NCBI GenBank assembly: GCA_963760615.1
Contig: CAVXDX010000014.1
Span: forward strand, 71,999-135,998
DNA from: an uncultured Candidatus Micrarchaeota archaeon
GTDB lineage: Archaea > Micrarchaeota > Micrarchaeia > Burarchaeales > Fermentimicrarchaeaceae
DNA: 64,000 bases
Direction of reading: 5' to 3'
Shown here: positions 1 to 64,000 of the stretch, one piece after another
Layout: each line of letters starts with the position of its first letter
How positions within the stretch are numbered: the stretch's first letter is position 1
Position numbers and translations under genes: made by a program
Notes under the pieces: model-generated
The model's input: the letters and a program-made list of their open reading frames with translations, nothing else
Told to the model about the DNA's origin: nothing
The model's database searches: none

Positions 1-330
1 AAACGTTTTCGGAATGCAAAATGTTATCTCGGGATATCATACGGTAAAACAAAACCTACATTAAAAAGAGGTATAATACACCAGATTAGTGGCCAAACAT
101 TTTGGCATTTTGTAAGTGGGAAAAAGAACTTTTATAAGGAGATAATCGAACCGATAGGATACAAAGCGAAAGAACTTAATCATGAATTCAATCATAATAA
201 AGCCAGATTGATAAATAGACTTACTCGTGAATTTTCAAATGATTTTTGCGATAAGGACGGAAGGATACTTTGGGATAACATAGTTGAATTTAATTCGGGT
301 AATATGACAAGAATGACTTTGCTGACTTAA
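1..330 (+). CDS. 3' end of a type II restriction endonuclease, EcoO109I/PmeII-like (5' part outside window)
   Basis: Own translation of frame 1, open from base 1 to TAA at 328-330: ...YLGISYG...ISGQTFWHFVSGKKNFYKEIIEPIGYKAKELN...FCDKDGRILWDNIVEFNSG, resembling the C-terminus of EcoO109I-family enzymes (GQxFWxxxSG, IIEPxG, W..IV.FNS). Not in the ORF track. Confidence 0.65.
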   Translation, partial: KRFRNAKCYLGISYGKTKPTLKRGIIHQISGQTFWHFVSGKKNFYKEIIEPIGYKAKELNHEFNHNKARLINRLTREFSNDFCDKDGRILWDNIVEFNSGNMTRMTLLT

Positions 331-358
331 TTAATTTATGCGCAAAGCCGAGAAATTT

Positions 359-568
359 TTATTTGTTTAGACTCGTTTTCTTTATAAAAACCCTGAATCC
401 TCTCCTTTCTATCTCAATCTTCTCTCTTGCCTGCATTTCTTGGATGAATTCCAAATATTTCTTCACCGTCCTCGGGTGCAGCTTGGAAGCTCGGCAAAGC
501 TTGTTGAACGTGACCGGCTCATCCGAGAGAGCCGCCATGATCTTCTCCGCAATCTCGAGCTGCACCAT
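359..568 (-). CDS. Small winged-helix/HTH DNA-binding protein
   Basis: 69 aa; VTFNKLCRASKLHPRTVKKYLEFI is a helix-turn-helix pattern followed by a basic beta-wing (IEIERRGFRVFIKK). Confidence 0.65.
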   Translation of the reverse strand: MVQLEIAEKIMAALSDEPVTFNKLCRASKLHPRTVKKYLEFIQEMQAREKIEIERRGFRVFIKKTSLNK

Positions 569-638
569 AAGGACACCATTAAACGGCCTGCTTAGTTAGG
601 TGCGCCAAGGGATAATTGCCTTGCCGCAGACAGGCTCG

Positions 639-689
639 TTCCTAGGAAATCAGTTGCGGAAGTCTTTCCTGGGAAGCGGTTCCGCGGAA
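639..689. promoter_or_regulatory. Three TTCC-N2-GGAA palindromes in a divergent intergenic region (putative operators)
   Basis: ttcctaggaa 639-648, ttcctgggaa 666-675, ttccgcggaa 680-689, between the HTH gene (-) and ORF 697 (+). Confidence 0.45.
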
Positions 690-696
690 GTGGAGC

Positions 697-882
697 GTGT
701 CTTGCAGGCATGATACGAAACTGCCGAATTCGGCACAAAGGGATAAATCCACTCGGCACGCCACTCGAGGCATGACAGAAGAAGAGGTTGACAGCCAGCT
801 GCCTAGGTGGTACGTGGAGCTGAAGAAGGCTTACAAGGAACGCTTGGAAGGGCAGAAGAAAGATGGGCTGGGAAAGTCGTAA
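697..882 (+). CDS. Small hypothetical protein
   Basis: 61-aa ORF with a charged helical C-terminal half; no motif recognised; start uncertain. Confidence 0.4.
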   Translation: MSCRHDTKLPNSAQRDKSTRHATRGMTEEEVDSQLPRWYVELKKAYKERLEGQKKDGLGKS

Positions 883-964
883 TTGAGGGAAAGGAGTATA
901 CGGTTTAAATCGGTTTTTTGCTTATAGCTACATCGCATTAGCAATAGCAAGAGGTGATGGTTTT

Positions 965-1537
965 ATGAAATGCCCTAATTGTGAGAAAGAAATAACAGAT
1001 GAGAGAGCGAATTATTGCGGCCTATGCAGTTATTGGCTGAAAGAACCGCCATACAAGAGCTATTTGGAAAGATTACACGAAGAGGGCAAGCACGAAATAA
1101 CTAAAGTTGTAATCCCACTGCTGCATGAGAAATATGATTTTTTTGAAAAGTTGAGGAAAGAACACCCCATGCAATACAAGCAGGTAAGGGAATCCAGGGA
1201 TTTTTTTGAACTAGGGTTTTTGTTCGGGTTTTACGAGGGGATAGCCGACAGGATGAAAGAGGAAATCAAAGAAAAGGAGGATAAAGTGGGTACGAACCCG
1301 CCACCAAAGAGAGATCATATCGAGGTACCAAGTAGCGGGAAAAGCGGTTTTGAGATTGTCAAGCTTTACAACTACCCTGAAAAGAACCATGCTATAATCC
1401 GGCTTAAAAAAGGCACCATAGAGAACCTGGGCTTGCCGTATGATGTGCAGTATAACAAACCAATGTTGGCAGAGGTCAGGAATGGCGTTTTGCTGCTTAA
1501 GGTTATCAAGGAGTTGATTCATGATGAGTTCGAGTAG
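965..1537 (+). CDS. Zinc-ribbon protein, possible C-terminal AbrB/SpoVT-like domain
   Basis: N-terminal CPNC...CGLC; SD-like GAGGTGA upstream; C-terminal HAIIRLKKGTIENLGLP...LAEVRNGVLLLKVI resembles a swapped-hairpin fold (weak). Confidence 0.6.
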   Translation: MKCPNCEKEITDERANYCGLCSYWLKEPPYKSYLERLHEEGKHEITKVVIPLLHEKYDFFEKLRKEHPMQYKQVRESRDFFELGFLFGFYEGIADRMKEEIKEKEDKVGTNPPPKRDHIEVPSSGKSGFEIVKLYNYPEKNHAIIRLKKGTIENLGLPYDVQYNKPMLAEVRNGVLLLKVIKELIHDEFE

Positions 1538-1682
1538 TAAGCAGGAAGTATATACCTTACATAGAGCAATATCGCACGACTATGCTTCGGATTAGTGTTT
1601 TACAAGTTCTCAGTCTTTTTTATGCGTATTTCGGTCATTCCAAGCAAAAACAGATTTAAACAACTTCAAATAATATGTACAT

Positions 1683-2300
1683 ATGAAAAAAACGGATTTC
1701 AGAGAGACTAGGACGCAAGTCACGAAGAAACGACTTAGCAATGTTTATCAGCGGATTCAGGAGGCATTGGAGAGCAATTGTGAGAACCTCACTCTTGAAC
1801 GAATAGAAGAACTTAGAACACAATTTATAGAAGAGTATGCGGATCTTATTGACTACTCATTCGACCGTGCTCTCAGAAAAATACTGGGAAGTAAGACGTT
1901 GATAGAGTTGGGATATGTAGAAGCAGAAACAAGAGATTCGGAAGGTGCTGACTACGAAGCATTAGCATTAAAATATGCAGGTCTTCCCCCGCATCCACTT
2001 TCCAATTTAACTCCCGGCATGAATCGTATAAATAGTCTGGAGCTGACTATAATAGAACTCAACGCGCCAGAATATTTTGAATTTGAAAAAGGACCCTACA
2101 AATTCATCCGCGGCCGAGTTAAGGACTCTTCCGGGGACTTTCCCATATTATTTTGGGGTGACCAAGGTGATAGAATACACATCGGAGACAAAATAAAAAT
2201 AATAAACGCTTATGTCAAAAAATATGAAGACGACGAGCGAATACACATAAAAGGGGGACCATTTCTGGTTGTTGCAAAAAGAAGCCTTATTTTGCCATGA
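1683..2300 (+). CDS. OB-fold (RPA/SSB-like) nucleic-acid-binding protein
   Basis: C-terminal IRGRVKDSSGDFPILFWGDQGDRIHIGDKIKIINAYVKKY matches the archaeal RPA/SSB OB-fold pattern (D.SG.I.L..W...GD.I.I.NAYV). Confidence 0.7.
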   Translation: MKKTDFRETRTQVTKKRLSNVYQRIQEALESNCENLTLERIEELRTQFIEEYADLIDYSFDRALRKILGSKTLIELGYVEAETRDSEGADYEALALKYAGLPPHPLSNLTPGMNRINSLELTIIELNAPEYFEFEKGPYKFIRGRVKDSSGDFPILFWGDQGDRIHIGDKIKIINAYVKKYEDDERIHIKGGPFLVVAKRSLILP

Positions 2301-2301
2301 T

Positions 2302-3513
2302 CTAAACCGGAATCGCAACTCCGTTTTTGATAAGCTTCTCCACAACCATCTTCTTGAACTCGGGATCATTCATCAATTTATTCATTATCTCGTCAGCATT
2401 TTTCCTTTCCTCCTCAACCTGCGCCATCATTTGCGCGTTCATCGGAGTTCCGCAGCGCAGGCAGAACTTCGCCGCCGGGGAATTCTTCTCCCTGCAGCGG
2501 GGGCAGAAGCAGACCTTCAGCTCCTCCTCTTTTTTATCTTCGGGCTTCGCCATGCCCTGCAACGCCAGAAGCGCTTGGTCAACATCCCGGCCGGACAGAT
2601 GAACATAAACGGAAGCCATGTCGCTGTTCTGGGTCCAGCCGAAGTACTCCTTCATCTGAGCTTCCGTGAGCTTGGAGGCGAGGAATGTGGCCCTGGAATG
2701 GCGGAACAGGTGCGGGTAGATCTTCTTCTTGATTCCTGCCTTCTCTGCCAGGGTTTCGAGCACCTTGTAGACCGACCGGTGCATCGCGGCAAGGTTTGTC
2801 GCGTGGTTGTTGTTCGAGCGGGGTGGCCAGAGCACGGCTTCCGGGTCTTTCGCCCCTTCGTAATGCTCGAGCCACGATGCCAAGGCAGGTGCCGAGCTGA
2901 TGATCCTCACGCGCCTGTCGCCGGTCTTGCCTGTCACCCTCAAGGTCGCGCCGTACTGGTCGAAAGCGACGTTCTTCACCCTGAGGGAAAGCAGCTCGCC
3001 GATGCGGCAGCCTGTCTCGTACAGGACAAGCACCATGGCCTTATCTCGGGGCGTCTTTGCAGCCTCCACCATCCTCAGGACTTCCTCCTCGGTCAAGAGG
3101 GATTCGGGCAACTTGTGGCTGTGGTTCCTCACTCTCGGCCTGAGCCAGGAGACCTCGCGGGGCATCTGCTCATCATCCCCTTTGAGCCACTTGTAGAACA
3201 TCTTCAAAATGACCTTGAAGTCGTACTTGGTGTTTTCCGCGTACTCCTTGCTTTCGATGCTGCCGACCAGCGCTATGATGTCTTCCTTGGTAGCCTGTTC
3301 GAAGGGCTTCCCGAGCCAGCCCGACAGCCTGCGGAGGCAGTAGATAAGCTTCACAACACGCACCTTGGTGAACCCCTTGGCCAGCCAGGTGTTGGCGAAT
3401 TTGAGTATGAGCTGCCTGTTCTGGGGCAGCACTGCCTCGTCCTTATCCAGCCTGGCAAGGGCCGCATCCAGGTCCGTTGTGCTGCCGTATATCGAGCCTC
3501 CGCTGATTCTCAT
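2302..3513 (-). CDS. Tyrosine recombinase/integrase with C-terminal zinc ribbon
   Basis: Catalytic residues in order: TGCRIGE (R), TGKTG (K), HLFRHS (H-x-x-R), FGW (H/W), SVYVH (Y); N-terminal core-binding domain; C-terminal CPRC...CLRC. Confidence 0.95.
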   Translation of the reverse strand: MRISGGSIYGSTTDLDAALARLDKDEAVLPQNRQLILKFANTWLAKGFTKVRVVKLIYCLRRLSGWLGKPFEQATKEDIIALVGSIESKEYAENTKYDFKVILKMFYKWLKGDDEQMPREVSWLRPRVRNHSHKLPESLLTEEEVLRMVEAAKTPRDKAMVLVLYETGCRIGELLSLRVKNVAFDQYGATLRVTGKTGDRRVRIISSAPALASWLEHYEGAKDPEAVLWPPRSNNNHATNLAAMHRSVYKVLETLAEKAGIKKKIYPHLFRHSRATFLASKLTEAQMKEYFGWTQNSDMASVYVHLSGRDVDQALLALQGMAKPEDKKEEELKVCFCPRCREKNSPAAKFCLRCGTPMNAQMMAQVEEERKNADEIMNKLMNDPEFKKMVVEKLIKNGVAIPV

Positions 3514-3589
3514 GGTAATGCCTCTGGGAACAGGTCTATATTTTGCTTGGTGCAGGATTCCGCACTTTCGTGTCTATATGCCCTTTTCC

Positions 3590-3648
3590 ACCTTGAGCTT
3601 AATCCTCTGGTTGCGGTCGGAGCACTGAGCCATAGGCTCAGGTTGCCA
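3590..3648 (+). repeat. Core-repeat site R1 (degenerate arm A + core + arm X)
   Basis: accttgagcttaatcctctggttg-CGGTCGGAGCA(3614-3624)-ctgagccataggctcag-gttgcca. 28 nt (3614-3641) identical to R4; 24 nt (3604-3627) identical to R2. Confidence 0.9.
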
Positions 3649-3767
3649 CCCGCCCAAGCGATTTTGCCTTGTTCCTGAGGGTGGTTCTGAGTGGCAAGGT
3701 TTAAATAGACTGCTACGACTCTTCGTACGTTATTGGAAAGCGCTTGATTTAACAACCAGGGGATATG

Positions 3768-3785
3768 TCATTTCCGCGGAAATGA
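3768..3785. promoter_or_regulatory. Perfect 18-bp palindrome TCATTTCCGCGGAAATGA
   Basis: Self-complementary; contains the same TTCCGCGGAA as 680-689; lies between the integrase upstream region and the Fic stop codon. Confidence 0.5.
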
Positions 3786-3811
3786 GGTGACCACACTCGT
3801 GGATTTTGTAG

Positions 3812-4753
3812 TCACCTTTTCTTGAGCATCTGTTTGAGCGCACGGTATTCTTTCAACATCAGTTCAATAGTTGGCCGAAGGTTGTGGTTTTTCTCGTAAG
3901 CCTGCAGTGCTGCGTAGTACTGCTGTCGGTTCTTGAGTTCGATATTAATTGGCGGCATCTTGTGCTGTATAAGGATGTTGTTCAGCAGGAGCCTTCCAAC
4001 CCTCCCATTTCCATCCTGGAATGGGTGAATATTCTCAAATTGATTATGGACTACTGCAGCTAAAACTAGTGGCGAATAGCGGTTTTTGTTTTTATCATAC
4101 CATCTGACAAGCTCCAGAAGCAGGACTCGGACACGTGTTGAAGGCGCTCCCCGGTGGACTATTCCTCCGCGTCCGTCCGTTACCACAACTTCCACTCCAT
4201 TCTCCCTTAACTTGCCGGCAAAAGGCTTTGAGTTTTCAAAAACAATCCGATGCAGCTCAAGAATGAGCGGCAGCGAGAGATGATCACCGGTTTTCCTTAT
4301 GAATTCGATGGCCTTTGCTACCCCGTAAGTTTCCGAGATGTCTTCTTTTGATTTGTCCGGCCATTTATTCTTTTCGAGTATCTCCGCAACTTCTTTTGGA
4401 TCTATGGTGGAGCCTTCAATTGCGTTGGTGCTGAATGTGAAAGCTTCCGTGAACTTTACCCAGTCTTCATCGGAAAGGTGTGCTATTTTTATGTGCGCCT
4501 TTGCCTCCAGGGTCCTTAATTCCTCAAGCTCTTCGGATGATAAAACAGTCTCAAATGGATCGGAAATTTGCCTGCTTGCATCCACCCGTGCGCTAAGTTT
4601 TTTCTTTGCATCCTCTATACGCCGTTGCAACTCACTCTCGCTGAGGTTAGACCCCAGGTATACCCTAAGCTTTCTGACCTTTCCAGCCTTTCTGATGGAG
4701 TGGGCAAGATAGTACTTTTTTATGCCCTTTCCTTCACGGATCTCTAAGTGCAT
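3812..4753 (-). CDS. Fic (Fido) domain protein, class II-like
   Basis: Canonical HPFQDGNGRVGR motif; upstream TNAIEG fits the (S/T)xxxE(G/N) inhibitory helix. Confidence 0.93.
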   Translation of the reverse strand: MHLEIREGKGIKKYYLAHSIRKAGKVRKLRVYLGSNLSESELQRRIEDAKKKLSARVDASRQISDPFETVLSSEELEELRTLEAKAHIKIAHLSDEDWVKFTEAFTFSTNAIEGSTIDPKEVAEILEKNKWPDKSKEDISETYGVAKAIEFIRKTGDHLSLPLILELHRIVFENSKPFAGKLRENGVEVVVTDGRGGIVHRGAPSTRVRVLLLELVRWYDKNKNRYSPLVLAAVVHNQFENIHPFQDGNGRVGRLLLNNILIQHKMPPINIELKNRQQYYAALQAYEKNHNLRPTIELMLKEYRALKQMLKKR

Positions 4754-4880
4754 AATGTTATTGGGTGACTACTATTTATAAATATTTGCATTAAAGGTGA
4801 CTACTAGTTGGTAAAGCTCCTCGCTAGTCTGTGAAGAATTAGGGTCCACACGGGTTTTAGGGGGCACATATTCCTGCATA

Positions 4881-4922
4881 TGGCAACCTGAGCCCTTGCC
4901 TCTGGTTGCGGTCGGAGCACTG
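4881..4922 (+). repeat. Core-repeat site R2 (arm A + core)
   Basis: tgGCAACCTGAGCCCTTGCCTCTGGTTGCGGTCGGAGCActg; 37 nt (4883-4919) identical to R5; arm A forms a GCAACC-t-GAG/CTC-t-GGTTGC hairpin. Confidence 0.92.
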
Positions 4923-5080
4923 CCGGAGATCGGAACTGGAAATAATGCCTAGTTTCAAGCCAAAAAGAGGGAAGTGGGCGGAAGGGGTTGCTCCGGAAAA
5001 TGGTCTGCTCTGCCGGAAACTCTGTGTTTTGTTGCATTTCTGGAGCATGTTTAAATATTGGAAAATGCATAAACTAATCC

Positions 5081-5986
5081 ATGGTCTTTAGAGAGAAGGA
5101 ATCCAGAGAACTTCCTGCTTTCGATAAGATTCAGATAAAGGGTACTCTCTCGGAAAGATTCAAGGATCATTTTGAGGATCATCCATTAAAAATTCTTGAC
5201 ACCAACTTCTATAGGAATAAGTTCGCCTTAGAATGGTTTGACAAGATAGTCCACGATCTTAAGAAGACTCAGAGCAACATAACCATAAATGAGATAGGTC
5301 TTGGCATAGAAGACAAGATAGGAAAATATGAAATAAAATTTCGCCTTGGAGAAATGAGATTAAAGCTGAAGGAAATGCTGGCACCGAAGAAAACAACCTA
5401 TGAGACTTTCGAACTGTTGAATATTCTGAGAAATGCAGGCATAAAACCAGAACAGTTCAGTCTCTATGCAATGGATATAAGGGAGGATGTGCTGCTTGCA
5501 GTGAAGTCAACAAAGGTGCTGAAGGTGGTTACTTCCAAGCTGCTTGCTGACATGCCAACCGATGTCCTGGAGAATGAAAGCGCTAAGAGACTTACGATTG
5601 AGGAGAATGAATACGCTAAGAAATTCTTCCCTGATCTACAAGGCAAGAGTAGGAACAGTAAAGAGCCCTCGCTCGCTAGGGTACTGGAAGTGCGGATACC
5701 ACGGAATTATGCCAATAGGGTTGTGTGTCCTGAACCGCTTGACATCACGAAAACTCCTGCTCCAGTGAAGGCGGACATAACCTTTTCCTACATATTTTCC
5801 TGCCCGGAGAGGGAAGAGCGCTTTTCCAATCTTGCAAAAAGCACAAAGCCAGGTGGATACATTATAACTGAACTTAGTGAGGAGATTAGCCCTGCTTTCT
5901 TGGAGAAAATTGGCGTAGAAAAAGTATTTAGTAACCCTGGTCATATAATGGAGGGGTGCGTCTACAGGGTCAAGCCAACAGCATAA
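5081..5986 (+). CDS. Divergent class I SAM-methyltransferase-like (CheR-like) protein, paralog 1
   Basis: Motifs INEIGLG, YETFEL, LYAMDIREDVL, ADITFSY, LAKSTKPGGYI in the CheR order; similar to 8085-8849. Confidence 0.55.
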   Translation: MVFREKESRELPAFDKIQIKGTLSERFKDHFEDHPLKILDTNFYRNKFALEWFDKIVHDLKKTQSNITINEIGLGIEDKIGKYEIKFRLGEMRLKLKEMLAPKKTTYETFELLNILRNAGIKPEQFSLYAMDIREDVLLAVKSTKVLKVVTSKLLADMPTDVLENESAKRLTIEENEYAKKFFPDLQGKSRNSKEPSLARVLEVRIPRNYANRVVCPEPLDITKTPAPVKADITFSYIFSCPEREERFSNLAKSTKPGGYIITELSEEISPAFLEKIGVEKVFSNPGHIMEGCVYRVKPTA

Positions 5987-6025
5987 TTGTTCTCAGATGT
6001 GACTTTTCTGGGCAATCCTAAGTGA

Positions 6026-6065
6026 GGGGATTTAAGAACTCGTAGACATAAGCTCGGTCGGAGCA
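6026..6065 (+). repeat. Core-repeat site R3 (arm B + core)
   Basis: ggggatttaagaactcgtagacataagctCGGTCGGAGCA; 36 of 40 nt identical to 7832-7871. Confidence 0.9.
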
Positions 6066-6131
6066 ATTTACTTTTATCTGAGTACTCTCCCTTAGCTCAA
6101 CAGAAGAACATGCGTCCCTTAGTGACGTTTT

Positions 6132-6605
6132 TCAGGGGAACACAGTCAAATCCCCAAGACGATTTTTCAGCTCCCCCTGGCAGTATTCAATGCCGTAGAT
6201 CAGAGATGTAACCCACCTTTGGTCAAACTTTCCCCTTTCATACATGCAGGTCATGTTCTTTCCCTGAAGCAGGTTCTTCATCTCCTGGCTTTCATTGGCG
6301 TTCAAGCTTACAAGCGTCTTTGTAAAGATGCAGGATTCAGAGGACGAGTAGCTGAAAGTCCCGACCTCGTCAGTAACGGTTAGATTTATATTCTCGCAAT
6401 TATTTGCCGCTGCGATGAAGCATGTTTCGTCCCCGCAGGTCGCATTTGTTGAAGGTGCAATCGTTAAGTTTTGTGTATTGTTTGTGGAAACATTCTGGGC
6501 AGGAGGGAAAAGTCCACAACAGCCTGCCAAGAAAAGAAAAATTCCTGCCGTCAGCAAATATGCAACTCGCATTTCTATGATTTTTTGTTTTATCATAATT
6601 CTCAC
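6132..6605 (-). CDS. Cys-rich putative lipoprotein
   Basis: Hydrophobic stretch ending FLAGCCG (lipobox-like), N/T-rich linker, multiple Cys; true start probably downstream of 6605. Confidence 0.75.
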   Translation of the reverse strand: MRIMIKQKIIEMRVAYLLTAGIFLFLAGCCGLFPPAQNVSTNNTQNLTIAPSTNATCGDETCFIAAANNCENINLTVTDEVGTFSYSSSESCIFTKTLVSLNANESQEMKNLLQGKNMTCMYERGKFDQRWVTSLIYGIEYCQGELKNRLGDLTVFP

Positions 6606-7639
6606 TTAACAGCTACGGCATTCACGACATCCTTGTTAAGACCTAGTGTTAAAAAAAGCTTTTCACTCCAGGTGCTTGTGTCGGAGGATTCTTTCTGGAC
6701 ATCCATGTCATATAAGCCTCCTTGCCAGTTACCCTTTTCACTGCTCATTTTTCTCATCAACAAGCTGTTATCCGGTTTTGGGAATTTTGAGAAGCCCAAC
6801 TCCTTGGCGAGGTTCTTTTCCATCGCTTCCTTCATGCTCTCGGTTACCGCTCCGCTGTTTAATGCCCTGTCCATATACTCATAGTATTCATGGGGCAGTC
6901 CTTGGGTTTTCTTCAGCTCGGCCATGTCCACGTTTGCCTCGAAGTTGTTTGGATCTGCTTTAAGTATTGCGTTGTATTTTGCCTCGATAGACGGTTCTAA
7001 ATTGTCTATCTGGTCCTGCTTTTGTTTGAGTTCAGCAGCGGTTTGGGGGGTGTTTAAAAGAAGATTCTGAGCCCTTAAAAAAGGGATTTGGTTGCGTAGA
7101 TCGAAATCATTGTTCAAATCGTCGCGTGCGCTTGAAATTTGCTCCTCAGTTGTCAGTTCCGGCGGCTTGCTTGGAGGAATTACGACAGTTGGAGCCGGGC
7201 AACCATTTACAATTCTTCCGCTGAATGTAGTGGAACCACTGCACGAACCTTCTGAATCGCTATACTGCCAGGTGTAACTCCCAGTAAATGTCAAACAATC
7301 TGAGCTAAAGGTCACGTCATAAGGTGATAGTACTGAAGTTCCATAGCCATCGGGAACCGACCTGCCGGGTATATGAAGGACGTTGCCGTCAACTATTCCG
7401 CTAGTCACCCCATGACCGATATCCCCCATCTGAGCATGTTTTAGATTGAACTGTATCGTAATGGTAGGATGAGTAACTATAACCCCGCTTTGGCAATCAC
7501 GTTCATCATCGCTAACATCTACACGCCATTGGGTGGTGCCGGTATATTGATCCCAACTCCAAGGAGGCAGCGAGACCTCGGCTCTAACCAAGTGTATTAG
7601 AAGCAGTGCTGAAATAAGCAGTACAGCAATTCTGGGCAT
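6602..7639 (-). CDS. Secreted hypothetical protein (beta-rich N-domain, Pro linker, TPR-like C-domain)
   Basis: Signal peptide MPRIAVLLISALLLIHLVRA; PAPTVVIPPSKPP linker; ILKADPNNFEA...YMDRAL TPR-like helix pair; stop overlaps the start of the next ORF. Confidence 0.75.
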   Translation of the reverse strand: MPRIAVLLISALLLIHLVRAEVSLPPWSWDQYTGTTQWRVDVSDDERDCQSGVIVTHPTITIQFNLKHAQMGDIGHGVTSGIVDGNVLHIPGRSVPDGYGTSVLSPYDVTFSSDCLTFTGSYTWQYSDSEGSCSGSTTFSGRIVNGCPAPTVVIPPSKPPELTTEEQISSARDDLNNDFDLRNQIPFLRAQNLLLNTPQTAAELKQKQDQIDNLEPSIEAKYNAILKADPNNFEANVDMAELKKTQGLPHEYYEYMDRALNSGAVTESMKEAMEKNLAKELGFSKFPKPDNSLLMRKMSSEKGNWQGGLYDMDVQKESSDTSTWSEKLFLTLGLNKDVVNAVAVK

Positions 7640-7831
7640 GTTAATGCTTTCTGCGTTAATTGTTTAAATATTTACTCCTCGGCAGACGAATTCTGCCAAG
7701 GCGTGCTTTATCCTGTTTATCAAGGTGTCAGAATTTCTAGGAAGGACAGGGTGCTGTTGTTGTCATGCAACTGACATTGTATTGTAATCTGCTCTGCTAG
7801 ATATACTAGACAAAAGCAATTTTAAATGTGG

Positions 7832-7888
7832 GGGGATTTCGGAACTCGTAGACAGATGCTCGGTCGGAGCACTGAGCCATAGGCTCAG
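7832..7888 (+). repeat. Core-repeat site R4 (arm B + core + arm X)
   Basis: ggggatttcggaactcgtagacagatgctCGGTCGGAGCA(7861-7871)ctgagccataggctcag; left arm shared with R3, right arm with R1. Confidence 0.92.
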
Positions 7889-8084
7889 TTCCTCACTTTT
7901 GCGGAATATATTCTTGTTCCCGACATGGTTCAGCCTGTGAGCTTTATAAAGACTGCGTCTATGGAAGCAATTTTGTCATCTAGCTGATAATTTGACCGGC
8001 TTGTTGAATTGGTTGTTTTGTGCCTTGATAATCGGTGTTGTAAAGATGATACTTATTTTAATGGAGAAAGAGTAAGATAACTTA

Positions 8085-8849
8085 ATGACAACCAAGCAGA
8101 AACAGCCCAGCGAGGAGAATTTTAACCAGTTTAGGAAGGAACTGGATAAGAGAGTTTCTCAAGAAATTATGCAGAATCAGAATCAAAATATAGAGAATAT
8201 AATGACCTGGTTTGGAAGGCATCCATGGGCAACCTTGCAATTCGGCAAGAGATTGTCAGAATTCAAAGACTCAAATGAGATAATCAGGGTCAACAACATA
8301 GGCATAGGAATTAGAGGTATAGGGGATGAAGGAGAGCGGGTACCACCTAATATGAAATCTCACTATATTTCGTACGAACCTTTAGAGCTGCTCAACCAAG
8401 CAGCTAAGATTCTGGAGCCAAAACAGCTGATATTTTATGCAGCAGATACACGAATGGATACACTATTGCATCTTAAATCAACAAAAACCGTACGGATGCA
8501 TGAATACCTGCACAGAGAGTATTTCAAGGCATTTTTTCCCGAAGTCTTGCACAGGAAAGAGGGGGATAACATCGCAGTGGATATACCGGAAGAGTGGAAG
8601 GACAGGATAGTCTATCTCAAGCTCAATATCCTAAAACAGCCAGCACCGGTCAAGGCGCATGTAACATTCTCATACATCCTAGACCTTTACCAGAGGCCTG
8701 AGTATTTTGAGAACCTTGTTGCAAGCACGAAGAGGGGAGGCTATGTGTTCTGCGCAGCGGGACCGAGGGATGAAACACTCAAGAAATTAAATGTTGAGTG
8801 GATACACCCCGTGAGATATCCTGAGCCCGGCTTATTGCACCTCAGATAG
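8085..8849 (+). CDS. Divergent class I SAM-methyltransferase-like (CheR-like) protein, paralog 2
   Basis: VNNIGIG, SYEPLELL, FYAADTRMDTL, PAPVKAHVTFSY, LVASTKRGGYV; shares PAPVKA.(I/V)TFSYI and STK.GGY with 5081-5986. Confidence 0.55.
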   Translation: MTTKQKQPSEENFNQFRKELDKRVSQEIMQNQNQNIENIMTWFGRHPWATLQFGKRLSEFKDSNEIIRVNNIGIGIRGIGDEGERVPPNMKSHYISYEPLELLNQAAKILEPKQLIFYAADTRMDTLLHLKSTKTVRMHEYLHREYFKAFFPEVLHRKEGDNIAVDIPEEWKDRIVYLKLNILKQPAPVKAHVTFSYILDLYQRPEYFENLVASTKRGGYVFCAAGPRDETLKKLNVEWIHPVRYPEPGLLHLR

Positions 8850-8888
8850 TATAGTTGATGCTTATTTGAGTGAGGTTTGTGAATAGTA

Positions 8889-8925
8889 GCAACCTGAGCC
8901 CTTGCCTCTGGTTGCGGTCGGAGCA
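8889..8925 (+). repeat. Core-repeat site R5 (arm A + core)
   Basis: GCAACCTGAGCCCTTGCCTCTGGTTGCGGTCGGAGCA, identical to 4883-4919; last copy found in the window. Confidence 0.92.
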
Positions 8926-8958
8926 TTTATGATTTAAGTGCTCTGGCTTGCAATGGGA

Positions 8959-9948
8959 CTACGTACCGAAAGGAAAGCTGCCAACATCTGCAGTATTGGT
9001 ATAGCCCCTCGACTCCCAGTAGCCCTCAACTTCCTTGTCAACAACTTCGATGCTAGTTATCCACTTCGCCCACTTGTAACCGTACTTGTGCTCCGCAACA
9101 AGCTGGAATGGGAAGCCTCTCTCGGGGGGAAGTGTAACATCGTTGATGCCGTATGCCAAGAGCAACCGCTTGCTTCTTATGTAATCCAAGGGCAGCCCTG
9201 TTGAGTAGCCATCGGAGGAATGAAAAACCACGTATGCTGCATTGGGTTTAAGTTTTGCGCGGTCTAGCAGATCTGTCAAGCGGAATCCAGTCCACTTTGC
9301 AGTGAACCCCCATCCCTCCACGCATGGCATATAGGCAACCTCCGAGTAAGCAGGCAGCTTCAGCAGCTCATCATAGGAAAGGTTAAGCTCATCTTCAACC
9401 AAGCCGGTCAGCTGAAGCCTGTAAGCTTTCCTGTCTATGTACTGCGTCCCCAGAATTGCATTGTTCCCCTGCTCGCTGAGGAGAGTTAGTTTCATACCCT
9501 GGAATTCCTTTGCCTCAACCTCTGGCAGAGTGCTTGAAGCTGGAACCTGCAGAGTTTGATTCTGGGGGGCTAACTGCCCAGGCACAGTATTCACCAGACC
9601 GGTAAGTAGCATCACTCCACCCAGAAGTGATGCAAAAGCCAGAGCGGCAGCAAGATAGCCGACCCAGTAGTGCTGCGCAGATCTTTTCTTGGAGACTGCA
9701 ATACTAGCAAGGTTATAAAGAGAAACTAGCAATGCGGCTGTTCCAAGCCAAATGTGGAGTTTGTGCATATCCCAACCAGCAAGGTTAAAATTACCTTCAT
9801 AAATGTAGCCTATGAGTCCGATTATTGCAAAGAAAGCCATTGCATAGCCAATGATTTTGTGCTGGTTTTTATTCTTTACAAAAACAAGCAGGATGGTTAA
9901 AATTGCAGCAATGGCAGAAGGAATCCAGTGCAGCTCTGAGAATACCAT
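8959..9948 (-). CDS. Molybdopterin-dependent oxidoreductase (sulfite oxidase/MsrP-like) with N-terminal membrane domain
   Basis: CVEGW, W.G..L.DLL, DGYSTGLP, LAYGIND..LPPERGFP.QLV...KYGYKWAKW motifs; four N-terminal TM segments. Confidence 0.9.
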   Translation of the reverse strand: MVFSELHWIPSAIAAILTILLVFVKNKNQHKIIGYAMAFFAIIGLIGYIYEGNFNLAGWDMHKLHIWLGTAALLVSLYNLASIAVSKKRSAQHYWVGYLAAALAFASLLGGVMLLTGLVNTVPGQLAPQNQTLQVPASSTLPEVEAKEFQGMKLTLLSEQGNNAILGTQYIDRKAYRLQLTGLVEDELNLSYDELLKLPAYSEVAYMPCVEGWGFTAKWTGFRLTDLLDRAKLKPNAAYVVFHSSDGYSTGLPLDYIRSKRLLLAYGINDVTLPPERGFPFQLVAEHKYGYKWAKWITSIEVVDKEVEGYWESRGYTNTADVGSFPFGT

Positions 9949-9956
9949 GTCTAGGT

Positions 9957-10625
9957 TTACTCCGGCATATGGCTGCCATCGCAGAATGGCTTGTTTGAAG
10001 ACTTACCACAGCGGCATAGAGTGACTCTGTTGCGGATTTCATAGGTGAAGCCATCGCAGGATTCTATTGGAATACCTCCGCGCACCCAGATGGGACCGCC
10101 GGCTCGTGCCTGTGGGTCCTCCACTAGACCGATGGATTTCTCAAATATGGGCTCGATGGCTTTTCCGGTTTTTTTATCATGAACTACAAGTCTGCCAGAA
10201 GGACAGTTTACTGCCTCCTCTATTGCAAGCTTTACAGCATTGTCTTCATTCTGCATCACAAGCTCCCAAACTCCACTTGCTCTGTCGCAGAAACGGGCTA
10301 CGGCGCAAAGTTCCTCGGCATCAGTCAACTTAAGAGCCGGGCCTTGGATTACTTCGGCACGCTTTGCATAAGGCTCTCTGCCCGCAGTCTCAGTTCCGTC
10401 AAATTTCACCTTGGCGTGCGTCCCGTCACAGAATGGCTTGTTTTTGGACTGCCCGCAGCGGCAAAGGTAGTAATTTTCCTGTATTGGGTATTTCTCCCCC
10501 TCGCGCCATTCACAGGGATAGCCGTTGGAGTCAAGTATAATCATCTGTTTTGCAAGCGGTATTCCACCAGAAACAGAGTAAGGCCCATCCTTGATTAATT
10601 TAATCCTATAATTCAATCCAGCCAC
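9957..10625 (-). CDS. CDGSH iron-sulfur domain protein (two CDGSH-type motifs)
   Basis: LCRCGQSKNKPFCDGTH and LCRCGKSSNKPFCDGSH flanking a CAVARFC...CPSG ferredoxin-like segment. Confidence 0.92.
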   Translation of the reverse strand: MAGLNYRIKLIKDGPYSVSGGIPLAKQMIILDSNGYPCEWREGEKYPIQENYYLCRCGQSKNKPFCDGTHAKVKFDGTETAGREPYAKRAEVIQGPALKLTDAEELCAVARFCDRASGVWELVMQNEDNAVKLAIEEAVNCPSGRLVVHDKKTGKAIEPIFEKSIGLVEDPQARAGGPIWVRGGIPIESCDGFTYEIRNRVTLCRCGKSSNKPFCDGSHMPE

Positions 10626-10812
10626 TGCAACACCCCGGGTATTCTATTGGTGTTGAATATTAATAAAGCTGCTTGGAGATGAACTTAATTTGCTAGTCTA
10701 GCTTTCCAAGAAAAGGCATTTCATTTTCAGATAACTCATAGTTATCCAAATTTTTAAGATTTTCAGACAATATAAACTAGGCAGAAGGATTCAGTTTTTT
10801 TGCTACATGCCA

Positions 10813-10938
10813 CTAGCTTTCAACTCTCGCAGGGCCGATGAGTAATTCTTCCACATCTCTTATGCAACTCCCACAATACACAAATGACCTATCCCTCTCA
10901 GGGTCGAACAATCTACCGCAGCATGCACATTTTTTCAT
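10813..10938 (-). CDS. 41-aa zinc-finger microprotein
   Basis: Own translation MKKCACCGRLFDPERDRSFVYCGSCIRDVEELLIGPARVES; CxxC-x14-CxxC; strong SD GGAGGTGGTGAGG upstream; below ORF-track cutoff. Confidence 0.65.
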   Translation of the reverse strand: MKKCACCGRLFDPERDRSFVYCGSCIRDVEELLIGPARVES

Positions 10939-11119
10939 GTGCCTCACCACCTCCATAGCAGATTATAACTAAGTTATATTTATAACTTTACTGGCAAAAT
11001 GTGCAAATTTTCCAAATTTTAATGGTTATATGCAGTAATTTTAGTAAAATTTACAATATTATTCAAATAAATTAGAAAAAGTATATCCCGCCGTAATAAG
11101 TTTTTCTCTGAATCTTTTT

Positions 11120-12193
11120 TCAGATTCTTTTTTCTATTAGTTTTGCTAATTCGTTATAAGACTGGCTTTCAGCGGAGTAGAGCACAAAGCTGGAGTAAAC
11201 AAACCTAAGTTCATCTTTCGTGATTTCTTTCCTAGTCTCAAGGTACTTTTTCAGAAATAGCTTCTGATTCTCTACAGAATTCAAGGACAAATTTTCTGAC
11301 ATATTACAGACAGATTTGAGCACATTGCTGATATCCTGCCAGTTATTGGGCTTGGAGGACTTGGTTATTTTTCTGTTATCGGTAAACCCACCATCCAGTG
11401 TCAGGTTCTGCCCTATAAGATGCCTGTGGGACAGACCCAGGTTATGCAGTTTTGCTACATTAATTGCCTCGCTTTCCGCCCACCAGCGTGCGTACCTGCC
11501 AACTTTCATCCCTCGCCCCGTGGCAAATTTTTCAAAATCTTCTGGCATTGCCTCGTCCACTCTAATCAACTCAGAGAAAGCTCTGAGATACAACACAGGC
11601 TGAAAATCCTTGAAGATATCCTTCAATTCCTCAACCTTCAGTTTCTTCCCATCCGCCATTATTACTTCGTCAATTATTATTATAGCAATTGGGGCAGAAG
11701 TGTTTATTCCATTTTTAACGAGTATATTGCTTTTTCTCATGTCTTCAAGTGCAGATTTTAGGTCTACCGCTCCCCAGATGACTACGCCGCATTTTTCTAT
11801 AGTCTCCTTATGGGCGAATAGGACTTTTTGGGGCATTCCCACCCCTTTGATGTCTATGTAGCTGTATGTATTCTTGAGTTTGTCTGCGAATACGACGTTA
11901 AAAAAGACTGACCTTCCATGCTCGAGCATACCCTGCATGTCAACGCTTGCATCCTCTGTACCTGCATATTTTCTGCTCCAGTCAACAAAAACGGCCAAAA
12001 TCTTATCAAGAGTCTTGTTGTTTATAGGAAGAGTGTTGAAAAGCTCATAGTTGAATTCGAAAATCCTGCCTTTTACGCGAGCCATCGGTTGATCGAAGAT
12101 CTGCTCCTTTATTATTTTGTTTGCAGGGAGCGGAACCATGCGATTGACACTCTGCTGTATGTCATCGTCAGGTTTCTTCACAAACTTCTCCAT
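11120..12193 (-). CDS. Kinase-fold/SelO(YdiU)-like hypothetical protein
   Basis: YIDIKGVG, NGINTSAPIAII, LHNLGLSHRHLIGQNLTLDGGFTD resemble the SelO LKGxG and GxxHxxxxxxN...D motifs. Confidence 0.5.
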   Translation of the reverse strand: MEKFVKKPDDDIQQSVNRMVPLPANKIIKEQIFDQPMARVKGRIFEFNYELFNTLPINNKTLDKILAVFVDWSRKYAGTEDASVDMQGMLEHGRSVFFNVVFADKLKNTYSYIDIKGVGMPQKVLFAHKETIEKCGVVIWGAVDLKSALEDMRKSNILVKNGINTSAPIAIIIIDEVIMADGKKLKVEELKDIFKDFQPVLYLRAFSELIRVDEAMPEDFEKFATGRGMKVGRYARWWAESEAINVAKLHNLGLSHRHLIGQNLTLDGGFTDNRKITKSSKPNNWQDISNVLKSVCNMSENLSLNSVENQKLFLKKYLETRKEITKDELRFVYSSFVLYSAESQSYNELAKLIEKRI

Positions 12194-12317
12194 AAGTAGA
12201 TTAGCTTTTTCCAGTAATATAATGCTTTCTTCACTTGAGGAGCAGGAGCCGATCTTTCAGCAGCGGGTCATTCCTGGCTCTAGAAGAAGCTTTTGCATAA
12301 TCTGCATGATTCGGCTA

Positions 12318-13016
12318 TTACCTCAGCGGGGGCAGGCCATAGAAGAAACGGTTGTCCTCAGGCACATCTCTGAATTTGCGCAGCCTGTTAGCAATTGCAA
12401 CGCAGTCTTCTACCGCCCTTGCAGTCTCCTCCCTATTTGTCGGGAATACTTCTATCTCAACAAACATGATTTTCCCTTCGGATATATTCAAAAGACCTCT
12501 CCTCGCAATATGGCCCGTGGAACTGTATTCCCTGTCCCTCTCATTAACTTTTTGATTTAAAACCTGGATTGGAACCTTTTTCAATCCGCTTTCAGCTAAC
12601 CCCTCAAGTATATCAGAAACCGACTCTTCAACCTCGCCGGGAAATTTTTTTACACACGCAATATCCTGGCACTGTACCGTGGCATCCGAAAGATGCATGC
12701 TTAAAACGCTCACTACAGGCTTGAAACCTCCTTTTTCAGATTTCTCCAAGCCGACATCGCTTGCAGTGGGTTGGCGGCAGTTCACGCACACAATCATGTC
12801 GGCACTGTCTTTTGCATGGTCAAACACAAGTGCCATATTGACGGCCTTCTGCTCTATGCTCCTAGCGATTGGACCGCGAATCACCTGAAAGTGATTGTTG
12901 TGCAGTTCTTGTGAAAGCCTGTTTGCAAACTCCGGGTTTTCGCCGCGGTTTATGCTCACCAGTGTCTTGTACTCCCGCGCTTCACTGCCTGCTAGGTTTT
13001 TCTGTGCTAGCGACAT
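12318..13016 (-). CDS. Hypothetical protein
   Basis: 232-aa ORF filling the intergenic space; no motif recognised. Confidence 0.65.
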   Translation of the reverse strand: MSLAQKNLAGSEAREYKTLVSINRGENPEFANRLSQELHNNHFQVIRGPIARSIEQKAVNMALVFDHAKDSADMIVCVNCRQPTASDVGLEKSEKGGFKPVVSVLSMHLSDATVQCQDIACVKKFPGEVEESVSDILEGLAESGLKKVPIQVLNQKVNERDREYSSTGHIARRGLLNISEGKIMFVEIEVFPTNREETARAVEDCVAIANRLRKFRDVPEDNRFFYGLPPLR

Positions 13017-13110
13017 GGGGGTTATTACTCATTATTAGTATTTATACACCTAGTATACTACTCTACTTGGAATTCAATTTAAAAAGGGAATGTGGTATCT
13101 ACTCTAAAAA

Positions 13111-13626
13111 TCATCTCTTCAGTTTTACTGTAGAATCCACAAGGTTTATGATTCTCTCCCTTATCTTCTCATTCTTTAGATTTCCACCATCAAAGTCCTC
13201 ATCAATTGAGAAGACAGGCCTTGGGTTGCTGAGTATGTTGAAGTAGTTCACCAACGCAACAAGATGCCCCCTCACCTGCTGGTGTGTTCCTGCATTGTTT
13301 GACTTTATTATGAAACCTGCAACGCTCTTCTCAAGCGCTTTGTAGTTGACATGCTCGAAGAGGTTTTTTACCCCAGAGCCGAGGAGGGCATCGTAAACCG
13401 GGGAGCCTATGATGAAGACGTCAGCGCTTTCCATGAACTTGACTATATCTGTTGTTTCCTTGCTGTAATTTTCCTCAAATCCTCTGAAGGGCTCTATGTC
13501 GTTTTTGCCCAGGTCTATGTACTCGACATCTTGGTATTTCTCCTTTGCGTATTGGAATGCTATATCTGTCAGCTTTCTAGTCAGAGAATCCTTCCTCCTG
13601 CTGCCGCAGATGATGAGAATCTTCAT
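13111..13626 (-). CDS. NADPH-dependent FMN reductase
   Basis: IICGSRRKDSLT, ADVFIIGSPVYD, GVKNLFE flavodoxin-fold motifs. Confidence 0.9.
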   Translation of the reverse strand: MKILIICGSRRKDSLTRKLTDIAFQYAKEKYQDVEYIDLGKNDIEPFRGFEENYSKETTDIVKFMESADVFIIGSPVYDALLGSGVKNLFEHVNYKALEKSVAGFIIKSNNAGTHQQVRGHLVALVNYFNILSNPRPVFSIDEDFDGGNLKNEKIRERIINLVDSTVKLKR

Positions 13627-13631
13627 GGCAA

Positions 13632-14231
13632 CTACCTCTCCATCCTTTTCTCAACTTCATCCCAGTTAACTATATTCCAGAATGTCTCGACAAATTTGCC
13701 TCTGTCATTCTTGTAGTCTATGTAGTAGGCGTGCTCAAACACGTCAAGAACCATCAGAATTTTGTAAGTCGGGTAGACATTCGTATTGTGCTTCTCTATC
13801 TGCATTATGATGGGTCTGTCCTGCTCGGAAAAGCTCAGGGCTGCCCAGCCAGAGCCCTCCACGCTCATTGCAGCCTGCGAGAACTCCTTCCTGAATCTCT
13901 CAAAGCTTCCGAACTCCTTATTTATGGAGTCAGCCAGCATTCCTCCAGGCTTTCCGCTCTTTGCAGAAGGAGTTAGATTGCTCCAGAAGAGTGAGTGGAG
14001 AAGATGCCCTCCTATATTGAAGGAGAGCTCCTTCAGCGTGGATTTCATATCTACATCTGTTCCTTCCCTCCTAGCCTTGTCAAACTTCTCAAAAATAGCA
14101 TTCGCACCGTTGACATACGCCTGATGGTGCTTCTGGTGGTGTATTGTGAGCTGCTGCTCAGAGATGTAGGGAGCCAAATCCTTGTAATCGTAATTCAGTT
14201 TCGGTAGAGAATACCATTTAGAAGCCTCCAT
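13632..14231 (-). CDS. sod: Fe/Mn superoxide dismutase
   Basis: [52 protein letters not shown]. Confidence 0.97.
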
Positions 14232-14420
14232 AAACTCACCCCAATATCAATTGCGGAATGTTTTATTTAAACCTTTTTGTAAAGGCAGTAGTGGAGACGG
14301 TATAGTATGCTATATTTGATGGCAGTTTTTATACCACTCAATACCGTAGATTTATGGGAAGTTTTTGAAATAGCATATACGGCGTAGAACCAAAAAATCT
14401 TACAAAAAATGCCCTCGTAA

Positions 14421-14440
14421 CCGAAAAGTATTTATATAAG
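14421..14440 (+). promoter_or_regulatory. BRE/TATA promoter upstream of tfb
   Basis: ccGAAAAG-TATTTATATAAG, purine-rich BRE directly before a TATA box. Confidence 0.6.
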
Positions 14441-14579
14441 TTATGCTCTATCATTTAAAAAGGTTGTGCTCTTTTTCGAGGTGAACAAAGAGCTTAGAAA
14501 ACCTGATCGAAACCAATGATTGGGATGATTAGGGTAAGGATTCTCCCTGTATACAGGGAGGTAAAATAGAGGTGTTGTA

Positions 14580-15485
14580 ATGGAAGAAAAATGCCCAGAA
14601 TGTGGGAGCAAAAAGCTTACGAGGGACTACGAGAGGGGAGAGCTCGTGTGCGGCGACTGCGGGCTTATAGTGGCAGACAATATAGTGGATTCCGGTCCTG
14701 AGTGGAGGGCTTTCGATGCAGAACAGAGGGAGAAGAGGGCAAGAGGTGGAGCGCCGGTAAAGTATATGAGGCCCAATAAGGGTCTTGTTACAGAAATTGA
14801 CCAGTATAACAGGGATATAAGAGGTGCAAAAATTCCCTCAAAGAAGCAGGCTCAGTTATACAGGATGAGGAAGTGGCATAAGAGGGCCAGCATAGCTTCT
14901 TCAATGGAGAGGAACCTTGCCATTGCTTTGAGCGAGTTGGACAGGATAGCTTCCTACCTTGGCCTGCCAGAGAGCATCAGGGAGTCTTCAGCATTGCTCT
15001 ACAGGAAATGCATTGAGAAAGGTTTGATAAGGGGAAGGCTGATTGAGAGCGTTGTTTCAGCAGTGCTTTACGCTGTTTGCAGGACCTATGGAATACCCAG
15101 GACTCTGGACGAGATTTCCGAAATCTCTGGGGTGGAGAAGAAGGAAATTGGCCGAACCTACAGGTTCATAACGCATGAGCTGGATTTGAAGGTTCCTCTG
15201 ACAGACCCTACACACTATGTGCCCAGGTTCACGGCAGCACTGAGGCTTTCAGGGCAGGTGCAGGAGAAAGCAATAAACCTGCTCAAGAAGGCAATTCAGA
15301 AAGGGCTCATTTCCGGAAGGGGTCCAACCGGAGTTGCGGCTGCGGCTGTGTATATAGCCAGCGCAATGGTCGGGGAAAGGAGAACCCAGAAGGAAGTGGC
15401 AGATGTTGCCGGTGTGACTGAGGTCACGATAAGGAACAGGTACAGAGAGCTCAAGAAGGAACTTGGCCTGAAAATAGCGCTCTAG
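14580..15485 (+). CDS. tfb: Transcription initiation factor IIB
   Basis: CPEC...CGDCG zinc ribbon, GPEWRAF, two cyclin repeats ([21 protein letters not shown]), [13 protein letters not shown]. Confidence 0.98.
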
Positions 15486-15520
15486 GGAGCGCTATTCCCC
15501 CTTTATTTTTTTATTTCGTT

Positions 15521-18500
15521 TTATTTCTTCTTTGCTTTTCTTGTTGCCGTTGAGAACATTGCTTCCCTTGCAACAAAGTAGCCAATCACCAAGCCTATTA
15601 TTGCTATGAGAACCACTGCAGTCGTCCATGTGTTTCCTACCGGCATCTGCTGTGTTGGTGCCATAAGAGCTGTTGTCTGGACTTGAGTGCTTGGTTTGGT
15701 TGCAGCTGCGAGGTTGTATGAGATTGAGCTGTTGTAGAATGTCGCCAGTGCCATGACTGGCTTTGTTCCGTTGTATACGGTGAAGTTCACTGCACCTGCA
15801 GGAATCTGTATGTATCCGTATGCATCGGGCATCTTGTAGCCTGGGTCATTGTTGAAAAGAACCTTTATGTTTGTTAAATCAGTTGAATAGTTGAATGGGC
15901 CCTGACCGAAATTCCTGGCTGCCCTTATACCATCCGTTCCGTCAACATTCCTGTCCAGAACGCAGTCTGCCATGTAATCCCACCCTGTGCTTCCCTCCCA
16001 TGTTCCAAACTTGCGGTTTATGAGGATGCTGTCTGTCCCATCCACGTTTCCATCAGGCCAGAATTTTATTGTTGGGTAGGGGCTTTTACCTCCTGCCTGG
16101 TCGCACCACATACGGGTGCAGCCGCATTTCCCGGATTGGCAGTTCGTGTCGCTCATGTTGCACCATAAATCCACTTTGAGGTAGTTCATGTTGGGTATGT
16201 TAGGGACATAAAGCTGGCCGTTTGGACCTCCTTTGAGTGCTGCTGCTGGAATTGGCGGTGTAGTGTTGTAAAATGTTATGAGAGACATAACCTCCGCCCC
16301 ACCATCGCCAATGTAGTATCCCCAAACATTGATGTGTGATGCACCTGGCGGTATTAGTATGTACCCATTTGCATCTGGAATGAATGGGTTGGAAATGTCA
16401 TCGAACCACACCATGATACGGCTTAGATTAGAGGAATATGTGCCATTCAGCCCAAGACGTCTGGTGGCAGTGGTGTTGTCGCTTTCATCAATGATCCTGT
16501 CAGGATTGACATCTGCCATGTAGTTGAAGTTGGACATGCCTTCGCTGCTCCCTAAAGCTCTAAATATAATGATCATGTCACTTGAATCCACGTTCCCATC
16601 AGGCCAGTTCTTAATGCTGGGGTATGGGCTGGTTCCTCCTGCCTGGTCGCCCAAGATACGACCACAACCGTCGGTGACGGGATCCCAGCCGTTGCCCATG
16701 TTGCACCATTCCTCTATCTTCAAGCGCTTGATATTGGGAATGTTCGGAATATATGTATATCCAGTAATGTCAGTTTTAATTGCAGCCACTGGAATCCCAA
16801 ATCTAGCAGGTGCGGACCAGTTTTTGCTATATGGGAGTCCGTCAGTCTGCGTTGGTGGTGTATGATCAATGAAATGTGTGGGAGTTTCGTTATAAATAAA
16901 GTAAGGAGTATCGCAGAATCCGGTTGCTTGCGCATCTGTGCATATGTCAGAATATCCATTTCCTGATGGGTTTGTCCAGTAGTTGCCCCCTACATAATCC
17001 CCTGGCGTATACATCCTCCTTCCTTGCGTGAAAGCAGTATTCCAAGAGTTGTCCTGGACAAATCCTGTAAAAAGCGTGTTATTGGTGTTGTTCAGGATGT
17101 TATTAAAGATGGAATTTTGTACTGACGGAAAGATATATGTTGGATTTACTAATGCATCCAGTTCCGTGAGATACACGCCATATGCATTATTCTGAATTCT
17201 TGAGCCAGTGACTGTATTGTAACCCGAACCGCTGAAAGTGATGCCGTAAGTATTTGAAGTTATGGTATCATTGGTTATCAGATTGTAGTATGACTTCGAA
17301 AGATATATTCCATGAGTAAAATTGGTGATTACGCAGTTTTTTAACGTACCGCTCATTGACTGCCAGCGGAAGTCTACTCCAATACCGGAGCCATTACCGC
17401 GTATCGTGAACCCTCGGCAGTCCAGAGTTACATTTGAGGCAAAACCCTGTACAAACTTTACAACCGAACCTAGCTGGGATACTGTAATATTGGACATAAG
17501 GCAATAGATTACATTGGGCTGGTTTAATGGAACTGGCATAACGGACGTATCCACCGGGATGTCACATCCTGGCGCCACAGCTGCCTTTGTTTTGCCAGAA
17601 ACAACATTTGAGATGTTGGAAGCACTCCCAAAGTCATCAAAAGCTTTTATCGCAGCATAGTAGGTTGTGTTAAGTCTCAGCCCGCTTAATGCGTAGGTTT
17701 CTCCTGTTCCAGCTGGGTCTCCACTGGAATAAAAAGTTTGAGAAGTTACAGAATCGAAATTATCTTTGTTTATCGGAGACGTACTATATTTTATGAGGTA
17801 GTAGTTCACAACTAGCCCAGCTGTTGAAACATTGGCAGCAGTCCAGTGTAGACCCATAGTGGTCCATGTGGTGTTAGCTACTGAGAGGTCCGTCACAGTG
17901 GTTGGCGGATAAGCAGGCTGAGTAGATGACAATAAAACATACATATAATTCCCGATGTTGCAGTCGTTATAGTACAGGTTGAAGTAACCGTCACCATTCC
18001 AGTCACTGCTCCAGCTGTTCTTTATAATCCAGTATCCGCCTGTGTCGTTGTAACCTACAATCACTACTGCATGATCCTGAGCCGGGCTGACACCACCACA
18101 TGTGAAGATTCCATTGCTATCAGGGTCTCCATCCATGGCAAGGTACACTGCAAGTGGTCCATAGGTTGTAAGATACTGTTTTACCATGTTAGGGGGTACG
18201 TATCCCCATGCGCTAATATTGAATAATCGGCTTCTCCAGTTTGAACATCTGTCTGAACAGAGAACTGGTGTAAACCCGCCACCAAAAAAATTGTTGCCAT
18301 TAGCGTCAACAGCTTGATATGGGAAACATCCCTCATCCACGGTGCCACTATTTTTAATATAATCAAGAGCAGGTTCGGAATTACCACCGTTGGGACAGTC
18401 ACCAGCCCCGCTGCATGACAGAACATCCTGCTCGGAAAGGTCCGGAGTGATGGAAGAGCTGTTGTATTCTTGTATTTTCATATTCGCCTCAACAGCCCCA

Positions 18501-19048
18501 ACTGCGGCAAAATCCCAGCAGCTGCCGCAGTCACCCTGGTCTTTGACCGGGGTCATCCAGTTGTAACCATTCACATTCCTCCAGTCAAAGTATGTGGGAA
18601 GAGTCACCTCAGAAACTGATTGTGTTGAGAATCCTGTTGCAGAAATTTTAGGTATTACGCCATGGTTCTTGGGAGTGTTTATCTGATGCGCTTTGACATC
18701 TGTAGTGAGGTTGATGAAGTAAGTCACTGGTATTCCTTTACTCTGCATCGCATGAACGCCTTTGGGGATGCAGATTGCGTTTTCGCTTTTGCCGCGGATG
18801 ACTGTTTGGATGTCATACCCATTCTTCACGCAGTAGGAGTAGTTAGCCCCGCATTTTCCACTTAAGAAATCCCACCCGCCACATTTCTCATTGTCGGGAA
18901 GGGTGCACTGGCCAGTTTCACCTTTGGGTGTTTTTATGATGTTGTAGGTGTAGCCCATCTGCGTGCAGTAAACAGCAGCGGGGTTGGGCAGCGCAAAAGA
19001 GAGGTTTATCAATATAAGAAATACTGCAATAAGGATTAGTTTATTCAT
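15521..19048 (-). CDS. Secreted, membrane-anchored papain-family (C1A) cysteine peptidase with DUF333-like, FN3, beta-helix and two dockerin-like modules
   Basis: Signal peptide; LPNPAAVYCTQMGY; FDWR..., KDQGDCGSCWDF (Cys), DHAVVIVGY (His), WIIKNSW (Asn); NTTYYAAIKAFD FN3; right-handed beta-helix repeats; C-terminal TM plus RKAKKK. Confidence 0.92.
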   Translation of the reverse strand: MNKLILIAVFLILINLSFALPNPAAVYCTQMGYTYNIIKTPKGETGQCTLPDNEKCGGWDFLSGKCGANYSYCVKNGYDIQTVIRGKSENAICIPKGVHAMQSKGIPVTYFINLTTDVKAHQINTPKNHGVIPKISATGFSTQSVSEVTLPTYFDWRNVNGYNWMTPVKDQGDCGSCWDFAAVGAVEANMKIQEYNSSSITPDLSEQDVLSCSGAGDCPNGGNSEPALDYIKNSGTVDEGCFPYQAVDANGNNFFGGGFTPVLCSDRCSNWRSRLFNISAWGYVPPNMVKQYLTTYGPLAVYLAMDGDPDSNGIFTCGGVSPAQDHAVVIVGYNDTGGYWIIKNSWSSDWNGDGYFNLYYNDCNIGNYMYVLLSSTQPAYPPTTVTDLSVANTTWTTMGLHWTAANVSTAGLVVNYYLIKYSTSPINKDNFDSVTSQTFYSSGDPAGTGETYALSGLRLNTTYYAAIKAFDDFGSASNISNVVSGKTKAAVAPGCDIPVDTSVMPVPLNQPNVIYCLMSNITVSQLGSVVKFVQGFASNVTLDCRGFTIRGNGSGIGVDFRWQSMSGTLKNCVITNFTHGIYLSKSYYNLITNDTITSNTYGITFSGSGYNTVTGSRIQNNAYGVYLTELDALVNPTYIFPSVQNSIFNNILNNTNNTLFTGFVQDNSWNTAFTQGRRMYTPGDYVGGNYWTNPSGNGYSDICTDAQATGFCDTPYFIYNETPTHFIDHTPPTQTDGLPYSKNWSAPARFGIPVAAIKTDITGYTYIPNIPNIKRLKIEEWCNMGNGWDPVTDGCGRILGDQAGGTSPYPSIKNWPDGNVDSSDMIIIFRALGSSEGMSNFNYMADVNPDRIIDESDNTTATRRLGLNGTYSSNLSRIMVWFDDISNPFIPDANGYILIPPGASHINVWGYYIGDGGAEVMSLITFYNTTPPIPAAALKGGPNGQLYVPNIPNMNYLKVDLWCNMSDTNCQSGKCGCTRMWCDQAGGKSPYPTIKFWPDGNVDGTDSILINRKFGTWEGSTGWDYMADCVLDRNVDGTDGIRAARNFGQGPFNYSTDLTNIKVLFNNDPGYKMPDAYGYIQIPAGAVNFTVYNGTKPVMALATFYNSSISYNLAAATKPSTQVQTTALMAPTQQMPVGNTWTTAVVLIAIIGLVIGYFVAREAMFSTATRKAKKK

Positions 19049-19139
19049 TGAACCACCCTGGTCGTACTCCACATTCTGAGTATTTATACATTCGCTTTTT
19101 TGCCCGCACTTATTTTAAATATCATTGTGAAAATAACTC

Positions 19140-20204
19140 ATGGCTTCTGCAGGAAAGCTCAAGGCATTGAGCGGCAGAGACTTTCTCACAATTGAGAGAA
19201 ATGCATTGATGCTGCTTTTCATATTGCTACTGCCTGTTGGGTTCGGGATAATGTTTGCGAGCTTCAGGCAGGTTATTCCAAAGAGCACTCCTGCCTCGGT
19301 AATAAAGGCGGATGCAAACGTGAGCGATGCGGATATGAGATTCGCAACCTTCAGCATACTCTCACAGTTCTGCTCCCCATCAGTTGATTCCAGAGAAGAG
19401 GCATTCAGGAAGCTCAGCAGGGAGGAGTCCTATTTCATAGTTTCAGTTCCATCAGGCATAAGGGAGGGAAGAGGCACTGTGACCATCTATGTTGACAACT
19501 CTCTTTCCCCCCTTGCAGAAGTTTCAGATTATGTTGTTGAGATACTGAAATACGAGCTGGGGAAGGCAGGCTTCTACCCGGAGATAAGTGTTGAGAAAAT
19601 GGGCAGGCGCATCTTGCCAATTGAGTACTTTGCACCGGGCGTGGTGATGATTCTGCTGGCAATGGCCGGCATTCTGATTGCACCTTTCAACACAATGAAG
19701 GACAGCAACATGATGCCGAGGGTGCTCTCCAGCGTGAATGCGTGGGAGTTCATCGCGAGCAAACTCCTGTTCTCCCTTCTCCTCGCATTGATTCAGATAG
19801 GGATACTGCTGGCGACGCAGAGCTATCTTGAAATGCCGATAATGGACATAAACTACCTCTCAGCCGCAATGGTAATACTAACATCCTTCGCGCTCACCTC
19901 AACAGGCATGTTCATAGCATTTGCATTGAAGCTTTCAAACATTGGGAGGTACGTCTGCTCCCTCCTCTTTGGGCTGGCGGTTGCCTTCTCAGGGATGCTC
20001 TACCCGCCTGGGTTCCTCCCCCCGTACCTGCAGCCTATTCCCAAAATCCTTCCAACTTATTATGCGCTTGTGGCTCTGAGGGGCTTTGCCGTTAAAGGCG
20101 TGGCTTGGGAAGTGCTGGTGGATTACATGGGGATAACAGTTGTATGGTCCATACTTTCACTGGCTCTCTTCTATTATTTTGTAAGGAGGTTTAGAGATGG
20201 GTGA
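19140..20204 (+). CDS. ABC-2 type transporter permease
   Basis: Six TM segments; EYFAPG; FSGMLYP...LPPYLQ..PTYY ABC-2 signature. Confidence 0.88.
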   Translation: MASAGKLKALSGRDFLTIERNALMLLFILLLPVGFGIMFASFRQVIPKSTPASVIKADANVSDADMRFATFSILSQFCSPSVDSREEAFRKLSREESYFIVSVPSGIREGRGTVTIYVDNSLSPLAEVSDYVVEILKYELGKAGFYPEISVEKMGRRILPIEYFAPGVVMILLAMAGILIAPFNTMKDSNMMPRVLSSVNAWEFIASKLLFSLLLALIQIGILLATQSYLEMPIMDINYLSAAMVILTSFALTSTGMFIAFALKLSNIGRYVCSLLFGLAVAFSGMLYPPGFLPPYLQPIPKILPTYYALVALRGFAVKGVAWEVLVDYMGITVVWSILSLALFYYFVRRFRDG

Positions 20205-20871
20205 CGCAGTTGTTGTGAATGATGTGAGCAAATACTTCAGGGGGAGGCCTGCCCTTATTGGTGTTTCCCTGAGGATACCTGCAGGATGCATCTTCTGCAT
20301 AGCTGGCCCCAACGGGAGCGGAAAGACCACACTGCTTAACATAATCGCAGGGGTTCTCTCACCAAGTAAAGGAAGAATTGAAGTTGACAGAACGAAGTTA
20401 GGGTATGCATACCAGCATCCCAGGCTGAGCGAGGAGCTGACAGTGGGTGAGAATCTGTCCTTCTTCTCCCAGCTTAGCGAGGCAAAGGATGCTGAGTGGG
20501 GCAGGAATTTAATCAGAGTACTGAAGCTTGATGGGATTTTGAATGAGAATGTAGATGCGCTCTCTTCAGGAACTATGAAGCGGCTTGAGATAACTGTGAG
20601 CCTTCTTCGCAATCCTGAGATAGTTCTTCTTGATGAGCCAACCGCAGGGCTTGATACGGAATCGACAAAAGAAATTCTGGGGCTGCTGAAGCTTTTCAAA
20701 AAAGAGGGTAAGACTGTGGTGGTTGCAACCCACCAGCTGGAGAATTTCTGCGGGGTCTGCGAGAGGCTTGCCGTGCTCTCTGAAGGTAGAGTGGTGCTTG
20801 AGAGGGAAATTGGAAAGGTTACTGAGAAGAAACTGATGCAGTTTTACGAAAGCGCTGTAGGGAAAGGTTAA
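20197..20871 (+). CDS. ABC transporter ATP-binding protein
   Basis: GPNGSGKTT Walker A, LSSG signature, LLDEPT Walker B, ATH switch. Confidence 0.95.
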   Translation: MGDAVVVNDVSKYFRGRPALIGVSLRIPAGCIFCIAGPNGSGKTTLLNIIAGVLSPSKGRIEVDRTKLGYAYQHPRLSEELTVGENLSFFSQLSEAKDAEWGRNLIRVLKLDGILNENVDALSSGTMKRLEITVSLLRNPEIVLLDEPTAGLDTESTKEILGLLKLFKKEGKTVVVATHQLENFCGVCERLAVLSEGRVVLEREIGKVTEKKLMQFYESAVGKG

Positions 20872-20898
20872 ATAACAATATAGACAAATATCCCCTAC

Positions 20899-21426
20899 AT
20901 GAGGGGCTTGTTCATAGGCAGGTTTCAGCCGTTCCACAATGGCCATTTGAAAGGAATTGAGTGGGCGCTGAAGAGATGCAACGAGCTTGTCATAGCTGTG
21001 GGCAGCACCCAGCGCTCTTTCGACAGGATGGATTTGTTCACTGCAGGGGAGAGAATTGGAATGATAAGGAGAGCCATTAAAGCAAGGAAGATTGAAGGGA
21101 AATGCATTATTGTACCTGTTTCTGACATAAACAACAACGCCCTGTGGGTGAGCCACCTCAAATCTCTCTGCCCCGAGTTTCATGTTGTCTTCTCCAACAA
21201 TTCACTTGTCAAGCTGCTCTTCTCGGAGGCGGGCATGAAAGTGCTTGAAGTTCCTCTTTTTGATAGGAAGAAGTGCGATGGGACGTACATAAGGCGGCTC
21301 ATGCTCTCAGGAAATAAATGGAAGGAACTCGTCCCTCCCGAGGTGGCGGAGTTTATAGCAGAGAGCAAAGGTGCTGAAAGGCTCAGGAGTATTTCAAAAG
21401 GGGATAAAGGCGAGGTGGTAAGGTGA
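20899..21426 (+). CDS. nadM: Nicotinamide-nucleotide adenylyltransferase (archaeal NMNAT)
   Basis: GLFIGRFQPFHNGH, FTAGERIGMI, GTYIRRLM...WKELVP. Confidence 0.93.
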   Translation: MRGLFIGRFQPFHNGHLKGIEWALKRCNELVIAVGSTQRSFDRMDLFTAGERIGMIRRAIKARKIEGKCIIVPVSDINNNALWVSHLKSLCPEFHVVFSNNSLVKLLFSEAGMKVLEVPLFDRKKCDGTYIRRLMLSGNKWKELVPPEVAEFIAESKGAERLRSISKGDKGEVVR

Positions 21427-22652
21427 AAATTGCTTATTTCGTATGGGAGTACCCTCCAAGGCTTGTTGGCGGGCTTGGAACCTATGCTGCTGAGATAACC
21501 AAGAAGTTTGACGAGATGGGGCACAAGCTTGTGGTTTTCACCATGAATGACGGGGAGAAGCTCCCCACGAAGGAGGAGAAGAACAACATAACTATCCATA
21601 GGCCGCTGCTTGCAGATGCAACTCCTGTGCTGCCAACATTTGTTGACGAAGAGATAAAGAGGTGGGGGGATGGCCTGAAGTTTTTCTCTGACATACTCAC
21701 CTACAACTTCCTCTCTGCGAACAAGTTCGCAAACGAGGTTGCTAGGAAGGAGGACTTTGATATTGTTGTCTGTCATGACTGGCTCTCTGCAATTGCAGGA
21801 GTGATTGCAAAGAAGAACACAAACAAGCCGATGGTTTTCCATGTGCATTCCACGGAGCATGGCAGGAGCGGGGGGGGAGGCTCCCAGACGATAAGGGATT
21901 TGGAGTTCTCAACTGCAAGCTATGCAGACAGGATAATAACCGTCAGCTTCGCCATGAGGGATGAGCTGCACAGGTTGTACTTCCCCGCGGATAGGATAAG
22001 GGTGTGCTGGAATGGGGTGGATGAGAAGAAGTATGACATAGGAAGGTTCGGCAAACAGCAGATTGATGAATTTAAGGCGAAGATTGGAATAAAGGAAGGG
22101 GATAAGCCAATTCTCTTCACGGGAAGGCTCACATGGGTCAAGGGGGCTAACAGCCTCGTGAATGCAATGCCCGAGATACTGAGGGAGTGCCCGGAGGCCA
22201 GGTTGATTATACTCGGCAGGGGGGAGATGGCTGACGAGCTGAAGGTTCTTGCAAGGCAGCTCAGCATAGGCGACAAGATAACAATGATTGACAGGTGGGT
22301 CGGCGAGGAGGAGAGAATCATGCTATACGCCAGCAGCTACATGGTGTGCGCCCCTTCCAGGTACGAGCCCTTCGGCATAGTTTCCCTTGAGGGTATGAGC
22401 ATGGGGAAGCCCGTGCTTGTGGGAAGAGGTGGACTGCGGGAGGCTGTGGTGGAGGGGGAGACTGGCTTCTTCTGTGAGCCTGATGACGCCCATGATGTGG
22501 CAGTAAAGGCGCTGAAAATACTGAAAAACCCTGAGCTGGCGAGGAAGCTTGGCGAGAATGGGAGGGCAAGGGTGCTCAAGGATTTCACATGGGATAAGAT
22601 TGCGAGGGACACTATTGAGATATACCAGAATGTCATTGACAAGAAAGGGTGA
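21423..22652 (+). CDS. GT-B glycosyltransferase family 4 (glycogen-synthase-like)
   Basis: WEYPPRLVGGLG, CHDWL, HVHSTE, PSRYEPFGIVSLEGM. Confidence 0.93.
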   Translation: MKIAYFVWEYPPRLVGGLGTYAAEITKKFDEMGHKLVVFTMNDGEKLPTKEEKNNITIHRPLLADATPVLPTFVDEEIKRWGDGLKFFSDILTYNFLSANKFANEVARKEDFDIVVCHDWLSAIAGVIAKKNTNKPMVFHVHSTEHGRSGGGGSQTIRDLEFSTASYADRIITVSFAMRDELHRLYFPADRIRVCWNGVDEKKYDIGRFGKQQIDEFKAKIGIKEGDKPILFTGRLTWVKGANSLVNAMPEILRECPEARLIILGRGEMADELKVLARQLSIGDKITMIDRWVGEEERIMLYASSYMVCAPSRYEPFGIVSLEGMSMGKPVLVGRGGLREAVVEGETGFFCEPDDAHDVAVKALKILKNPELARKLGENGRARVLKDFTWDKIARDTIEIYQNVIDKKG

Positions 22653-22686
22653 CTGCCCAAAGCCCGCACAGCATTGAGGCGATGCA

Positions 22687-23325
22687 ATGGAAACGGCTGA
22701 ACTGATAAAAGACCTAAAAAACGCTATGGGCGTTGCAGGCATCATCTGCAGTGCGATTGGAATCATTGCAACAATTGTGCTGTATTTCGTATTGTCTCCT
22801 CTCGTTGACAGAATGGGAGCAACGACAGTTATTGCCATGAACGATATGACGGCAGCTGTCGGCGGGGGTGTTGCATCTCTCAAGTCGGCGTCGGACAGCA
22901 TCACCTCACTCTCTGACTTCTCCAGAAACATGTCAGCATCAATGGGGAAGCTACAGAACGGAACAAGCAAATTCTCATCCTCTCTCTCAAACCTATCCAG
23001 AGATATCGGCAGTCTTGAGCCGTCAGTATCAAAAGATTCGCTGGAGCAGCTCAACGATTCGGCAAACTCATTCTCGGAATTCTCAGCACAGCTTGGAGAG
23101 GCGCGCTCCTCTCTCGACTCGACGTCATCTTCCCTGAGGGATACGTCAGCTGGCGTCAACTCGACAAGAGATAATGTAGCGAGCGCTGAAGTTGATATAA
23201 GCGAAATGAAGGATACGTTGAATGGGGTTATCGGGGGGCTGAAGCTCGCGCTGCTTGTTGGAACGTTTATTGCAATACTGCTCTTCCTCGCCCTTATGTG
23301 CTACTCAGTGGGCATACTGCTTTAA
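22687..23325 (+). CDS. Membrane protein with Ser-rich coiled-coil periplasm-like domain
   Basis: N- and C-terminal TM helices around a heptad, Ser-rich region. Confidence 0.7.
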   Translation: METAELIKDLKNAMGVAGIICSAIGIIATIVLYFVLSPLVDRMGATTVIAMNDMTAAVGGGVASLKSASDSITSLSDFSRNMSASMGKLQNGTSKFSSSLSNLSRDIGSLEPSVSKDSLEQLNDSANSFSEFSAQLGEARSSLDSTSSSLRDTSAGVNSTRDNVASAEVDISEMKDTLNGVIGGLKLALLVGTFIAILLFLALMCYSVGILL

Positions 23326-23326
23326 A

Positions 23327-23536
23327 CTAGAGGACTACTTCTCCAATCGCAAATGTTCTTCTCAGCGCAGTTATCTTCACCTTAACCTTATCCCCTACTT
23401 TGGCGTTGGGGATGAATATTACGAATCCCTCGTAATGCGCGATTCCATCGCCCTTGCTTCCCTGCGCGTCTATTGTCACCTCATACTCCTTGCCTTCCTC
23501 AACCGGCGCATTCATCGAAATTCCCATCTCCTTCAC
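23327..23536 (-). CDS. Single TRAM-domain RNA-binding protein
   Basis: APVEEGKEYEVTID..G.KGDGIA..EGFVIFIP....GDKVKVKI archaeal TRAM pattern. Confidence 0.92.
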   Translation of the reverse strand: MKEMGISMNAPVEEGKEYEVTIDAQGSKGDGIAHYEGFVIFIPNAKVGDKVKVKITALRRTFAIGEVVL

Positions 23537-23630
23537 CTCTCTACGAGCCTCAGAATAGTTAACCTGCAGCCCCTCCAGGTATTATTTTATCGTTCCATTT
23601 TAAAAAACTGTTTGTGGAGACAAAAAAAGC

Positions 23631-24359
23631 CTAAATGCCCTCGCTCATCTCCTTTCCAAGCTCCAGGCCTGCAACCACGTCTGGAAGCACAACAATCTCA
23701 GCCCCTGCCCTATGAAGCTTGCTCACAACTTCCTCTGAAACCGCTCGGCTTGCTATGGTAAGGTCTTGGTTGAGCTCCCTTGCAGTGAGGGTTATGTAAA
23801 CGTTCTTAGTGTCGTTGCCCAGTGCCGCTATGAGACCTCCAGCCCTCTCTATTCCAGCTAATTTCAAAACCTTGGAGTGGGTTGCGTCTCCTTCCACAAC
23901 AGGTATGTTCATCTCCCTCAACAGCTTCACCGTCTGGGGGTTCCTGTCGACAACCACGTATGCCATTGTGTGGTCGTCCAGCACCTCGCAAGCCTTCTGC
24001 CCAACCTTGCCGTAGCCGCAGACTATGATGTGATCGTTCATGGAGTCTATCTTTCTCCTCATTTCTCTTTTATGCACGTCTATTTTGGAGAGTATATTGA
24101 CGAATTTTGCTGTTACGAAAGTTACAAGGATTAGATAGGCCAAGCCGTTTATAAAAGTGAATATCTGGACTGTCCAAAGTTCGTAGAAGTGCGGGACATC
24201 AAGAACCAGTCCTGGTACGCTGAATATTGTTGCTGCAGTCCAGTACAGAGCAATTGATGGGCTTACATTGCTTATTAGAGTCAGTGAGGAAAATGAAATA
24301 ATGAAAACGCAGACTATTATAAAGGCAATAGCATAGTCGAGTTTCCACCTGAATGCCAT
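23631..24359 (-). CDS. MthK-like channel protein (2 TM + pore + RCK/TrkA-N)
   Basis: TM1, pore helix LYWTAATI, TM2, then DHIIVCGYGKVG...GDAT RCK domain; GYG filter absent. Confidence 0.82.
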   Translation of the reverse strand: MAFRWKLDYAIAFIIVCVFIISFSSLTLISNVSPSIALYWTAATIFSVPGLVLDVPHFYELWTVQIFTFINGLAYLILVTFVTAKFVNILSKIDVHKREMRRKIDSMNDHIIVCGYGKVGQKACEVLDDHTMAYVVVDRNPQTVKLLREMNIPVVEGDATHSKVLKLAGIERAGGLIAALGNDTKNVYITLTARELNQDLTIASRAVSEEVVSKLHRAGAEIVVLPDVVAGLELGKEMSEGI

Positions 24360-24361
24360 CC

Positions 24362-24823
24362 TTACACCTTCAAGCTCCTTATATTCAGCTTTCTCCTCAC
24401 CATCTCCTTCCCAAGCTCCATTCCGCCAACCACTTCAGGAAGAACAACGATGCCTGCTCCTGCCCTGTGCATCTTGTTGACAACCTCCTCTGAAACCGCC
24501 CTGCTTGCAATTAACAAATCAGGGTTGAGCTCCCTTGCAGTTAGGACTACAAAAACATTGTTGGTGTCATTTCCAAACGTTGCGACAAGCCCCTTCGCCT
24601 TCTCTACTCCTGCCATCTTTAGTACTCTTGAATGGGTTGCATCGCCTTCAATAACATTGATTTTTGTTTCTCTGAGAAGCTTTGCGATGGTGGGGTTTTG
24701 ATCTATCACAACATATTCCTTCTTCGCCTCATCGAGAACCTCGCAGACCTTCTCCCCTATCTTGCCGTATCCGCAGACTATGACATGCCCTTCAATAGAC
24801 TCTGTTTTCTTCATTGCACTCAC
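24362..24823 (-). CDS. Stand-alone RCK/TrkA-N domain protein
   Basis: HVIVCGYGKIG...GDATHSRVL; close paralog of the RCK domain of the adjacent channel. Confidence 0.9.
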   Translation of the reverse strand: MSAMKKTESIEGHVIVCGYGKIGEKVCEVLDEAKKEYVVIDQNPTIAKLLRETKINVIEGDATHSRVLKMAGVEKAKGLVATFGNDTNNVFVVLTARELNPDLLIASRAVSEEVVNKMHRAGAGIVVLPEVVGGMELGKEMVRRKLNIRSLKV

Positions 24824-24885
24824 AAGAGAGTATTAATGATGGATAACTTTAATACTTTTGCCCGTTTTAATAATTTTGTATTGGT

Positions 24886-27636
24886 GTGGGTATGGAATGG
24901 CACAGCAGCGGGGTCAAGGAGGTTCTTTCCGAGCTTAAAACATCTGAGAAGGGCCTCTCCAGTGGGGAGGCAAAGAGGAGGCTTGAGAAGTACGGCTCCA
25001 ATGAGCTAAAGGAGGTGGAGAAGGAAAGCCTGCTTCGGAAGTTTCTGGGGCAGTTCAGGGACACGCTGGTAATCATCCTTATTGTCTCGGCTGTCATAGC
25101 TGCTTTTCTAGGCGAGATTGTTGATGCGGTTGCCATAATTATAATCGTCATACTGAATGCAATTCTCGGCTTTGTGCAGGATTACAAAGCTGAGAAGTCC
25201 CTTGAAGCTTTGAAGAAACTGGCTGCGTCACAGGCAAGGGTGATGAGAGATGAGGATGAGGCACATATACCTGCAAGCGAGCTTGTTCCCGGGGATATCC
25301 TGCTCGTAGAGAGCGGAGACAGGCTGCCTGCTGACGCAAGAATAATCCACACAGTGGACATGAGGGTTGATGAGAGTTCCCTCACAGGTGAGTCTGCCCC
25401 TGTTGGAAAGGAGAGCGCTCCCGTGAAAAGGGATGCACAGGTGAGCGAGAGGAAGAGCATGCTCTTCATGGGAACTGCAGTTGCGTACGGGAGAGGAACT
25501 GCTGTTGTCACAGACACTGGGATGAACACCCAGATTGGCAGGATTGCCGAGATAATTCAAACAACTGAGGAGGAAATGACTCCGCTGCAGAAAAGGCTGG
25601 AGAAATTCGGTAAGCAGCTTGGGGTAGGCATACTCATCATATGCGGAATTGTTTTCCTCAGCGAGATAATGGAGAGCCCTTACTTGCTGGGCTTGCTCGC
25701 TTCCATGAAGCTTGTTGAATTCTTGACCAGCCAGCAGTTCGTAGAACTCTTCCTCATCTCTGTGAGCCTTGCAGTGGCTGCAATTCCGGAAGGGCTGCCT
25801 GCGATAATAACAATCACGCTTGCTCTTGGCGTGCAGAGAATGGTGAGGAGAAATTCAATCCTGAGGAAGCTGCATGCGGTTGAAACCCTTGGCTCAACTG
25901 GAGTGATATGCTCGGATAAGACAGGCACTCTCACAAGGAGTGAGATGACAGTGAGGAAGCTCTACGTTGGGAGAGATTGCATAGAAGTCACTGGGCAAGG
26001 GTATGAGCCGAAAGGAGATTTCATGAGAGGCGATGACAAGCTGAATGCTGAAAAGGAGAAGGATCTCTCTCTTCTTCTGAGAGTAGGCTCGCTCTGCAAC
26101 AACTCCCATTTGGACAGCGCAGAAGGCTGGAAGGTTTCTGGCGACCCGACTGAAGGCGCGCTGGTTGTTGCTGCTGAAAAAGCAGGGCTTGGGCAGGATG
26201 AGCTCAAGAGGAAATTCCAGAGGATTGAGGAGATTCCGTTTGATTCTGAGAGGAAGAGGATGACAACCATCCACAAAACTCCTGGAGGAAGTGAAGCATA
26301 CATGAAAGGAGCCTGTGAGGTAGTGCTGGGGCTGTGCTCTTCTGTGCTTGAGGATGGGAAGGTGAAGAATCTCACTCCTGAGAAGAGAAAGGAGATTCTC
26401 AAGGTAAATTCGGGGATGGCAAATGATGCTCTGAGAGTGCTGGCATGCGCCTACAGGAAGCTGGAATCAAAGAATTACTCTCCTGAAAGGGTTGAGAGGG
26501 ATATGATTTTTATAGGTCTCATGGGGATGATGGACCCGCCGAGGGAGGAAGTTTTCGATGCAGTGAGGAAATGCGAAAGAGCCGGCATGCGGGTGGTGAT
26601 GATAACAGGGGACCACAAGATAACTGCAGTGGCAGTCGCAAAAGAGCTTGGGATAATGAAGAGGGGTTCAAAGGTGCTCACGGGGGAGGAGCTTGACAAG
26701 CTTGGGGAGAAGGGGCTCGAGAGAATAGTTGACGATGTTGCGGTCTATGCAAGGGTGTCTCCCCAGCACAAGATAATGATTGTCAAAGCCCTCAAGGCGA
26801 AATCTTATATAGTTGCCATGACTGGAGATGGCGTGAATGACGCGCCTGCCTTGAAAATGTCAGATATTGGGATTGCCATGGGTGTTACAGGGACGGATGT
26901 TGCAAAAGAGGCAAGCGATATGATTCTTGCAGATGACAACTTTGCCTCCATTGTTGCCGCAGTTGAGGAGGGCAGGGGGATATTTGACAATATAAAGAAG
27001 TTCATCAAGTACCTGCTTTCGTGCAATGCAGGTGAGGTTCTCACAATATTCTTTGCCCCTTTACTCAACCTTCCTATTCCACTTCTGCCTCCGCAGATTC
27101 TTATGATGAACCTTGTCACGGATGGCTTGCCTGCGCTTGCACTTGGTGTAGACCCTCCTTCGAAGAATATAATGGAAAGGCTTCCCAGAGACCCGAAGGA
27201 GGACATAGTGAAGCCGATGTTCCCAAACATAGCTATGGTGGGGCTGTTGATCATGGTGGGGACGCTTTTTGTTTTTAGCGATTTTTATGAGAACAATCCG
27301 GCAAACATTGACATTGCGAGGACAGCTGCGTTCACGACAATTGTCATGTTCGAGTTATTTATTGCATTCGCATGCAGGGATGAGCGCGCAACATTGCTTG
27401 AAGTCGGAGTGTTCTCCAACTGGTCGCTCATACTGGCAATTCTCTCATCACTCATACTGCAAATTGCGGTGATCTATATACCTGCTCTGCAACCGCTTTT
27501 CAAAACAGTGCCGCTTTCTCTGCACGACTGGGTGATTATACTCATCATCTCAAGCACGGCATTCTTTGCAATGGAGATTACAAAAATACTGCAGAGAAGG
27601 TTTAGCAGAAGCGAGCGAGAAACCCACACTCTTTAG
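24886..27636 (+). CDS. P-type cation-transporting ATPase (type IIA, Ca2+-like)
   Basis: TGES, IPEGL, DKTGTLT, KGA, MITGDH, TGDGVNDAPAL. Confidence 0.97.
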   Translation: MGMEWHSSGVKEVLSELKTSEKGLSSGEAKRRLEKYGSNELKEVEKESLLRKFLGQFRDTLVIILIVSAVIAAFLGEIVDAVAIIIIVILNAILGFVQDYKAEKSLEALKKLAASQARVMRDEDEAHIPASELVPGDILLVESGDRLPADARIIHTVDMRVDESSLTGESAPVGKESAPVKRDAQVSERKSMLFMGTAVAYGRGTAVVTDTGMNTQIGRIAEIIQTTEEEMTPLQKRLEKFGKQLGVGILIICGIVFLSEIMESPYLLGLLASMKLVEFLTSQQFVELFLISVSLAVAAIPEGLPAIITITLALGVQRMVRRNSILRKLHAVETLGSTGVICSDKTGTLTRSEMTVRKLYVGRDCIEVTGQGYEPKGDFMRGDDKLNAEKEKDLSLLLRVGSLCNNSHLDSAEGWKVSGDPTEGALVVAAEKAGLGQDELKRKFQRIEEIPFDSERKRMTTIHKTPGGSEAYMKGACEVVLGLCSSVLEDGKVKNLTPEKRKEILKVNSGMANDALRVLACAYRKLESKNYSPERVERDMIFIGLMGMMDPPREEVFDAVRKCERAGMRVVMITGDHKITAVAVAKELGIMKRGSKVLTGEELDKLGEKGLERIVDDVAVYARVSPQHKIMIVKALKAKSYIVAMTGDGVNDAPALKMSDIGIAMGVTGTDVAKEASDMILADDNFASIVAAVEEGRGIFDNIKKFIKYLLSCNAGEVLTIFFAPLLNLPIPLLPPQILMMNLVTDGLPALALGVDPPSKNIMERLPRDPKEDIVKPMFPNIAMVGLLIMVGTLFVFSDFYENNPANIDIARTAAFTTIVMFELFIAFACRDERATLLEVGVFSNWSLILAILSSLILQIAVIYIPALQPLFKTVPLSLHDWVIILIISSTAFFAMEITKILQRRFSRSERETHTL

Positions 27637-27655
27637 GGGTTGAGCACGTCACAAA

Positions 27656-28366
27656 TCATAAACTCTTCATTCCAAGCAGCTTCTTGATTTCTTCAGGAGT
27701 CTCAAAGAATAGTTCAAGCGTTCTCCCGCTGCCCGCCTCGGAAAGCTCAAGCTCAACATCCTTGAATTTTGCATTCTTGGGGTAATCATACTTTCCGTCA
27801 CGCAGAAACACCCCGTAGGGCATCCCTTTCCCCTTCACGGCATTGTAGTCGTGCCCCGCCTCCCTTGGAACGAGTCCAACGACAACAGCGCCTTTCCTGC
27901 CGCAGTACAGCCTGTGTATTGAAGTTGGTGAGATGAGCACCTCATCACCTTCCTCCATGTGTATTGCAGTCGTCCTCTGCCTCTCCTCTTCATAGGAGAT
28001 CAGAAAAGCCTCTCCTGCTAGGAGTGTATAAACCTCTGCATATCCCTTTTCATGCTTGTGCCCGTAGGTGAAGAACAGCTCCCCAGAATCGGTTGTTGAG
28101 ATGACTCCGCAGTTGAGGACAGTGACATCGCAGTTTATCCCTGTCTTCTCAGACATCTCCTTCACTTTGGGAATTGTTTTCCAGAGGTTGTAGACTTCAT
28201 AGACGACGATATCCCCCTCTTTCTTGAGCAGCTCCTTTGCATCCTTCTGGCTGAACACAACCCCGTCCTCAATCAGCCTGCTCAGACTCCTTCTCCAGCC
28301 CGATGCATTCTCGTAGTTAATTGAATAATTCTTGCCCTGCTCCTTTATCTCTATGCCCAAATCCAT
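27656..28366 (-). CDS. Cupin-type glucose-6-phosphate isomerase-like protein
   Basis: VVYEVY, DVTVL..G, FFTYGHKH, AEVYTLLAGEA, HRLY, GHDYNAV..KG pattern of archaeal cupin GPI. Confidence 0.75.
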   Translation of the reverse strand: MDLGIEIKEQGKNYSINYENASGWRRSLSRLIEDGVVFSQKDAKELLKKEGDIVVYEVYNLWKTIPKVKEMSEKTGINCDVTVLNCGVISTTDSGELFFTYGHKHEKGYAEVYTLLAGEAFLISYEEERQRTTAIHMEEGDEVLISPTSIHRLYCGRKGAVVVGLVPREAGHDYNAVKGKGMPYGVFLRDGKYDYPKNAKFKDVELELSEAGSGRTLELFFETPEEIKKLLGMKSL

Positions 28367-28405
28367 GAAGATAGATTGGAAAGATGGGAATATAAAGATT
28401 TTGAG

Positions 28406-29278
28406 TTAGGCATGGCTTTCCCGTTTTATTAGGCTATCAGCAAGCTTTGGATAATCAGCTCCCACGCTTAGTGACGGCTTCTCCATGAGCTCCCTGAATT
28501 CTTTAGGATTATAATGAAGAAGATTTGCCATAGCCTGGATATTTTGCTCATATAACCCAAACAGTCTTATCAACCTTAAATTGCGAGCTTTGTAACTCGG
28601 GTGTAGCATATCACGGATAAGAGCATTGGCTACCGTTTCGTAATACTTTTTGCGGTATTCTTTGCCAAGGTATTCATCTTCCATACTAAGGATGACTTCA
28701 TTGTCATGCGTCTCATGCAGATAGCCATAAAGCTTTTTTAGCACTGGGTCCTTGATATCCCCGCTCTCGAGCTGCTTCATAATTACAAAAAAGTGTATGT
28801 AATGGGCCAACTCATGGATTTCCAACCCGTAACGCATATCCTCATCCCGTAATGGGAGGGTTTTAATCAGCACAACGCGGTCTAATTGCTGCTTGGCGCG
28901 AAATATGAATGGATCCAGGGAATCGCGACCGTATGAATATCTCGCACCCCCGAATCTCTCCTTAGCCTCTCGTATCTCATCTTCACTTAGAACCTTTCTA
29001 CCAACTAGCTGTATCATATTTTTTATCTCTTCAGTAAGCTCTTCATTCGACTTGAACTTTTTTATGAATTTTTCGTTCTTTCTTTCATCTCTATCAGCCA
29101 GTGCGCTCAGCTTACCGCTTTTCCAGTCATCATGTATCCTTTCCAGCAAATCCTCCACTGAGCTTAACTTCTTTTTATGCAGGTGGTGGATAATCTCCTT
29201 GATATGCTGGAAGTGCTCCTCTTCCGGTGCTTTTTCTTCCGAGTTTCGCCTTCCTATAAATTTGACATTTTCTGCCAT
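28406..29278 (-). CDS. Hypothetical protein with HExxH motif
   Basis: LEIHELAHYIH metalloprotease-like motif; otherwise unrecognised. Confidence 0.6.
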   Translation of the reverse strand: MAENVKFIGRRNSEEKAPEEEHFQHIKEIIHHLHKKKLSSVEDLLERIHDDWKSGKLSALADRDERKNEKFIKKFKSNEELTEEIKNMIQLVGRKVLSEDEIREAKERFGGARYSYGRDSLDPFIFRAKQQLDRVVLIKTLPLRDEDMRYGLEIHELAHYIHFFVIMKQLESGDIKDPVLKKLYGYLHETHDNEVILSMEDEYLGKEYRKKYYETVANALIRDMLHPSYKARNLRLIRLFGLYEQNIQAMANLLHYNPKEFRELMEKPSLSVGADYPKLADSLIKRESHA

Positions 29279-29340
29279 GCTTAAATTATGCATTTTAAGC
29301 TTAATAAGCGTGTAGAAAAAATGAGAATATAAAAATTAAC

Positions 29341-29718
29341 CTAATGCTTTGCCGTGCCGTATTTCAAGCCAATCAGGAAAGGCGCAAGGAAGGTGACTGC
29401 ATAGTAGACAAACACATCAAGCTTGTAGTAATCCTGCGAGTTGAACAGTTTCACAATGAATACGTAGTCGAAAACGACTGCAATGAGCAGCCAGACCAAT
29501 GCAACCAGGAAGTAATAAACAGCAGTCTCCTCTCTATTCCTGAACCTCTTGTAAGGCATGTAGAGCATAAGGGGGGTGAATATTATGAACAAAACCCAGC
29601 CTAGAATCTCCTTGGGAACGAAAAAATATAGAATTATTGAAGCAATGTAACCAATCAGCCAGATTACAAACCCAAGCAGTAATGTGTCAATGAGTTTTGT
29701 CTTTGTATGCTTTTCCAT
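29341..29718 (-). CDS. Four-TM membrane protein
   Basis: 125 aa, four hydrophobic segments. Confidence 0.75.
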   Translation of the reverse strand: MEKHTKTKLIDTLLLGFVIWLIGYIASIILYFFVPKEILGWVLFIIFTPLMLYMPYKRFRNREETAVYYFLVALVWLLIAVVFDYVFIVKLFNSQDYYKLDVFVYYAVTFLAPFLIGLKYGTAKH

Positions 29719-29727
29719 GACACCACC

Positions 29728-30498
29728 TCACTCAATTATCCTCTTGAAGTTTAGCGAGGCAATGAAAAGTAATACTGCATCAAACACAAGAATTACAACT
29801 ATGTCAAGAGGAAGTTGCGAAAGATTACCCGTGATGAGCAGACCGCGGAGGGCATCAACTATGTATGTCATGGGGTTGACTGTTGCAAAAAGCTGGAGAG
29901 GATACGGCATAGAGTTCACCGGGTAGAGCGCATTGCTCCCAAAGAACATCGGCAGGATGATGACCTGCCCAAGCCCCATGAACCTCTCCCTTGTTTTCAG
30001 TATGGATGCAATGAGGATGGAGAGTGCCGCGAACCCGCTTGATGCAATGAACACAAGGACGAGCGCAGAGAGTAGGTAGAGCGCATTCGGTATTATGCTC
30101 ACTCCTATGAGCAATGCGAAAGGTATGATGAACAGAGCCTGGAAGAGAGCCCTTGTCCCGGCTGCCATTGACCTTCCAGCGACAATTGCAAATTCCGGGG
30201 CGGGAGAGGCGACGAGCTTCTTTAGTATGCCCGACTCCCTCTCCCATATGATTATCAGACCGAAGAATATGGCAACTGTCGTTGTGGACTGGACAAGAAC
30301 TCCGGGCATGATGTAATCCGTGTAGGGAATATTGCCGGTGGGTATACTGTGGAAAGAGCCAACTACGGGCCCGAAAACAAGCAGCCAGAGAAGGGGCTGC
30401 ACTGCCCTGAGGTAGAGCTCTGTTCTGTCGTGCATGATTCTCCTTATCTCCAGTTCAATCATTGAGAGAATCACTCTAAGGTATTCGTTCAGGCTCAC
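29728..30498 (-). CDS. ABC-2 permease (DrrB-like)
   Basis: YIMPGVL, WERESGILKKL, MFFGSNALYP, NPMTYIVDALR. Confidence 0.92.
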   Translation of the reverse strand: MSLNEYLRVILSMIELEIRRIMHDRTELYLRAVQPLLWLLVFGPVVGSFHSIPTGNIPYTDYIMPGVLVQSTTTVAIFFGLIIIWERESGILKKLVASPAPEFAIVAGRSMAAGTRALFQALFIIPFALLIGVSIIPNALYLLSALVLVFIASSGFAALSILIASILKTRERFMGLGQVIILPMFFGSNALYPVNSMPYPLQLFATVNPMTYIVDALRGLLITGNLSQLPLDIVVILVFDAVLLFIASLNFKRIIE

Positions 30499-31496
30499 CC
30501 CCTCCTTATCCTCTCCCTCATCCTCTTGAGCTCGGCAAGCTGCCCCTGGCCCTGCGGGGACTCCTTGGCGCTGGCGTACCTCAGGAAAGCATCATCAATT
30601 GTGGGCTTGCGGGTCGAAATTCTTTTTATTACAAGATTGTCAGCAAGAAGGGATTTAATAATTCCGCCGAGAGATTCCTCGCTGCTCTTTGTGAATATTG
30701 TTAGCCTATCTCCTTTCGCTTCAACACGTGTAAGGTCCTTCAGCCTTTTCAGATGTGCTGCTGCTCTTTTGCTTATTTCAGAGCCGCTTTCTATTGTCAC
30801 AATGTCGCTGCCCACAGAGCGCTTCAAGTCGTCAGGGGAGGCAACCTTGATGAGTCTCCCTCTGTTTATTATTCCAATCTCATCTGCATAGGATTCCGCC
30901 TCATCCATGTAGTGGGTGCTGAAGAACACATTGGTGCCGCTCTCCCTGTTCAGCGCCATAAGCTTCTTCCAGATGGTCTTCCTTGTTGCAGGGTCCAGCC
31001 CAATAGTCGGTTCATCAAGGAAGAGTATTTTCGGCTTGATCATTATGGCGCACGCCAACTCCAGTTTTCTTATCATCCCTCCGGAGTATGTGCTGACAAG
31101 CCTGTTTGCAATATCATTGAGATCCATCAGCTGCAGTGATTCGCGTATGGAGTCCTTCCTTTCCTCTGCGGGTATTCCATATATCTTGGAGTAGATGAGC
31201 AGGTTCTCGTACCCGCTTATGTCCGTCCACACGCTCATCTCCTGAGGGACATAGCTGATTAGCTTGCGTAGCTCACCACCCTGCGTGATGACATTCTTCC
31301 CTAGCACGAAAGCATCCCCCGAGGTTGGCTCAAACTGGGTTGTGAGAATCCTCATAAGGGTCGTCTTCCCAGCGCCGTTAGGGCCGAGCAGTGCGAAGAG
31401 CTTGCCCTCCTCAACCTTTAGATAAATCCTGTCAAGGGCAAGGAGAGTGCCGTATTTCTTCGAAAGCTTTCTGACGTCAACAGCTAGGTCATTCAT
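30495..31496 (-). CDS. ABC ATP-binding protein (DrrA-like)
   Basis: GPNGAGKTT, YSGGM, FLDEPTIGLD, STHYMDEAE. Confidence 0.95.
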   Translation of the reverse strand: MNDLAVDVRKLSKKYGTLLALDRIYLKVEEGKLFALLGPNGAGKTTLMRILTTQFEPTSGDAFVLGKNVITQGGELRKLISYVPQEMSVWTDISGYENLLIYSKIYGIPAEERKDSIRESLQLMDLNDIANRLVSTYSGGMIRKLELACAIMIKPKILFLDEPTIGLDPATRKTIWKKLMALNRESGTNVFFSTHYMDEAESYADEIGIINRGRLIKVASPDDLKRSVGSDIVTIESGSEISKRAAAHLKRLKDLTRVEAKGDRLTIFTKSSEESLGGIIKSLLADNLVIKRISTRKPTIDDAFLRYASAKESPQGQGQLAELKRMRERIRRG

Positions 31497-31577
31497 GGAG
31501 GGTATTTAAGAGCGAAGTGATTAAAGGACTTTCTGCTTTCTTTCAGATTCCTTCATAAAATCACTTCTTCTTTTTAG

Positions 31578-31739
31578 TTAAGATTGTTTTGTTTTCATTG
31601 GTTGCAAGAAGAATAATAAGAATGCAAAAAACAGATAATACAAGGGTTCATTTAATCCATATCCTAAGAAACCTAGAAATCCGATAAAGCCCAAGTACCA
31701 ATTTAAGTTTACTTTTTCAGTCTTTCTTTTTTCTTTCAT
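31578..31739 (-). CDS. 53-aa membrane microprotein
   Basis: Own translation MKEKRKTEKVNLNWYLGFIGFLGFLGYGLNEPLYYLFFAFLLFFLQPMKTKQS; GFxG repeats; GGTGG upstream. Confidence 0.6.
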   Translation of the reverse strand: MKEKRKTEKVNLNWYLGFIGFLGFLGYGLNEPLYYLFFAFLLFFLQPMKTKQS

Positions 31740-31783
31740 CTTTACCACCCATCAGATAATCTGTCTTGATGAATATAAAAGTA

Positions 31784-31890
31784 TGGGCCCGGTGCGATTT
31801 GAACGCACGACCCCCCGGTTATCAGCCGAGTGCTCCAACCAGACTTTTAGCCCTGTATTATTTAGTATAATACAAGAAAGCTACGGGCCC
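31784..31890 (-). tRNA. tRNA-Ile(GAT) with a 32-nt BHB intron at position 13/14
   Basis: Exon 1 31890-31878 (GGGCCCGTAGCTT), intron 31877-31846, exon 2 31845-31784 (AGTCTGGTTGGAGCACTCGGCTGATAACCGGGGGGTCGTGCGTTCAAATCGCACCGGGCCCA). Central helix TAGC/GCTA with TTT and AAA bulges and a 10-bp intron stem; splicing yields a canonical cloverleaf; CCA not encoded. Confidence 0.9.
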
Positions 31891-32954
31891 CCAGTTACCT
31901 GTCGTAATAACATGTTTTTCTCTAAACCTTTATAACGTTTGCTTTTATTTGTTATCAGAACTCCGGGTATAAAGCCTCCTAACTTAGCAAAATTTTTAAT
32001 TGAATTTAAATCGTAAATTCGTATGCCATCAACTCCACTCCATGACGTTTTTTCTTTACCGAGATGTCCAAATATCTCGTAGGATTTAATTATATGCATC
32101 CATTCCGTAGATAAAGTTGGATGATAGCAGGCTAAATTCAATTCAATACTGTTGTTTGAAACTGAAATACAACCGTCTGCAGAGAAAGCAAATCTAATGC
32201 ACCATCCTATTGTTTTTTCATCTGCATTTTTCAAAAAATTTAAAGAGGGTTGAACCTCACTGAGATAATCTTCCTTGCTTTGACCTCGTCGTGGTGTTTT
32301 TGTATAATTTGGTGATAAGCTAAGTAACTCTTTTGCCAGATAAATGTCATTCACACGAATTGCATAGACATCATCTTTACTAAGAGTTTCGGACGGCATA
32401 AATCTACTGAGTTTAGATAATAATGCTTTCATAAATCTTTTCAAAACTTCATCTTTGGTATAATATGCAATTCTATAGCTATTTCCATGTATTGTTAGTG
32501 ATCCATCGGTAAGCAAACATGTAGCTAAAATGAATTTCAAATTTACCTTGCTTCTCAAAAGAGTATGTAAAAGCTTATTTTTTATTTTAGTCTTTCTTTT
32601 TATTAGAAATGCGCTTTCTAATCGTCTTTTATCTCTAATGGCTCTTACTTGTTCTAAGACTTTATGGATATCTTGAATGTTTTGGATTCTTGAGTTGCCA
32701 CCCTTTACTTGACCCCAGTTTCCAGGTAATTTTTCCTTTATTTTGTTTTCATAAATTTTTAATTTTGGTGCAATTTTGCACATTTTAAAGAATACATCGA
32801 CGGGGAGAGTACGTTCTTCCCTCAGCCATCGTTTGAGGGTTGTTTCACTCACATTCAGTAATTTTGCGGCAGAAGATAAAGTCAAATCATTAAACTTTAA
32901 GGAGTCTTGAAGAAATCTTTTTTGTTGACCTTTTACGAATTTTAATCGTTCCAT
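31881..32954 (-). CDS. LAGLIDADG-family homing-endonuclease-like protein with N-terminal HTH
   Basis: HTH (AAKLLNVSETTLKRW), NWGQVKGG, two LAGLIDADG-like helices (LATCLLTDGSL; IRFAFSADGCI); AT-rich; last codons overlap tRNA-Ile bases 1-10. Confidence 0.8.
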   Translation of the reverse strand: MERLKFVKGQQKRFLQDSLKFNDLTLSSAAKLLNVSETTLKRWLREERTLPVDVFFKMCKIAPKLKIYENKIKEKLPGNWGQVKGGNSRIQNIQDIHKVLEQVRAIRDKRRLESAFLIKRKTKIKNKLLHTLLRSKVNLKFILATCLLTDGSLTIHGNSYRIAYYTKDEVLKRFMKALLSKLSRFMPSETLSKDDVYAIRVNDIYLAKELLSLSPNYTKTPRRGQSKEDYLSEVQPSLNFLKNADEKTIGWCIRFAFSADGCISVSNNSIELNLACYHPTLSTEWMHIIKSYEIFGHLGKEKTSWSGVDGIRIYDLNSIKNFAKLGGFIPGVLITNKSKRYKGLEKNMLLRQVTGGP

Positions 32955-32999
32955 ATGCTATATTTGGAACCATGCTTTTTTAAAAGTACGTATAAATCA

Positions 33000-33019
33000 C
33001 CATACTGAGCTACGGACCC
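33000..33019 (-). other. Isolated tRNA 5' fragment (GGGTCCGTAGCTCAGTATGG)
   Basis: Acceptor 5' strand plus D-stem 5' half, about 25 nt downstream of a TTTAAATA box (33043-33050); no matching 3' half follows directly. Confidence 0.6.
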
Positions 33020-33084
33020 CACCGAATAATTTTAGATGAATATATTTAAATGCCTTGAGTTTCTATACATACTTGGTGATATTT

Positions 33085-34200
33085 ATGGAGGGAAAAACTA
33101 CTTTCAGTTTAATAAAAGCAGATATTGGAAGCTATGCAGGTCACTCAAAGGTGCATGAGGACACTCTCGCGCTTGCTGAGAGGAAGCTGGAGAAAGCAAA
33201 AAAAGCAGGCGTCATACTGGACTTCAGGGTGACTCACTGCGGTGATGACACTGAATTGATAATGACCCACAAGCGCGGAGTGGACAACCCAAAGGTGCAC
33301 AAGCTTGCGTGGGATACTTTTGTTGAGTGCGCAAACCTTGCAAAGAAGATGCACCTCTATGGAGCCGGGCAGGATTTGCTCAAGGATGCATTCTGCGGAA
33401 ATGTGAAAGGCATGGGCCCGGGCAGCGCAGAGATAGAGTTCACGGAGAGGAAGGCAGAGCCTGTCATTGCATTCATGATGGACAAAACGGAGCCTGGTGC
33501 ATTCAACCTGCCGGTCTACAAGGTTTTCGCAGACCCGTTCAACACAGCTGGCTTGGTGATAGACCCCTCTGTTCATCCCGGGTTTGTATTTGAGATTTGG
33601 GACATAATGCAACATAAGAAGGTGTTGATGAAGTCACCTGAGGAGATGTATGACATTCTTGCTTTAATTGGAGCGAAGGGAAGGTACGTGATAAAGAGAG
33701 TTTATCCGAAGCCAGGGGGAAAACTTCCCGCGGATGAGCCGGTTGCATGCATAAGCACAGATAAATTATACCAGATTGCCGGGGAATATGTTGGAAAGGA
33801 CGACCCCTGCGGGGTTATAAGGGCGCAGTCAGGTCTGCCTGCGGTTGGAGAGGTTCTTGAAGGGTTCAGCTTCCCACATCTGGTTTCTGGCTGGATGAGA
33901 GGCTCCCACAACGGCCCTTTGATGCCGGTAGGGGTGAAGGACGCCAAGTGCACCCGTTTTGACGGACCTCCAAGGCTGATTGCTCTGGGCTTCCAAGTCG
34001 GGGATGGAATGCTGGTGGGGCCAAACGACATGTTCGACGACCCGGTGTATGACTACAACAGGTGGAAGGCTGCAGAGATTGCGGACTACATGAGAAGGCA
34101 CGGCCCATTTGAGCCGCACAGGCTTCCGCTTGAGGATATGGAGTATACAACACTGCCTGGCGTGCTGAAGAAGCTTGAGGGAAGGTTCAGCAAGCTCTGA
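33085..34200 (+). CDS. fbp: Bifunctional fructose-1,6-bisphosphate aldolase/phosphatase (class V)
   Basis: IKADIGS..GH, CGDD..L, YGAGQDLLKDAFCGNVKGMGPG, GKDDP, GWMRGSHNGPLMP, GPFEPHRL. Confidence 0.97.
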   Translation: MEGKTTFSLIKADIGSYAGHSKVHEDTLALAERKLEKAKKAGVILDFRVTHCGDDTELIMTHKRGVDNPKVHKLAWDTFVECANLAKKMHLYGAGQDLLKDAFCGNVKGMGPGSAEIEFTERKAEPVIAFMMDKTEPGAFNLPVYKVFADPFNTAGLVIDPSVHPGFVFEIWDIMQHKKVLMKSPEEMYDILALIGAKGRYVIKRVYPKPGGKLPADEPVACISTDKLYQIAGEYVGKDDPCGVIRAQSGLPAVGEVLEGFSFPHLVSGWMRGSHNGPLMPVGVKDAKCTRFDGPPRLIALGFQVGDGMLVGPNDMFDDPVYDYNRWKAAEIADYMRRHGPFEPHRLPLEDMEYTTLPGVLKKLEGRFSKL

Positions 34201-34202
34201 GC

Positions 34203-35108
34203 TCACAGCCTTAGGTCAAGACCGAAGAGCTTGAAGAACACTAGCGAAGCCAAGGAGCCTATCAGAGTTATATCAAAGATTATATTCCCGCCGAAGGTGT
34301 GGAATACCTGCAGAGCGGTGGAAACTCCTGAGTAGTACCAGATTACCAGAACCGTGATTATTCTCACCACATCAAGCAACCAGCCTGCGGTAACCCCTAG
34401 GGCAAGCCATACTACTTTGTTTATGGTTTTTCCTCTTGCAACATAGGCAAACGGCAGCAGGAAGCAGAACAGCGCAATCATGGCGCTGAGAGGAACGCAT
34501 TCCGGCACTACTTCAAGAGACATCTTCGAGTCTGAGTAGAATGCATTGCCCACCCGCTCTATCTGCAACCCAAAAATATTCAGGGGAATGCCAACAACAT
34601 CTGTTGTGATGTCCGTGAGTGTTTTCTGTGTTGATATGACGGGCTGGAAGAGAGGAGTCCAAAGGAGGAAGAGGTAGAGGATAAGGAACAGCAGTCTTTT
34701 CAAGGTGTAGATGCTGAAGAAAAGCAGCACGCAGCCTGCAGTGAAGAAGGGAAGGGAGAGCAGGTCAAGAGCATACTGGGGAAAAGCGCCAGCTTCTGAC
34801 AGCAATATTGCGGATACGGCAAAAAGCAGTATGGCGAGCAGAAACTTTTTGACATCCCACTCAAGCCTCAAGTCCTTCCTGTAGAAGAATATGAGCATTA
34901 TGATGAACATGAGGGGTATGACTGCCGCATAGGAGTACGGGTCGGCGTCATCTATGTAGAGCTTCATATTGGAGAACATACTGTAGTAGAAGAGGAGGGT
35001 TAGGCATAGCAGAAGTAGAAGTGAAACCGCAGGCCTCCAGTCCATACCTGCAGCATGTTTGCTCTTCTCTTCTCCTCCAGTTTTTTTACTTCTCGCAAGA
35101 GTCATCAT
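34203..35108 (-). CDS. Exosortase/archaeosortase-family protein
   Basis: Multi-TM; VVPEC (Cys), DVVRI (Arg), FHTFGG (His) triad in the expected order; start placed at MMTLAR. Confidence 0.75.
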   Translation of the reverse strand: MMTLARSKKTGGEEKSKHAAGMDWRPAVSLLLLLCLTLLFYYSMFSNMKLYIDDADPYSYAAVIPLMFIIMLIFFYRKDLRLEWDVKKFLLAILLFAVSAILLSEAGAFPQYALDLLSLPFFTAGCVLLFFSIYTLKRLLFLILYLFLLWTPLFQPVISTQKTLTDITTDVVGIPLNIFGLQIERVGNAFYSDSKMSLEVVPECVPLSAMIALFCFLLPFAYVARGKTINKVVWLALGVTAGWLLDVVRIITVLVIWYYSGVSTALQVFHTFGGNIIFDITLIGSLASLVFFKLFGLDLRL

Positions 35109-35134
35109 TCCACTTTTGCACTTCGTTATATAAA

Positions 35135-35416
35135 TCATCCATATTTTTTCTTTCTGGCTGAGAATTGGAGTAGGATGCCAAGCAATAGAAAAAACATCCC
35201 AGCAATAACGAAGAACCAGTTGTAGGGTGCCAGCAGCATGACGAGCGCTCCCATAAGGGCAAAAAACAGCCCTATGGAGGGATACGCAGCCATTATGCAG
35301 GGTATGCACATCACGCCTAAAGCTGCAAACAGGCCTGAGATTATGCCTATTATGACAAGGGAGGGGCTCACCCTGCTTTTCCCCTTACTCTTGCCTTTTC
35401 CCTTTCTCCCAGCCAT
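35135..35416 (-). CDS. Small membrane protein with intramembrane CxxC
   Basis: Basic N-terminus, three TM segments, CIPC; loosely MerT/MerF-like. Confidence 0.6.
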   Translation of the reverse strand: MAGRKGKGKSKGKSRVSPSLVIIGIISGLFAALGVMCIPCIMAAYPSIGLFFALMGALVMLLAPYNWFFVIAGMFFLLLGILLQFSARKKKYG

Positions 35417-35479
35417 GTTTAGAAAGTTGGCGGAGGATATATTAATATCCTATTGATTACTATGTAACTGGATGTTGCT

Positions 35480-36325
35480 ATGCTGAGAGAATTCATCTTT
35501 TTGGTCATCCTGATTCTGTTGATTTCAGGTTGCGTTGGATGGCAGTTGCCGGGGTCGGGCAATGCTTCCAACAGGGAGGTAAACACAGAAGGAACAAACA
35601 GCACAGCTGGCGGGGAACCACTGGGCGGTACGGTAATTGAAAGAACAGTCCCGAAGAACTCGAGCTGGAAATATGCGGTATTCCTGCCGCCAAACTATAA
35701 CGCAAGCAGGAAGTACCCTGTGATTATTGGGCTGCATGGAACCGGCGGGGATGCCATGGATTATGTTAACACTTGGAAAGAGGAAGCAGGCAAGAATGGC
35801 TTCATACTAGCATTCCCACAGTCACCTGATACGCAAGGCTGGGATATAAGAACCATAAATGAGTTTGTAGCAGCAGTCGCTGATGATGTAGAAGAGAGTT
35901 ATAACATAACAAACATGTATCTTACCGGGCATTCGGCAGGAGCCCGCATGATAGTGACCGTTGCGCTCCTGAACCCGCGATTCCGTGGAGTGGCAATGGT
36001 TGACGGAGCGCTTCCGCCATGGTACTGCCCTACTGATATTCAGTACTGCAGTCAGGAGTACTCCAGCAAATACGGCGGTTGTGGATGCGCGGAGGGCCAA
36101 TACTTCTATATGCTGAACGGTGCGAATGATGATATAGTAACTCCGTCTGAAGCAACTGAGGCAAGGAGCGAGTTGGAAAAATGCGGTGTGAATATAACGC
36201 AGAGATTCCTCCCAAATCACTGGCATGAGTATCCCCAGGAAGAGAATGTGAATATAATTGGATGGTTCAAATCTCTTGAATCCAACAAAAGTATAACTCC
36301 AATTAAATGCAAGTCCGCATCCTGA
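35480..36325 (+). CDS. Alpha/beta-hydrolase (esterase/PHB-depolymerase-like) lipoprotein
   Basis: LISGC lipobox, YPVIIGLHGTGG, GHSAG nucleophile elbow, GANDDIV, His in HWHEY. Confidence 0.85.
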   Translation: MLREFIFLVILILLISGCVGWQLPGSGNASNREVNTEGTNSTAGGEPLGGTVIERTVPKNSSWKYAVFLPPNYNASRKYPVIIGLHGTGGDAMDYVNTWKEEAGKNGFILAFPQSPDTQGWDIRTINEFVAAVADDVEESYNITNMYLTGHSAGARMIVTVALLNPRFRGVAMVDGALPPWYCPTDIQYCSQEYSSKYGGCGCAEGQYFYMLNGANDDIVTPSEATEARSELEKCGVNITQRFLPNHWHEYPQEENVNIIGWFKSLESNKSITPIKCKSAS

Positions 36326-36378
36326 TGGCTTTGGCAATGCGAATAAGCTTTATATTAGGTTAATGAGAATAGATTTTC

Positions 36379-36795
36379 ATGAAGGAGCTGACCATATTTG
36401 CAAAGGACAGGGTGGGCCTGCTTGCGGATATAACAGAGATGATGGGTAAGAACGGCATAAACATAGAGTTCCTTTCTGGGGAGGCTATTGCGGGGATTGC
36501 CGTGCTTCACATGACATTCTCGGATGAGCTCGCTGCGGCATCTCTACTGGAGAGGGCTGGGTTCACAGTGATAAGCTCGGATATACTGGTGCTGAAGATA
36601 CCCAACAAGCCCGGGGAGATAGGGAGAATCAGCAGAATGCTCTCCGAGGAGGGGATAAATATACAGAACATATACTTCATGGGCGAGAAGGCGAGGCACG
36701 GGTTCTTTGCAGTGAAGGTGGACAGGCCTGAGGATGCCAGGGGAATTCTGAAAAAATATGTTTCAAAGTCACCGGGAATGGGAAGACTGGGATAA
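36379..36795 (+). CDS. Tandem ACT-domain protein
   Basis: DRVGLLADI..MGKNGINI and NKPGEIGRISRML.EEGINI. Confidence 0.9.
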   Translation: MKELTIFAKDRVGLLADITEMMGKNGINIEFLSGEAIAGIAVLHMTFSDELAAASLLERAGFTVISSDILVLKIPNKPGEIGRISRMLSEEGINIQNIYFMGEKARHGFFAVKVDRPEDARGILKKYVSKSPGMGRLG

Positions 36796-36827
36796 AGTTA
36801 ATAAAGAGGTTTGCGAAAGGTAATTGC

Positions 36828-37613
36828 ATGAAAAGAACAAGAAGATTTAAGAGGGCTGCAGGATTCAGGCACAGACATGTAATGCCCCAGCCTGCTGCCA
36901 AACCCTCTACCGAGGAGAGAGTTCCATCAGGCATAGAGGGGCTTGATGAGCTTATTGAGGGCGGGTTTGAGAGGAACAGTGTGATACTTGTCTGCGGTGA
37001 TGCTGGGAGCGGCAAGACAACCCTCTCACTTCAGTTTCTTTATAACGGGGCAACACAATATAACGAGCCGGGCATTTTCATAACGTTTGAGGAGAGTAAA
37101 AAATCGATGTACAAGCATGCCATGCAGTATGGGTGGGATTTGAAGGAGCTGGAGGACAAGGGGCTTTTTGCGTTCGTGGAGTACAAGCCGCAGCAGATTG
37201 CAGAGATAATAAGGGGAGGCAGCAGCACCGTTAAAGATACAATAGACTCCATAGGGGCGAAGAGGATTGGTCTTGATTCACTCACTTCCTACTCCATGCT
37301 GTTCAAAACACCCTATGAGGGGAGGGAGGCTGTGCTTGCGCTCTTCAACAGGCTGAGGGAGTGGCATTGCACGAGCATGGTTGTTTCTGAGATAATCCTG
37401 CAGTTCGGCAGCAGGAGGGGGGAGGCCGGTGTTGAGTTCCTCTCGGATGCGGTTCTGCTGCTCTACTATGCAAGGCAGCAGGACATGAAGGTGAGAGCCT
37501 TGGAGATATTGAAGATGAGGGGCACGAAGCATTCGGATAAGATATGCCCCTTCAAGTTCGGAGAGAACGGAATAATCGTATTCCCAAAAGATTCTGTTTT
37601 TGGAAGGTTGTAG
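36828..37613 (+). CDS. KaiC/RAD55-family ATPase
   Basis: SGIEGLDELIEGG, GDAGSGKTT, IGLDSLT, LEILKMRGT.H. Confidence 0.93.
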   Translation: MKRTRRFKRAAGFRHRHVMPQPAAKPSTEERVPSGIEGLDELIEGGFERNSVILVCGDAGSGKTTLSLQFLYNGATQYNEPGIFITFEESKKSMYKHAMQYGWDLKELEDKGLFAFVEYKPQQIAEIIRGGSSTVKDTIDSIGAKRIGLDSLTSYSMLFKTPYEGREAVLALFNRLREWHCTSMVVSEIILQFGSRRGEAGVEFLSDAVLLLYYARQQDMKVRALEILKMRGTKHSDKICPFKFGENGIIVFPKDSVFGRL

Positions 37614-37620
37614 TGGTCCC

Positions 37621-38709
37621 ATGAGAGGACAAGCCGCTGTAGAGTGGGTGGTAATACTGGCAGTCTCACTCCTCGTCCTGTTTATCATAATATCCATCTC
37701 GAGCCAGTACCTCTCGGAACTCACTCAATCGCAGATAAACAGGGAGGCGAGGAACAGCGTTGAGGACCTGGCATCGGCTGCAAAGCAGGTCTACTACCAG
37801 GGAGAGGGGTCAAGGCAGCAGGTGTTCATAACAATACCCGAGGGGGTGGACGCAAGCAGAAGCGGGATAACAAACAGAACGATAAACCTCAATGTGCTTG
37901 GAACGGACTTCCCAGCCAGGACAGACTTTGATGTGAGAGGGAGGATACCCACAAGTCCAGGTGGCTATATGGTGTGGGTCACCGCAAAGAAAGGGTACGT
38001 GTTGATAGGCACAACAAGCCTGAATGCCCAGCCGAGCTACCTCTACGTTCATTTCTTCTCGCAGAACCAGAGCCAGTCCTCGCAGAATGAGGTTGTGTTC
38101 AGCAATGACGGGAACTCAAGCCTTGCAGTGAGCCTCACCCTGAATTTTCCAAGCGGGAATGTAAGCGCATCGCTGCTGAACCCAGCTGACACTGGCTTTT
38201 CGCTCAACCCAGGCGACTCAAAGCCGGTCTGGCTCAATTTCACTGTTGCAGCAGGCGCATTCGGCAGCTACTCGGGAACACTCTACGCCAACGCGAGCAA
38301 CGGTGATGAGCTCACCGTGGATATAACTGTTGATGTGACAGGCCAGGTGTGCACTGCGCCATACTGCCCACCATCCCAGCCTGGCGGAGCGAACTGCACC
38401 CCCAGCTACATGAAGATTGAGACGTTTAACGACAGCAACTACAAAAATTTCAAGGAGATATTCAACCTATCGGAGTATATCACAATGGGCGGCAGCGGTT
38501 GGACGCCTTTCTCGCAGATAACTCTCGATTTGAGGAACCCCAGCGGCTCATCAGTTTCCGGCTATCCAAAGCTTGTGGCGGTCAATTCTCAGGGCACATT
38601 CTCGGACCAGTGGAACAGCGTTGGGGCGCCTGTGGGAGTTTACACCGTAATTGCAAACGACTCCGCAAGACAGAGGAACTCAACCTTCAGCATAACGACA
38701 TGCACGTGA
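37621..38709 (+). CDS. Pilin-like protein with class III signal peptide
   Basis: MRGQ/AAVEWVVILAV prepilin cleavage motif; C-terminal Ig-like domains. Confidence 0.85.
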   Translation: MRGQAAVEWVVILAVSLLVLFIIISISSQYLSELTQSQINREARNSVEDLASAAKQVYYQGEGSRQQVFITIPEGVDASRSGITNRTINLNVLGTDFPARTDFDVRGRIPTSPGGYMVWVTAKKGYVLIGTTSLNAQPSYLYVHFFSQNQSQSSQNEVVFSNDGNSSLAVSLTLNFPSGNVSASLLNPADTGFSLNPGDSKPVWLNFTVAAGAFGSYSGTLYANASNGDELTVDITVDVTGQVCTAPYCPPSQPGGANCTPSYMKIETFNDSNYKNFKEIFNLSEYITMGGSGWTPFSQITLDLRNPSGSSVSGYPKLVAVNSQGTFSDQWNSVGAPVGVYTVIANDSARQRNSTFSITTCT

Positions 38710-38713
38710 TTGT

Positions 38714-41700
38714 ATGAGAAACTGCATACGCATTTCAATTTTCCTCCTTTTCCTAGCTTTGCTGCTCTCTGAAAATGCTCATGCGGACCCCGCCAGTGTG
38801 ACTCTCAACGCTCCGCAGACTGACCCATCGCTTAATGTAACCCAGACATTTGTGATAAGCTGCACCCCCAACACGGACGGTTCACCAAGTGGGACGAACA
38901 TGAGCTTCGAGTACAACTCCACCGGAAACCCGAGTTTTATTGACATACCCACCACAGGTACTCAGCTTACAGCGAATGACACGGCGCAGCAGAATATACA
39001 GAACAACACAATGTATTCAAGAAGTATAACTGCAGTTGCAGGAGACGACTACTATGTTAGATGCAGGATATACAACTACCCGGTGGCTGCACTCAAGGGA
39101 GGCCGCAACGGGCAGCTTTACGTCCCAAATGCAACCTACGTGCCAAATCTCAAATACCTCAAGGTGAGTCTGTGGTGCAACATGAGCGACACCGATTGTA
39201 ATGGAACGAGGTGCGGTTGCACACGCATGCAGGGCGACCAAGTAGGGGGAGCAAGCCCTTACCCAACAATCTCCAACTGGCCTGACGGTTCTGTGGGTAG
39301 TGCGGATGTTAACTTTATAAATTCAAAATTCGGTTCAAAAGAAGGAATGGCGAACTGGGATTACATAGCAGACTGCGTTCCAGACAGGAGAGTTGATGGG
39401 TCGGATACAATGACAGCAGCTCTAAATGGCGGGCAGTCAGGTTCTTACTCTTCAGACTTCTCGGGCATAAGAGTACTATTCAACAACAACCCCAGCTACT
39501 TCACACCGGATGCAAATGGGTACATACAGATTCCTGCAGATGCAGTTAACTTCACTGTCTACAACGGAACAAAACCAGTCATGGCACTTGTTATATTCTA
39601 TAACACAACCTACCCTCTTGCGTACACCAACGTCACCTCAAACGTGCAGAAGGTGAGCGTGAGGTATCCTCCAAAGCTTACAATAGCAGAGTTCAGGATG
39701 TACCAAGGCGGTAATGCATGGGTTGTGGGAAGTGGAAACCCGCTATGCGACATCACCTCATCATTTGGGAGCAGCATACCGAATTCGAACTGCTCGAACC
39801 CCAGCTTCTATGAAAGTGGTGGCATGTACCGGGGGGAAATAGAAATATGCAATGACCAGCTGTTTGGAAGGGATGTGGGCATAACCGGAGTGGTGCAGGG
39901 GAACCTGACTTCCAGTTACATGAATTGGCCTATGGGAGTGGTATGTTACAGCGATAGTCTTGGGGATTTTGTAGGGTGCGACAATACCACTGTGCCGAAT
40001 GCATTGTATATTGTTGGTTCCACCTCACCTCCAATTGCAGGGACTAAGATAGCAAATACAAGAACAAGCAGCTCCTGCCAGTGGTATGCTTACAGTTTCA
40101 TGGCGGCTCCAGTGGTTAACAACACATTGTTTACCTCTAATGTTACCACTGTGGGGGCAACCATCGGCTCTAACCCCCAGGTAGGAAGTCTATCAATTCT
40201 GCTTTATACAATTTCGAACATGAAGATTGCCGAGTTCAGGCTGTATCAGAGCAGCAACATGATAGCTCTGGGCAGTGGAACACAACTATGCGACATCACC
40301 TCATCATTTGAGAGCAGTATAGCAGACAACTCCGCATGCACAGGCTTGATATCACTAACGCAGTACAGGGCTGAGGTGAGAGTATGCCAGGACTGGTTGC
40401 CGGGTGGGAAGAATATAAGTATAACCGGGTTGATGCATGGTAATCTGAGTTCTAATTATATATGGAATACAACTTCTCTGAACTGGGGTGGATGCGCAAA
40501 CGGAAATGGCGCTCTCACCCCAATCAACTGCGACTGGAATACAACTGTGCCGAATGGAGTGTATATAAATACTTCAACCTCTCCGCAGTTCGCAACTGGT
40601 AATAGGACTTCCACATCCTGCCAGTGGTTTGCGTATAACTTCACAACAGGTCCACTCGCGAATAATGCGCTGGTTATATCAAATCTCAGCACTCGGGGTG
40701 TGAGCTCTGGGATAAATCCGCAGGTGAATAATTTGACCATCAGCATAGTGCCGCAGTATTACATGGGTGGAGTAACACTCAACCCCCCTTCAGCTGATTT
40801 GAATGTGACTGACCTGAGCAATTTCGGCATGACATGCACTGCAAATACACGCGGAGGTTATAATATAAACATCACATTTGAGTACAACAGCACAACGCAG
40901 GGATGGGGGGCGATTCCTGCAAGCGGAGCCAGCTTCACGATAAACGGCAACAACCCAGAGGTGAATGTTTCAAACGGCGGTGTTTATGCTCACACTGTCA
41001 ACGTCAGCCTGAACTCGTTTGGAACATACTGGGTGAGGTGCAGGATAAGCAATGCAAGTATCTCCCTGTACTCCAACATAATAAAGATAGGCGTCTACCC
41101 AGCCTATTTGAACATCAGTCTCCAGAATCCCTCCCCGCTTGTTTACAACTCGTCAAACCCATTTGTGATTGGACAGTACAGCACACTTGTTGTGAATTCA
41201 TCAGTGAACTGCAACTCCATTGGCTCGCTGGGTGGTTGCGGCGGTGTGAGCTGTTCTGTGAGATACAACTCCAGCTCGGCTCTTGCAGATACGCTTGTGA
41301 ACGAGACGCTAGGCGCTACGCCATTCTATGTGATATCCTCGAACATGACCCATGATTTCACAGGGGTGAGCAACCCCAGTACAACCCATCAGGCATTATA
41401 TGAACTATGCTCCTGGGGTAAGCTGCAATACACGCCGCCTTCAAGCATATTCACCGGTCCAGCATATAATGAACCCAGCACAATGGATTATGCACTCCTG
41501 AGCTCGGAAGATGGGCTGGATTCGAGCAATTCATTCTGGTGGAATGGAGGTGCATCATGCCAGCAGTTCAGGTTCCAGGTTAATGAGAGCACTGGTTCAA
41601 TAAACAAAATAAGGGTGTATTACAAGGGCCATAGTTCTTCGAATTCTACGACAACCTCAAATTGTGATACTGTTTCGTATCTCACAAGGCTTTACATGTG

Positions 41701-42652
41701 GAACTTCACCTCAGGCAACTGGAGCCTTGTGGGGAGCACCAGTTCAAATTCTGATGATGTGATATCAGTTGAATTCAATTCAAGCTTCAGCAGCATCGTG
41801 AATTCCAGCTATATGTACCTCCTAGCATCAGCTGACCTGGCAAGCCAGCTGTGTAAGTCTAATGTTTCCACAGACTACGTGAAGGTTGATGTGCAGCTTT
41901 CGAATAAGAATATCCTGCCATGCGGCAACCTCTCTGCCAACCAGACATGCAAGTTCTCCTGGCTGCTCAACGTGACTGGAGTTAACGAGCTGAGGGCAAT
42001 TGACATCAACTGCAGCTCCAACAAGACCACAGTTGCATCGAATCACTCTAACGATTCCTATATATCTATAATAGGGTTTGAGGTGCACACTGACAAGAGC
42101 ACCTACAGGAACTGCGGCGGGGTTTACTATAAGGTGAGCGTCTATGACTCAAGCAACAACCTTCTGGACCAGAATCTTACAGTGAGCATATACGACCCGC
42201 TTGGGAATATTGCGAACCAGAGCAAAGTGCAAACCAGCATGGGAGTATACAAGGGGTTCTACTGGCTCCAGGGCTCTACAATTGGCGAGTGGTTCATACG
42301 CGCAGCCTCCTGCGGAATTTTCAACAAAACATTTGGGGTGGGAATCGGAAACAGCAGCGCATTCTGGAAGGCGGAGTGGCAGATTCCCAACAGGGTGAAG
42401 TACTCTCCTTTTGAAAAGATTCCCATAACCATAAGGTTCTACAACCAGCTTGGCGAGGGTCAAAACGCCATGGCGCTCGTGTATCTGGATGGTGTTTTCG
42501 GTGGTAGCTGCAGCAGCACTACAATTAAAGGGCAGTACGACTGCTCGGTAAATACACCTGCTTCAAATGGAACCCATCCGGTGAATATATACTGCTCAGG
42601 CATGGGCATTGGAGTGGTGTTCAATGAGACGAGGTACATCTATGTGGGCTAG
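38714..42652 (+). CDS. Large secreted Cys/Asn-rich surface protein (putative adhesin) with dockerin-like module and internal repeats
   Basis: Signal peptide; module shared with the C1A peptidase (~39080-39600); two tandem ~185-aa repeats beginning (T/K)IAEFR(M/L)YQ...LCDITSSF. Confidence 0.85.
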   Translation: MRNCIRISIFLLFLALLLSENAHADPASVTLNAPQTDPSLNVTQTFVISCTPNTDGSPSGTNMSFEYNSTGNPSFIDIPTTGTQLTANDTAQQNIQNNTMYSRSITAVAGDDYYVRCRIYNYPVAALKGGRNGQLYVPNATYVPNLKYLKVSLWCNMSDTDCNGTRCGCTRMQGDQVGGASPYPTISNWPDGSVGSADVNFINSKFGSKEGMANWDYIADCVPDRRVDGSDTMTAALNGGQSGSYSSDFSGIRVLFNNNPSYFTPDANGYIQIPADAVNFTVYNGTKPVMALVIFYNTTYPLAYTNVTSNVQKVSVRYPPKLTIAEFRMYQGGNAWVVGSGNPLCDITSSFGSSIPNSNCSNPSFYESGGMYRGEIEICNDQLFGRDVGITGVVQGNLTSSYMNWPMGVVCYSDSLGDFVGCDNTTVPNALYIVGSTSPPIAGTKIANTRTSSSCQWYAYSFMAAPVVNNTLFTSNVTTVGATIGSNPQVGSLSILLYTISNMKIAEFRLYQSSNMIALGSGTQLCDITSSFESSIADNSACTGLISLTQYRAEVRVCQDWLPGGKNISITGLMHGNLSSNYIWNTTSLNWGGCANGNGALTPINCDWNTTVPNGVYINTSTSPQFATGNRTSTSCQWFAYNFTTGPLANNALVISNLSTRGVSSGINPQVNNLTISIVPQYYMGGVTLNPPSADLNVTDLSNFGMTCTANTRGGYNINITFEYNSTTQGWGAIPASGASFTINGNNPEVNVSNGGVYAHTVNVSLNSFGTYWVRCRISNASISLYSNIIKIGVYPAYLNISLQNPSPLVYNSSNPFVIGQYSTLVVNSSVNCNSIGSLGGCGGVSCSVRYNSSSALADTLVNETLGATPFYVISSNMTHDFTGVSNPSTTHQALYELCSWGKLQYTPPSSIFTGPAYNEPSTMDYALLSSEDGLDSSNSFWWNGGASCQQFRFQVNESTGSINKIRVYYKGHSSSNSTTTSNCDTVSYLTRLYMWNFTSGNWSLVGSTSSNSDDVISVEFNSSFSSIVNSSYMYLLASADLASQLCKSNVSTDYVKVDVQLSNKNILPCGNLSANQTCKFSWLLNVTGVNELRAIDINCSSNKTTVASNHSNDSYISIIGFEVHTDKSTYRNCGGVYYKVSVYDSSNNLLDQNLTVSIYDPLGNIANQSKVQTSMGVYKGFYWLQGSTIGEWFIRAASCGIFNKTFGVGIGNSSAFWKAEWQIPNRVKYSPFEKIPITIRFYNQLGEGQNAMALVYLDGVFGGSCSSTTIKGQYDCSVNTPASNGTHPVNIYCSGMGIGVVFNETRYIYVG

Positions 42653-43031
42653 GAGTGGGCAGGTCAGCTTTGAATTCTTCATAGCAGTCTCCTTTCTAAT
42701 TCTGTTCTTCCTTGCTTCTCTCATCGTTTATGATGATGAGAGCCAGAGCACAAATCTATTCCTCTCAAAGATGAGCGCCCAGGCGGTTGCATCCGATTTC
42801 TCCAGGGCAATAAACGGCGTGCACCAGTGCGGCAATGGATGCTCTTACACCCTGCAGCTCAAGGAGGGGTATTCCCTGACAGTTCAAGGCAGGGTGGTTG
42901 AGGTGGTGTGGAATTCAGAGCTCGGACAGGGCGCACTGGTTACGGATAAGGTGGTGCTTCAGTCAGCAACGCCCGGTAGGTATATCGCTGTTGTGAACAG
43001 CAATGGAGTGGTGCAATTGCATGATGTCTAG
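42642..43031 (+). CDS. Minor pilin-like protein
   Basis: RSGQ/VSFEFFIAV class III signal peptide. Confidence 0.8.
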   Translation: MWARSGQVSFEFFIAVSFLILFFLASLIVYDDESQSTNLFLSKMSAQAVASDFSRAINGVHQCGNGCSYTLQLKEGYSLTVQGRVVEVVWNSELGQGALVTDKVVLQSATPGRYIAVVNSNGVVQLHDV

Positions 43032-43524
43032 GGGACAGATAGTTCTGACAGACATTCTTGTTGCATTTGCGGTATTCATCCTCATAGCCGATGCTTCCAT
43101 ACTGCTCTGGGAATACGAGCTGGGGAAGGCAGTAGATACGGCAAGCAGAAATCAGATGGAGGAACTCGCGAGGGCCGCCAGCAGCCAGCTGTTGACCTCT
43201 GGAGAACCTTCAAACTGGGAGGTGCTTGATGCACTGAATGACAGCTCTCTTCACTCATTTGGGCTTGCCAGCTCAGGCAATGTTGTGGAGTGGAGCAAGG
43301 TTCAGAAAATCAGCCAGCTGAGTGACCCTGGCAGCTACAGGGTGGTGAAAAGGTCCCTGGGGCTGGACTGCTGCGAGGCTTGGTTCGGTGTGTTATACGA
43401 GAATGGGACAGTGATTGGGAGCTTCGGCAATGGCACTTCAACCAAAGGCTCCAGCATCAGCATTGACAGGAAGGCCATACTCAACTCCTCGCCAGTCACC
43501 GTGAGGCTGAAGGTGTGGCAGTAA
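43021..43524 (+). CDS. Minor pilin-like protein (stop codon supplied by the IS end)
   Basis: SRGQ/IVLTDILVAF class III signal; ends VWQ-TAA, with the TAA inside the IS right end. Confidence 0.8.
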   Translation: MMSRGQIVLTDILVAFAVFILIADASILLWEYELGKAVDTASRNQMEELARAASSQLLTSGEPSNWEVLDALNDSSLHSFGLASSGNVVEWSKVQKISQLSDPGSYRVVKRSLGLDCCEAWFGVLYENGTVIGSFGNGTSTKGSSISIDRKAILNSSPVTVRLKVWQ

Positions 43525-44850
43525 ACTGCCACTCAATAAATTGGGTGGCTTTCCATAAGTTGATTTGCATGTTGCACGGCAACGTTGGGCAAACAAACTT
43601 CATCTGGACGCATGAGCCCGTTTACAGGGACTCGCCTATTGGAAACCTGGGCAAAATCAGGAATAGTGAGTTCGTGATTCTCCCGCTCCAACAGAGATTT
43701 TATAGCAATAGCAAGGGATGCCTTTCTATCGCTATTCACAATTTTACCACATACCTTGCATTTATACAAGGCATAGTTCCCAGAGTAGTGTCCGTTATTC
43801 ACTGCACCGCAGGCAGAACACCACTTGGAGGTATGGTAAGCATCAATTTCTCTGAGAGGGATACCAAACATCTCAGCATTAGAGTAAAGGAATTCCTTGA
43901 ACTTGCCGTAGGGAATCTTGTTAATTTTTCTATTGGCTTCTTTTCTAAATCTCCCTCTTCTGCCTCTGATATTCTTGAGTTTCTCAATGGATATGTATGC
44001 ATCATACCTATTGGCAAGATTGATAATCTCCTTGGCAACCTGACCGCTTCTTGTCTTGACAAAATTGAACTGTTTATGTTTAAGTTTTCTAAGGCTCTTC
44101 TTTGCTCTTTCAGAACCTTTATCGGCAAGGCTTTGGAGTTTGGCTTTTCTTTCAAGATATTTTCTCTGCCGTTCAGCAACATCCCTTCCAAGGTAGAGTT
44201 GTTTAACAATTTTGGAAGTTTTGATGTCAAAGATAGAAACAGCGGCGAGAGTGGAACTGCCAATATCAACTCCAAGAACATATCGCTTGGAATCCACAGC
44301 AGGTTCTTCAAATTCCTTTTCAAGAACAACGGAGATTCTGCCGTCTTTCAGAAGAGAAATATTATCAAAACCCCAGCCATCACCAAGGAAAGATTGAAAT
44401 CGTTGGAATTGTCTATCCACAGCAACAGGGATGAGCAGTTTCTTCTTTGGGGAGTAAGTGATGCTGAAGACGGGATTATTTCTCTTGGAAGCAGCGAACT
44501 TGAACCATCTCTTGTTCAATCTAATGGAGCAGTTCTTAAACCCATTCCTGAGTTTGTTCCTGCTCTTCCAAACATCCTTTCTTGCTTCCTGAACAATATC
44601 ACTTGGGAGAAAAGAGGTCTTGCGTATGCCTGAATATGTTTTGTGGTGCAATTCAGTAGAGGATTTTGCAGGCAGATGCTTAGCAGTTGCATTCAACACC
44701 CGCAGGTATTCAGAGATAACACTATCCAGAGTTTTGGATTTCTTCCTCGTCAATTCACGGCAGTTTAATACGATGCATTTTCTCACGAACTCACCAATAG
44801 TGCTGTGTTTACAGAGATTTATAAACCTCTTGAAGGGGGGTAACTTGCCA
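43521..44850 (-). mobile_element. IS200/IS605-family (IS1341-type, TnpB-only) insertion sequence
   Basis: Minus strand: TTCAC|tggcaag...left end with hairpin AGAGgTTTATAAAtCTCT; right end GCCAC-caat/attg-GTGGC hairpin ending GTTTAC|. Removing it restores TGG CAG TGA; no target duplication; no tnpA. Confidence 0.85.
43533..44786 (-). CDS. tnpB: TnpB RNA-guided endonuclease
   Basis: RuvC I VLGVDIG, RuvC II ISIEKL, DAYHTSKWCSAC...CKVC zinc finger, RuvC III NSDRKASLAI. Confidence 0.93.
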   Translation of the reverse strand: MRKCIVLNCRELTRKKSKTLDSVISEYLRVLNATAKHLPAKSSTELHHKTYSGIRKTSFLPSDIVQEARKDVWKSRNKLRNGFKNCSIRLNKRWFKFAASKRNNPVFSITYSPKKKLLIPVAVDRQFQRFQSFLGDGWGFDNISLLKDGRISVVLEKEFEEPAVDSKRYVLGVDIGSSTLAAVSIFDIKTSKIVKQLYLGRDVAERQRKYLERKAKLQSLADKGSERAKKSLRKLKHKQFNFVKTRSGQVAKEIINLANRYDAYISIEKLKNIRGRRGRFRKEANRKINKIPYGKFKEFLYSNAEMFGIPLREIDAYHTSKWCSACGAVNNGHYSGNYALYKCKVCGKIVNSDRKASLAIAIKSLLERENHELTIPDFAQVSNRRVPVNGLMRPDEVCLPNVAVQHANQLMESHPIY

Positions 44851-44867
44851 GTGAAGCGAGGGATTTT

Positions 44868-45266
44868 ATGAAAGGGTTTGTGATAACGCTTGACTCCGTG
44901 ATAGCAATCATAGTGGCCATATCTCTTATAATAATCATAAGCGCCCCCACTCTGAGAGTTAGGCCGAGCGCATGGAGCGGGGTGGAGGCGAAGCGCTTCT
45001 CAATGGATTCGCTCGCAATCCTACAGAAGTCAGGTGTGCTTGCAAGGGCTGTGCAGACCAACTCCACATCGGAACTGCTTTATTTCATGAGCACAGAGTC
45101 AACCTCGCTATGCATGAGAATCAGGATAAGCGGGAGCAACGGGTATGGACTCTATGCAGCAAAGGCGGGCTGCACCAGTGAGGCGAGTGGGTTTTCATTG
45201 AGCAAGAGGAGCTTCATCTCCGGGGGCAAGCCCTACATTGCCGAGATGCATTCGTGGGAAGGGTGA
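44868..45266 (+). CDS. Minor pilin-like protein
   Basis: MKG/FVITLDSVIAI class III signal. Confidence 0.8.
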   Translation: MKGFVITLDSVIAIIVAISLIIIISAPTLRVRPSAWSGVEAKRFSMDSLAILQKSGVLARAVQTNSTSELLYFMSTESTSLCMRIRISGSNGYGLYAAKAGCTSEASGFSLSKRSFISGGKPYIAEMHSWEG

Positions 45267-45270
45267 ATGG

Positions 45271-46104
45271 ATGAGGAAAGGATTCTTGATAACTCTGAGC
45301 GCGCTGCTGCTGTTCATGGTAAGTTTGCTTTTCGTCCAGAGCAGCCAGAAAACAATGAGGGATGCTGAGAGGACAATCGGAGATACCGTGGCGATGGATT
45401 CAGCTGCCTATGCGTTTGACAACGCGGCATACGATTTGAAAGATATGCTTGGTCCTGAAGTTGGTATAACAAGAAACAGCTCAGAAACGAACATAACCTT
45501 CGGTGAGCAGCTTCCCGGCAGCTCCGCGTACAGCTCCTTGCTCTCAAACTACAGCATCTTCATTGCGAATTATTCAGGTGGGATAAACTCGAATGTTTCA
45601 CTGAACTTCTCGGGAATTCTGAATGGAACCCTGCTTGTTTTCAGCAACGGGCTGCGGTATGACCGTAATATGACAGCAGTCAGGTTCTATTCTCCCAACG
45701 CGGGCACAAACGCAAGCGCCTATGAGCTGAACATTTCATCCAATGCTTACAGGCAGAGCGAGAATATAAGCTCACTGCCGCAGTCTGGCACTGTGAGGCT
45801 GGTGGTGCATTACTCAGATTTGAGCGGAAGCATGGATGTGAGCGGGTGGTTTGACCCGAATTCTCTGGCTGTATATACTGTGAACTACAGCGATTCTGTA
45901 AGCTCTTTGAGCATAAGGGCTGGGAACTTCTCAGGCGGCAGTAGCAGCATCGGGGTTGAGCAGGCAGGTTCTGTGCAGGTTGGGTTGAACCTCACTACAA
46001 GGGGTGGATGGAACGGAAGTCTGGCTTATGCTTACAATGCGAACATGAGCTACACGCAGCTCAACGCCACAAAGAATGATTTACTGTGGGTAGAGAGACA
46101 TTAA
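45271..46104 (+). CDS. Pilin-like protein
   Basis: MRKG/FLITLSALL class III signal. Confidence 0.8.
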   Translation: MRKGFLITLSALLLFMVSLLFVQSSQKTMRDAERTIGDTVAMDSAAYAFDNAAYDLKDMLGPEVGITRNSSETNITFGEQLPGSSAYSSLLSNYSIFIANYSGGINSNVSLNFSGILNGTLLVFSNGLRYDRNMTAVRFYSPNAGTNASAYELNISSNAYRQSENISSLPQSGTVRLVVHYSDLSGSMDVSGWFDPNSLAVYTVNYSDSVSSLSIRAGNFSGGSSSIGVEQAGSVQVGLNLTTRGGWNGSLAYAYNANMSYTQLNATKNDLLWVERH

Positions 46105-46138
46105 TATTAAAGGAGTAGAATATAGTAAGGTGGGTTGT

Positions 46139-47863
46139 ATGCTTGAAACGAGGATGGATTTGCTGATGGAGCAGGTGGAGAGGAAGAAGGCTGTTTCTCT
46201 TGATGAGCTTGCAGCAAAGCTGAAGTGGGATGTTGCCGGTGTTGAGAGGGCATGCAAGATGCTTGAGAGGAAGGGCATTGTGGAACTGAGGTATCCCCTC
46301 AACATAATGGAAAGACCTTCGGTGATACTGAAGAAACCGCTTGAGCACGTTGGCAGGCCGGCAAGGCCGGCTGGAGAGGTGCTCGAATCCTACAGAGTCA
46401 TTTCTGATAATGTCCCAGGGGAGGTTAGGATACTCAAGAAGAAGGGGGAACAGAAGCCAAGCTATTATATTTCGCCACCAGAGATAGGGCCCTACACGCG
46501 CCTCCTCCTTGACAGCACTAAGGACGAGATGGGCAAGCTCGTCACGGTTAACATTGATGAGATAATGGATAACGCAAAAAGCGCTGAGGTCAAGATGAAG
46601 TTCTGCGAGGTTGGAGGAAAAAGGGTCAGGGAGGTTCTTCCGAATCTAGAAGATAATGAAGTGGATATCCTTTCGGGGATACTGCTGCACGAGACGTACG
46701 GGCTGGGGGAGCTTGAGCTGCTCATGTCGGACGATAACCTTGAGGAGGTGGCAGTGAACAACGCCCAGGTGCCCATTGCCGTGTATCACAAGAAATACGG
46801 GTGGATGGAGACCAATATGAAGATGAAGAGCGAGGAGGAGATAGCGAACTATGCAATGCAGATTGGCAGGAAGGCCGGGAGACAGATAAGCCTTCTGAAC
46901 CCAATACTGGATGCCCACCTCGCTTCAGGGGACAGGGTGTATGCAAGCCTCTCCCCAATTTCGACAAAGGGGAATACAATAACCATAAGGAGGTTTGCAA
47001 GAAACCCCTGGACTATCACCGATTTCATGGGTGAGAAGCTCAAAACAATATCAACCGAGATGGCAGCCTTTCTCTGGCAGGCGATTCACTACGAGATGAA
47101 CGTGCTCGTTGCTGGCGGGACTGCGTCGGGAAAAACGAGCATGCTGAACACACTCTGCTCATTCATGCCATCCCACCAGAGGGTTGTGAGCATAGAGGAT
47201 ACAAGAGAGCTCGCCTTGCCCTCATTCATATGGAACTGGGTGCCCATGCTCACAAGGCTTCCCAACCCTGAGGGGCTTGGCGAGATCAGCATGCTCAACC
47301 TCATGCTTGCTTCACTGAGGATGAGGCCTGACAGGATAATTGTAGGCGAAATAAGGAGGAGGAGCGAGGCTGAAGTGCTGTTCGAGGCAATGCACACTGG
47401 CCATGCGGTATGTTCAACAATGCATGCGGATACTTCGGCGCAGGTTTTAAGAAGGCTCATGGAGCCTCCCATTGAGATACCCATGGTGGAGCTGGAATCG
47501 CTGCACCTGCTCGTGGTCCAGTACAGGGACAGGAGGAGCAACATAAGGAGGACTCTTGAGATAAGCGAGATAGTGCCTGGAATTGGCGGTGAGAAGCTCA
47601 GCATGAACCACATATACCACTGGAGGCCCAGGGGGGATGTCTTTGAGAAGTCCAATGAGCCCATCAGGATTTATGAGGACCTCAACCTGCATACCGGCAT
47701 GACACAGAAGGAGATAGTTGAAGATTTGACAGAGAGAAAAGCCATACTGGAGTGGATGGTGAAGAGCAACGTCAACACCGTTGACAGGGTTGGGGAGGTC
47801 ATGCAGGAGTACTACAACTCACCTCAGGAGTTTGTTGAGAAGTATAAGATAAAAACAAGGTGA
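46139..47863 (+). CDS. Type II/IV secretion (TadA/VirB11-like) assembly ATPase
   Basis: LEEVAVN, TITIRRF, AGGTASGKTS, SIEDTRE, LRMRPDRIIVGEIR, AMHTGH, TMHAD. Confidence 0.96.
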   Translation: MLETRMDLLMEQVERKKAVSLDELAAKLKWDVAGVERACKMLERKGIVELRYPLNIMERPSVILKKPLEHVGRPARPAGEVLESYRVISDNVPGEVRILKKKGEQKPSYYISPPEIGPYTRLLLDSTKDEMGKLVTVNIDEIMDNAKSAEVKMKFCEVGGKRVREVLPNLEDNEVDILSGILLHETYGLGELELLMSDDNLEEVAVNNAQVPIAVYHKKYGWMETNMKMKSEEEIANYAMQIGRKAGRQISLLNPILDAHLASGDRVYASLSPISTKGNTITIRRFARNPWTITDFMGEKLKTISTEMAAFLWQAIHYEMNVLVAGGTASGKTSMLNTLCSFMPSHQRVVSIEDTRELALPSFIWNWVPMLTRLPNPEGLGEISMLNLMLASLRMRPDRIIVGEIRRRSEAEVLFEAMHTGHAVCSTMHADTSAQVLRRLMEPPIEIPMVELESLHLLVVQYRDRRSNIRRTLEISEIVPGIGGEKLSMNHIYHWRPRGDVFEKSNEPIRIYEDLNLHTGMTQKEIVEDLTERKAILEWMVKSNVNTVDRVGEVMQEYYNSPQEFVEKYKIKTR

Positions 47864-47884
47864 TTCGCCACGAGAGTCCCATTC

Positions 47885-48748
47885 ATGTTTTTTTCAGCCG
47901 AGCAGGCCTCAAGGATAAACAGGAGGTTCATAGGCATAGGCAATCTGCTCGTAAGGCTCTACCCTGTTTTGAAGTATGACCTGAGAAGCGGCGGAATTGA
48001 TGCGGATGCTGGAGCCTACGCAGTTGCAGCACTCATATCCGCCATCATATGGGGGGCAGTGATGAGCGGGTTCGCGTATTTTATGCTTTCGGCAAGGGGG
48101 GTGAGCAACATCTACGCACTCTCTCTCGCCCCGGGGCTGCTCATAGCAGTCATTATACTCCTATTCCAGCTGATATACCCACGCATCATGGCTAGAACGG
48201 TTGCGGAGAGGGTGGACAGGGAGCTCATATTTGCTTTGAAGGACATGTATGTGCAGATAAATTCTGGGATATCCCTCTTTGATGCAATGTGCAACATCTC
48301 AAAATCCGACTACGGCAATGTCTCCGAGGAGTTTGAGCTTGCTGTGAGGGAGATAACCGCGGGCGAGTCTGAGGAGAATGCCCTGGAGAAGCTGGCCCTG
48401 AAGACAAAATCTGATTATTTCAAGAAGGCGCTCTGGCAGCTCATCACGGCAATGCGCTCGGGGTCGAGCACCGCTGGAGCTTTGAGGAGCGTTATAGATG
48501 TGTTGATAAGCTACCAGCACAGGGTGATAAAGAACTACGCCTCTGAGCTGAACTTCTGGATTCTGATGTTCATGCTCATTGCGGCAACAATCCCGACGCT
48601 GGGCATAACCCTTTCCGTTATCCTCTCAACATTTGGAAAAAGCGGGATAACGGAGCTCCTCTTTGCTGAGTTCGTGCTGGCGTCATTTGTGGTCCAGGCA
48701 GTCATGATAGGGTTCCTCAAGAGCAGGAGGCCAGAGGTGTACGCATGA
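47885..48748 (+). CDS. T2SS-F/TadB-like membrane platform protein
   Basis: ELIFALKDM...SGISL..A, YGNVSEEF; TM pattern; follows the ATPase. Confidence 0.88.
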   Translation: MFFSAEQASRINRRFIGIGNLLVRLYPVLKYDLRSGGIDADAGAYAVAALISAIIWGAVMSGFAYFMLSARGVSNIYALSLAPGLLIAVIILLFQLIYPRIMARTVAERVDRELIFALKDMYVQINSGISLFDAMCNISKSDYGNVSEEFELAVREITAGESEENALEKLALKTKSDYFKKALWQLITAMRSGSSTAGALRSVIDVLISYQHRVIKNYASELNFWILMFMLIAATIPTLGITLSVILSTFGKSGITELLFAEFVLASFVVQAVMIGFLKSRRPEVYA

Positions 48749-49764
48749 TGAGGGGGCTTTTCAAAGCATTTTCAGGCATCGTGCCAGCAAAATACAAGAG
48801 GAGCATAGAGGTCCTGCTGAACTACGCAGGGGTTGACGAGGACTTGGATACCTGGCTCGGCGGCAGGATAGTCGTATGCCTGCTCTTCGCTGTTATCGGC
48901 GCGCTGTTTCCCCCCACCTTGCAGTCCAATGGCATTGCTTTTGTTGACTTCACTCCAAACCTGCTGTTATACTACTCGCTCTTTGGAGCATTTCTCGCAT
49001 CTGCGCTTATGGTGATGGTGTTCTACTCGCACCTCTACTATGTGATTGATGAGAGGAGGAAGAGGGTGGAGACCATACTCCCTGACTTCCTGCTGCTCAT
49101 AGCGGCAAACCTCAGGGCCGGGATGACGCCAATATCTGCATTTATTGAGTCCTCAATGCCCGAGTTCGGACCCCTGGAGGATGAGGTGGAGATAGTGGCA
49201 TCACGCTCCATGGGGACAGAGTCATTCGTTACAGTTTTTGGAAGGCTTTGCGAGAGGATAGACTCAAGGATTCTCAAGAGGGTTGTGGGGCTTTTCACCA
49301 CTGGAATGGTCTCAGGGGGGCATCTCGCCAGGCTGCTTGAGACAAGCGCGATGGACATAAGGGAAACGCAGGAGCTGAAACAGGAGCTGTCGTCCAGCAC
49401 CAGGATGTATGTGATATTTGTCCTTTTCATTGTCCTCATAGGGATACCGCTGCTGCTATCCATCTCAATTCAATTCCTCGTCAAGCTGTCAGCCCTCAGA
49501 TCCCAGATATCAACTTCATCATTCGGAGAATTCGGGTCCTCCATGCTCTCAGTTGGAGGCTCCCTTGACCCTCAATTTGTTGAGACGATGACTTATGCGG
49601 TGCTCATAGGGACAACGCTCTCGGTGAGCATCCTCATAGGAGTGATAAACGAGGGGAAGCTGCTCTACGGGCTGCGCTATTTCCTGCCCCTGGTGGCAAT
49701 AGCGCTGATTGACTTCATGGTGTGCAAGAGCATTGTTGAGGGAATTCTTGTGTCCATGACATGA
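48745..49764 (+). CDS. T2SS-F/TadC-like membrane platform protein
   Basis: LPDFLLLIAANLRAGMTP, FGPLEDE, SGGHLARLLE. Confidence 0.88.
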   Translation: MMRGLFKAFSGIVPAKYKRSIEVLLNYAGVDEDLDTWLGGRIVVCLLFAVIGALFPPTLQSNGIAFVDFTPNLLLYYSLFGAFLASALMVMVFYSHLYYVIDERRKRVETILPDFLLLIAANLRAGMTPISAFIESSMPEFGPLEDEVEIVASRSMGTESFVTVFGRLCERIDSRILKRVVGLFTTGMVSGGHLARLLETSAMDIRETQELKQELSSSTRMYVIFVLFIVLIGIPLLLSISIQFLVKLSALRSQISTSSFGEFGSSMLSVGGSLDPQFVETMTYAVLIGTTLSVSILIGVINEGKLLYGLRYFLPLVAIALIDFMVCKSIVEGILVSMT

Positions 49765-49800
49765 AAAGCTATTTAAATGAGGCAAGCTGAAGGTATAACT

Positions 49801-50373
49801 ATGGCACAGAAGTCTGAAAAGGAGGTAGAGCAGAGGATTGAGGAGCTTCCCATGGAGTTCATAGCCCTCATCGTGTCGTCTGCTGACGTGTACGCCATGG
49901 CGCAGGAGATTGCACTTAAAGTTCTGATCACGAAGAAGGATATGGGCGGGGTATATGTGACATTCAACAGGCCCTATAGCACGCTGAAAGTATCCATTGA
50001 GGGGATGGGCTTGGATGTATCAAGGCTGTTTTTCATAGATTTGATAACAGAGAGCGCAGGTGGCTCTGCGCAGAGAGGCGCCGGGGACAAGTGCTTCTAC
50101 GTGAGCTCACCCAAGAACCTCACTGAGCTGTCGATACTCATGGAGCAGGCAATGCTGCGCCTCCCAAGGGACAAGAGGTTCGTCTTCATAGATTCCATAA
50201 GCACAATGCTAATCTACAACGACCAGGATACTGTTCTGAGGTTCATCCACTCCCTTACAGGGAAGATGAGGCTGCTTGGCATAACTGGCATAATCTTCCT
50301 GCTTGAGAAGGAGAGCGATGAGAAGTTCAAGGCCCAGGTCGCCCAGTTCTGCGATAGAGTAATCACACTCTGA
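49801..50373 (+). CDS. Truncated KaiC/RecA-fold protein lacking Walker A
   Basis: GVYVTFNRPY, LFFID, FVFIDSISTML.YN; typical of archaeal pilus loci. Confidence 0.75.
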   Translation: MAQKSEKEVEQRIEELPMEFIALIVSSADVYAMAQEIALKVLITKKDMGGVYVTFNRPYSTLKVSIEGMGLDVSRLFFIDLITESAGGSAQRGAGDKCFYVSSPKNLTELSILMEQAMLRLPRDKRFVFIDSISTMLIYNDQDTVLRFIHSLTGKMRLLGITGIIFLLEKESDEKFKAQVAQFCDRVITL

Positions 50374-50417
50374 GAAATTGTGAAAATATTTAAATAGAAT
50401 AACCTAATACTTCAGCT

Positions 50418-51182
50418 ATGAAACTCAATATATTAAAGTATATAACAGTTCTGTTTGTTTTTCTTGTTCTTCCAGAGGTATTGCAGGCACATCCAAGCTG
50501 GGTCAAGACGGGCGTTACGGCATACTACGAGGGAATCGGCGCATTCAAGAAGGGAGAGGAGTATAATTCCGGAGCTAGGATGGATATCATGGAAAGGGTT
50601 GACAGCGAGGACAACGGCAATATTGTCGTCACTTCCATATTCAGGGAACCCACTTCGGGCTATACCATAACGAATACATCAAACTACGGCCCGAATGATG
50701 CTTTGGGAGCTTTCTGGTATGATGATAAAGCACTTCAAAATATGAAAAGCGGGGATAGGGTAAACGTTTTCATTAAAGGTGTCGGCAATATACCTTTCAC
50801 AGTTACCAAGGGACCGTATCAAGACCGCATTAACGGGAAGAGTTGGGATGCTGTGATGCTGGAAGTGAAGGACAACACAGAGATAAGGCTGATTTATGAT
50901 GTCAATACGGGCCTGCTACTCCACCAGGCAGAGGTTTACCCGACCCAGGAAACTTATATCGACATAAAGTCAGTAAGCGTGGATCTGTCGACATACCAGA
51001 CTCCCGGCAGCTCGATAACGCCTCCGGTGAACCCGGGGCTAGGCGGGCAGAACAATAATACGCAGCTTGGAAACCTCGGGAATACCACTGGCGGCTTGGG
51101 CATACCAAACATTAATCCCTGCGGTAGCTTGTTCCTCTTACTGGGCGGCATTTCCTTGGCTTTCATAAGGGGTGTGATATGA
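50418..51182 (+). CDS. Secreted protein with C-terminal Cys-Gly + TM tail
   Basis: Signal peptide; G/N-rich linker; NPCGSLFLLLGGISLAFIRGVI end resembling a CGP-CTERM-like anchor. Confidence 0.75.
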   Translation: MKLNILKYITVLFVFLVLPEVLQAHPSWVKTGVTAYYEGIGAFKKGEEYNSGARMDIMERVDSEDNGNIVVTSIFREPTSGYTITNTSNYGPNDALGAFWYDDKALQNMKSGDRVNVFIKGVGNIPFTVTKGPYQDRINGKSWDAVMLEVKDNTEIRLIYDVNTGLLLHQAEVYPTQETYIDIKSVSVDLSTYQTPGSSITPPVNPGLGGQNNNTQLGNLGNTTGGLGIPNINPCGSLFLLLGGISLAFIRGVI

Positions 51183-54127
51183 TGAACCGTTACATCATTG
51201 TGCTGCTATTCCTGCTATTTCTTACTGGATGTTGCGGGTTGAGCTACAAGGACCTTGCCAACCTTGTTTCCTCAAATGAAACAGGCGGGATTGGGAATAT
51301 AGGGAACGTATTCTCAAGTCAGACAGAATGGACCTATATTGTTTACATGAACGGGAACAACAACATAGAGGCGGATGCAGTTTCTGATTTTCTTGAGATG
51401 GAGCGAGGAGGCGGCTCAACCGACAAGGTGAACATTGTAGTGCAGATGGCCCGCGGGGGCAACTACGCCGGAGAAGGAGGCTGGACAGGCGCCAGGAGGT
51501 TTCTTGTGCAGGGGGGCAATGGTCAGAACATGACCTCAGCTGTGCTGGAGGAAGTTGGAAACCCCGATATGGGAAGTCCGGACACTCTTTACAATTTTGT
51601 TTCCTGGGCGGTTGATAGGTATCCTGCAAAGAAGTATGCAGTCATCCTATGGAACCATGGGGGTGGATGGACCGGAATGCTGGAGGATGACGTGCATAAC
51701 ACAAGCATGAGCCTTGGAAAGATGAGACAGGCTTTTACGAGGATAAACCAGAAGCTCGGTAGAAAAATAGACATGGTCATTTTTGACATGTGTCTCATGG
51801 GCCAGTATGATGTGATGCTTGATACCTACCCATATGCGGATTATATGGTTGCATCTGAGGAGAGCGTCCCGGGCTACAGTTATGATTATACAACAATAGT
51901 CGGAAGCCTGAATGCAAACCCAAGCATGAGCCCGCGTGAGCTTGCAGCCATGCAAGTTGAGAAATTCAGGGAGTTCTACAAGGACAAGGAGTATGCGACA
52001 ACCATGAGCGCCTATGACCTCTCGAAATTTCCGCAACTCAAACAGGCTTTTGATTCTTTTGCGCAGGCGCTTACTGCACATGTGAGGAACGGCGGGTGGA
52101 AGGATGTCGCGGAGATGCACCAGTATGCAGACCACTACCCTCTGGGGACTGCGGAAGAAAAGATATTCTCCTTCGGAGACCTTTATGATTTTGCATCAAA
52201 TGGAATTGCATATTCATTAAATGATGCCAATCTTGGGGAAAAGGCAATGGCGCTGCAGAGAGCCATAAATAATACGCTGGTCGCAGACTATAACCACCAA
52301 AAGCACGCGCGCTCCTATGGAGTTTCGTACTACTTCCAGCCTGCGAAATGGATATACGCAAAGATAAATGCAAACAGTTATCCCCAGACAACAGCTTACA
52401 ACCAGCAGCCGTGGAGAGATTTCCTCGCCGAGTACTACTCCAAGGAGAATATGAGCTCAACAAAACCTTCCCTTTCGGATTTTGAAGTCTCCCCACTTGC
52501 CTCTCTTGTGAGGCCAGTCAGATTTTCCTACAGCATATTCGGCTCCAACATTGTGAAGAACCAGTGGCTCCAGTTCTACTATGAAAATGGGGAGTGGAAG
52601 CTTGCGCGCATAATAAGCCAAAGGGCGATGACGACCTTGGCAAACGGGAAGACAGTCTACGGAATTTCCGATGGGTTGAGCAAGGGGGTTGGGAGAAGCT
52701 CAACCATTGAGATGTTCCTGAGCGATGGGACCACCAGCGAAAGGGTGACGGTCGACAAGAGATGGCCCGCGGAGGATTTTTTTGTTGTTGCAGGAGTTTA
52801 CCAGAGGGGAAATGAGAAGGCTGATGCGCAGCTTTATTTCTACGAGTCAAATGAGAGCATTGCCGACGTCCAGATAACTGTGCAGGGGCCAGATGGGCAG
52901 CCTGTCATTGGTTATCTGCCCTCCCTGGAGGAGGGGGATATCTTCACTCCCTATGTTTACAAACTCACGCAGACAGGGATTTCACCAGAGGCGAGCCAGC
53001 CGCTTATATACAGAGCGGGCGGCGGATTCGAGCTTGAGTGGCATCTGCTCGAGCCGGGAAATTACATGGTTGCAGACATGCTCACGGATTTGATAGACCA
53101 GAGCAGCTATGTTGTCGGAACCTTGAAGGTTGGGCAGCAGCCAACCCTGACGCCCCTCACGCAGGAGGATTTGGGCAAGAACTGGCAATGCGGGCAGATA
53201 GAGCAGGGAATCACTGTGCAGTACAGGGCGGATTTCAACTTCTCAGGAGGGAACTGCGTAATGGGGGATGCGGACGGGGTTTCTGGCTGCGGGCTTACCT
53301 ACTCCGACAGGGCAATACCGCACATGGATATCTACATGAAGGACAGGTTTGAAACTTTGCATTTCATAGCTTCAAGAGTTAGTGACGATGCAATGTGGCT
53401 GTTTGATCTTGGAGGGACAGACCCGATGTACTGCGTGACTTCAGGGAGCGCTCCTCCTTCAACTTCGGTTTACAAAGACCTCTATGCTAGCATCGGTGAC
53501 AACGCACCGGATTTGGAAGCTAGGCAGGTTGACAGCGAAGGGATAAGAGGCAGCTGGGAGAGCGCTTCCAACCAGATGAAGCTCGCCTTGAATAATGACG
53601 GAACTTTCACATGGAATATCGGCACGCATGTAATAAGCGGAAGGTATTCGGTAAACAAGACCTACCTGGCTCTAGCTGCAGTTTCCCCCTCTTCAGATTA
53701 TTCGACAACATTCTACTACCTGAGGGGGGAGCACAAGCTCGTTCTATACGATACCTCAAACAGAGAAATAGTTTTCAATAGGCCTGGCGAGACTATTCCA
53801 GAAGCATCAAATGCGCCCGCTCCTGCAGTTGCACCCGGAAGCGCGCAAACGCAGCAACAGCAGCCTTACCAGCCGCAGGCTCCTCCCAACGAGCTTGTGG
53901 GGCAGTGGTACAACTCATACACAAATACAATGCTGGCGCTTGATGCTACAGGGTATTACACTCTGCTTGACGGGGGCAATTATTACTACGGAGCCTACAC
54001 GGTTCAGGGAGGAGTGCTCGGCCTGAGCTGGGCGGGGCAGATAGTTCAGTATCGCTACCAGCTCAGCGGAAACGCGCTCACACTGCAGGGGCAGGGCGTA
54101 ACCATAACTCTGATGAGATATTCGTAG
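51179..54127 (+). CDS. Clostripain-family (C11) cysteine peptidase lipoprotein with C-terminal beta domains
   Basis: FLTGCCG lipobox; WTYIVYMNGNNN, LWNHGGGW (His), FDMCLMG (Cys), ASEESVPG; C-terminal repeats I.G.W / LVGQW. Confidence 0.92.
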   Translation: MMNRYIIVLLFLLFLTGCCGLSYKDLANLVSSNETGGIGNIGNVFSSQTEWTYIVYMNGNNNIEADAVSDFLEMERGGGSTDKVNIVVQMARGGNYAGEGGWTGARRFLVQGGNGQNMTSAVLEEVGNPDMGSPDTLYNFVSWAVDRYPAKKYAVILWNHGGGWTGMLEDDVHNTSMSLGKMRQAFTRINQKLGRKIDMVIFDMCLMGQYDVMLDTYPYADYMVASEESVPGYSYDYTTIVGSLNANPSMSPRELAAMQVEKFREFYKDKEYATTMSAYDLSKFPQLKQAFDSFAQALTAHVRNGGWKDVAEMHQYADHYPLGTAEEKIFSFGDLYDFASNGIAYSLNDANLGEKAMALQRAINNTLVADYNHQKHARSYGVSYYFQPAKWIYAKINANSYPQTTAYNQQPWRDFLAEYYSKENMSSTKPSLSDFEVSPLASLVRPVRFSYSIFGSNIVKNQWLQFYYENGEWKLARIISQRAMTTLANGKTVYGISDGLSKGVGRSSTIEMFLSDGTTSERVTVDKRWPAEDFFVVAGVYQRGNEKADAQLYFYESNESIADVQITVQGPDGQPVIGYLPSLEEGDIFTPYVYKLTQTGISPEASQPLIYRAGGGFELEWHLLEPGNYMVADMLTDLIDQSSYVVGTLKVGQQPTLTPLTQEDLGKNWQCGQIEQGITVQYRADFNFSGGNCVMGDADGVSGCGLTYSDRAIPHMDIYMKDRFETLHFIASRVSDDAMWLFDLGGTDPMYCVTSGSAPPSTSVYKDLYASIGDNAPDLEARQVDSEGIRGSWESASNQMKLALNNDGTFTWNIGTHVISGRYSVNKTYLALAAVSPSSDYSTTFYYLRGEHKLVLYDTSNREIVFNRPGETIPEASNAPAPAVAPGSAQTQQQQPYQPQAPPNELVGQWYNSYTNTMLALDATGYYTLLDGGNYYYGAYTVQGGVLGLSWAGQIVQYRYQLSGNALTLQGQGVTITLMRYS

Positions 54128-54135
54128 GTGGTTGC

Positions 54136-54462
54136 ATGCTGGAAATTAAGAATGAGGAAGAGCTGAAGAAGCTTCTGGCTTCCAATAAAAAATTGCTGGC
54201 TCTTTTCTTCGCGAGCTGGTGCCCCTACTCCAGGGCGTTCAGGCCTATTTTCGAGAGCGAGGCTGGGAAGCTGAAGAGCTGCGCATGCGCAGTTGCCGTG
54301 GTTGATGAGGATGACAACCCGCTGTGGGATAGGTGCAATGTAGAACGTGTTCCAACTGTGGTTTATTTCAAAGACGGAAAGGTTTTTAAGAAACTTGTTG
54401 AGACCCCGGGTGTGGGGCTGAGCAGGAAGGAGTTGCTGGATTTCCTGAAGAAGCTTGAGTGA
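54136..54462 (+). CDS. Thioredoxin-like protein
   Basis: FFASWCPYS (CxxS variant), VPTVVYFKDG. Confidence 0.85.
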   Translation: MLEIKNEEELKKLLASNKKLLALFFASWCPYSRAFRPIFESEAGKLKSCACAVAVVDEDDNPLWDRCNVERVPTVVYFKDGKVFKKLVETPGVGLSRKELLDFLKKLE

Positions 54463-54465
54463 GCT

Positions 54466-54993
54466 TCAAATGAGTTTTAGGAAAGTATCCTCTTTTATCT
54501 CATCTATGGACACCATGGTCATTGTCTTGCTCATTCCCGGAATTGTCCTTATCCTTTCATTCACAAATCTTCCCAGCTCGTGTACGTTCTTGAATTTTAC
54601 TTTGATTACAAGATCCCAGTCTCCGCTGATTGTATGCGTTTCAAGAACATGCGGCAGTGAGGCAACCTTCTCTCCGATATTCCTCTGAAAGGTCTTCTCC
54701 CCTCCAACGTATTCCGTGGATGCCATTATGAAAGCAGTGACATCAAAGCCGAGCTTTTTTTCATCGAGCAATGCCCTGTAGCCTCGTATAAGACCTATCT
54801 TTTCAAACCTCTTGATTTTCTCATGAACAGTGGACATGGGCATGCCAACCTCTTTTGCAACTTCTTTCAGGCTTCTTCTGCACTCTTTCTGAAGCTTTTC
54901 CAGCAGTATCAAATCCTTCTCGTCCAGTGAGATTTTTTCCAAAATATTCACCTCTTTTCGTAAATTTTTCCATATTATTTCTAAAAAATTCAT
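54466..54993 (-). CDS. Lrp/AsnC transcriptional regulator
   Basis: LDEKD..LL..LQKECR.S..EVAK..G...STVHEKIKR HTH; ISGDWDLVIKV RAM domain. Confidence 0.93.
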   Translation of the reverse strand: MNFLEIIWKNLRKEVNILEKISLDEKDLILLEKLQKECRRSLKEVAKEVGMPMSTVHEKIKRFEKIGLIRGYRALLDEKKLGFDVTAFIMASTEYVGGEKTFQRNIGEKVASLPHVLETHTISGDWDLVIKVKFKNVHELGRFVNERIRTIPGMSKTMTMVSIDEIKEDTFLKLI

Positions 54994-55075
54994 TATTTAC
55001 GGAAATTTTCCATATTTTATTGATAAAGTTATAAATATTACTGGTATATAAGATTATGCCATGGAGGTGTGGTGG

Positions 55076-55219
55076 GTGAGTAGAAAGACTGCAGGCGGTG
55101 AGTTTATAAAAGGTCTGCTAGACAGGCTCGGCACAGATGCAGACACCAGCAGCTTTCACACCTCGGCTTTTACGCATTCCTTTGAGGGGATAAAAGCTAG
55201 GTTCAGGGAGTTGAAGTGA
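55076..55219 (+). CDS. 47-aa hypothetical microprotein
   Basis: Own translation from GTG: MSRKTAGGEFIKGLLDRLGTDADTSSFHTSAFTHSFEGIKARFRELK; GGAGGTG upstream; divergent from Lrp. Confidence 0.45.
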   Translation: MSRKTAGGEFIKGLLDRLGTDADTSSFHTSAFTHSFEGIKARFRELK

Positions 55220-55397
55220 AACCGGGTGAAACTAGCAGATAGGCGGAAGGGAATTTGGGAGGGGAGAGGCTCGCTTTTTCTGATGTCAAAAGTTTAAATA
55301 GAATAAGACAGTTCAGTCTACTTATCCCTTTTATCCTCTACCTTCTGCATTGATTCTCACAGGATTCAATACACGCTTTCCTACGTTAGCATTTGGT

Positions 55398-56048
55398 TTA
55401 CTTGATGGGCTGCCCACCACAGTATTGTGTATTTCTCAAGCACTGCTCCTTGGTGTTATTATTAACTACTTTATTGCAGAGTGAGGTATCGCATTGTGAT
55501 GAAGCAATGTTCATGTAGCAACTGTCCTTGGAATTCGATGTTTTTATCTTTTCGCAAAATGTGGAATCCCCAGCTTTTGATGCATACTGCGAATAGCAAC
55601 TATCCTTAAGGTATGTCTCAGTAATCTTATCACAAGCAGTTACATCATCCTTCTGTGTTGCATAAGTGGAGTAGCAGTTATTCTTCTGCGTTCCAGCACC
55701 ATCGCAAAGAGTTACATCGCTTTTAAGCACTGCAAGACCGGAGTAGCAACTGGCTCTTTGGTATTCGCCCACTTTTTTGCATATTGATGCGTTCTCCCTT
55801 TTATAAGCCAGACCCATATAGCAGTAGTCTGAGAAATGCATGTTCTCTATATCCGGCATTCCCTCGCAGGTTTTCATCTCGGGATCTGTCTGCTCAACTA
55901 CTTGCTGCACAGGAGGACATTGCGAGGCATTTGCAACAATCGCCCCGTTAGGACATACGTATTCTCTTTGAACCTGGCCACCTGTCTGTGTGCATCCAGC
56001 TAGAAATAAAGTTACGACTAAAATTAAAAGCAGTAGATAGGCTTTCAT
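55398..56048 (-). CDS. Cys-rich repeat lipoprotein
   Basis: FLAGC lipobox; about five repeats of CY..(Y/A)A....D...C..I. Confidence 0.8.
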   Translation of the reverse strand: MKAYLLLLILVVTLFLAGCTQTGGQVQREYVCPNGAIVANASQCPPVQQVVEQTDPEMKTCEGMPDIENMHFSDYCYMGLAYKRENASICKKVGEYQRASCYSGLAVLKSDVTLCDGAGTQKNNCYSTYATQKDDVTACDKITETYLKDSCYSQYASKAGDSTFCEKIKTSNSKDSCYMNIASSQCDTSLCNKVVNNNTKEQCLRNTQYCGGQPIK

Positions 56049-56211
56049 ATACGACCACCCAGGGATATTAGCATATCGGGTTTTAAAAAACTATCTATTT
56101 GTAAATTAGATATGAATCTAATAACCAAGGAGCCTTTGATGCTGTCCAGCAGAAGCAGTTGATGGGGTATACCGAAGCAAGCTTAAATATCTGAAAAGGC
56201 ATATTTTAAGC

Positions 56212-56700
56212 ATGGTTCAAAAAGAAAAGTCAGCAAAGGAGGGGCAGACGCAGGCCGGAATTGTGACAGTAGAACCTTCTATAAGAGAGATTATAGGAAA
56301 ACCTCCTGAAGATAGGTTTAAGACATACCATGTGTATCTACAACCTTCTGGCTCATCAGAAAAAAGAAAGATAGGGTATGTCAATTTTCAGTATTGCGAA
56401 GTTGGAGATATTAGTGCTAAAAATTCGACTGAGTATACGGCATTAATAGAAAACAAATTAAGGAACGAGGATAGGGTTGTATATATAAGTGGGTTCTACC
56501 CTCTTCCGCTGCACGAAGAAGCAGAGTTTAATAAAAACAGAATAGGAACCGCGGTTTTAAGTCAATTGCTTAAAGAGTTCGAATCAAAAGAGGTTATCGG
56601 AGTTTCTTGTTCTGCAAGGGGCGAAGGAATGCAGCGTTTGTTAGGTGAATTTGGCTTTCAGAAGATAGGAGAGAATGTTTATTTCAAACGTTTTGGTTAG
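56212..56700 (+). CDS. GNAT-like hypothetical protein
   Basis: NKNRIGTAVLSQLL acetyl-CoA-loop-like motif and LLGEFGFQKI. Confidence 0.5.
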   Translation: MVQKEKSAKEGQTQAGIVTVEPSIREIIGKPPEDRFKTYHVYLQPSGSSEKRKIGYVNFQYCEVGDISAKNSTEYTALIENKLRNEDRVVYISGFYPLPLHEEAEFNKNRIGTAVLSQLLKEFESKEVIGVSCSARGEGMQRLLGEFGFQKIGENVYFKRFG

Positions 56701-56782
56701 GAAGCGAATCTCTGATGTAACCATGGTTACAAAGCAAGCTTAATATACTTTTTAAGCGAGTATTGGTAGTTGGGGTAATGGA

Positions 56783-57793
56783 ATGGTTGATTTTCGCAAG
56801 GTTGACTTGAAAGCTGTCTCCCGCAAGGTTATGGAGCAGTACGGGTTCGAGGCCGTGTTCCCTGCGAATTTGATGGCTGAGGTGGACGCCCTAGAGGACC
56901 AGGCACAGAAGGCTGAGCCGGACGTCAGGGACTTAAGAGGCTTGCTGTGGTCTTCCATAGACAATTCAGATTCAGAAGATTTAGACCAGATAGAGTACTG
57001 CGAGGGAGCGCAGAGCGGCGAAATCCTCGTCAAAGTGGCCATTGCAGATGTAGACATGTATGTGCCGGAGGGCTCATTCGCTGATGAACACGCGCGCAGG
57101 AATACTACCTCAATTTACACTGGAATAGAAACATATCCAATGCTTCCGGACAGGCTCTCAAAGGGCCTTTCCTCTCTTCTTCCAGAACAGGAACGCTTGG
57201 CTGTGATGGTGGAATTCTCAGTGCTGCCGGGGGGAGAGGTGCTGCCCAGAGGAATTTACAAGGCGCTTGTGAGAAACAAGGCCAAACTGGTATACGAAGA
57301 GGTTGGTGCATGGCTGGAGGGCAGCGGACCGCTGCCTGAAACTGTTGGCAGTGTACCTGGCCTGGATGCGCAGCTCCGGCTTCAGGATGAAGCGTCCCAG
57401 CGGCTTGAGGGATACAGGGTCGAGCAGGGGGCGCTGGAGCTGGAAACTCTGGAAGTGAGGGCAATACTGCAGCAGGGTAAGGTGTCGGACCTGATTGCGA
57501 TCCATGAGAACAGGGCGAGGCAGATCATAGAAAACTTCATGGTGGCAGCCAACGGAGTCATGTCAGGCTTTCTGGAAAAAGCCAGAATCCCGACAATCCA
57601 GAGGGTCGTCCGCATCCCAAAAGACTGGGATGGGATTGCGGAAGTGGCCAAAGCTCGCGGAGCATCGCTGCCGGCTAAGCCTGACGCCAAGGCACTTTCA
57701 GAATTCCTCGCAAGCCAGAAGAAAGCCGACCCGGAGCTGTTCCCTGACCTTTCTTTGACAATAGTGAAGCTTCTGGGTTCGGGAGTATTCTGA
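56783..57793 (+). pseudogene. RNB-domain ribonuclease (RNase II/R-like), 3'-truncated
   Basis: SSIDNSDSEDLDQ, VAIADV, NTTSIYT, LPDRLS..LSSL, IIENFMVAAN; breaks at KLLGSG and lacks the HFTxPIRRY region; truncation coincides with the ~57785 junction. Confidence 0.85.
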
Positions 57794-58580
57794 ATTTTTA
57801 CGTCTCATCTCGATAAGCCGGTCAACTTTTTTCAATTGCGAAATACCAGAGCGGCGACAATATCAGGCATCCTGAAGTTATAACCCAGCGTCACATAGTC
57901 CATGTATTCAGTGGAGGAGAAATAATTGGCTGTTTCCGCCCGGCCGTGCGACCTGATGAGCTTGAGCTTTTCGGCATATGTCCCGGGAATCGGTGACGAT
58001 AAAGCCACCTTCCCCGGTGGTAAAGACCTTGGTCTGGCAAAGGCTGAACATAGCCGCATCTCCAAAAGTCCCTACTTTCTTGCCGTTCCGCTTTGCCCCG
58101 AAGGACTCAGCGGCATCTTCAATAAGAAGCAGATTATGTTCCTCGGCAATCTCCTTTAATTCTGCTATTAAGCAGGGACAGCCGCCGTAGTGTACGGGAA
58201 TAATGGCTTTAGTCCTGGGAGTAATTTTACGCACTGACGCTATCGGGGTCAAGCCCGTAGTCTGTCTCCTCGATATCGGCAAAGACAGGCTTGGCGCCGA
58301 CGAAAAGAGGGGCATTGGCCGTGGCGATAAAGGTAAAGGAGGGGACGATAACCTCATCTCCCTGCCCTATCCCGTAAGCCAGGAGGATGGCATGCAGGGC
58401 AGAAGTCCCTGAATTAAAAGTGACGGCATATTTTCTGCCGATATATTCCGCCAGCATCCTCTCAAATTTCTCGATATTGGGGCCGGCCGCCCAGAACATC
58501 CCCCGCTGGACGGACTCCGTGACCATCTCGATATCCTCATCATCCCAGTATATCTTAAATAGAGGTATTTTCCAGTCCAT
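57786..58580 (-). pseudogene. DegT/DnrJ/EryC1/StrS aminotransferase, frameshifted and 3'-truncated
   Basis: NSGTSALH, FTFIATAN; then TKAIIPVHYGG, EDAAESFG; then SHGR, GYNFRM in three different frames; ends at the junction. Confidence 0.85.
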
Positions 58581-58593
58581 TTACTTAGCCACC

Positions 58594-58992
58594 TTATTTC
58601 TTTTCTTTGACCACTCTGGCCGGAATGCCCAGGGCAGTCGCATTATCCGGGATATCCCGGTTGACAAAACTGAAAGCCCCGACCATGGCATTCTCCCCGA
58701 TAGTGACGCCCGGCATCACCAGGCTGTGGCTGCCTATCCTGGCATTCTTCTTAATGATTACTTTGCCCTGCTTATCATCAATAGTCGACCAGGAATATAT
58801 GGAGCAATGAGAGCCAATTTGAACATTCTCCTCTATCTCGACGCCATATTTGGCATTGATATAGGTAAATGCGCCGATATCCGTATTCTTGCCCAGCTTG
58901 AGGTTCTCGTGGTACTGGCACATCCAGTTCCACTTCGTCATTCCTTTTTCATCGAATTCCGGGTATTTCCAGTCCTCAAACCGCTTGCTCAC
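58594..58992 (-). CDS. Hexapeptide-repeat acetyltransferase
   Basis: IG.NT.IG, V.IGSHC, V.IKKNARIG, V.PGVTIGENA.VGA.S.V..DIP...GIPARV. Confidence 0.9.
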   Translation of the reverse strand: MSKRFEDWKYPEFDEKGMTKWNWMCQYHENLKLGKNTDIGAFTYINAKYGVEIEENVQIGSHCSIYSWSTIDDKQGKVIIKKNARIGSHSLVMPGVTIGENAMVGAFSFVNRDIPDNATALGIPARVVKEKK

Positions 58993-59009
58993 CTACTATC
59001 TCTCCCTGA

Positions 59010-60165
59010 CTAATAGGTAATCTTCTTCTGGAGTAATTGCGGCGTAATCTCCATCTTGCTCAAAATTTCAGCAATTCTCGGGCTTGCCTTGCCATCGCCG
59101 TAGGGACTTTCGCATCTTTTTAACTTCCCCTAAGAATTCTTTATCGGTCAGGGCTTTTTTTATTGCCTTTATTATTTCCGTCTTGTTATGGCCGACATCA
59201 ATAACATTCTTGCCCCGCTCCCTGCCTTCCTGGCGGATGCCGATATTGACCGCCGGCAGGCCGAAAGAAGGTGCTTCGATGATCCCGCTGCTGGAGTTCC
59301 CCACCATGACGCTGGCCACCTTCATCAGGCTGAGGTATTCCCGGCGGGGCAGGCTTTTAAAAGTTTTAATAAAGGGATATTTTTCATATTCCTTGATTAC
59401 CTCTATCATTCTTCGTGCCGCCGGCATCCGAGTTGGGATATATCACAACTGCGGGATAGCCAGTTCCACAATTGCTTCCAGCGTTTCTCTCATTTGCTGC
59501 GGCGCTTCATCCACCTGGGTGGTTACCGGATGCTGGACGAGCAAGAACCAGCGGCTCGGGACAAATCCAGCCCAAATTTTTCCGCCAGAGCTTCGGCGGG
59601 AAGCAGGGGCTCGTTCAGAATAACGTCCAGCGCCGGGGAACCAACCATATGCACCCGCCACTCTTCCTCTCCCATCTTGATAATTCTCTCGGCGCTCTTT
59701 CTGGTAGCCGGGAAGTGGATGTGAGCGAACTTGGTGATGGCATGTCTGTTGGCGTCATCAATATTGCCGCCAGTGCAGGCATCCCCGCCGTGAATATGGG
59801 CCACCGGTATATTCATATAGGCCCCGGCAATAGCTGCCGCCAGCGGTTCCATCCGGTCGCCAAGAACCAGGATTATATCCGGTTTCAGTTGCTCCCAGGT
59901 CTGCGCCATGCCGATGATACCCGTGCCTACCGACTCCGCCATAGCTTCCAGGGTATCGCTGCCCGGCAGCATATCCACCCTGGCGTTTATCTTGAAGCCG
60001 TCCTTCTCTATCTCCTTAACGGTATAGCCGAACTCGTGAGAAAGGTGCATGCCGGTAACCACCAGAGACAGCTCTAAGCTCCGGCTCGGCTTCTATGGCC
60101 TTCAACACCGGATAAAGGATGCCATATTCAGCTCTGGTTCCGGTAACGACAGCGATTTTTCTCAT
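59010..60165 (-). pseudogene. neuC: UDP-N-acetylglucosamine 2-epimerase (hydrolysing), multiply frameshifted
   Basis: MRKIAVVTGTRAEYG, TGMHL, VLGDR.E, HIHGGD, LLVQHPVT, MVGNSSSGIIEAPS, NIGIRQEGR spread over at least four frames. Confidence 0.85.
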
Positions 60166-60178
60166 TATTTACTGCACT

Positions 60179-61218
60179 TTAGTCAAAGGTAATTAACTCT
60201 CCCGACTTTATATTTTCTTTGCCTTTTTCCCCATGATCAGGTTCATGATCTTCGGCGCTCATGCCGGTGCCGGGTCTCTTGATAGCCAGCATATCCTCGG
60301 TGATAATGGTCCCTGCGGGAATATCCACTCTGGCCACAATGCTCCGCCGGGCTACTTTTTTAATTTCTTCTTCTTCCGGTGTCGGCTGCTTTATCCCGTC
60401 GCCCAGTGCCTTTTCCACATCCCTGATGGCTTTTACCATTGCCTTCAATTCTTCCGGCTCCAGCGATGCTTTATGGTCAGGCCCGGGGAGATTTTTATCC
60501 AGAGTAAAATGCTTCTCAATAACGCAGGCTCCCAGCGCCACGGCCGCTATCGGTATAGTAATACCAAGAGAATGGTCGGATAAGCCTACCGGCAGCTTAA
60601 AGGCTTGCCTTAAGGTTTCCATCGCCTTGAGATTCGTATCTTCAATCTTGGCCGGATAGCAGGAAACACAATGCAGCAGGATGATTTCTTTTACCCCTTC
60701 TTCTCGAATAACCTCTAAGGCTTCTCCTACCTCATCCAGGGTGGACATGCCGGTGGAGAGAATTATCGGCTTCTTCTTCGCGGCAATATATTTGAGCAAG
60801 GGGAAGTTGGTTATCTCCCCCGAGCCAATCTTAAAAGCCGGCACGCCCAGTCTATCCAGCAAATCAACACTGCCTTTATCAAAAGGCGAGGAAAGAAATA
60901 TAATTCCTTTCTTCTGAGCATAGGTGAACAGTTCTCTCAAAATCCTTTTCGGAAAGCTCCAGCTTCTTAATCATGTCAAACTGTGATTCTTCTGGCGCCG
61001 GTGGTCTCCTTCTGGTACCTGCCTTTTCGGCGCTCCGGGTAACCACTTCCTCTGCTTTAAAGGTCTGGAACTTCACGGCATCGGCGCCGGCTTCTTTGGC
61101 GACATCAATCAGCTTTTTGGCCAGATTGATATCGCCGTTATGGTTGACCCCGGCCTCAGCGATAATGAAGCAGGGCTCGCCCTTCGCCCACCAATCTATT
61201 ACCTATCTTTACCTTCAT
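60179..61218 (-). pseudogene. neuB: N-acetylneuraminate/nonulosonic acid synthase, frameshifted
   Basis: IIAEAGVNHNGD, AVKFQTF, KIGSGEITN, ILSTGM, LLHCVSCYP, GLSDHS, IEKHFTLD, GPDH; 5' third split over several frames. Confidence 0.88.
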
Positions 61219-61240
61219 CACGCCCTTTGCCTGACCCCTG

Positions 61241-62975
61241 TTATTTCTTGAACTCCGCTTTCGGAGCTGTCCTCTGCTCGACATGGGCATTAATCGCCGC
61301 CATTTCCGGGTTTTCATCCAGCAGCCGGCAGATATCATAGATATCGAAGTCTGGTTTCTTCTTCAAGAGGGTATCAAATATCCTGGTCACCAGGTCAAAG
61401 TCCTCCTGGGTATCAACGGTAACGCGGTAATGCGGACGGCGTATTCTCGGGTCGGTAACCTGGATAACATCGCACTTGAAAATGCCGGCTTCCCTGAAAT
61501 ACGGGCCCCAGATTTCGGTATCCGAGGCAGCTTTCATTTCGCAGGCTTTTTCCACGGCCGTCCTCTTGAGCGCATAACACTCGCAGCCGTTGGGAGCGCC
61601 TTCCATCTCACAGAAATCATAGCCTTCATCAAGGTATCTCTTTATCATCTGCTCTATCAAAACAGGTTCCTTGAACGGGTCATCGGCGGTAGCGCTGATA
61701 ATCAGGTCGACATCGAACTGTCGGGCGCAGTCCCTTATCCGGACCAGGACATCATCCTCGCTCCCCCGGAAATAGGGAATACCGTTTTTCTCGGCGATTT
61801 CAACCAGCGGGTCGTCCTGGGGATTGGTCGAGGTCATCATTACCATCGGGTCGATATTGCAGCGTTTCAATCGCTCAATCATCCATTCAATCATCGGCTT
61901 GCCCAGGATTGGTTTGATAACCTTGAGCGGCAGCCGTTTTGATTTTAGCCGCGCCGTGATAAATATGCCTGCCTTGACGAGTTCACTTCTTTTAAGCGGC
62001 TCGAATTTCTCATAAGCGGATGTGCCTTCTTGCCGAGCAACGACTTTATTCGCTTGCCCTCGACCTCTCCCTTTCTTGGCCCGCATGACCGTCAGGTTAT
62101 TTTCGGAGAATACCTCGCCGGCTTTTATCTTCTTTTTAGCAACGACCTTCATCAGTGACTTATATTGCCGGTATATTAGCTCATCGGCGGAAACTTCGTC
62201 CGGCTTTTTATTGAGTATACCGTCAATAATTCTGATGTTCTTCACGAAATCGGCGAACTCATCAGGGTTCAAAGCAGCTTCGTAGTCCTCTCCCTTCAGG
62301 CTTCTATCATGGGTGATATGTTTCTCAATAACCGAAGCGCCCCCGGCAATAAACAGGACCGGCAGATACATGGAGGCAGGAGACGTCGGCTCCGAATGGT
62401 CCTGATAGCCGAAAGGGAGGCTGAAATCTTTAGACAGTTCCTTGATAAAATTCAGGTTGATTCCCTCAGGATTGGTCGGGAAGTTCTGCAGTCCATACAT
62501 CAGGTGCAGCTTCGCCTTTTTATTAACCGAGTATATCAGCTTCAAGACTTTTTCTATTTCGCTTTTCTCCATACCTCCGACCGAGAGAGCTATTTCTTTT
62601 TTTGCTTTCACCACTTCTCTTACCAGGTCTTCGTTTTCCAGATTCGACGAATGAAATTTATAGCCTTTAATCTTTTTACCCTTACAGAACCTGGCGCTTT
62701 CCAGGTCGTAAACATTAGCCCAGACATCCAGCCCCAGAGAATTCGCCTTCTCGATAAGGGTTGCCCATTCTTTCTGACTCAAGTAGCACCTTTTTATTTC
62801 CGCGTAGTCCACGTCCGATGGAACAATATAGGTATCAAGGTCGATCATCTGGAATAGTATGCCGTCGGCTTTCGCTTTAGCGGCAGCCCTCAATGATAAT
62901 CTCGACCGATTTCGGGTCTCCCTCATGCGAAGCGGCCATCTCCGCCAGAATGTAGGTTGATACTCGCTTGCGCAT
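61241..62975 (-). CDS. NeuB-like synthase fused to SpsF/NeuA-type cytidylyltransferase (one frameshift near the 5' end)
   Basis: YILAEMAASHEG in a different frame from 62975; GYQDHS, IEKHIT.DR; then ITARLKSKRLP.KV, RGSEDDVL, VTVDTQEDF. Confidence 0.8.
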
Positions 62976-63059
62976 ATTTTTCTCTGAATCTTACGCCAAT
63001 CCCTCAATATTTATACTAATATAAATTTAATTTTACCGGTTGCCGTCATAATTACTTCA

Positions 63060-63835
63060 TTATAAAAAGGAACATCGGGTTACTAGGCTGTAATTCCTGA
63101 CGAAATATTTTGTATCCGCTGCTTAAAAGTACGGATAATTGTACTGTATGTCTTTTCCCCTCGGCTTTGAAATTACCTGACGGCTTAGGCGATTAATCGG
63201 TTCGCTAATAGCTATTACCACAGGGCTTATCTTATCATAATTAGCTCTAGCGTCTCTTGAAGTTCCTGTTGAGAAAAATATTGAAATACTGCGACTATAA
63301 TAAAAATGGTTCCCCCTTCGCATTGATTATTTACCCAGTCTGTGATTTCAGCATGAATAAATTCCAATCTGGAGTTTTTATAGGCTTCCTTATCGGACAA
63401 TATTTGTCTCTATTGAGGTCAATCCCAATAAACCTTTTAATATCCGGCAACTCATGGGATAGACAGTCTAAAAACATTCCATTTCCAGTACCTATCTCGC
63501 AGATAGTATGATAATTCGGGTTACCGGAGAGCAACTCGGAAATTTGACGAATAAAGTGGACGCCGAAATTTAAGGAACGATTCACTTTCGGTAAATTTAT
63601 CCCCGTTACCTTGAAATGCTTGTTTCGTAGTTTCGTGCCATTTCTTTCCTGCTTTCTCACCCCACAATTTCTCTCGGGTGAATCTTTTCCTTTCATCTTC
63701 AGTCATTAAATAGTATTGCCAGTCCAGCGCTGGACCGATTACCGCGCCAAGTAACCCCTCTCCTCTCCGTAAAAAACTCATCGTAAAGTTGCGATTTATA
63801 CGACCAAGGCAGTAACTACAATAGAAGACGACCAA
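63060..63835 (-). pseudogene. Fragmented class I SAM-dependent methyltransferase
   Basis: ICEIGTGNG...FIGIDLN motif I/II in 63331-63696; flanking pieces in other frames; boundaries approximate. Confidence 0.55.
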
Positions 63836-64000
63836 TAAAAATACCCGGGGCTTTCTAACACAAAACGTAGAGAACGGTCTAGAAAATCACGCGGGGTCCC
63901 ACTAAAAAACAAAACGACATATCTTACGTAGAAGTCGCCAATCCAAGTTACTCCTCCTCGAATATTATATATGATATTGTGTACGCCTCACGCCCAGTCA

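Follow-up and report, generated by a model that had tools for sequence, protein, structure and literature searches.

The concept of the CIME and of site-specific accretion is reportedly due to Pavlovic, Bellanger et al. Some tyrosine-recombinase elements of archaea and of bacteria have been described as forming arrays through the re-use of one site (PMC6563490, PMC8371274). In Dehalococcoides, tandem islands, some of them without an integrase, are bounded by repeats of the ssrA 3' end and have been proposed to be cis-mobilizable (PMC3146451). In Streptococcus, integrase-less elements flanked by att sites stand in tandem with a related integrative element (ICE), whose integrase was proposed to mobilise them (PMC5704250, PMC7563491). 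Archaeal plasmids and viruses of the pNOB8 type and their relatives, which target tRNA genes with non-partitioned integrases, keep the integrase intact after integration, have copies of the tRNA 3' end as attL and attR and integrate in tandem (PMC8371274, PMC6563490). Integrons, including those of archaea, combine a tyrosine recombinase with small accessory-gene modules that are separated by recombination sites and carry toxin and defence cargo (bioRxiv 10.1101/2022.02.06.479319).

In the present study, a locus with features of several of these systems was analysed in an uncultured Micrarchaeota archaeon of the genus Ca. Fermentimicrarchaeum. The window, that is, the whole stretch of DNA analysed, comprises 64,000 nucleotides of contig C14. 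The locus is a tRNA genomic island of the known kind, very probably formed by tandem accretion as in bacteria and other archaea, with unusually small units, and it is not an integron. As in the Dehalococcoides islands (PMC3146451), the units are stacked downstream of one small-RNA gene, the 3' end of which recurs as a direct repeat at the boundary of each unit with additional conserved bases beside it, an integration module is present in some units only, and the content varies between strains. The Dehalococcoides islands, however, are bacterial, target the tmRNA gene and use a CcrB-like serine recombinase, whereas the present units belong to an archaeon, sit at tRNA-Glu, go with a tyrosine recombinase and mostly measure 1-3 kb with one or two genes. 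The small units have the sequence features of CIMEs, namely the flanking att sites of a related integrative element and no recombination or transfer genes; mobilisation has been shown experimentally for the Streptococcus CIMEs, while the present units are known from sequence, and hosts, recombinase subfamilies and targets differ. The integrase is of the non-partitioned type, with a catalytic domain and a gene that is intact when integrated. In contrast to the pNOB8-type elements, the present system has a Micrarchaeota-centred, XerA-like zinc-ribbon clade of integrases, arrays of 6-7 copies and very small integrase-less units.

First, the 11-bp core CGGTCGGAGCA was found by exact motif scan at five positions in the window (3614, 4909, 6055, 7861 and 8915), always on the plus strand, against a chance expectation of approximately 0.6 copies; none of 100 shuffles reached five, and a window scan allowing one mismatch revealed no further copy. 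Successive cores are 1295, 1146, 1806 and 1054 bp apart, and each is intergenic on the ORF map. An earlier, sequence-only reading of this DNA had reported the same five copies, strand, spacings and intergenic placement and the lack of the core in the remaining ~55 kb, all of which was borne out. The 1.14-Mb genome has a single additional copy; it lies on the same contig and strand beyond the window, 20,300 bp upstream of copy 1, and all six copies lie within C14:55312-80923 (25.6 kb). The motifs of the arms that flank the core were not found elsewhere in a genome-wide search. The genome-wide scan, which the earlier reading had recommended, therefore shows a repeat that is confined to one strand of one tRNA-anchored locus. 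This result refutes a REP/MITE-like dispersed repeat with no connection to the integrase; nothing was found in favour of that explanation, and its probability is negligible.

The sixth, tRNA-proximal copy was identified with ARAGORN as the 3' end of a tRNA-Glu(CTC) gene. The core corresponds to the last 11 nt of this gene, comprising 3 nt of the T-stem, the 7-nt acceptor strand and the discriminator base; the suspicion that the tRNA-Glu 3' end might be unrelated to the core does not hold. Because the sixth core is a tRNA 3' end, the five cores in the window can be read as att repeats from tandem site-specific integration. The first, integrase-bearing unit (E1) begins directly after the tRNA.

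C14:55248-55323, tRNA-Glu(CTC) gene, 20.3 kb upstream of the first core in the window
1-3613, right end of unit E1, which begins outside the window and measures 20.3 kb in full (C14:55323-75611)
2302-3513, minus strand, tyrosine integrase (403 aa); XerA-like catalytic domain, zinc ribbon at the C-terminus

E1 is bounded by the tRNA-Glu core and an X arm on the left and by an A' arm and the core at 3614 on the right. Direct repeats of the tRNA 3' end thus follow the tRNA gene at 20.3 kb and beyond. Pfam matches in E1 represent conjugation, replication and restriction-modification functions, with VirB4/TraG-like ATPases (split into three ORFs), a PrgI-like protein, Cdc6/Orc1, two N6/N4 DNA methyltransferases, an EcoO109I-type endonuclease, an MBL nuclease and an HD-OB protein. 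Judged by these genes, E1 appears to be an integrated conjugative-plasmid-like element that ends with a tyrosine integrase. No degenerate internal att site was found in E1.

The integrase ORF, intact in the integrated state, matches PF00589 with 77.6 bits, and residues 336-357 match the Pfam family Zn_Ribbon_1. Its top NCBIfam match is XerA (NF040815), although the score of 114 bits lies below the cut-off of 220 and therefore does not reach the equivalog level of a XerA chromosome-dimer resolvase. In the PDB, the XerA-like 4a8e matches best, and its R, HxxR and Y motifs align with those of the integrase. Nearly all of the 156 relatives found are from Micrarchaeota, and the clade is probably a Micrarchaeota-centred, XerA-like one with a C-terminal zinc ribbon, distinct from IntI. 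Three paralogues are present in this genome, each adjoining tRNA-derived repeats, and relatives elsewhere in Micrarchaeota lie ~100-180 bp from the 3' ends of tRNA genes (Leu, Glu, Phe, Thr, Asn), with a second copy of the end kilobases away. The proposal that the recombination sites belong to the neighbouring non-IntI tyrosine integrase is supported by this family-wide link to tRNA 3' ends, and core copy 1 lies 100 bp upstream of the integrase start (3513, minus strand), as the earlier reading had noted. The further proposal of an independent system with its own recombination site is not supported; the site is the tRNA-Glu 3' end, and the integrase is that of a 20-kb plasmid-like element.

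A canonical integron, with IntI, attI and attC cassettes, resembles the locus in its superficial layout, in which a tyrosine recombinase adjoins an array of same-strand repeats, but we consider this explanation virtually excluded. The IntI models TIGR02249 and PRK15417 score 51.8 and 38.3 bits against the integrase, far below their cut-offs of 265 and 435, and match residues ~118-211 only, consistent with the earlier remark that an IntI-type insertion is lacking. The sites are tRNA 3' ends without R/L boxes; as previously noted, RYYYAAC/GTTRRRY ends are missing. Folding of the sites as single-stranded DNA was not clearly more stable than that of shuffled sequences (z from +0.6 to -2.5), the alignment contained no compensatory changes in the stems, and the idea of attC-like single-strand folding was dropped on these grounds. 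A search of Rfam with positions 3400-9200 gave no match. Compared with integrons, the locus has no IntI-specific domain, attC, attI, single orientation or Pc logic, its att sites being of a double-strand type derived from a tRNA; an IntI-type integrase, attC sites and co-oriented cassettes behind attI/Pc are all wanting.

Second, conserved arms flank the cores, and the arm classes reassort around the core, with X on the right and A or B on the left.

3588-3712, plus strand, att site 1: A' arm 3588-3613, core 3614-3624, X1 arm 3625 to ~3712
4883-4947, plus strand, att site 2: A arm 4883-4908, core 4909-4919, Y arm
6022-6065, plus strand, att site 3: B arm and core 6055-6065
7828-7957, plus strand, att site 4: B arm, core 7861-7871, X2 arm
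8889-8925, plus strand, att site 5 (last copy): A arm and core 8915-8925

The X arm contains a hairpin (CTGAGCC-ATA-GGCTCAG), a CTTGTTCC block and a TATA-like TTTAAATAGACTGC block. The core and hairpin (28 nt) are identical in sites 1 and 4, the A arm and core are identical in sites 2 and 5 (37/37), and the B arm and core (44 nt) of sites 3 and 4 are 89% identical. The Y arm of site 2 resembles the right arm of the second core in another genome of the genus (G002), while B arms were found in this genome only, among 29 genomes of the order. In the arm alignment, conservation extends over ~100 nt in X arms and ~20 nt in A arms, even where the cargo is unrelated.

Between these sites, four integrase-less units of 1.05-1.8 kb follow E1, and variable DNA without a core follows the last site.

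3625-4908, unit E2 (X1 to A), 1.3 kb; Fic/SoFic-like gene at 3812-4753, minus strand
4920-6054, unit E3 (Y to B); CheR-like protein at 5081-5986, plus strand
6066-7860, unit E4 (Z to B); lipoprotein at 6132-6605 and secreted protein at 6602-7639, both minus strand
7872-8914, unit E5 (X2 to A); CheR-like paralogue at 8085-8849, plus strand
8926-13110, variable core-less DNA that separates the last att copy from the conserved chromosomal flank

The gene of E2 matches Pfam Fic (6e-20) and PADLOC SoFic (8e-34), and a 14-bp perfect inverted pair lies at the two ends of this unit. The E4 translations show a LAGC lipobox and an N-terminal signal peptide. The E3 and E5 products are 35% identical paralogues that had been called MTase-like; the ESM Atlas suggests CheR-like SAM methyltransferases (score 0.92), which makes that assignment no more than a lead, and Pfam, NCBIfam and PADLOC gave no match for these or for the other two non-Fic cargo proteins of E3-E5. 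A search of 201 genomes of the class located the E5 protein family in this genus alone. The cores delimit discrete gene modules, as the earlier reading had stated; E2-E5 lack an integrase, and the X and A arm classes of E1 recur in E2 and E5. Cargo genes lie on both strands, again in agreement with the earlier reading. The DNA at 8926-13110 contains a molybdopterin oxidoreductase and a CDGSH protein (Pfam), synteny with G002, G003, G004 and the metagenome contig L176 resumes at the gene at 13111-13626, and in G004 the homologue of this gene starts 69 bp after the last core. Because core-less variable DNA follows the last core, here and in several genomes, processes other than core recombination must also shape the island.

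Third, the content and order of the units differ among relatives at the same tRNA, a comparison that the earlier reading had called for. In same-genus genomes, an X arm follows the same tRNA, and an A arm stands in front of the second or third core farther on, but the cargo is different: G002 has an ABC-2 transporter pair, G004 and L176 each have a P-type ATPase, and G003 combines an integrase unit with a Fic-and-ATPase unit. In other genera of the family, tRNA-Glu has a single core without X arm or array. None of the same-genus genomes examined has an empty tRNA-Glu site, all being occupied, and insertion is therefore deduced from the other genera together with the differing content. The Fic unit recurs after the integrase in G003 (88% nucleotide identity, within one 2.56-kb alignment that includes the integrase) and after the P-type ATPase unit in L176 (87%). 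Relative to the G004 arrangement, L176 has only the Fic unit in addition, and the insertion falls precisely at the core on the left side of this unit. Unit identity exceeds flank identity for L176 against G003 and G004 (92-93% against 80-82%); higher identity in units than in flanks was not relied on as a sign of recent transfer, since it fails for the present genome (G000) against G003 (88% against 88%). A metagenome scan with the 16-mer GGTTGCGGTCGGAGCA revealed at least five relevant loci (L118, L173, L176, L178, L189) among the 80 loci listed, most of which are chance matches.

Similar layouts were observed at other tRNAs, with other integrase subfamilies. L062 carries a seven-copy tRNA-Phe array with units of 0.87-2.7 kb that contain PIN, ParE/RelE and Schlafen-type genes, tRNA-Leu arrays of 3-4 copies are present in L057, L065, L082 and L090, and in contig C8 of this genome two integrase-bearing elements are stacked at tRNA-Leu(CAG). 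A generic survey of 11-mer copy numbers upstream of integrases was unspecific at 2-3 copies, a level also reached by controls, and only tRNA-anchored cases are cited here. The two stacked tRNA loci of this genome amount to ~64 kb (~5.6%), with 25.6 kb from first to last core at tRNA-Glu and ~38 kb at tRNA-Leu.

Herein, we propose that the cores are, in all likelihood, att sites from successive site-specific integrations into tRNA-Glu, which would have stacked one large mobile element with an integrase and four small ones without. The attP of an incoming element would carry the same 11 nt as the tRNA-Glu 3' end, crossover would take place within the core, and each integration would restore the tRNA and add one core copy. 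With the core written as O, the locus reads tRNA-O-X(E1, 20.3 kb, integrase at the far end)A'-O-X(E2, Fic)A-O-Y(E3)B-O-Z(E4)B-O-X(E5)A-O-flank. For the E1 integrase, the attP would be located ~100 bp upstream of the start codon. The arm classes of E2 and E5 are those of E1 (X right, A left), and E3 and E4 belong to a second class (B). Whether the small units represent CIME-like satellites, mobilizable in cis or trans by E1-type integrases, or fixed leftovers of earlier insertions is, in our judgement, about evenly balanced.

The integrase might possibly capture and shuffle the small units actively. In its strongest form, this idea describes a working cassette platform analogous to an integron, in which the resident integrase acts in trans on integrase-less single-gene units that carry an A-O-X site, cutting them out as circles and inserting them again, a gene-capture mode typical of Micrarchaeota. 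The small size of the units (0.86-3 kb, mostly one or two genes), the intact conserved arms around unrelated cargo and the identity of the A arm and core in sites 2 and 5 are consistent with such a platform, as are the different array contexts of the Fic unit, the position of the arrays on the integrase-start side in both G000 and L062, and a cargo in which toxin and defence genes abound, a property that chromosomal integrons share. However, no circular junction or excision product was seen, and viral contigs, scanned for both the A-O-X junction and the integrase, gave no match. G000 and G003 share a colinear integrase-core-Fic block with 88% identity, equal to that of the right chromosomal flank, which suggests that the integrase-Fic junction has been stable since these two species split and that the array is not shuffling fast. 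Units also persist at tRNA-Glu where a cognate integrase is missing, both in the complete genome G002 and in G004, whose closest integrases are only 53-54% identical; genes run in both directions with no common promoter logic found, and passive serial integration at a tRNA yields the same layout. We therefore regard the cassette platform as rather doubtful.

The stable integrase-Fic junction also agrees with a fossil array, in which the small units are the remains of complete elements that lost the integrase and other genes by deletion and became fixed, so that only E1 may still move. Archaeal elements have been reported to lose the integrase once integrated (PMC8371274), even in E1 the VirB4-like gene is divided into three ORFs, and both the core-less variable DNA after the last core and an X arm in G003 without a partner A-O end point in the same direction. 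On the other hand, no integrase pseudogene remnants were found in any small unit (Pfam, NCBIfam and comparison with relatives), both arms are precisely kept, the X arm of the Fic units in G000 and G003 being ~96% identical over 90 nt (by eye, from the alignment) against 88% overall, and the same mini-unit layout recurs at other tRNAs. The fossil array is accordingly a serious possibility that falls somewhat short of an even chance.

The serial-integration interpretation corrects the view of a new integron-like system, whichever fate of the small units applies. Knowledge of mobile elements is scarce for DPANN archaea such as Micrarchaeota, whose genomes measure approximately 1 Mb. Here, one integrase clade repeatedly stacks elements at tRNA genes, many of them very small and integrase-less, with conserved arms. 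If the small units are immobile, they would be a clear record of serial integration and decay; if they are mobile, they would be an archaeal counterpart of CIMEs and cassettes and a route for the exchange of accessory genes. We further hypothesize, although we hold it to be improbable, a lineage-wide mode of tRNA-anchored gene capture in Micrarchaeota, in which minimal integrase-less units (one or two genes, an X arm of ~100 nt and an A arm of ~25 nt) would be moved in trans by a XerA-like zinc-ribbon integrase. If such capture in trans is true, symbionts with tiny genomes would gain an integron-like swapping of defence, toxin and transporter genes.

With high confidence, the array is interpreted as a stack of integrative elements accreted in tandem at a tRNA-Glu gene. 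First, the 11-nt core CGGTCGGAGCA (O) occurs five times in the window, always on the plus strand and between ORFs; no further copy was found there with one mismatch tolerated, and shuffled windows held a mean of 0.6 copies, with 0 of 100 shuffles reaching five. The positions, spacings and intergenic placement of the sequence-only reading, examined using exact and one-mismatch scans and an ORF map, were thus all correct. Second, the repeat is not scattered through the genome (G000; 1.14 Mb in 16 contigs): six copies are present, all on the plus strand of contig C14, to which the window belongs (C14:71999-135998). The copy outside the window is found 20,300 bp upstream of site 1, immediately preceded by GGGTTCAAATCC, where ARAGORN calls a tRNA-Glu(CTC) directly after a tRNA-Val(CAC) and an alanyl-tRNA synthetase gene. 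In this tRNA, the core runs from the final 3 nt of the T-stem through the 7-nt acceptor strand to the discriminator base. The 3' ends of tRNAs are the commonest target of integrative elements. Therefore, the claim of a non-IntI integrase beside an array of recombination sites holds in that the integrase is not IntI and the sites delimit units, but the supposed independent site is the tRNA-Glu 3' end.

Features of the array (window positions)
2302-3513, minus strand: tyrosine recombinase, 403 aa, PF00589 match (unit E1)
3614, 4909, 6055, 7861 and 8915, plus strand: cores of sites 1-5
Unit E1: VirB4/TraG-like ATPases (three ORFs), PrgI-like protein, Cdc6/Orc1, two N6/N4 DNA methyltransferases, EcoO109I-type endonuclease, nucleases
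Unit E2: Fic/SoFic-like gene
Units E3 and E5: paralogues, 35% identical to each other
Unit E4: lipoprotein and signal-peptide protein
Right arm X, after the tRNA and after sites 1 and 4: about 100 nt of conserved sequence; hairpin CTGAGCC-ATA-GGCTCAG, CTTGTTCC block, and TTTAAATAGACTGC or TTTATAAAGACTGC block
Left arm A (..GAGCC-N9-GGTTG): before sites 1 (variant A'), 2 and 5
Left arm B: before sites 3 and 4

Third, the arms flanking the cores follow the order tRNA-O-X[E1]A'-O-X[E2]A-O-Y[E3]B-O-Z[E4]B-O-X[E5]A-O-, the layout that results when P-O-P' circles integrate serially into a tRNA-O site. The A arm and core are identical over 37 nt at sites 2 and 5, and a comparison of 29 genomes of the order shows the B arm in this one only. 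The start of the X arm at site 1 (3625-3656) repeats the A arm and core in degenerate form (62% to the reference copy), with GAGCC-N9-GGTTG recurring; therefore, the putative attP may carry two tandem binding modules. A strongly conserved 31-nt block, GGTTCTGAGTGGCAAGG-TTTAAATA-GACTGC or its X2 variant, closes every X arm (3681-3712, 7925-7957 and C14:55380-55410), is found nowhere else in the genome and looks like an archaeal BRE/TATA promoter. The motif GGATTCCGCACTTTCGTGTCTAT adjoins the A' arm upstream of the integrase (3555-3577; also in loci L178, L189 and L032); in L178, it also precedes a non-integrase operon, at the corresponding point of a unit. The motif may serve the left arm as a portable promoter module.

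Unit E1 spans 20.3 kb, of which the window holds only the last 3.6 kb, with the integrase at the far end and core copy 1 located 100 bp upstream of its start. Residues 336-357 of the integrase form a zinc ribbon. Among NCBIfam models, XerA fits the protein best, under the cut-off, and IntI models cover only a fragment; among solved structures, the best relative is an archaeal XerA-like protein, whose catalytic motifs align. An integron was considered and rejected, as IntI, attC and the cassette orientation, all features of integrons, are absent from the locus; its features are instead those that define tRNA-targeting integrative elements with a non-partitioned integrase. A search for a degenerate internal att site in E1 found none. 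Upstream of the window (L008:3385-6503, i.e. C14:65384-68502), three overlapping ORFs (268, 313 and 485 aa) make up the VirB4/TraC/TraG-like ATPase of E1. The split is due either to assembly errors or to frameshifts, the latter a sign that the transfer module is decaying.

The syntenic tRNA-Val/tRNA-Glu pair, followed by the X arm, is present in all five other species of the genus. G002 carries one 3.2-kb unit with an ABC-2 transporter pair, then A-O-Y, and G004 one 2.9-kb P-type ATPase unit, then A-O, where the homologue of the conserved flank gene (13111-13626) begins 69 bp after the last core; in the window, core-less variable DNA (8926-13110) follows the last core. In G003, an integrase unit of 4.0 kb, its integrase 93% identical, precedes a Fic-plus-ATPase unit, which is followed by a core and an X arm without a partner; the G001 and G005 loci end at contig breaks. 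The metagenome contig L176 shows the G004 arrangement with the Fic unit inserted at the core; locus L118 has an 858-bp unit, and in L189 the integrase (96% identical) precedes a different X arm. In other genera of the family, a single tRNA-Glu core is found and the X arm is absent. Therefore, unit content and order are not fixed but vary among relatives, with breakpoints coinciding with the core. This reading is tempered by the core-less DNA beyond the last core, by the colinear integrase-core-Fic block of G000 and G003, and by the distance of the nearest integrases in G002 and G004. The sequence-only observation is confirmed and its integron-like interpretation partly supported. The tRNA-Glu gene of two other genera (L237, G008:C25; L233, G009:C20) contains an intron-like insertion of ~27 nt in the T-arm region, between GGGTTCAAAT and ATCC-CGGTCGGAGCA, and G001 has ~440 bp extra between tRNA-Val and tRNA-Glu compared with the other species (L033, G001:C40:2510-2949).

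None of the four small units, E2-E5, contains an integrase; structurally, they correspond to cis-mobilizable elements (CIMEs). The E3/E5 paralogues fall near CheR-like SAM methyltransferases in the Atlas, a lead only. These units may be CIME-like satellites using an E1-type integrase, consistent with their intact, conserved arms, the lack of integrase remnants, the mini-unit design repeated at other tRNAs and the differing contexts of the Fic unit. Alternatively, they may be fixed leftovers, consistent with decayed ends, a stable integrase-Fic junction (G000 and G003 share a colinear integrase-core-Fic block with 88% identity, no higher than in the right flank) and units lacking a cognate integrase, as in G002 and G004, where no integrase exceeds 53-54% identity.

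Nearly all integrase relatives belong to Candidatus Micrarchaeota, and the same-genus genomes include that of Ca. Fermentimicrarchaeum limneticum Sv326 (G002). Many of the relatives lie about 100-180 bp from a tRNA 3' end (Leu, Glu, Phe, Thr, Asn), with a second end copy kilobases off. Locus L062 has seven tRNA-Phe end copies; the unit nearest the tRNA holds the integrase, and those beyond it measure 0.87-2.7 kb, with PIN, ParE/RelE and Schlafen/AlbA-type genes. Loci L057, L065, L082 and L090 show three or four tRNA-Leu ends, conserved arms and a ~1 kb mini-unit without integrase. In G000, two more paralogous integrases on contig C8 each head one of two elements stacked at tRNA-Leu(CAG). In this region (C8:36233-74562), a 66%-identical integrase lies 97 bp after the tRNA, and further end copies occur at 24.6 and 38.2 kb, the former 114 bp upstream of the third integrase (52% identical). 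Three copies of a distant paralogue (35% identical) in G002 (C1:341068, 367057 and 393046), with equal match scores, exactly 25,989-bp spacing and the same tRNA-Val-like 25-mer beside each, suggest that a ~26-kb element was triplicated in tandem.

Tandem arrays between 3'-end repeats, including 15 integrase-less islands, have been described at the Dehalococcoides ssrA gene (PMC3146451), and archaeal tyrosine-recombinase elements form arrays through re-use of one site (PMC6563490, PMC8371274). Our literature search found no description of such arrays in Micrarchaeota. Compared with known accretion, the new aspects are the DPANN host, the zinc-ribbon XerA-like integrase clade, the very small units and arrays of up to 6-7 copies.

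Follow-up and report, generated by a model that had tools for sequence, protein, structure and literature searches.

Tandem arrays produced by repeated use of a single tRNA site have been described previously (PMC6563490, PMC4383910, 10.1101/2020.12.28.424599). In tDNA islands, the crossover lies at the junction of the T stem and the acceptor stem, the 'J' subsite, and the Islander survey of 3919 islands found arrays of three or more in just 4 cases (PMC4383910). The att sites of Thaumarchaeota elements measure 8–26 bp, and these elements include cryptic plasmid-like ones with Cdc6/Orc1 (PMC6563490). In the tycheposons of Prochlorococcus, newcomers displace older elements inward, and degraded remnants are present (10.1101/2020.12.28.424599). 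Streptococcal CIMEs accrete to ICEs at the integration site (reviewed in PMC5704250).

We analyzed a 64-kb window (the whole stretch of DNA under study) from an uncultured Micrarchaeota archaeon of the same genus as Ca. Fermentimicrarchaeum limneticum, with a 1.14-Mb genome. The window contained five exact copies of an 11-mer core, CGGTCGGAGCA, all on the + strand: R1 (3614–3624), R2 (4909–4919), R3 (6055–6065), R4 (7861–7871) and R5 (8915–8925), the last being the final junction. With one mismatch tolerated, approximately 0.6 copies are expected in 64 kb, and at least five copies were reached in 0 of 100 shuffles. ARAGORN detected no tRNA in the window, and an Rfam scan of the entire window returned a single borderline tRNA match, distant from the array. 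The tRNA origin of the core was revealed only by a core search of the whole genome (1.14 Mb), in which a sixth copy, and no others, was found at the 3' end of tRNA-Glu(CUC), on the same strand as R1–R5. The core corresponds to positions 63–73 of this tRNA, comprising the last three T-stem bases, the 3' acceptor strand and the discriminator base. The intact gene (G000:C14:55248-55322) sits outside the window, 20.3 kb upstream of R1 and 16.7 kb left of the window start. The locus shows the displaced-tDNA arrangement of Islander: downstream of an intact tRNA-Glu(CUC) gene, its final 11 nt recur five times on the + strand and never in reverse orientation. Across all copies, both here and in relatives, identity ended precisely at the two edges of the 11-bp core. 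A search for degenerate additional cores or arms within E1 (the element between the tRNA gene and R1) and past R5 found none in the right orientation.

These results indicate that the region is very probably a tandem array of modules that entered the 3' end of tRNA-Glu(CUC) through site-specific recombination. The array comprises one 20-kb integrase-bearing element and four integrase-less modules of 1.0–1.8 kb, in the order tRNA / X..E1(int)..A / X..E2(Fic)..A / Y..E3..B / o..E4..B / X..E5..A / flank, where 'o' marks a right arm of no recurring type. E1 is a 20.3-kb plasmid-like element that begins at the tRNA-Glu gene, and its right-hand 3.6 kb occupy positions 1–3613 of the window. It is limited by the tRNA core plus arm X at the left and by arm A plus core at the right, and encodes Cdc6/Orc1, a split VirB4/TraG-like ATPase, two N6/N4 DNA methylases, an SSB/RPA-like protein and the integrase. 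E2 (3625–4908) has a P' arm X-long (3625–3713, +; delimited by a 13-copy alignment), a Fic/DOC protein (3812–4753, −; Pfam Fic, 6.3e-20), a P arm A (4881–4908, +; arm A match) and no integrase. E3 (4920–6054) has a P' arm Y, a 301-aa hypothetical protein (5081–5986, +) and a P arm B (6026–6054); the protein had no Pfam or NCBIfam family match and is a paralogue of the E5 protein. E4 (6066–7860) encodes two hypothetical proteins (6132–6605 and 6602–7639, both −) ahead of a P arm B (7830–7860); for the 345-aa protein, homologues were detected in three other families of the order alone, and the five same-genus genomes searched yielded none. E5 (7872–8914) consists of a P' arm X-long (7872–7956), a 254-aa hypothetical protein (8085–8849, +) with patchily distributed homologues, and a P arm A (8889–8914). 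The distal flank (8926–10625) carries, according to Pfam, a molybdopterin oxidoreductase (8959–9948, −) and a CDGSH/4Fe-4S protein (9957–10625, −).

E2–E5 have a CIME-like architecture: each is bounded by exact cores, and Pfam and NCBIfam searches yielded neither a recombinase nor a transfer gene. In three of the four, one end is formed by an arm type also found in related genomes, and tblastn at E ≤ 10 detected no integrase remnants in any of E2–E5. Streptococcal CIMEs accreted to ICEs are likewise att-flanked, devoid of recombination and transfer genes, and placed in tandem with an integrase-bearing relative at its site. ICESt1 and ICESt3 of streptococci are examples of this type of accretion. 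However, CIMEs are bacterial and usually occur one per ICE, and their co-excision has been shown, whereas co-excision of the modules described here is a prediction.

The E1 integrase (2302–3513, −) is a XerA-like tyrosine integrase of 403 aa with a C-terminal CxxC...CxxC zinc ribbon (Pfam Phage_integrase, 1.3e-21, and Zn_Ribbon_1). It retains its catalytic residues, R170, K196, H268, R271, W293 and Y303 all being invariant among 10 homologues. It is encoded at the right end of E1, with its start codon approximately 100 nt from R1. XerA gave both the best family and the best structure match, the nearest solved structure being P. abyssi XerA (4A8E). A housekeeping XerA, the single-copy dif recombinase of archaea, was nevertheless rejected, because the score against the XerA equivalog NF040815 was 114 bits, below the cut-off of 220, three paralogues in this genome all adjoin tRNA ends, and the zinc ribbon is extra. 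An SSV-type integrase, whose ORF houses attP and is split upon integration, was also rejected, as the 403-aa ORF is unbroken and separated from the core by 100 nt. In its tRNA target, short att site and plasmid-like element with Cdc6/Orc1, the locus resembles integrated elements known from Thaumarchaeota and from other archaea whose integrase genes are intact (non-partitioned), but differs from them in its Micrarchaeota (DPANN) host, the zinc ribbon on the integrase and the integrase-less mini-modules in the array. Two integrase paralogues in the same genome are each found approximately 100 nt away from an 11-nt copy of the tRNA-Leu(CAG) 3' end, again in the 63–73 register, and these loci are an independent replicate of the pattern within one genome. 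A tRNA gene ending 70–270 nt upstream on the same strand was found at 13 of 80 loci of the integrase family. The E1 integrase points away from its core, opposite to the usual family order of tRNA then integrase, which counts against the preferred explanation. A search of IMG/VR for integrase relatives gave a best match of 33% identity and recovered no free attP-bearing element, which likewise counts against that explanation; an exact-protein look-up returned no record with an identical product.

According to the proposed mechanism, the E1-encoded XerA-like integrase would bring together an attP carried by the element (P arm, core, P' arm) and a chromosomal copy of the core, and strands would be exchanged within the 11 bp. 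Every insertion would restore the tRNA end and leave one additional core copy. At each junction, the right end of one module meets the left end of the next, and the arms look reassorted because two modules that differ contribute to each of these hybrids. In this reading, E2–E5 are att-flanked derivatives or satellites that could move only via the E1 integrase, in trans or by co-excision. We infer that the E1 integrase acts on these particular sites and that the cut falls within the core, and the small modules may still be mobile at present.

An earlier note on this DNA had described a left arm A, exact in R2 and R5 and degenerate in R1, and a left arm B common to R3 and R4, and the alignments confirmed both. 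Arm A plus core was identical at 37/37 positions between 4883–4919 and 8889–8925 and 78% identical to the R1 version (3588–3624), which belongs to the integrase-linked P arm of E1 (3569–3613, +). The same 45-nt integrase-linked P arm adjoins the integrase in G003 (a related genome) and L181 (a metagenome contig). Arm B plus core was 89% identical over 44 nt between 6022–6065 and 7828–7871. On the right side, arm X was indeed shared by R1 and R4 (28/28 identical including the core, 3614–3641 versus 7861–7888), but the 'CTG' after R2, previously taken for the start of X, opens a separate conserved arm Y (CTNCCGGAGAT...), which is present in the related genomes G002 and G001. The AT-rich right arms of R3 and R5 both exist but are unrelated to one another, that of R5 being the flank past the last core, where ordinary genes come next. 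All four reported combinations (A+X, B+X, A+AT-rich and B+AT-rich) were recovered.

The full arm X measures approximately 89 nt and is common to R1, R4 and the tRNA-Glu gene itself. At R1, X-long contains a hairpin (CTGAGCC ATA GGCTCAG), a CTTGTTCC block and a TTTAAATA box followed by GACTGC; across 13 aligned copies, conservation occurs in blocks and stops approximately 90 nt from the core. Every sampled genome of the genus has arm X after tRNA-Glu, and the empty site of a related genus (G006) begins with a 13/17 X look-alike. Thus, X may be in part a mimic or a derivative of the native tRNA trailer, and the P'/B' assignment may be blurred if it does.

We clustered the arms of 29 sites and 14 modules from related genomes, so that the counts are not independent. 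With this limit, the left and right arms assorted freely at junctions (p = 0.62), whereas the two ends of each of the 14 modules, likewise non-independent, were linked (X with A in 10/10, non-X with B in 3/4; Fisher p = 0.011). A-arm identity figures for the right end of the Fic module in metagenome contig L176 were left out owing to a MAFFT misalignment. Free assortment at junctions together with end linkage inside modules is what site-specific integration predicts. The free assortment anticipated earlier therefore holds at the junctions and not within modules, which supports serial insertion of discrete modules, rather than arm shuffling among pre-existing sites, as the origin of the hybrids. 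The earlier inference of strand exchange inside the core, giving attL/attR-like hybrids, is supported as the best explanation: identity stops at the 11-bp edges, modules differ at the cores, and a tyrosine integrase stands beside R1. The mechanism itself is well known.

In G006, the site is empty: syntenic tRNA-Val and tRNA-Glu genes are followed after approximately 330 nt by a homologue of window 11392–12055, so that an unoccupied site with conserved flanks, as sought by Islander, is present. Synteny with this site resumes only at approximately 11392 of the window. The left flank was syntenic in 6/6 relatives for which it was fetched; the distal flank differed in every relative, which bears on the original attB flank and counts against the preferred explanation. 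Modules differed between genomes exactly at the cores. The Fic module lies between cores in three genomes, after the integrase element in the present genome and in G003, and after a P-type ATPase module in L176; E2 was 87–88% identical over 1248 nt to its counterparts, and the neighbors differed. The P-type ATPase module occurs alone in G004. Between X and A arms, the cargo comprised Fic, the P-type ATPase, an ABC transporter pair, an AAA_14/DUF4143 protein, an Imm5-like protein and hypothetical proteins. A pattern search of metagenome contigs yielded, among at least 120 matches listed, L075, L169, L176 and L181 as the only genuine ones, and an exact search of viral contigs for the A-arm-plus-core 16-mer gave 20/20 chance matches without arms.

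Inert relics, fragments of one or a few longer elements left by random deletion or duplication, the internal cores having seen no site-specific events, could account for E2–E5 lacking an integrase, for an L181 module from which the integrase has been deleted save its first 11 codons beside the A arm, and for a G003 module in which Fic and an AAA gene share one unit with no core in between. However, five perfect 11-bp cores with complete arms are not expected from random deletion, which would also not place between-genome differences exactly at cores, and the cargo of the modules is unrelated; we consider such relics improbable. As the source is a metagenome-assembled genome, in which repeats can cause mis-joins, an assembly or binning artefact was also weighed. 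An independent Logan assembly of run ERR10755944, reached by exact-protein look-up, contains E3-E4-E5 in the same order on a single contig, three of its four contig ends coincide exactly with the positions expected from the 37-nt repeat at k = 31, and matching architecture occurs in G003, G002, G004 and L176, which makes an artefact barely conceivable.

Integrons, including archaeal ones (PMC9668308), share with this locus a divergent tyrosine recombinase, short and mostly single-gene units between recombination sites, and accessory cargo. A canonical integron (IntI plus an attC cassette array) would match this layout and the GCAAC...GTTGC inverted pair within arm A. Nevertheless, the integrase scored far below the cut-offs of the IntI models (TIGR02249, 51.8 bits against 265; NF011946, 38 against 435), showed no IntI-specific domain and matched XerA best. 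By attC we understood a structure-conserved imperfect hairpin with R''/L''/L'/R' boxes and crossover in GTTRRRY. Single-strand DNA folds gave only local, arm-specific hairpins and none common to the five sites, and R2 (z = −0.5) and R3 (z = +0.35) folded no better than shuffles. AAC/GTT boxes are absent from B-type sites, the invariant stretch is a tRNA end at which crossover would occur, arms flank the core on both sides, and gene orientation is mixed. As neither IntI nor attC was recognized, a canonical integron was ruled out, its probability being very slight.

An active integron-like gene-capture platform, in which the resident XerA-like integrase routinely excises, shuffles and inserts integrase-less single-gene cassettes in trans, with the tRNA-Glu end as a universal crossover site, has a better claim, albeit a doubtful one. 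The cassettes would be kept as functional units with conserved arms (X, ~90 nt; A, ~45 nt). The unrelated cargo between these arms, the block-wise rather than uniform arm conservation and the lack of integrase remnants agree with it, the neighbors of the Fic module vary across three genomes, and the integrase is adjacent to and divergent from the first core, as in integrons. Conversely, the L181 module is a plain deletion derivative, cassette genes lie in both orientations, circular forms were not found, and the sample is small and phylogenetically narrow. Decay of full elements with occasional core-by-core deletion predicts the same pattern.

The preferred reading, serial site-specific insertion at tRNA-Glu(CUC), places the locus near Islander tDNA islands, with which it shares an intact tRNA gene, same-orientation displaced 3' fragments, a tyrosine integrase, a regenerated target and re-use of the site into arrays. 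It differs from them in that only one of five modules (E1) has an integrase, four modules measure 1.0–1.8 kb and the identity block is only 11 bp. E2–E5 would be discarded by the Islander filters, and standard island finders miss such units, because an integrase and at least 2 kb are required. This genome encodes no cognate integrase for the B/Y-type modules, which counts against the preferred reading. As with tycheposons, the genome is streamlined, elements with variable cargo stack at a tRNA gene, and a partial tRNA is the sole separator; the domain of life and the integrase lineage are different, and the small modules here keep both conserved arms without integrase remnants.

The 'reassorted' repeat thus reduces to textbook integrase chemistry at a tRNA gene, and brings no new mechanism. 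The novelty lies in the Micrarchaeota host and in the integron-like, single-gene, integrase-less modules with conserved arms. The S0-to-R5 array spans 25.6 kb, approximately 2% of the ~1.1-Mb genome, and with two tandem elements at tRNA-Leu(CAG) the integrated DNA reaches approximately 64 kb, or 6%. Four of its five modules are tiny integrase-less units of one or two genes, and the array, in a tiny-genome archaeon, is unusually cassette-like. If mobilized in trans, these modules would act as functional analogues of integron cassettes that rely on another recombinase and site, and would offer a route for accessory-gene flux in symbiotic archaea. We tentatively raise the possibility, which we rate as rather unlikely, of a non-homologous integron-like cassette system in Micrarchaeota, perhaps also in other DPANN, in which a zinc-ribbon XerA-like integrase would use the last 11 tRNA nt as a universal crossover site, and single-gene integrase-less cassettes with conserved P/P' arms would be captured, stacked and exchanged in trans. 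If true, genomes of ~1 Mb would gain a dedicated accessory-gene locus.

The core 11-mer CGGTCGGAGCA was found in five exact copies in the window (R1 to R5, at 3614, 4909, 6055, 7861 and 8915), all on the + strand; about 0.6 matches were expected even at one mismatch, and no shuffle reached five. Across the whole 1.14-Mb assembly there were six forward copies and 0 reverse copies, and the sixth (G000:C14:55312-55322, outside the window) lay at the 3' terminus of the tRNA-Glu(CUC) gene, which is 20.3 kb upstream of R1. The core comprises the last 3 bases of the T-stem, the 7-base 3' acceptor strand and the discriminator A (tRNA positions 63-73), and the positions matching it constitute the 'junction' subsite of tRNA-targeting integrases (PMC4383910). 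For ~90 nt beyond tRNA-Glu, homology extended to the sequences that follow R1 and R4. Among all sites, in this genome and in its relatives, identity ended at both edges of the 11 bp, so that strand exchange must fall within the core; the two cleavage positions are predicted to be 6-8 bp apart. At R5, an imperfect inverted copy of the core (TGCTCTGGC) follows after 13 nt and pairs with it, and the resulting hairpin (window 8915-8950) was more stable than any at the other four sites (z=-3.4); because it lies just beyond the stop codon of a convergent molybdopterin oxidoreductase gene, this hairpin may be a terminator.

The earlier note had described an invariant core with reassorted left (P) and right (P') arms, and this description was accurate. 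The repeat finder confirmed arm A (A plus core 37/37 identical between R2 and R5, 78% at R1), arm B (B plus core 89% identical over 44 nt between R3 and R4) and arm X (core plus X 28/28 identical between R1 and R4). Three details required correction: X was ~89 nt long; the CTG after R2, read as the start of X, belonged to a separate arm, Y, which recurs in other genomes; and the two members of a single 'AT-rich' right-arm class were mutually unrelated. Full-length X was conserved in blocks (a hairpin, CTTGTTCC, and TTTAWAWA then GACTGC), with conservation stopping ~90 nt from the core. Arm A contained the box GGCAACCTGAGCC, whose exact reverse complement occurred in one X subtype, so that an A-core-X attP, if circularised, would have its core flanked by a 13-bp inverted repeat, with a third CTGAGCC copy directly after the core. 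We infer that these conserved blocks are binding sites for the integrase or an accessory factor, or a promoter.

Modules were defined as the intervals between cores, each with a P' arm at its left end and a P arm at its right end. E1 extended 20.3 kb from the tRNA gene to R1 (P' X, P degenerate A) and encoded Cdc6/Orc1, a split VirB4/TraG-like ATPase, two DNA methylases, an SSB-like protein and an integrase. The remaining four, in which no integrase remnants were found, were E2 (R1 to R2, 1.28 kb, X and A), carrying Fic; E3 (R2 to R3, 1.14 kb, Y and B), encoding a 301-aa protein; E4 (R3 to R4, 1.80 kb, another P' arm and B), encoding two proteins; and E5 (R4 to R5, 1.04 kb, X and A), encoding a 254-aa paralogue of the E3 protein. 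The E3 (5081-5986) and E5 (8085-8849) proteins shared 35% identity over 161 aa and had no Pfam or NCBIfam match; their homologues were patchily distributed, with four in the source genome and others at different loci in 3/5 same-genus genomes. The motif GGTGAC(C/T)AC, possibly an operator, was present on both sides of the Fic gene, as an inverted pair on the downstream side (window 3785-3825) and, on the upstream side (window 4764-4809), as a direct pair with a spacing of 32 nt.

The tyrosine integrase ORF (2302-3513, - strand) starts 100 nt from R1. Besides its Phage_integrase domain (1.3e-21), the product has a zinc ribbon at the C-terminus and, weakly, a SAM-like N-domain. An alignment of ten homologues showed no variation at the catalytic R, K, HxxR, W and Y or at the four cysteines of the zinc ribbon. 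Its top NCBIfam model was archaeal XerA, at a score of 114 below the cut-off of 220, and its nearest solved structures were XerA proteins; integron-integrase NCBIfam models scored far under their cut-offs. The family was abundant in Micrarchaeota MAGs, often in multiple copies per genome, and the host belongs to the same genus as Ca. Fermentimicrarchaeum limneticum Sv326. In 13/80 family loci from other MAGs, the integrase was preceded on its own strand by a tRNA gene ending 70-270 nt before it; the E1 integrase has the reverse of the orientation usual in the family.

A canonical integron was rejected, as the IntI criteria failed, the sites shared no attC-like fold and gene orientation was mixed. 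R2 and R3 folded no better than shuffles, and B sites were without AAC/GTT boxes; the archaeal integrons described so far possess IntI and attC (PMC9668308). An active integron-like cassette system, a less probable reading, is favoured by the occurrence of unrelated cargo between identical arm types; neither circles nor alternative junctions were retrieved.

Other tRNA genes of the source genome also had displaced copies of their ends. Contig C8 encodes two integrase paralogues, and ~100 nt from each is a copy of CACCCCCTGCA, the terminal 11 nt of tRNA-Leu(CAG), which cover positions 63-73 just as the core does in tRNA-Glu. The two paralogues belong to a two-element tandem array outside the window (G000:C8:36234-74562), in which the tRNA gene was followed by one paralogue (66% identical), 24.6 kb and a core copy, and then by the other (52% identical), 13.6 kb and a further core copy; of its three sites, the second and the third had mutually homologous right arms. 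This array is best read as a within-genome replicate of the tRNA-Glu array. At tRNA-Asn(GUU), a 1.0-kb module without an integrase, containing a 250-aa ORF, was bounded by 20-nt repeats of the tRNA end (G000:C8:138641-139757, duplicated on contig C9). The arm after tRNA-Asn (GATTTTACGACGG...) was the Z arm also found after tRNA-Glu cores in G003:C4 and in the metagenome contigs L181 and L169; a single arm type thus accompanies cores from different tRNAs. The tRNA-Leu(UAG) gene had a distant downstream copy of its own 3' end.

The left flank (tRNA-Val, tRNA-Glu and 3 kb) was syntenic in six relatives, and the distal flank differed in every one. In G006, from a different genus of the same family, a homologue of window 11392-12055 lay ~330 nt after the tRNA gene; this locus is an empty site, and by comparison with it ~28 kb of the source genome is an insertion. 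X followed tRNA-Glu in every sampled genome of the genus, and the G006 site opened with a 13/17 look-alike of X. The element arm X may mimic the native tRNA trailer, and the original block of identity may have extended further than the present one.

Within the genus, the tRNA gene was followed in G003 by an integrase module and a Fic+AAA module, each running from X to A, and then X; in G002 by an ABC transporter pair between X and A, and then Y; and in G004 by a P-type ATPase between X and A, and then the flank. On metagenome contig L176, an ATPase module of the G004 type was followed first by the Fic module and then by the flank. The Fic module was 87-88% identical in three genomes with differing left and right neighbours, and these changes coincided exactly with cores. 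The integrase-less module of L181 retained the first 11 integrase codons beside its A arm, indicating that at least some integrase-less modules are deletion derivatives.

Several further sites were observed. In G002 (Sv326), two tRNA-Glu core sites with B-like and A-like left arms (C1:452952 and 453621) enclosed an Imm5-like gene 35 kb from the tRNA-Glu gene and in opposite orientation; this pair may record an inversion that had one of its endpoints within the array. In L027:2898-2989 (G001:C18), two cores were only 81 nt apart, and the 70 nt between them were made up of a Y arm joined directly to a B arm, an 'empty' module without cargo. The tRNA-Glu genes of two other genera (L037:8840-8894 = G008:C25; L038:8559-8615 = G009:C20) were interrupted in the region of the T-loop by ~27 nt of inserted sequence that is probably a non-canonical intron, and were not called by ARAGORN.

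The free assortment of arms proposed in the earlier note was examined in a sample of six genomes of the genus plus four metagenome contigs, which supplied 29 sites and 14 modules. At junctions, left A versus other was independent of right X versus other (5/10 versus 1/6, p=0.62). Within modules, arms were linked, X occurring with A in 10/10 and non-X with B in 3/4 (Fisher p=0.011, which overstates independence, given the relatedness of the genomes and the orthology of some modules); with distinct cargo counted by hand, without a script, the values were ~7/7 and 3/4, which would give p ~0.02. The combination of freely assorting junctions and linked module ends is what marks discrete units that were inserted by crossover in the core. 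The note's placement of crossover in the core was also backed by identity ending at the 11-bp edges and by the cross-genome changes at cores. Random decay of one element is an unlikely source of the array, since it leaves unexplained the five perfect cores with complete arms and the genome-to-genome boundaries at cores. An array order created by misassembly is likewise unlikely, given that the E3-E5 order was the same in an independent Logan assembly of ERR10755944, that 3/4 contig ends in that assembly fell exactly where the 37-nt repeat predicts, and that relatives share the same array design. The Fic contig of that assembly broke at window 3609, where no genome repeat of at least 30 nt accounts for the break. 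This hints at a co-occurring variant with GGTTG, core and X in common and a difference at 3608, which could reflect strain heterogeneity or an alternative junction.

Arrays arising from repeated use of one tRNA site are documented in bacteria and archaea (PMC6563490, PMC4383910). Tycheposons of Prochlorococcus show like stacking, with partial tRNAs between elements (10.1101/2020.12.28.424599), and CIMEs are att-flanked integrase-less units adjoining an ICE (PMC5704250). The present array therefore belongs to a known kind of system. It stands out for its host lineage, for a core of 11 bp, for a XerA-like integrase with a zinc ribbon and for four mini-modules that standard island finders would reject.

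Follow-up and report, generated by a model that had tools for sequence, protein, structure and literature searches.

Introduction

In general terms, tRNA introns have been regarded as a protection against invading elements. To our knowledge, the introns found at odd positions in archaeal tRNA genes and the fragmentation of these genes form an old open question, with one well-documented natural example, that of Caldiarchaeum. At the tRNA-Thr(GGU) locus of Caldiarchaeum subterraneum (Sugahara et al. 2012; PMC3293823), a mobile insert of 1–2 kb is preceded by a tRNA 5′ fragment, a single protein gene on the same strand adjoins the tRNA, the rebuilt tRNA has gained an extra non-canonical intron in its duplicated part, and the locus is polymorphic among close relatives. 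That insert encodes a putative recombinase, and recombination between attP and attB was proposed as the explanation for this single locus. The locus described here is part of a 64,000-nucleotide stretch of DNA, hereafter the window, from an uncultured Candidatus Micrarchaeota archaeon (assembly GCA_963760615.1, 1.14 Mb in 16 contigs; contig CAVXDX010000014.1, positions 71,999 to 135,998 of the forward strand). It has the former set of features in common with Caldiarchaeum; in contrast, its protein gene codes for a nuclease of the HTH-LAGLIDADG type, the locus lacks a recombinase, and the arrangement recurs at tRNA-Ile across three DPANN phyla.

Other relatives of this organization are found among homing endonuclease systems. 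In fungal mitochondria, free-standing endonuclease genes, of the LAGLIDADG or GIY-YIG type, have entered essential genes (Allomyces atp6; Glomus atp6, atp9, cox2 and nad3) and brought a substitute terminus, the native terminus staying as an adjacent duplicate (PMC3630166). A nuclease ORF, a substitute terminus and a native duplicate appear to be combined in the window as well, as judged from its sequence, and the locus would thus belong with the gene-end-replacing cassettes. However, the fungal targets are 3′ ends of organelle protein-coding genes and involve no intron, whereas the window concerns the 5′ end of an archaeal tRNA, and the substitute carries an intron that would be spliced by the host. 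In the collaborative homing of cyanophages, the free-standing F-CphI gene lies beside an ORF-less psbA intron (PMC6083498; PMC2790892). There too the nuclease gene is outside an adjacent small intron, which may interrupt the target and so protect its carrier, but the phage intron belongs to group I, splices itself and interrupts a protein gene, instead of being a protein-spliced archaeal intron in a tRNA. Lastly, I-DmoI and I-Tsp061I share with the window protein a monomeric double-motif fold, and in both cases the host intron is one removed by the tRNA splicing endonuclease; their genes are inside rRNA introns, whereas the window gene is outside the intron, in a tRNA gene, and has an added N-terminal HTH. 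All archaeal group I introns reported to date reside in rRNA genes (PMC6125680), and our search of the literature turned up no account of LAGLIDADG cassettes at tRNA genes of DPANN archaea.

We propose that a free-standing homing-endonuclease cassette probably invaded the single tRNA-Ile(GAU) gene of this archaeon and supplied it with a replacement 5′ end, the resident end being left as a stub. At a single gene, the locus and its relatives display a series of states, from the empty site through the full cassette and a nuclease gene in decay to the intron alone, which makes the origin of non-canonical tRNA introns and of tRNA fragments testable. The strategy of bringing one's own replacement gene end, seen in the endonuclease genes of fungal mitochondria, would thereby extend to archaeal RNA genes, and the series points to a nuclease family with a defined and highly conserved natural target.

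Results

A low-GC insertion in the resident tRNA-Ile gene

All features of the locus are on the minus strand. The TATA box of the native tRNA-Ile promoter, TTTAAATATA (33041–33050), is located 21 nt ahead of a stub made of tRNA-Ile positions 1 to 21, GGGTCCGTAGCTCAGTATGGT (32999–33019; GGGTCCGTAGCTCAGTATGG(T)). Then comes an AT-rich region, ATTTATACGT ... TTTTAAAAAA (32976–32997), which lies 22–43 nt before the ATG of the nuclease gene and, being promoter-like, may serve as a promoter. The nuclease ORF (31881–32954, with its ATG at 32954 and its TAG at 31883–31881) encodes a 357-aa HTH and double-LAGLIDADG protein, and its final codons, GGG GGC CCG TAG, overlap positions 1 to 10 of a complete tRNA-Ile(GAU) gene (31890–31784). 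This gene is composed of exon 1 (positions 1–13, GGGCCCGTAGCTT, 31878–31890), which is borne by the cassette as a replacement, a 32-nt bulge-helix-bulge mini-intron at 13/14 (31846–31877), and exon 2 (positions 14–73, 31784–31845), which starts with AGTCTGGTTGGAGC, contains the anticodon GAT and ends with the discriminator A at 31784. The TATA box, the tRNA 5′ fragment, the LAGLIDADG ORF and the complete tRNA-Ile are all where an earlier sequence-only reading had placed them, and the sharing of the last ORF codons with the first bases of the tRNA is borne out.

With default settings ARAGORN reported no tRNA in the window, and even with its intron option it missed the tRNA-Ile gene because of the D-arm intron. 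The 3′ part alone scored as a tRNA in Rfam (29.4 bits), and the exon 2 side is 92–97% identical to the tRNA-Ile genes of the same genus over the matched 62–106 nt (BLAST).

The cassette and ORF region has a GC content of 0.29–0.36, as against about 0.50 in both flanks, and the LAGLIDADG gene is the only long ORF of the insert, next to two short ORFs (<50 aa) on the opposite strand. Five genomes of the same genus were searched: the flanking DNA was present in all five and the ORF in none. As had been advised on the basis of the sequence, we compared the locus with these relatives lacking the ORF, and three of them (G002, G003 and G005) show an empty site, where the same FBP aldolase/phosphatase gene and the same promoter are immediately followed by a tRNA-Ile with no interruption. 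In these genomes the TTTAAATATA box is 21–22 nt before tRNA +1, and the intact tRNA starts with GGGCCCGTAGCTTAGT and has TTGGT or CCGGT at positions 17–21. The two flanks adjoin in G002 and G003, since their BLAST matches overlap by 8 nt. Given the three empty sites and the absence of the ORF from all five genomes, the 1161 bp at 32998–31838 are a low-GC insertion, and its presence is polymorphic among relatives at one conserved site.

The stub occupies the exact position of the tRNA start in relatives and matches the 5′ end of the genus tRNA at 18 of 21 positions. The cassette copy of positions 1–21 differs from the genus tRNA only once, exon 1 being identical to positions 1–13 of the intronless orthologues of G002, G003 and G005. 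That the stub has three differences out of 21 and the incoming copy a single one counts against invasion by a cassette; the native status of the upstream copy rests on its place behind the promoter and not on similarity. The tRNA-Ile genes of the other two genomes (G001 and G004) have a different, textbook bulge-helix-bulge intron at 3/4. Their GGGTCCG leader was considered as a possible scar of the same stub and set aside, its distance from the promoter being different.

The mini-intron and its splicing

The mini-intron folds into a central helix TAGC/GCTA, the bulges TTT and AAA and a 10-bp hairpin. In the predicted fold of the tRNA precursor (−45.2 kcal/mol, z −4.3), the acceptor stem is stacked on the UAGC/GCUA helix and stands in for the outer exon helix, which makes the motif a relaxed one. 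Cuts after the second base of each bulge are predicted to join U13 to A14, and the product would be the same as the intronless orthologues up to position 13. The 32-nt insert thus has the 4-bp helix and the two 3-nt bulges of a bulge-helix-bulge, and its predicted removal restores a canonical tRNA. In 12 distinct loci the TAGC/GCTR helix and the two 3-nt bulges are kept, and the hairpin varies in sequence with its pairing maintained (covariation). The host has one EndA, a 389-aa protein matching over nearly its full length the epsilon2 enzyme of ARMAN-2 (Ca. Micrarchaeum; 4FZ2, E 8e-148), and the latter cleaves relaxed motifs (PMC3488258). By this homology, the host appears to possess an endonuclease suited to relaxed motifs at non-canonical positions.

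A strict 14-nt intron pattern was then used to search 401 genomes of the class. It matched 28 places, of which eight were tRNA-Ile introns (in eight genomes, the window's own included), and many were chance matches in coding DNA. Only the window has a full ORF among the eight. Three others (L075, L090 and L091) keep just the last 20–53 ORF codons upstream of the tRNA, i.e. remnants of about 20–53 aa, and L090 also retains a decayed stub. Three more (L071, from the window's own family, L077 and L081) are intron-only alleles that lack any trace of the ORF and whose tRNA directly follows a promoter or a neighbouring gene, and the eighth is one further intron-bearing allele. This series looks like the cycle of gain, decay and loss of a homing endonuclease, with the intron surviving.

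All three ORF remnants retain TTATAAAGG, which takes the form TATATAGG in L090, some 44 nt ahead of tRNA +1 and inside the conserved RYKG codons. In the window, TTATAAA is found within these codons (31929–31935), about 44–45 nt before tRNA +1, and the spacing of the TTATAAA-type box in the type A loci defined below is 43–50 nt. We infer that TTATAAAGG is a candidate promoter of the rebuilt tRNA, separate from the transcription of the ORF, and the tRNA need therefore not depend on read-through from the latter.

The nuclease protein

Pfam recognized LAGLIDADG_3 with a score of 23.2 bits, barely above the cut-off of 22.5, which is a weak point of the homing-cassette explanation, and gave weak matches to an N-terminal HTH over residues 20–60. 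When the family profile was run against PDB sequences, only chance homeobox matches came back, and a fold search was needed. The AlphaFold model of the 357-aa protein (pLDDT 93) was matched by Foldseek to I-DmoI, I-Tsp061I, I-SceI and I-OnuI at E values of 1e-4 to 1e-6; the best structural matches are double-motif LAGLIDADG proteins (WhiA, bI3 maturase, I-Tsp061I, I-DmoI and I-SceI), with TM scores by target of 0.65–0.71 against I-DmoI and I-Tsp061I and of up to 0.71 for I-DmoI. AlphaFold, Foldseek and Pfam agree on the pseudo-dimeric alpha-beta-beta-alpha-beta-beta-alpha fold. Among 26 aligned homologues, D150 of LLTDG never varies and D260 of FSADG is present in at least 90%, so that the Asp-Gly pairs ending both LAGLIDADG helices are conserved and the protein has both motifs. 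Because of the fold matches, the Pfam match and the two motif aspartates, the protein as modelled is of the monomeric LAGLIDADG kind, retains its catalytic residues and has an additional helical region for DNA binding at its N-terminus.

Since WhiA and bI3 maturase are among the best structural matches, the HTH domain is fused and the gene is linked to one tRNA gene without exception, the protein might be seen as a domesticated WhiA-like DNA-binding regulator of tRNA-Ile, or as a splicing helper, and no longer as a mobile nuclease. We hold such a domestication to be very unlikely: both LAGLIDADG aspartates are conserved, the ORF has a patchy distribution across phyla in addition to being missing from the five same-genus genomes, its GC content is low relative to the host, and it decays while the tRNA persists.

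Recurrence of the arrangement at tRNA-Ile genes

We found 34 homologues of the ORF, at 39–67% identity, in a large protein collection, and scans of genomes and metagenomes gave about 40 more loci, including MAGs labelled Iainarchaeum, Woesearchaeota and Micrarchaeota. Wherever enough flank was available (about 37 loci), the 3′ end of the ORF abuts a tRNA-Ile gene, with the anticodon GAT in most cases and TAT in two. These loci come from Micrarchaeota, Iainarchaeota and Woesearchaeota, and their neighbouring protein genes vary. Relatives of the ORF are thus linked to a tRNA gene as in the window, a point on which the sequence-only reading depended.

In the protein tree, one well-supported branch (97/94) separates type A, where the tRNA is on the same strand and the ORF stops at or within the tRNA 5′ end, from type B, where tRNA and ORF are tail to tail. 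Seven members make up the type A clade that includes the window. All seven show the design of stub, TATA-like motif, ORF and tRNA, and in all of them the upstream tRNA piece (positions 1–21) is followed by the conserved TTTATACGTTAAAWTTAAAT; the 13/14 mini-intron is present in six. Overall, TTTATACGTTAAAWTTAAAT was found after the stub in L021, L023, L024, L033, L036, L037, L040 and L044. In the window and seven homologous loci, i.e. eight type A loci, the local alignment of the tRNA 5′ part with the region upstream of the ORF scored higher than 200 of 200 shuffles, so the repeat of the tRNA 5′ end is not due to chance. A distant paralogue from the same taxonomic order (L003) is built on this plan at a tRNA-Arg(CCU) gene: an ORF of 342 aa stands between a stub of about 25 nt and a tRNA with a mini-intron at 9/10. 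Between different hosts, similarity of the upstream regions begins exactly at tRNA +1.

Type B loci mostly have no significant tRNA repeat in the shuffle test. A type B stub, with the tRNA 3′ end repeated before the ORF, seemed real in L026, L028 and L047, but it was not significant in most loci and was rejected as a general feature. This tail-to-tail arrangement, mostly devoid of a significant repeat, speaks against the homing-cassette explanation. In most type A loci, some intron interrupts the initial 25 nt of the tRNA (at 6/7, 9/10, 13/14, 15/16, about 20/21 or 23/24, as read by eye). Four nuclease-bearing loci (L039, L050, L051 and L061) have no D-arm intron, meaning that the mini-intron is not indispensable; this too weighs against the cassette as proposed.

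Integrase-type integration, too, has as its signature an insert flanked by a direct repeat of a tRNA end. The main rival is accordingly that a tyrosine recombinase acting in trans would have mobilized a miniature integrative cassette. In that case attL and attR would correspond to the 21-nt repeats and attP would have brought in the intron, with the LAGLIDADG gene as mere cargo. It keeps some weight because tRNA-end repeats are an integrase hallmark and because the model given for the tRNA-Thr of Caldiarchaeum (PMC3293823) combines precisely these features, a directly repeated tRNA terminus and a rebuilt copy that has acquired an intron. Yet the repeat-bounded insert contains no recombinase gene, in which it departs from an integrase-type element, and none was found beside the cassette in the window or in the gene tables of L021, L023 and L024. 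Furthermore, the sole constant gene across about 37 loci from three phyla is the nuclease, always at tRNA-Ile, and the repeats have no long identical core, the longest identical run being 8 nt and on the wrong side of the intron. On balance we regard a recombinase acting in trans as unlikely.

Which 5′ end is used

As had been noted from the sequence, the upstream piece is able to base-pair with CGGGCCC, the 3′ strand of the acceptor stem, if one G-U pair (T4-G69) is allowed. Three readings had been offered on that basis: a homing element in the D-arm supplying a replacement 5′ exon with the short intron, a nested intron of about 1.1 kb, and a split-tRNA half. The first is supported by the empty sites, by the recurrent design and by the decayed state of upstream pieces elsewhere. 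Indeed, those of L023 (AGACCTG), L039 (CTCCTCTAGCACAG), L040 and L044 (GTAAATTAG) have decayed so far that neither an acceptor nor a D stem is possible, and the downstream 5′ end is therefore the working copy in these loci. In the window's genome we found a single tRNA-Ile(GAU) anticodon arm; with only one such tRNA in this genome, the rebuilt gene is essential and would have to work, the downstream copy then presumably being the functional one.

The split-tRNA reading did not hold: the gene downstream is complete, there is no second Ile(GAU) anticodon arm in the genome, and the suggested search of the genome for an orphan tRNA 3′ half found none. As for the nested intron, the whole 1.15 kb could be one endonuclease-bearing intron at 13/14, with the upstream piece as the true exon 1 and the internal GGGCCCGTAGCTT as a mimic within the intron. 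LAGLIDADG genes do occur in archaeal rRNA introns, and the upstream piece of the window is well formed, with one G-U in the acceptor strand and a D-stem GCUC that pairs fully with GAGC; TAGC could also pair with the intron GCTA, and a cut after TC would join A14 and give a canonical tRNA. However, the junctions can only be drawn as 4 bp, a 3x3 loop and 4 bp: GTAT/ATAC and TAGC/GCTA flank that loop, there are no staggered 3-nt bulges, and the structure of the local mini-intron is much stronger. No bulge-helix-bulge thus links the upstream piece to the 3′ splice site, in agreement with the earlier remark that none could be drawn convincingly for the long intron, and such an intron was rejected. 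In addition, the decayed upstream pieces listed above could not serve as exons, alleles with an ORF remnant or with the intron alone rely on the downstream 5′ end, which has its own promoter, and the upstream piece continues through positions 14–21, which a simple intron would not duplicate. We therefore give this single long intron almost no credence. An L024 locus without an internal 5′ copy would have forced the long-intron reading; the copy was found there, the ORF simply reading through it. A group I or group II identity was rejected as well, since no ribozyme covariance model matched: in a permissive Rfam scan of 31700–33100, the tRNA alone exceeded its gathering score and no group I or group II intron was found, the three other matches (E 0.99–8.1) being far under their cut-offs and not from intron families. 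Altogether, both the long-intron and the split-tRNA readings are unlikely.

Proposed mechanism

In the homing-cassette explanation, the cargo would consist of the promoter-like region, the HTH-double-LAGLIDADG gene and a copy of tRNA positions 1–21 interrupted by the 32-nt intron at 13/14. The cassette would sit after position 21 of the resident gene, whose 5′ end, still behind its native promoter, would have become a non-functional stub. The working tRNA would then be made from the downstream copy, the broad-specificity epsilon2 endonuclease excising the mini-intron and RNase P setting the 5′ end.

Mobility of the cassette would be driven by the endonuclease. The enzyme would cut the D-arm of intact tRNA-Ile genes, and a cassette-bearing copy would then serve for repair of the break. 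The tRNA would be the sole homology between hosts, with exon 2 as the right arm and the stub as the left arm or its scar, which is suggested by the exact start of the upstream similarity at tRNA +1. This would explain why the cassette is always found at tRNA-Ile in otherwise unrelated neighbourhoods. Arms of 13–21 bp are nevertheless short for break repair. As for the mini-intron, it may break up the cut site and so prevent re-cutting of the rebuilt gene, or it may break up the direct repeat and so prevent deletion between the repeats. The cleavage site, the repair route, this immunity role and the activity of the promoters are all inferred.

The mini-intron can, in this mechanism, outlive the nuclease gene. 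We suggest, tentatively and as a possibility we would not yet favour, that cassettes like this one act in DPANN archaea as a general origin of both non-canonical introns and orphan fragments of tRNA: the intron would arrive with the replacement end, shield the gene against re-cutting or repeat deletion, and stay as an ordinary host-spliced intron after decay of the nuclease.

Intron-bearing tRNAs and the splicing endonuclease

Among the tRNAs found by ARAGORN in the window's genome, 16 of 38 contain introns. The single tRNA splicing endonuclease of this genome (389 aa, minus strand, G000:C12:53606-54775, corresponding to 1204-2373 of locus L093) is of the three-unit epsilon2 type, with an E value of 8e-148 to the EndA of ARMAN-2 (4FZ2), and such an enzyme fits the abundance of intron-bearing tRNAs. 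One gene located outside the window (G000:C4:65388-65490) was called by ARAGORN as a tRNA-Ser(tga) with an intron; because its acceptor stem is identical to that of tRNA-Ile and its anticodon loop reads CTTATA, the gene probably encodes a tRNA-Ile(UAU) interrupted by an intron.

In the same genus, the tRNA-Ile of genomes G001 (L006) and G004 (L009) is interrupted at position 3/4 by a textbook bulge-helix-bulge intron, made up of an outer helix CGG/CCG, a central helix ATAG/CTAT, the bulges GGA and AAC, and a hairpin of 9 bp. Exon 1 consists of a 14-nt leader, GGGTCCGGCGGATA, followed by GGG. This leader and the window's stub, the relic of the tRNA 5' end upstream of the nuclease ORF, both start with GGGTCCG, at different distances from the promoter, and the leader may be the scar of an older cassette.

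DNA flanking the cassette

Directly downstream of the window's tRNA-Ile lies a hydrophobic ORF of 56 aa (31578-31748, minus strand), whose DNA is also low in GC (0.36-0.37). Since homologous sequence is present at the corresponding place in the same-genus genome G003, this region is probably native and outside the cassette.

Related cassettes at other loci

The cassette design is repeated in G015, a genome of the same order, at a tRNA (L003, from ~2472) labelled Gly(ccc) by ARAGORN; this label is wrong, and the gene has a CCT anticodon loop (Arg). The ORF (1453-2481) encodes a distant paralogue of the window's nuclease, with 26% identity in the HTH region; the upstream stub is ~25 nt long, and the rebuilt tRNA contains a mini-intron at 9/10.

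The sister-clade (type B) nucleases of loci L026, L028-L032, L042, L046-L049, L052, L054, L056-L059 and L063 are, without exception, next to the 3' end of tRNA-Ile(GAU) in a tail-to-tail arrangement. Their promoter is preceded by a conserved CACCGGAAA-like motif; a T-arm/acceptor-like piece upstream of the nuclease is visible in L026, L028 and L047 and is not significant in most loci.

In one lineage (L021, L033, L036-L039, L075 and L077), tRNA-Ile always directly follows an AMMECR1-family gene, and at this site all stages are present: full cassette, 20-codon ORF remnant and intron only.
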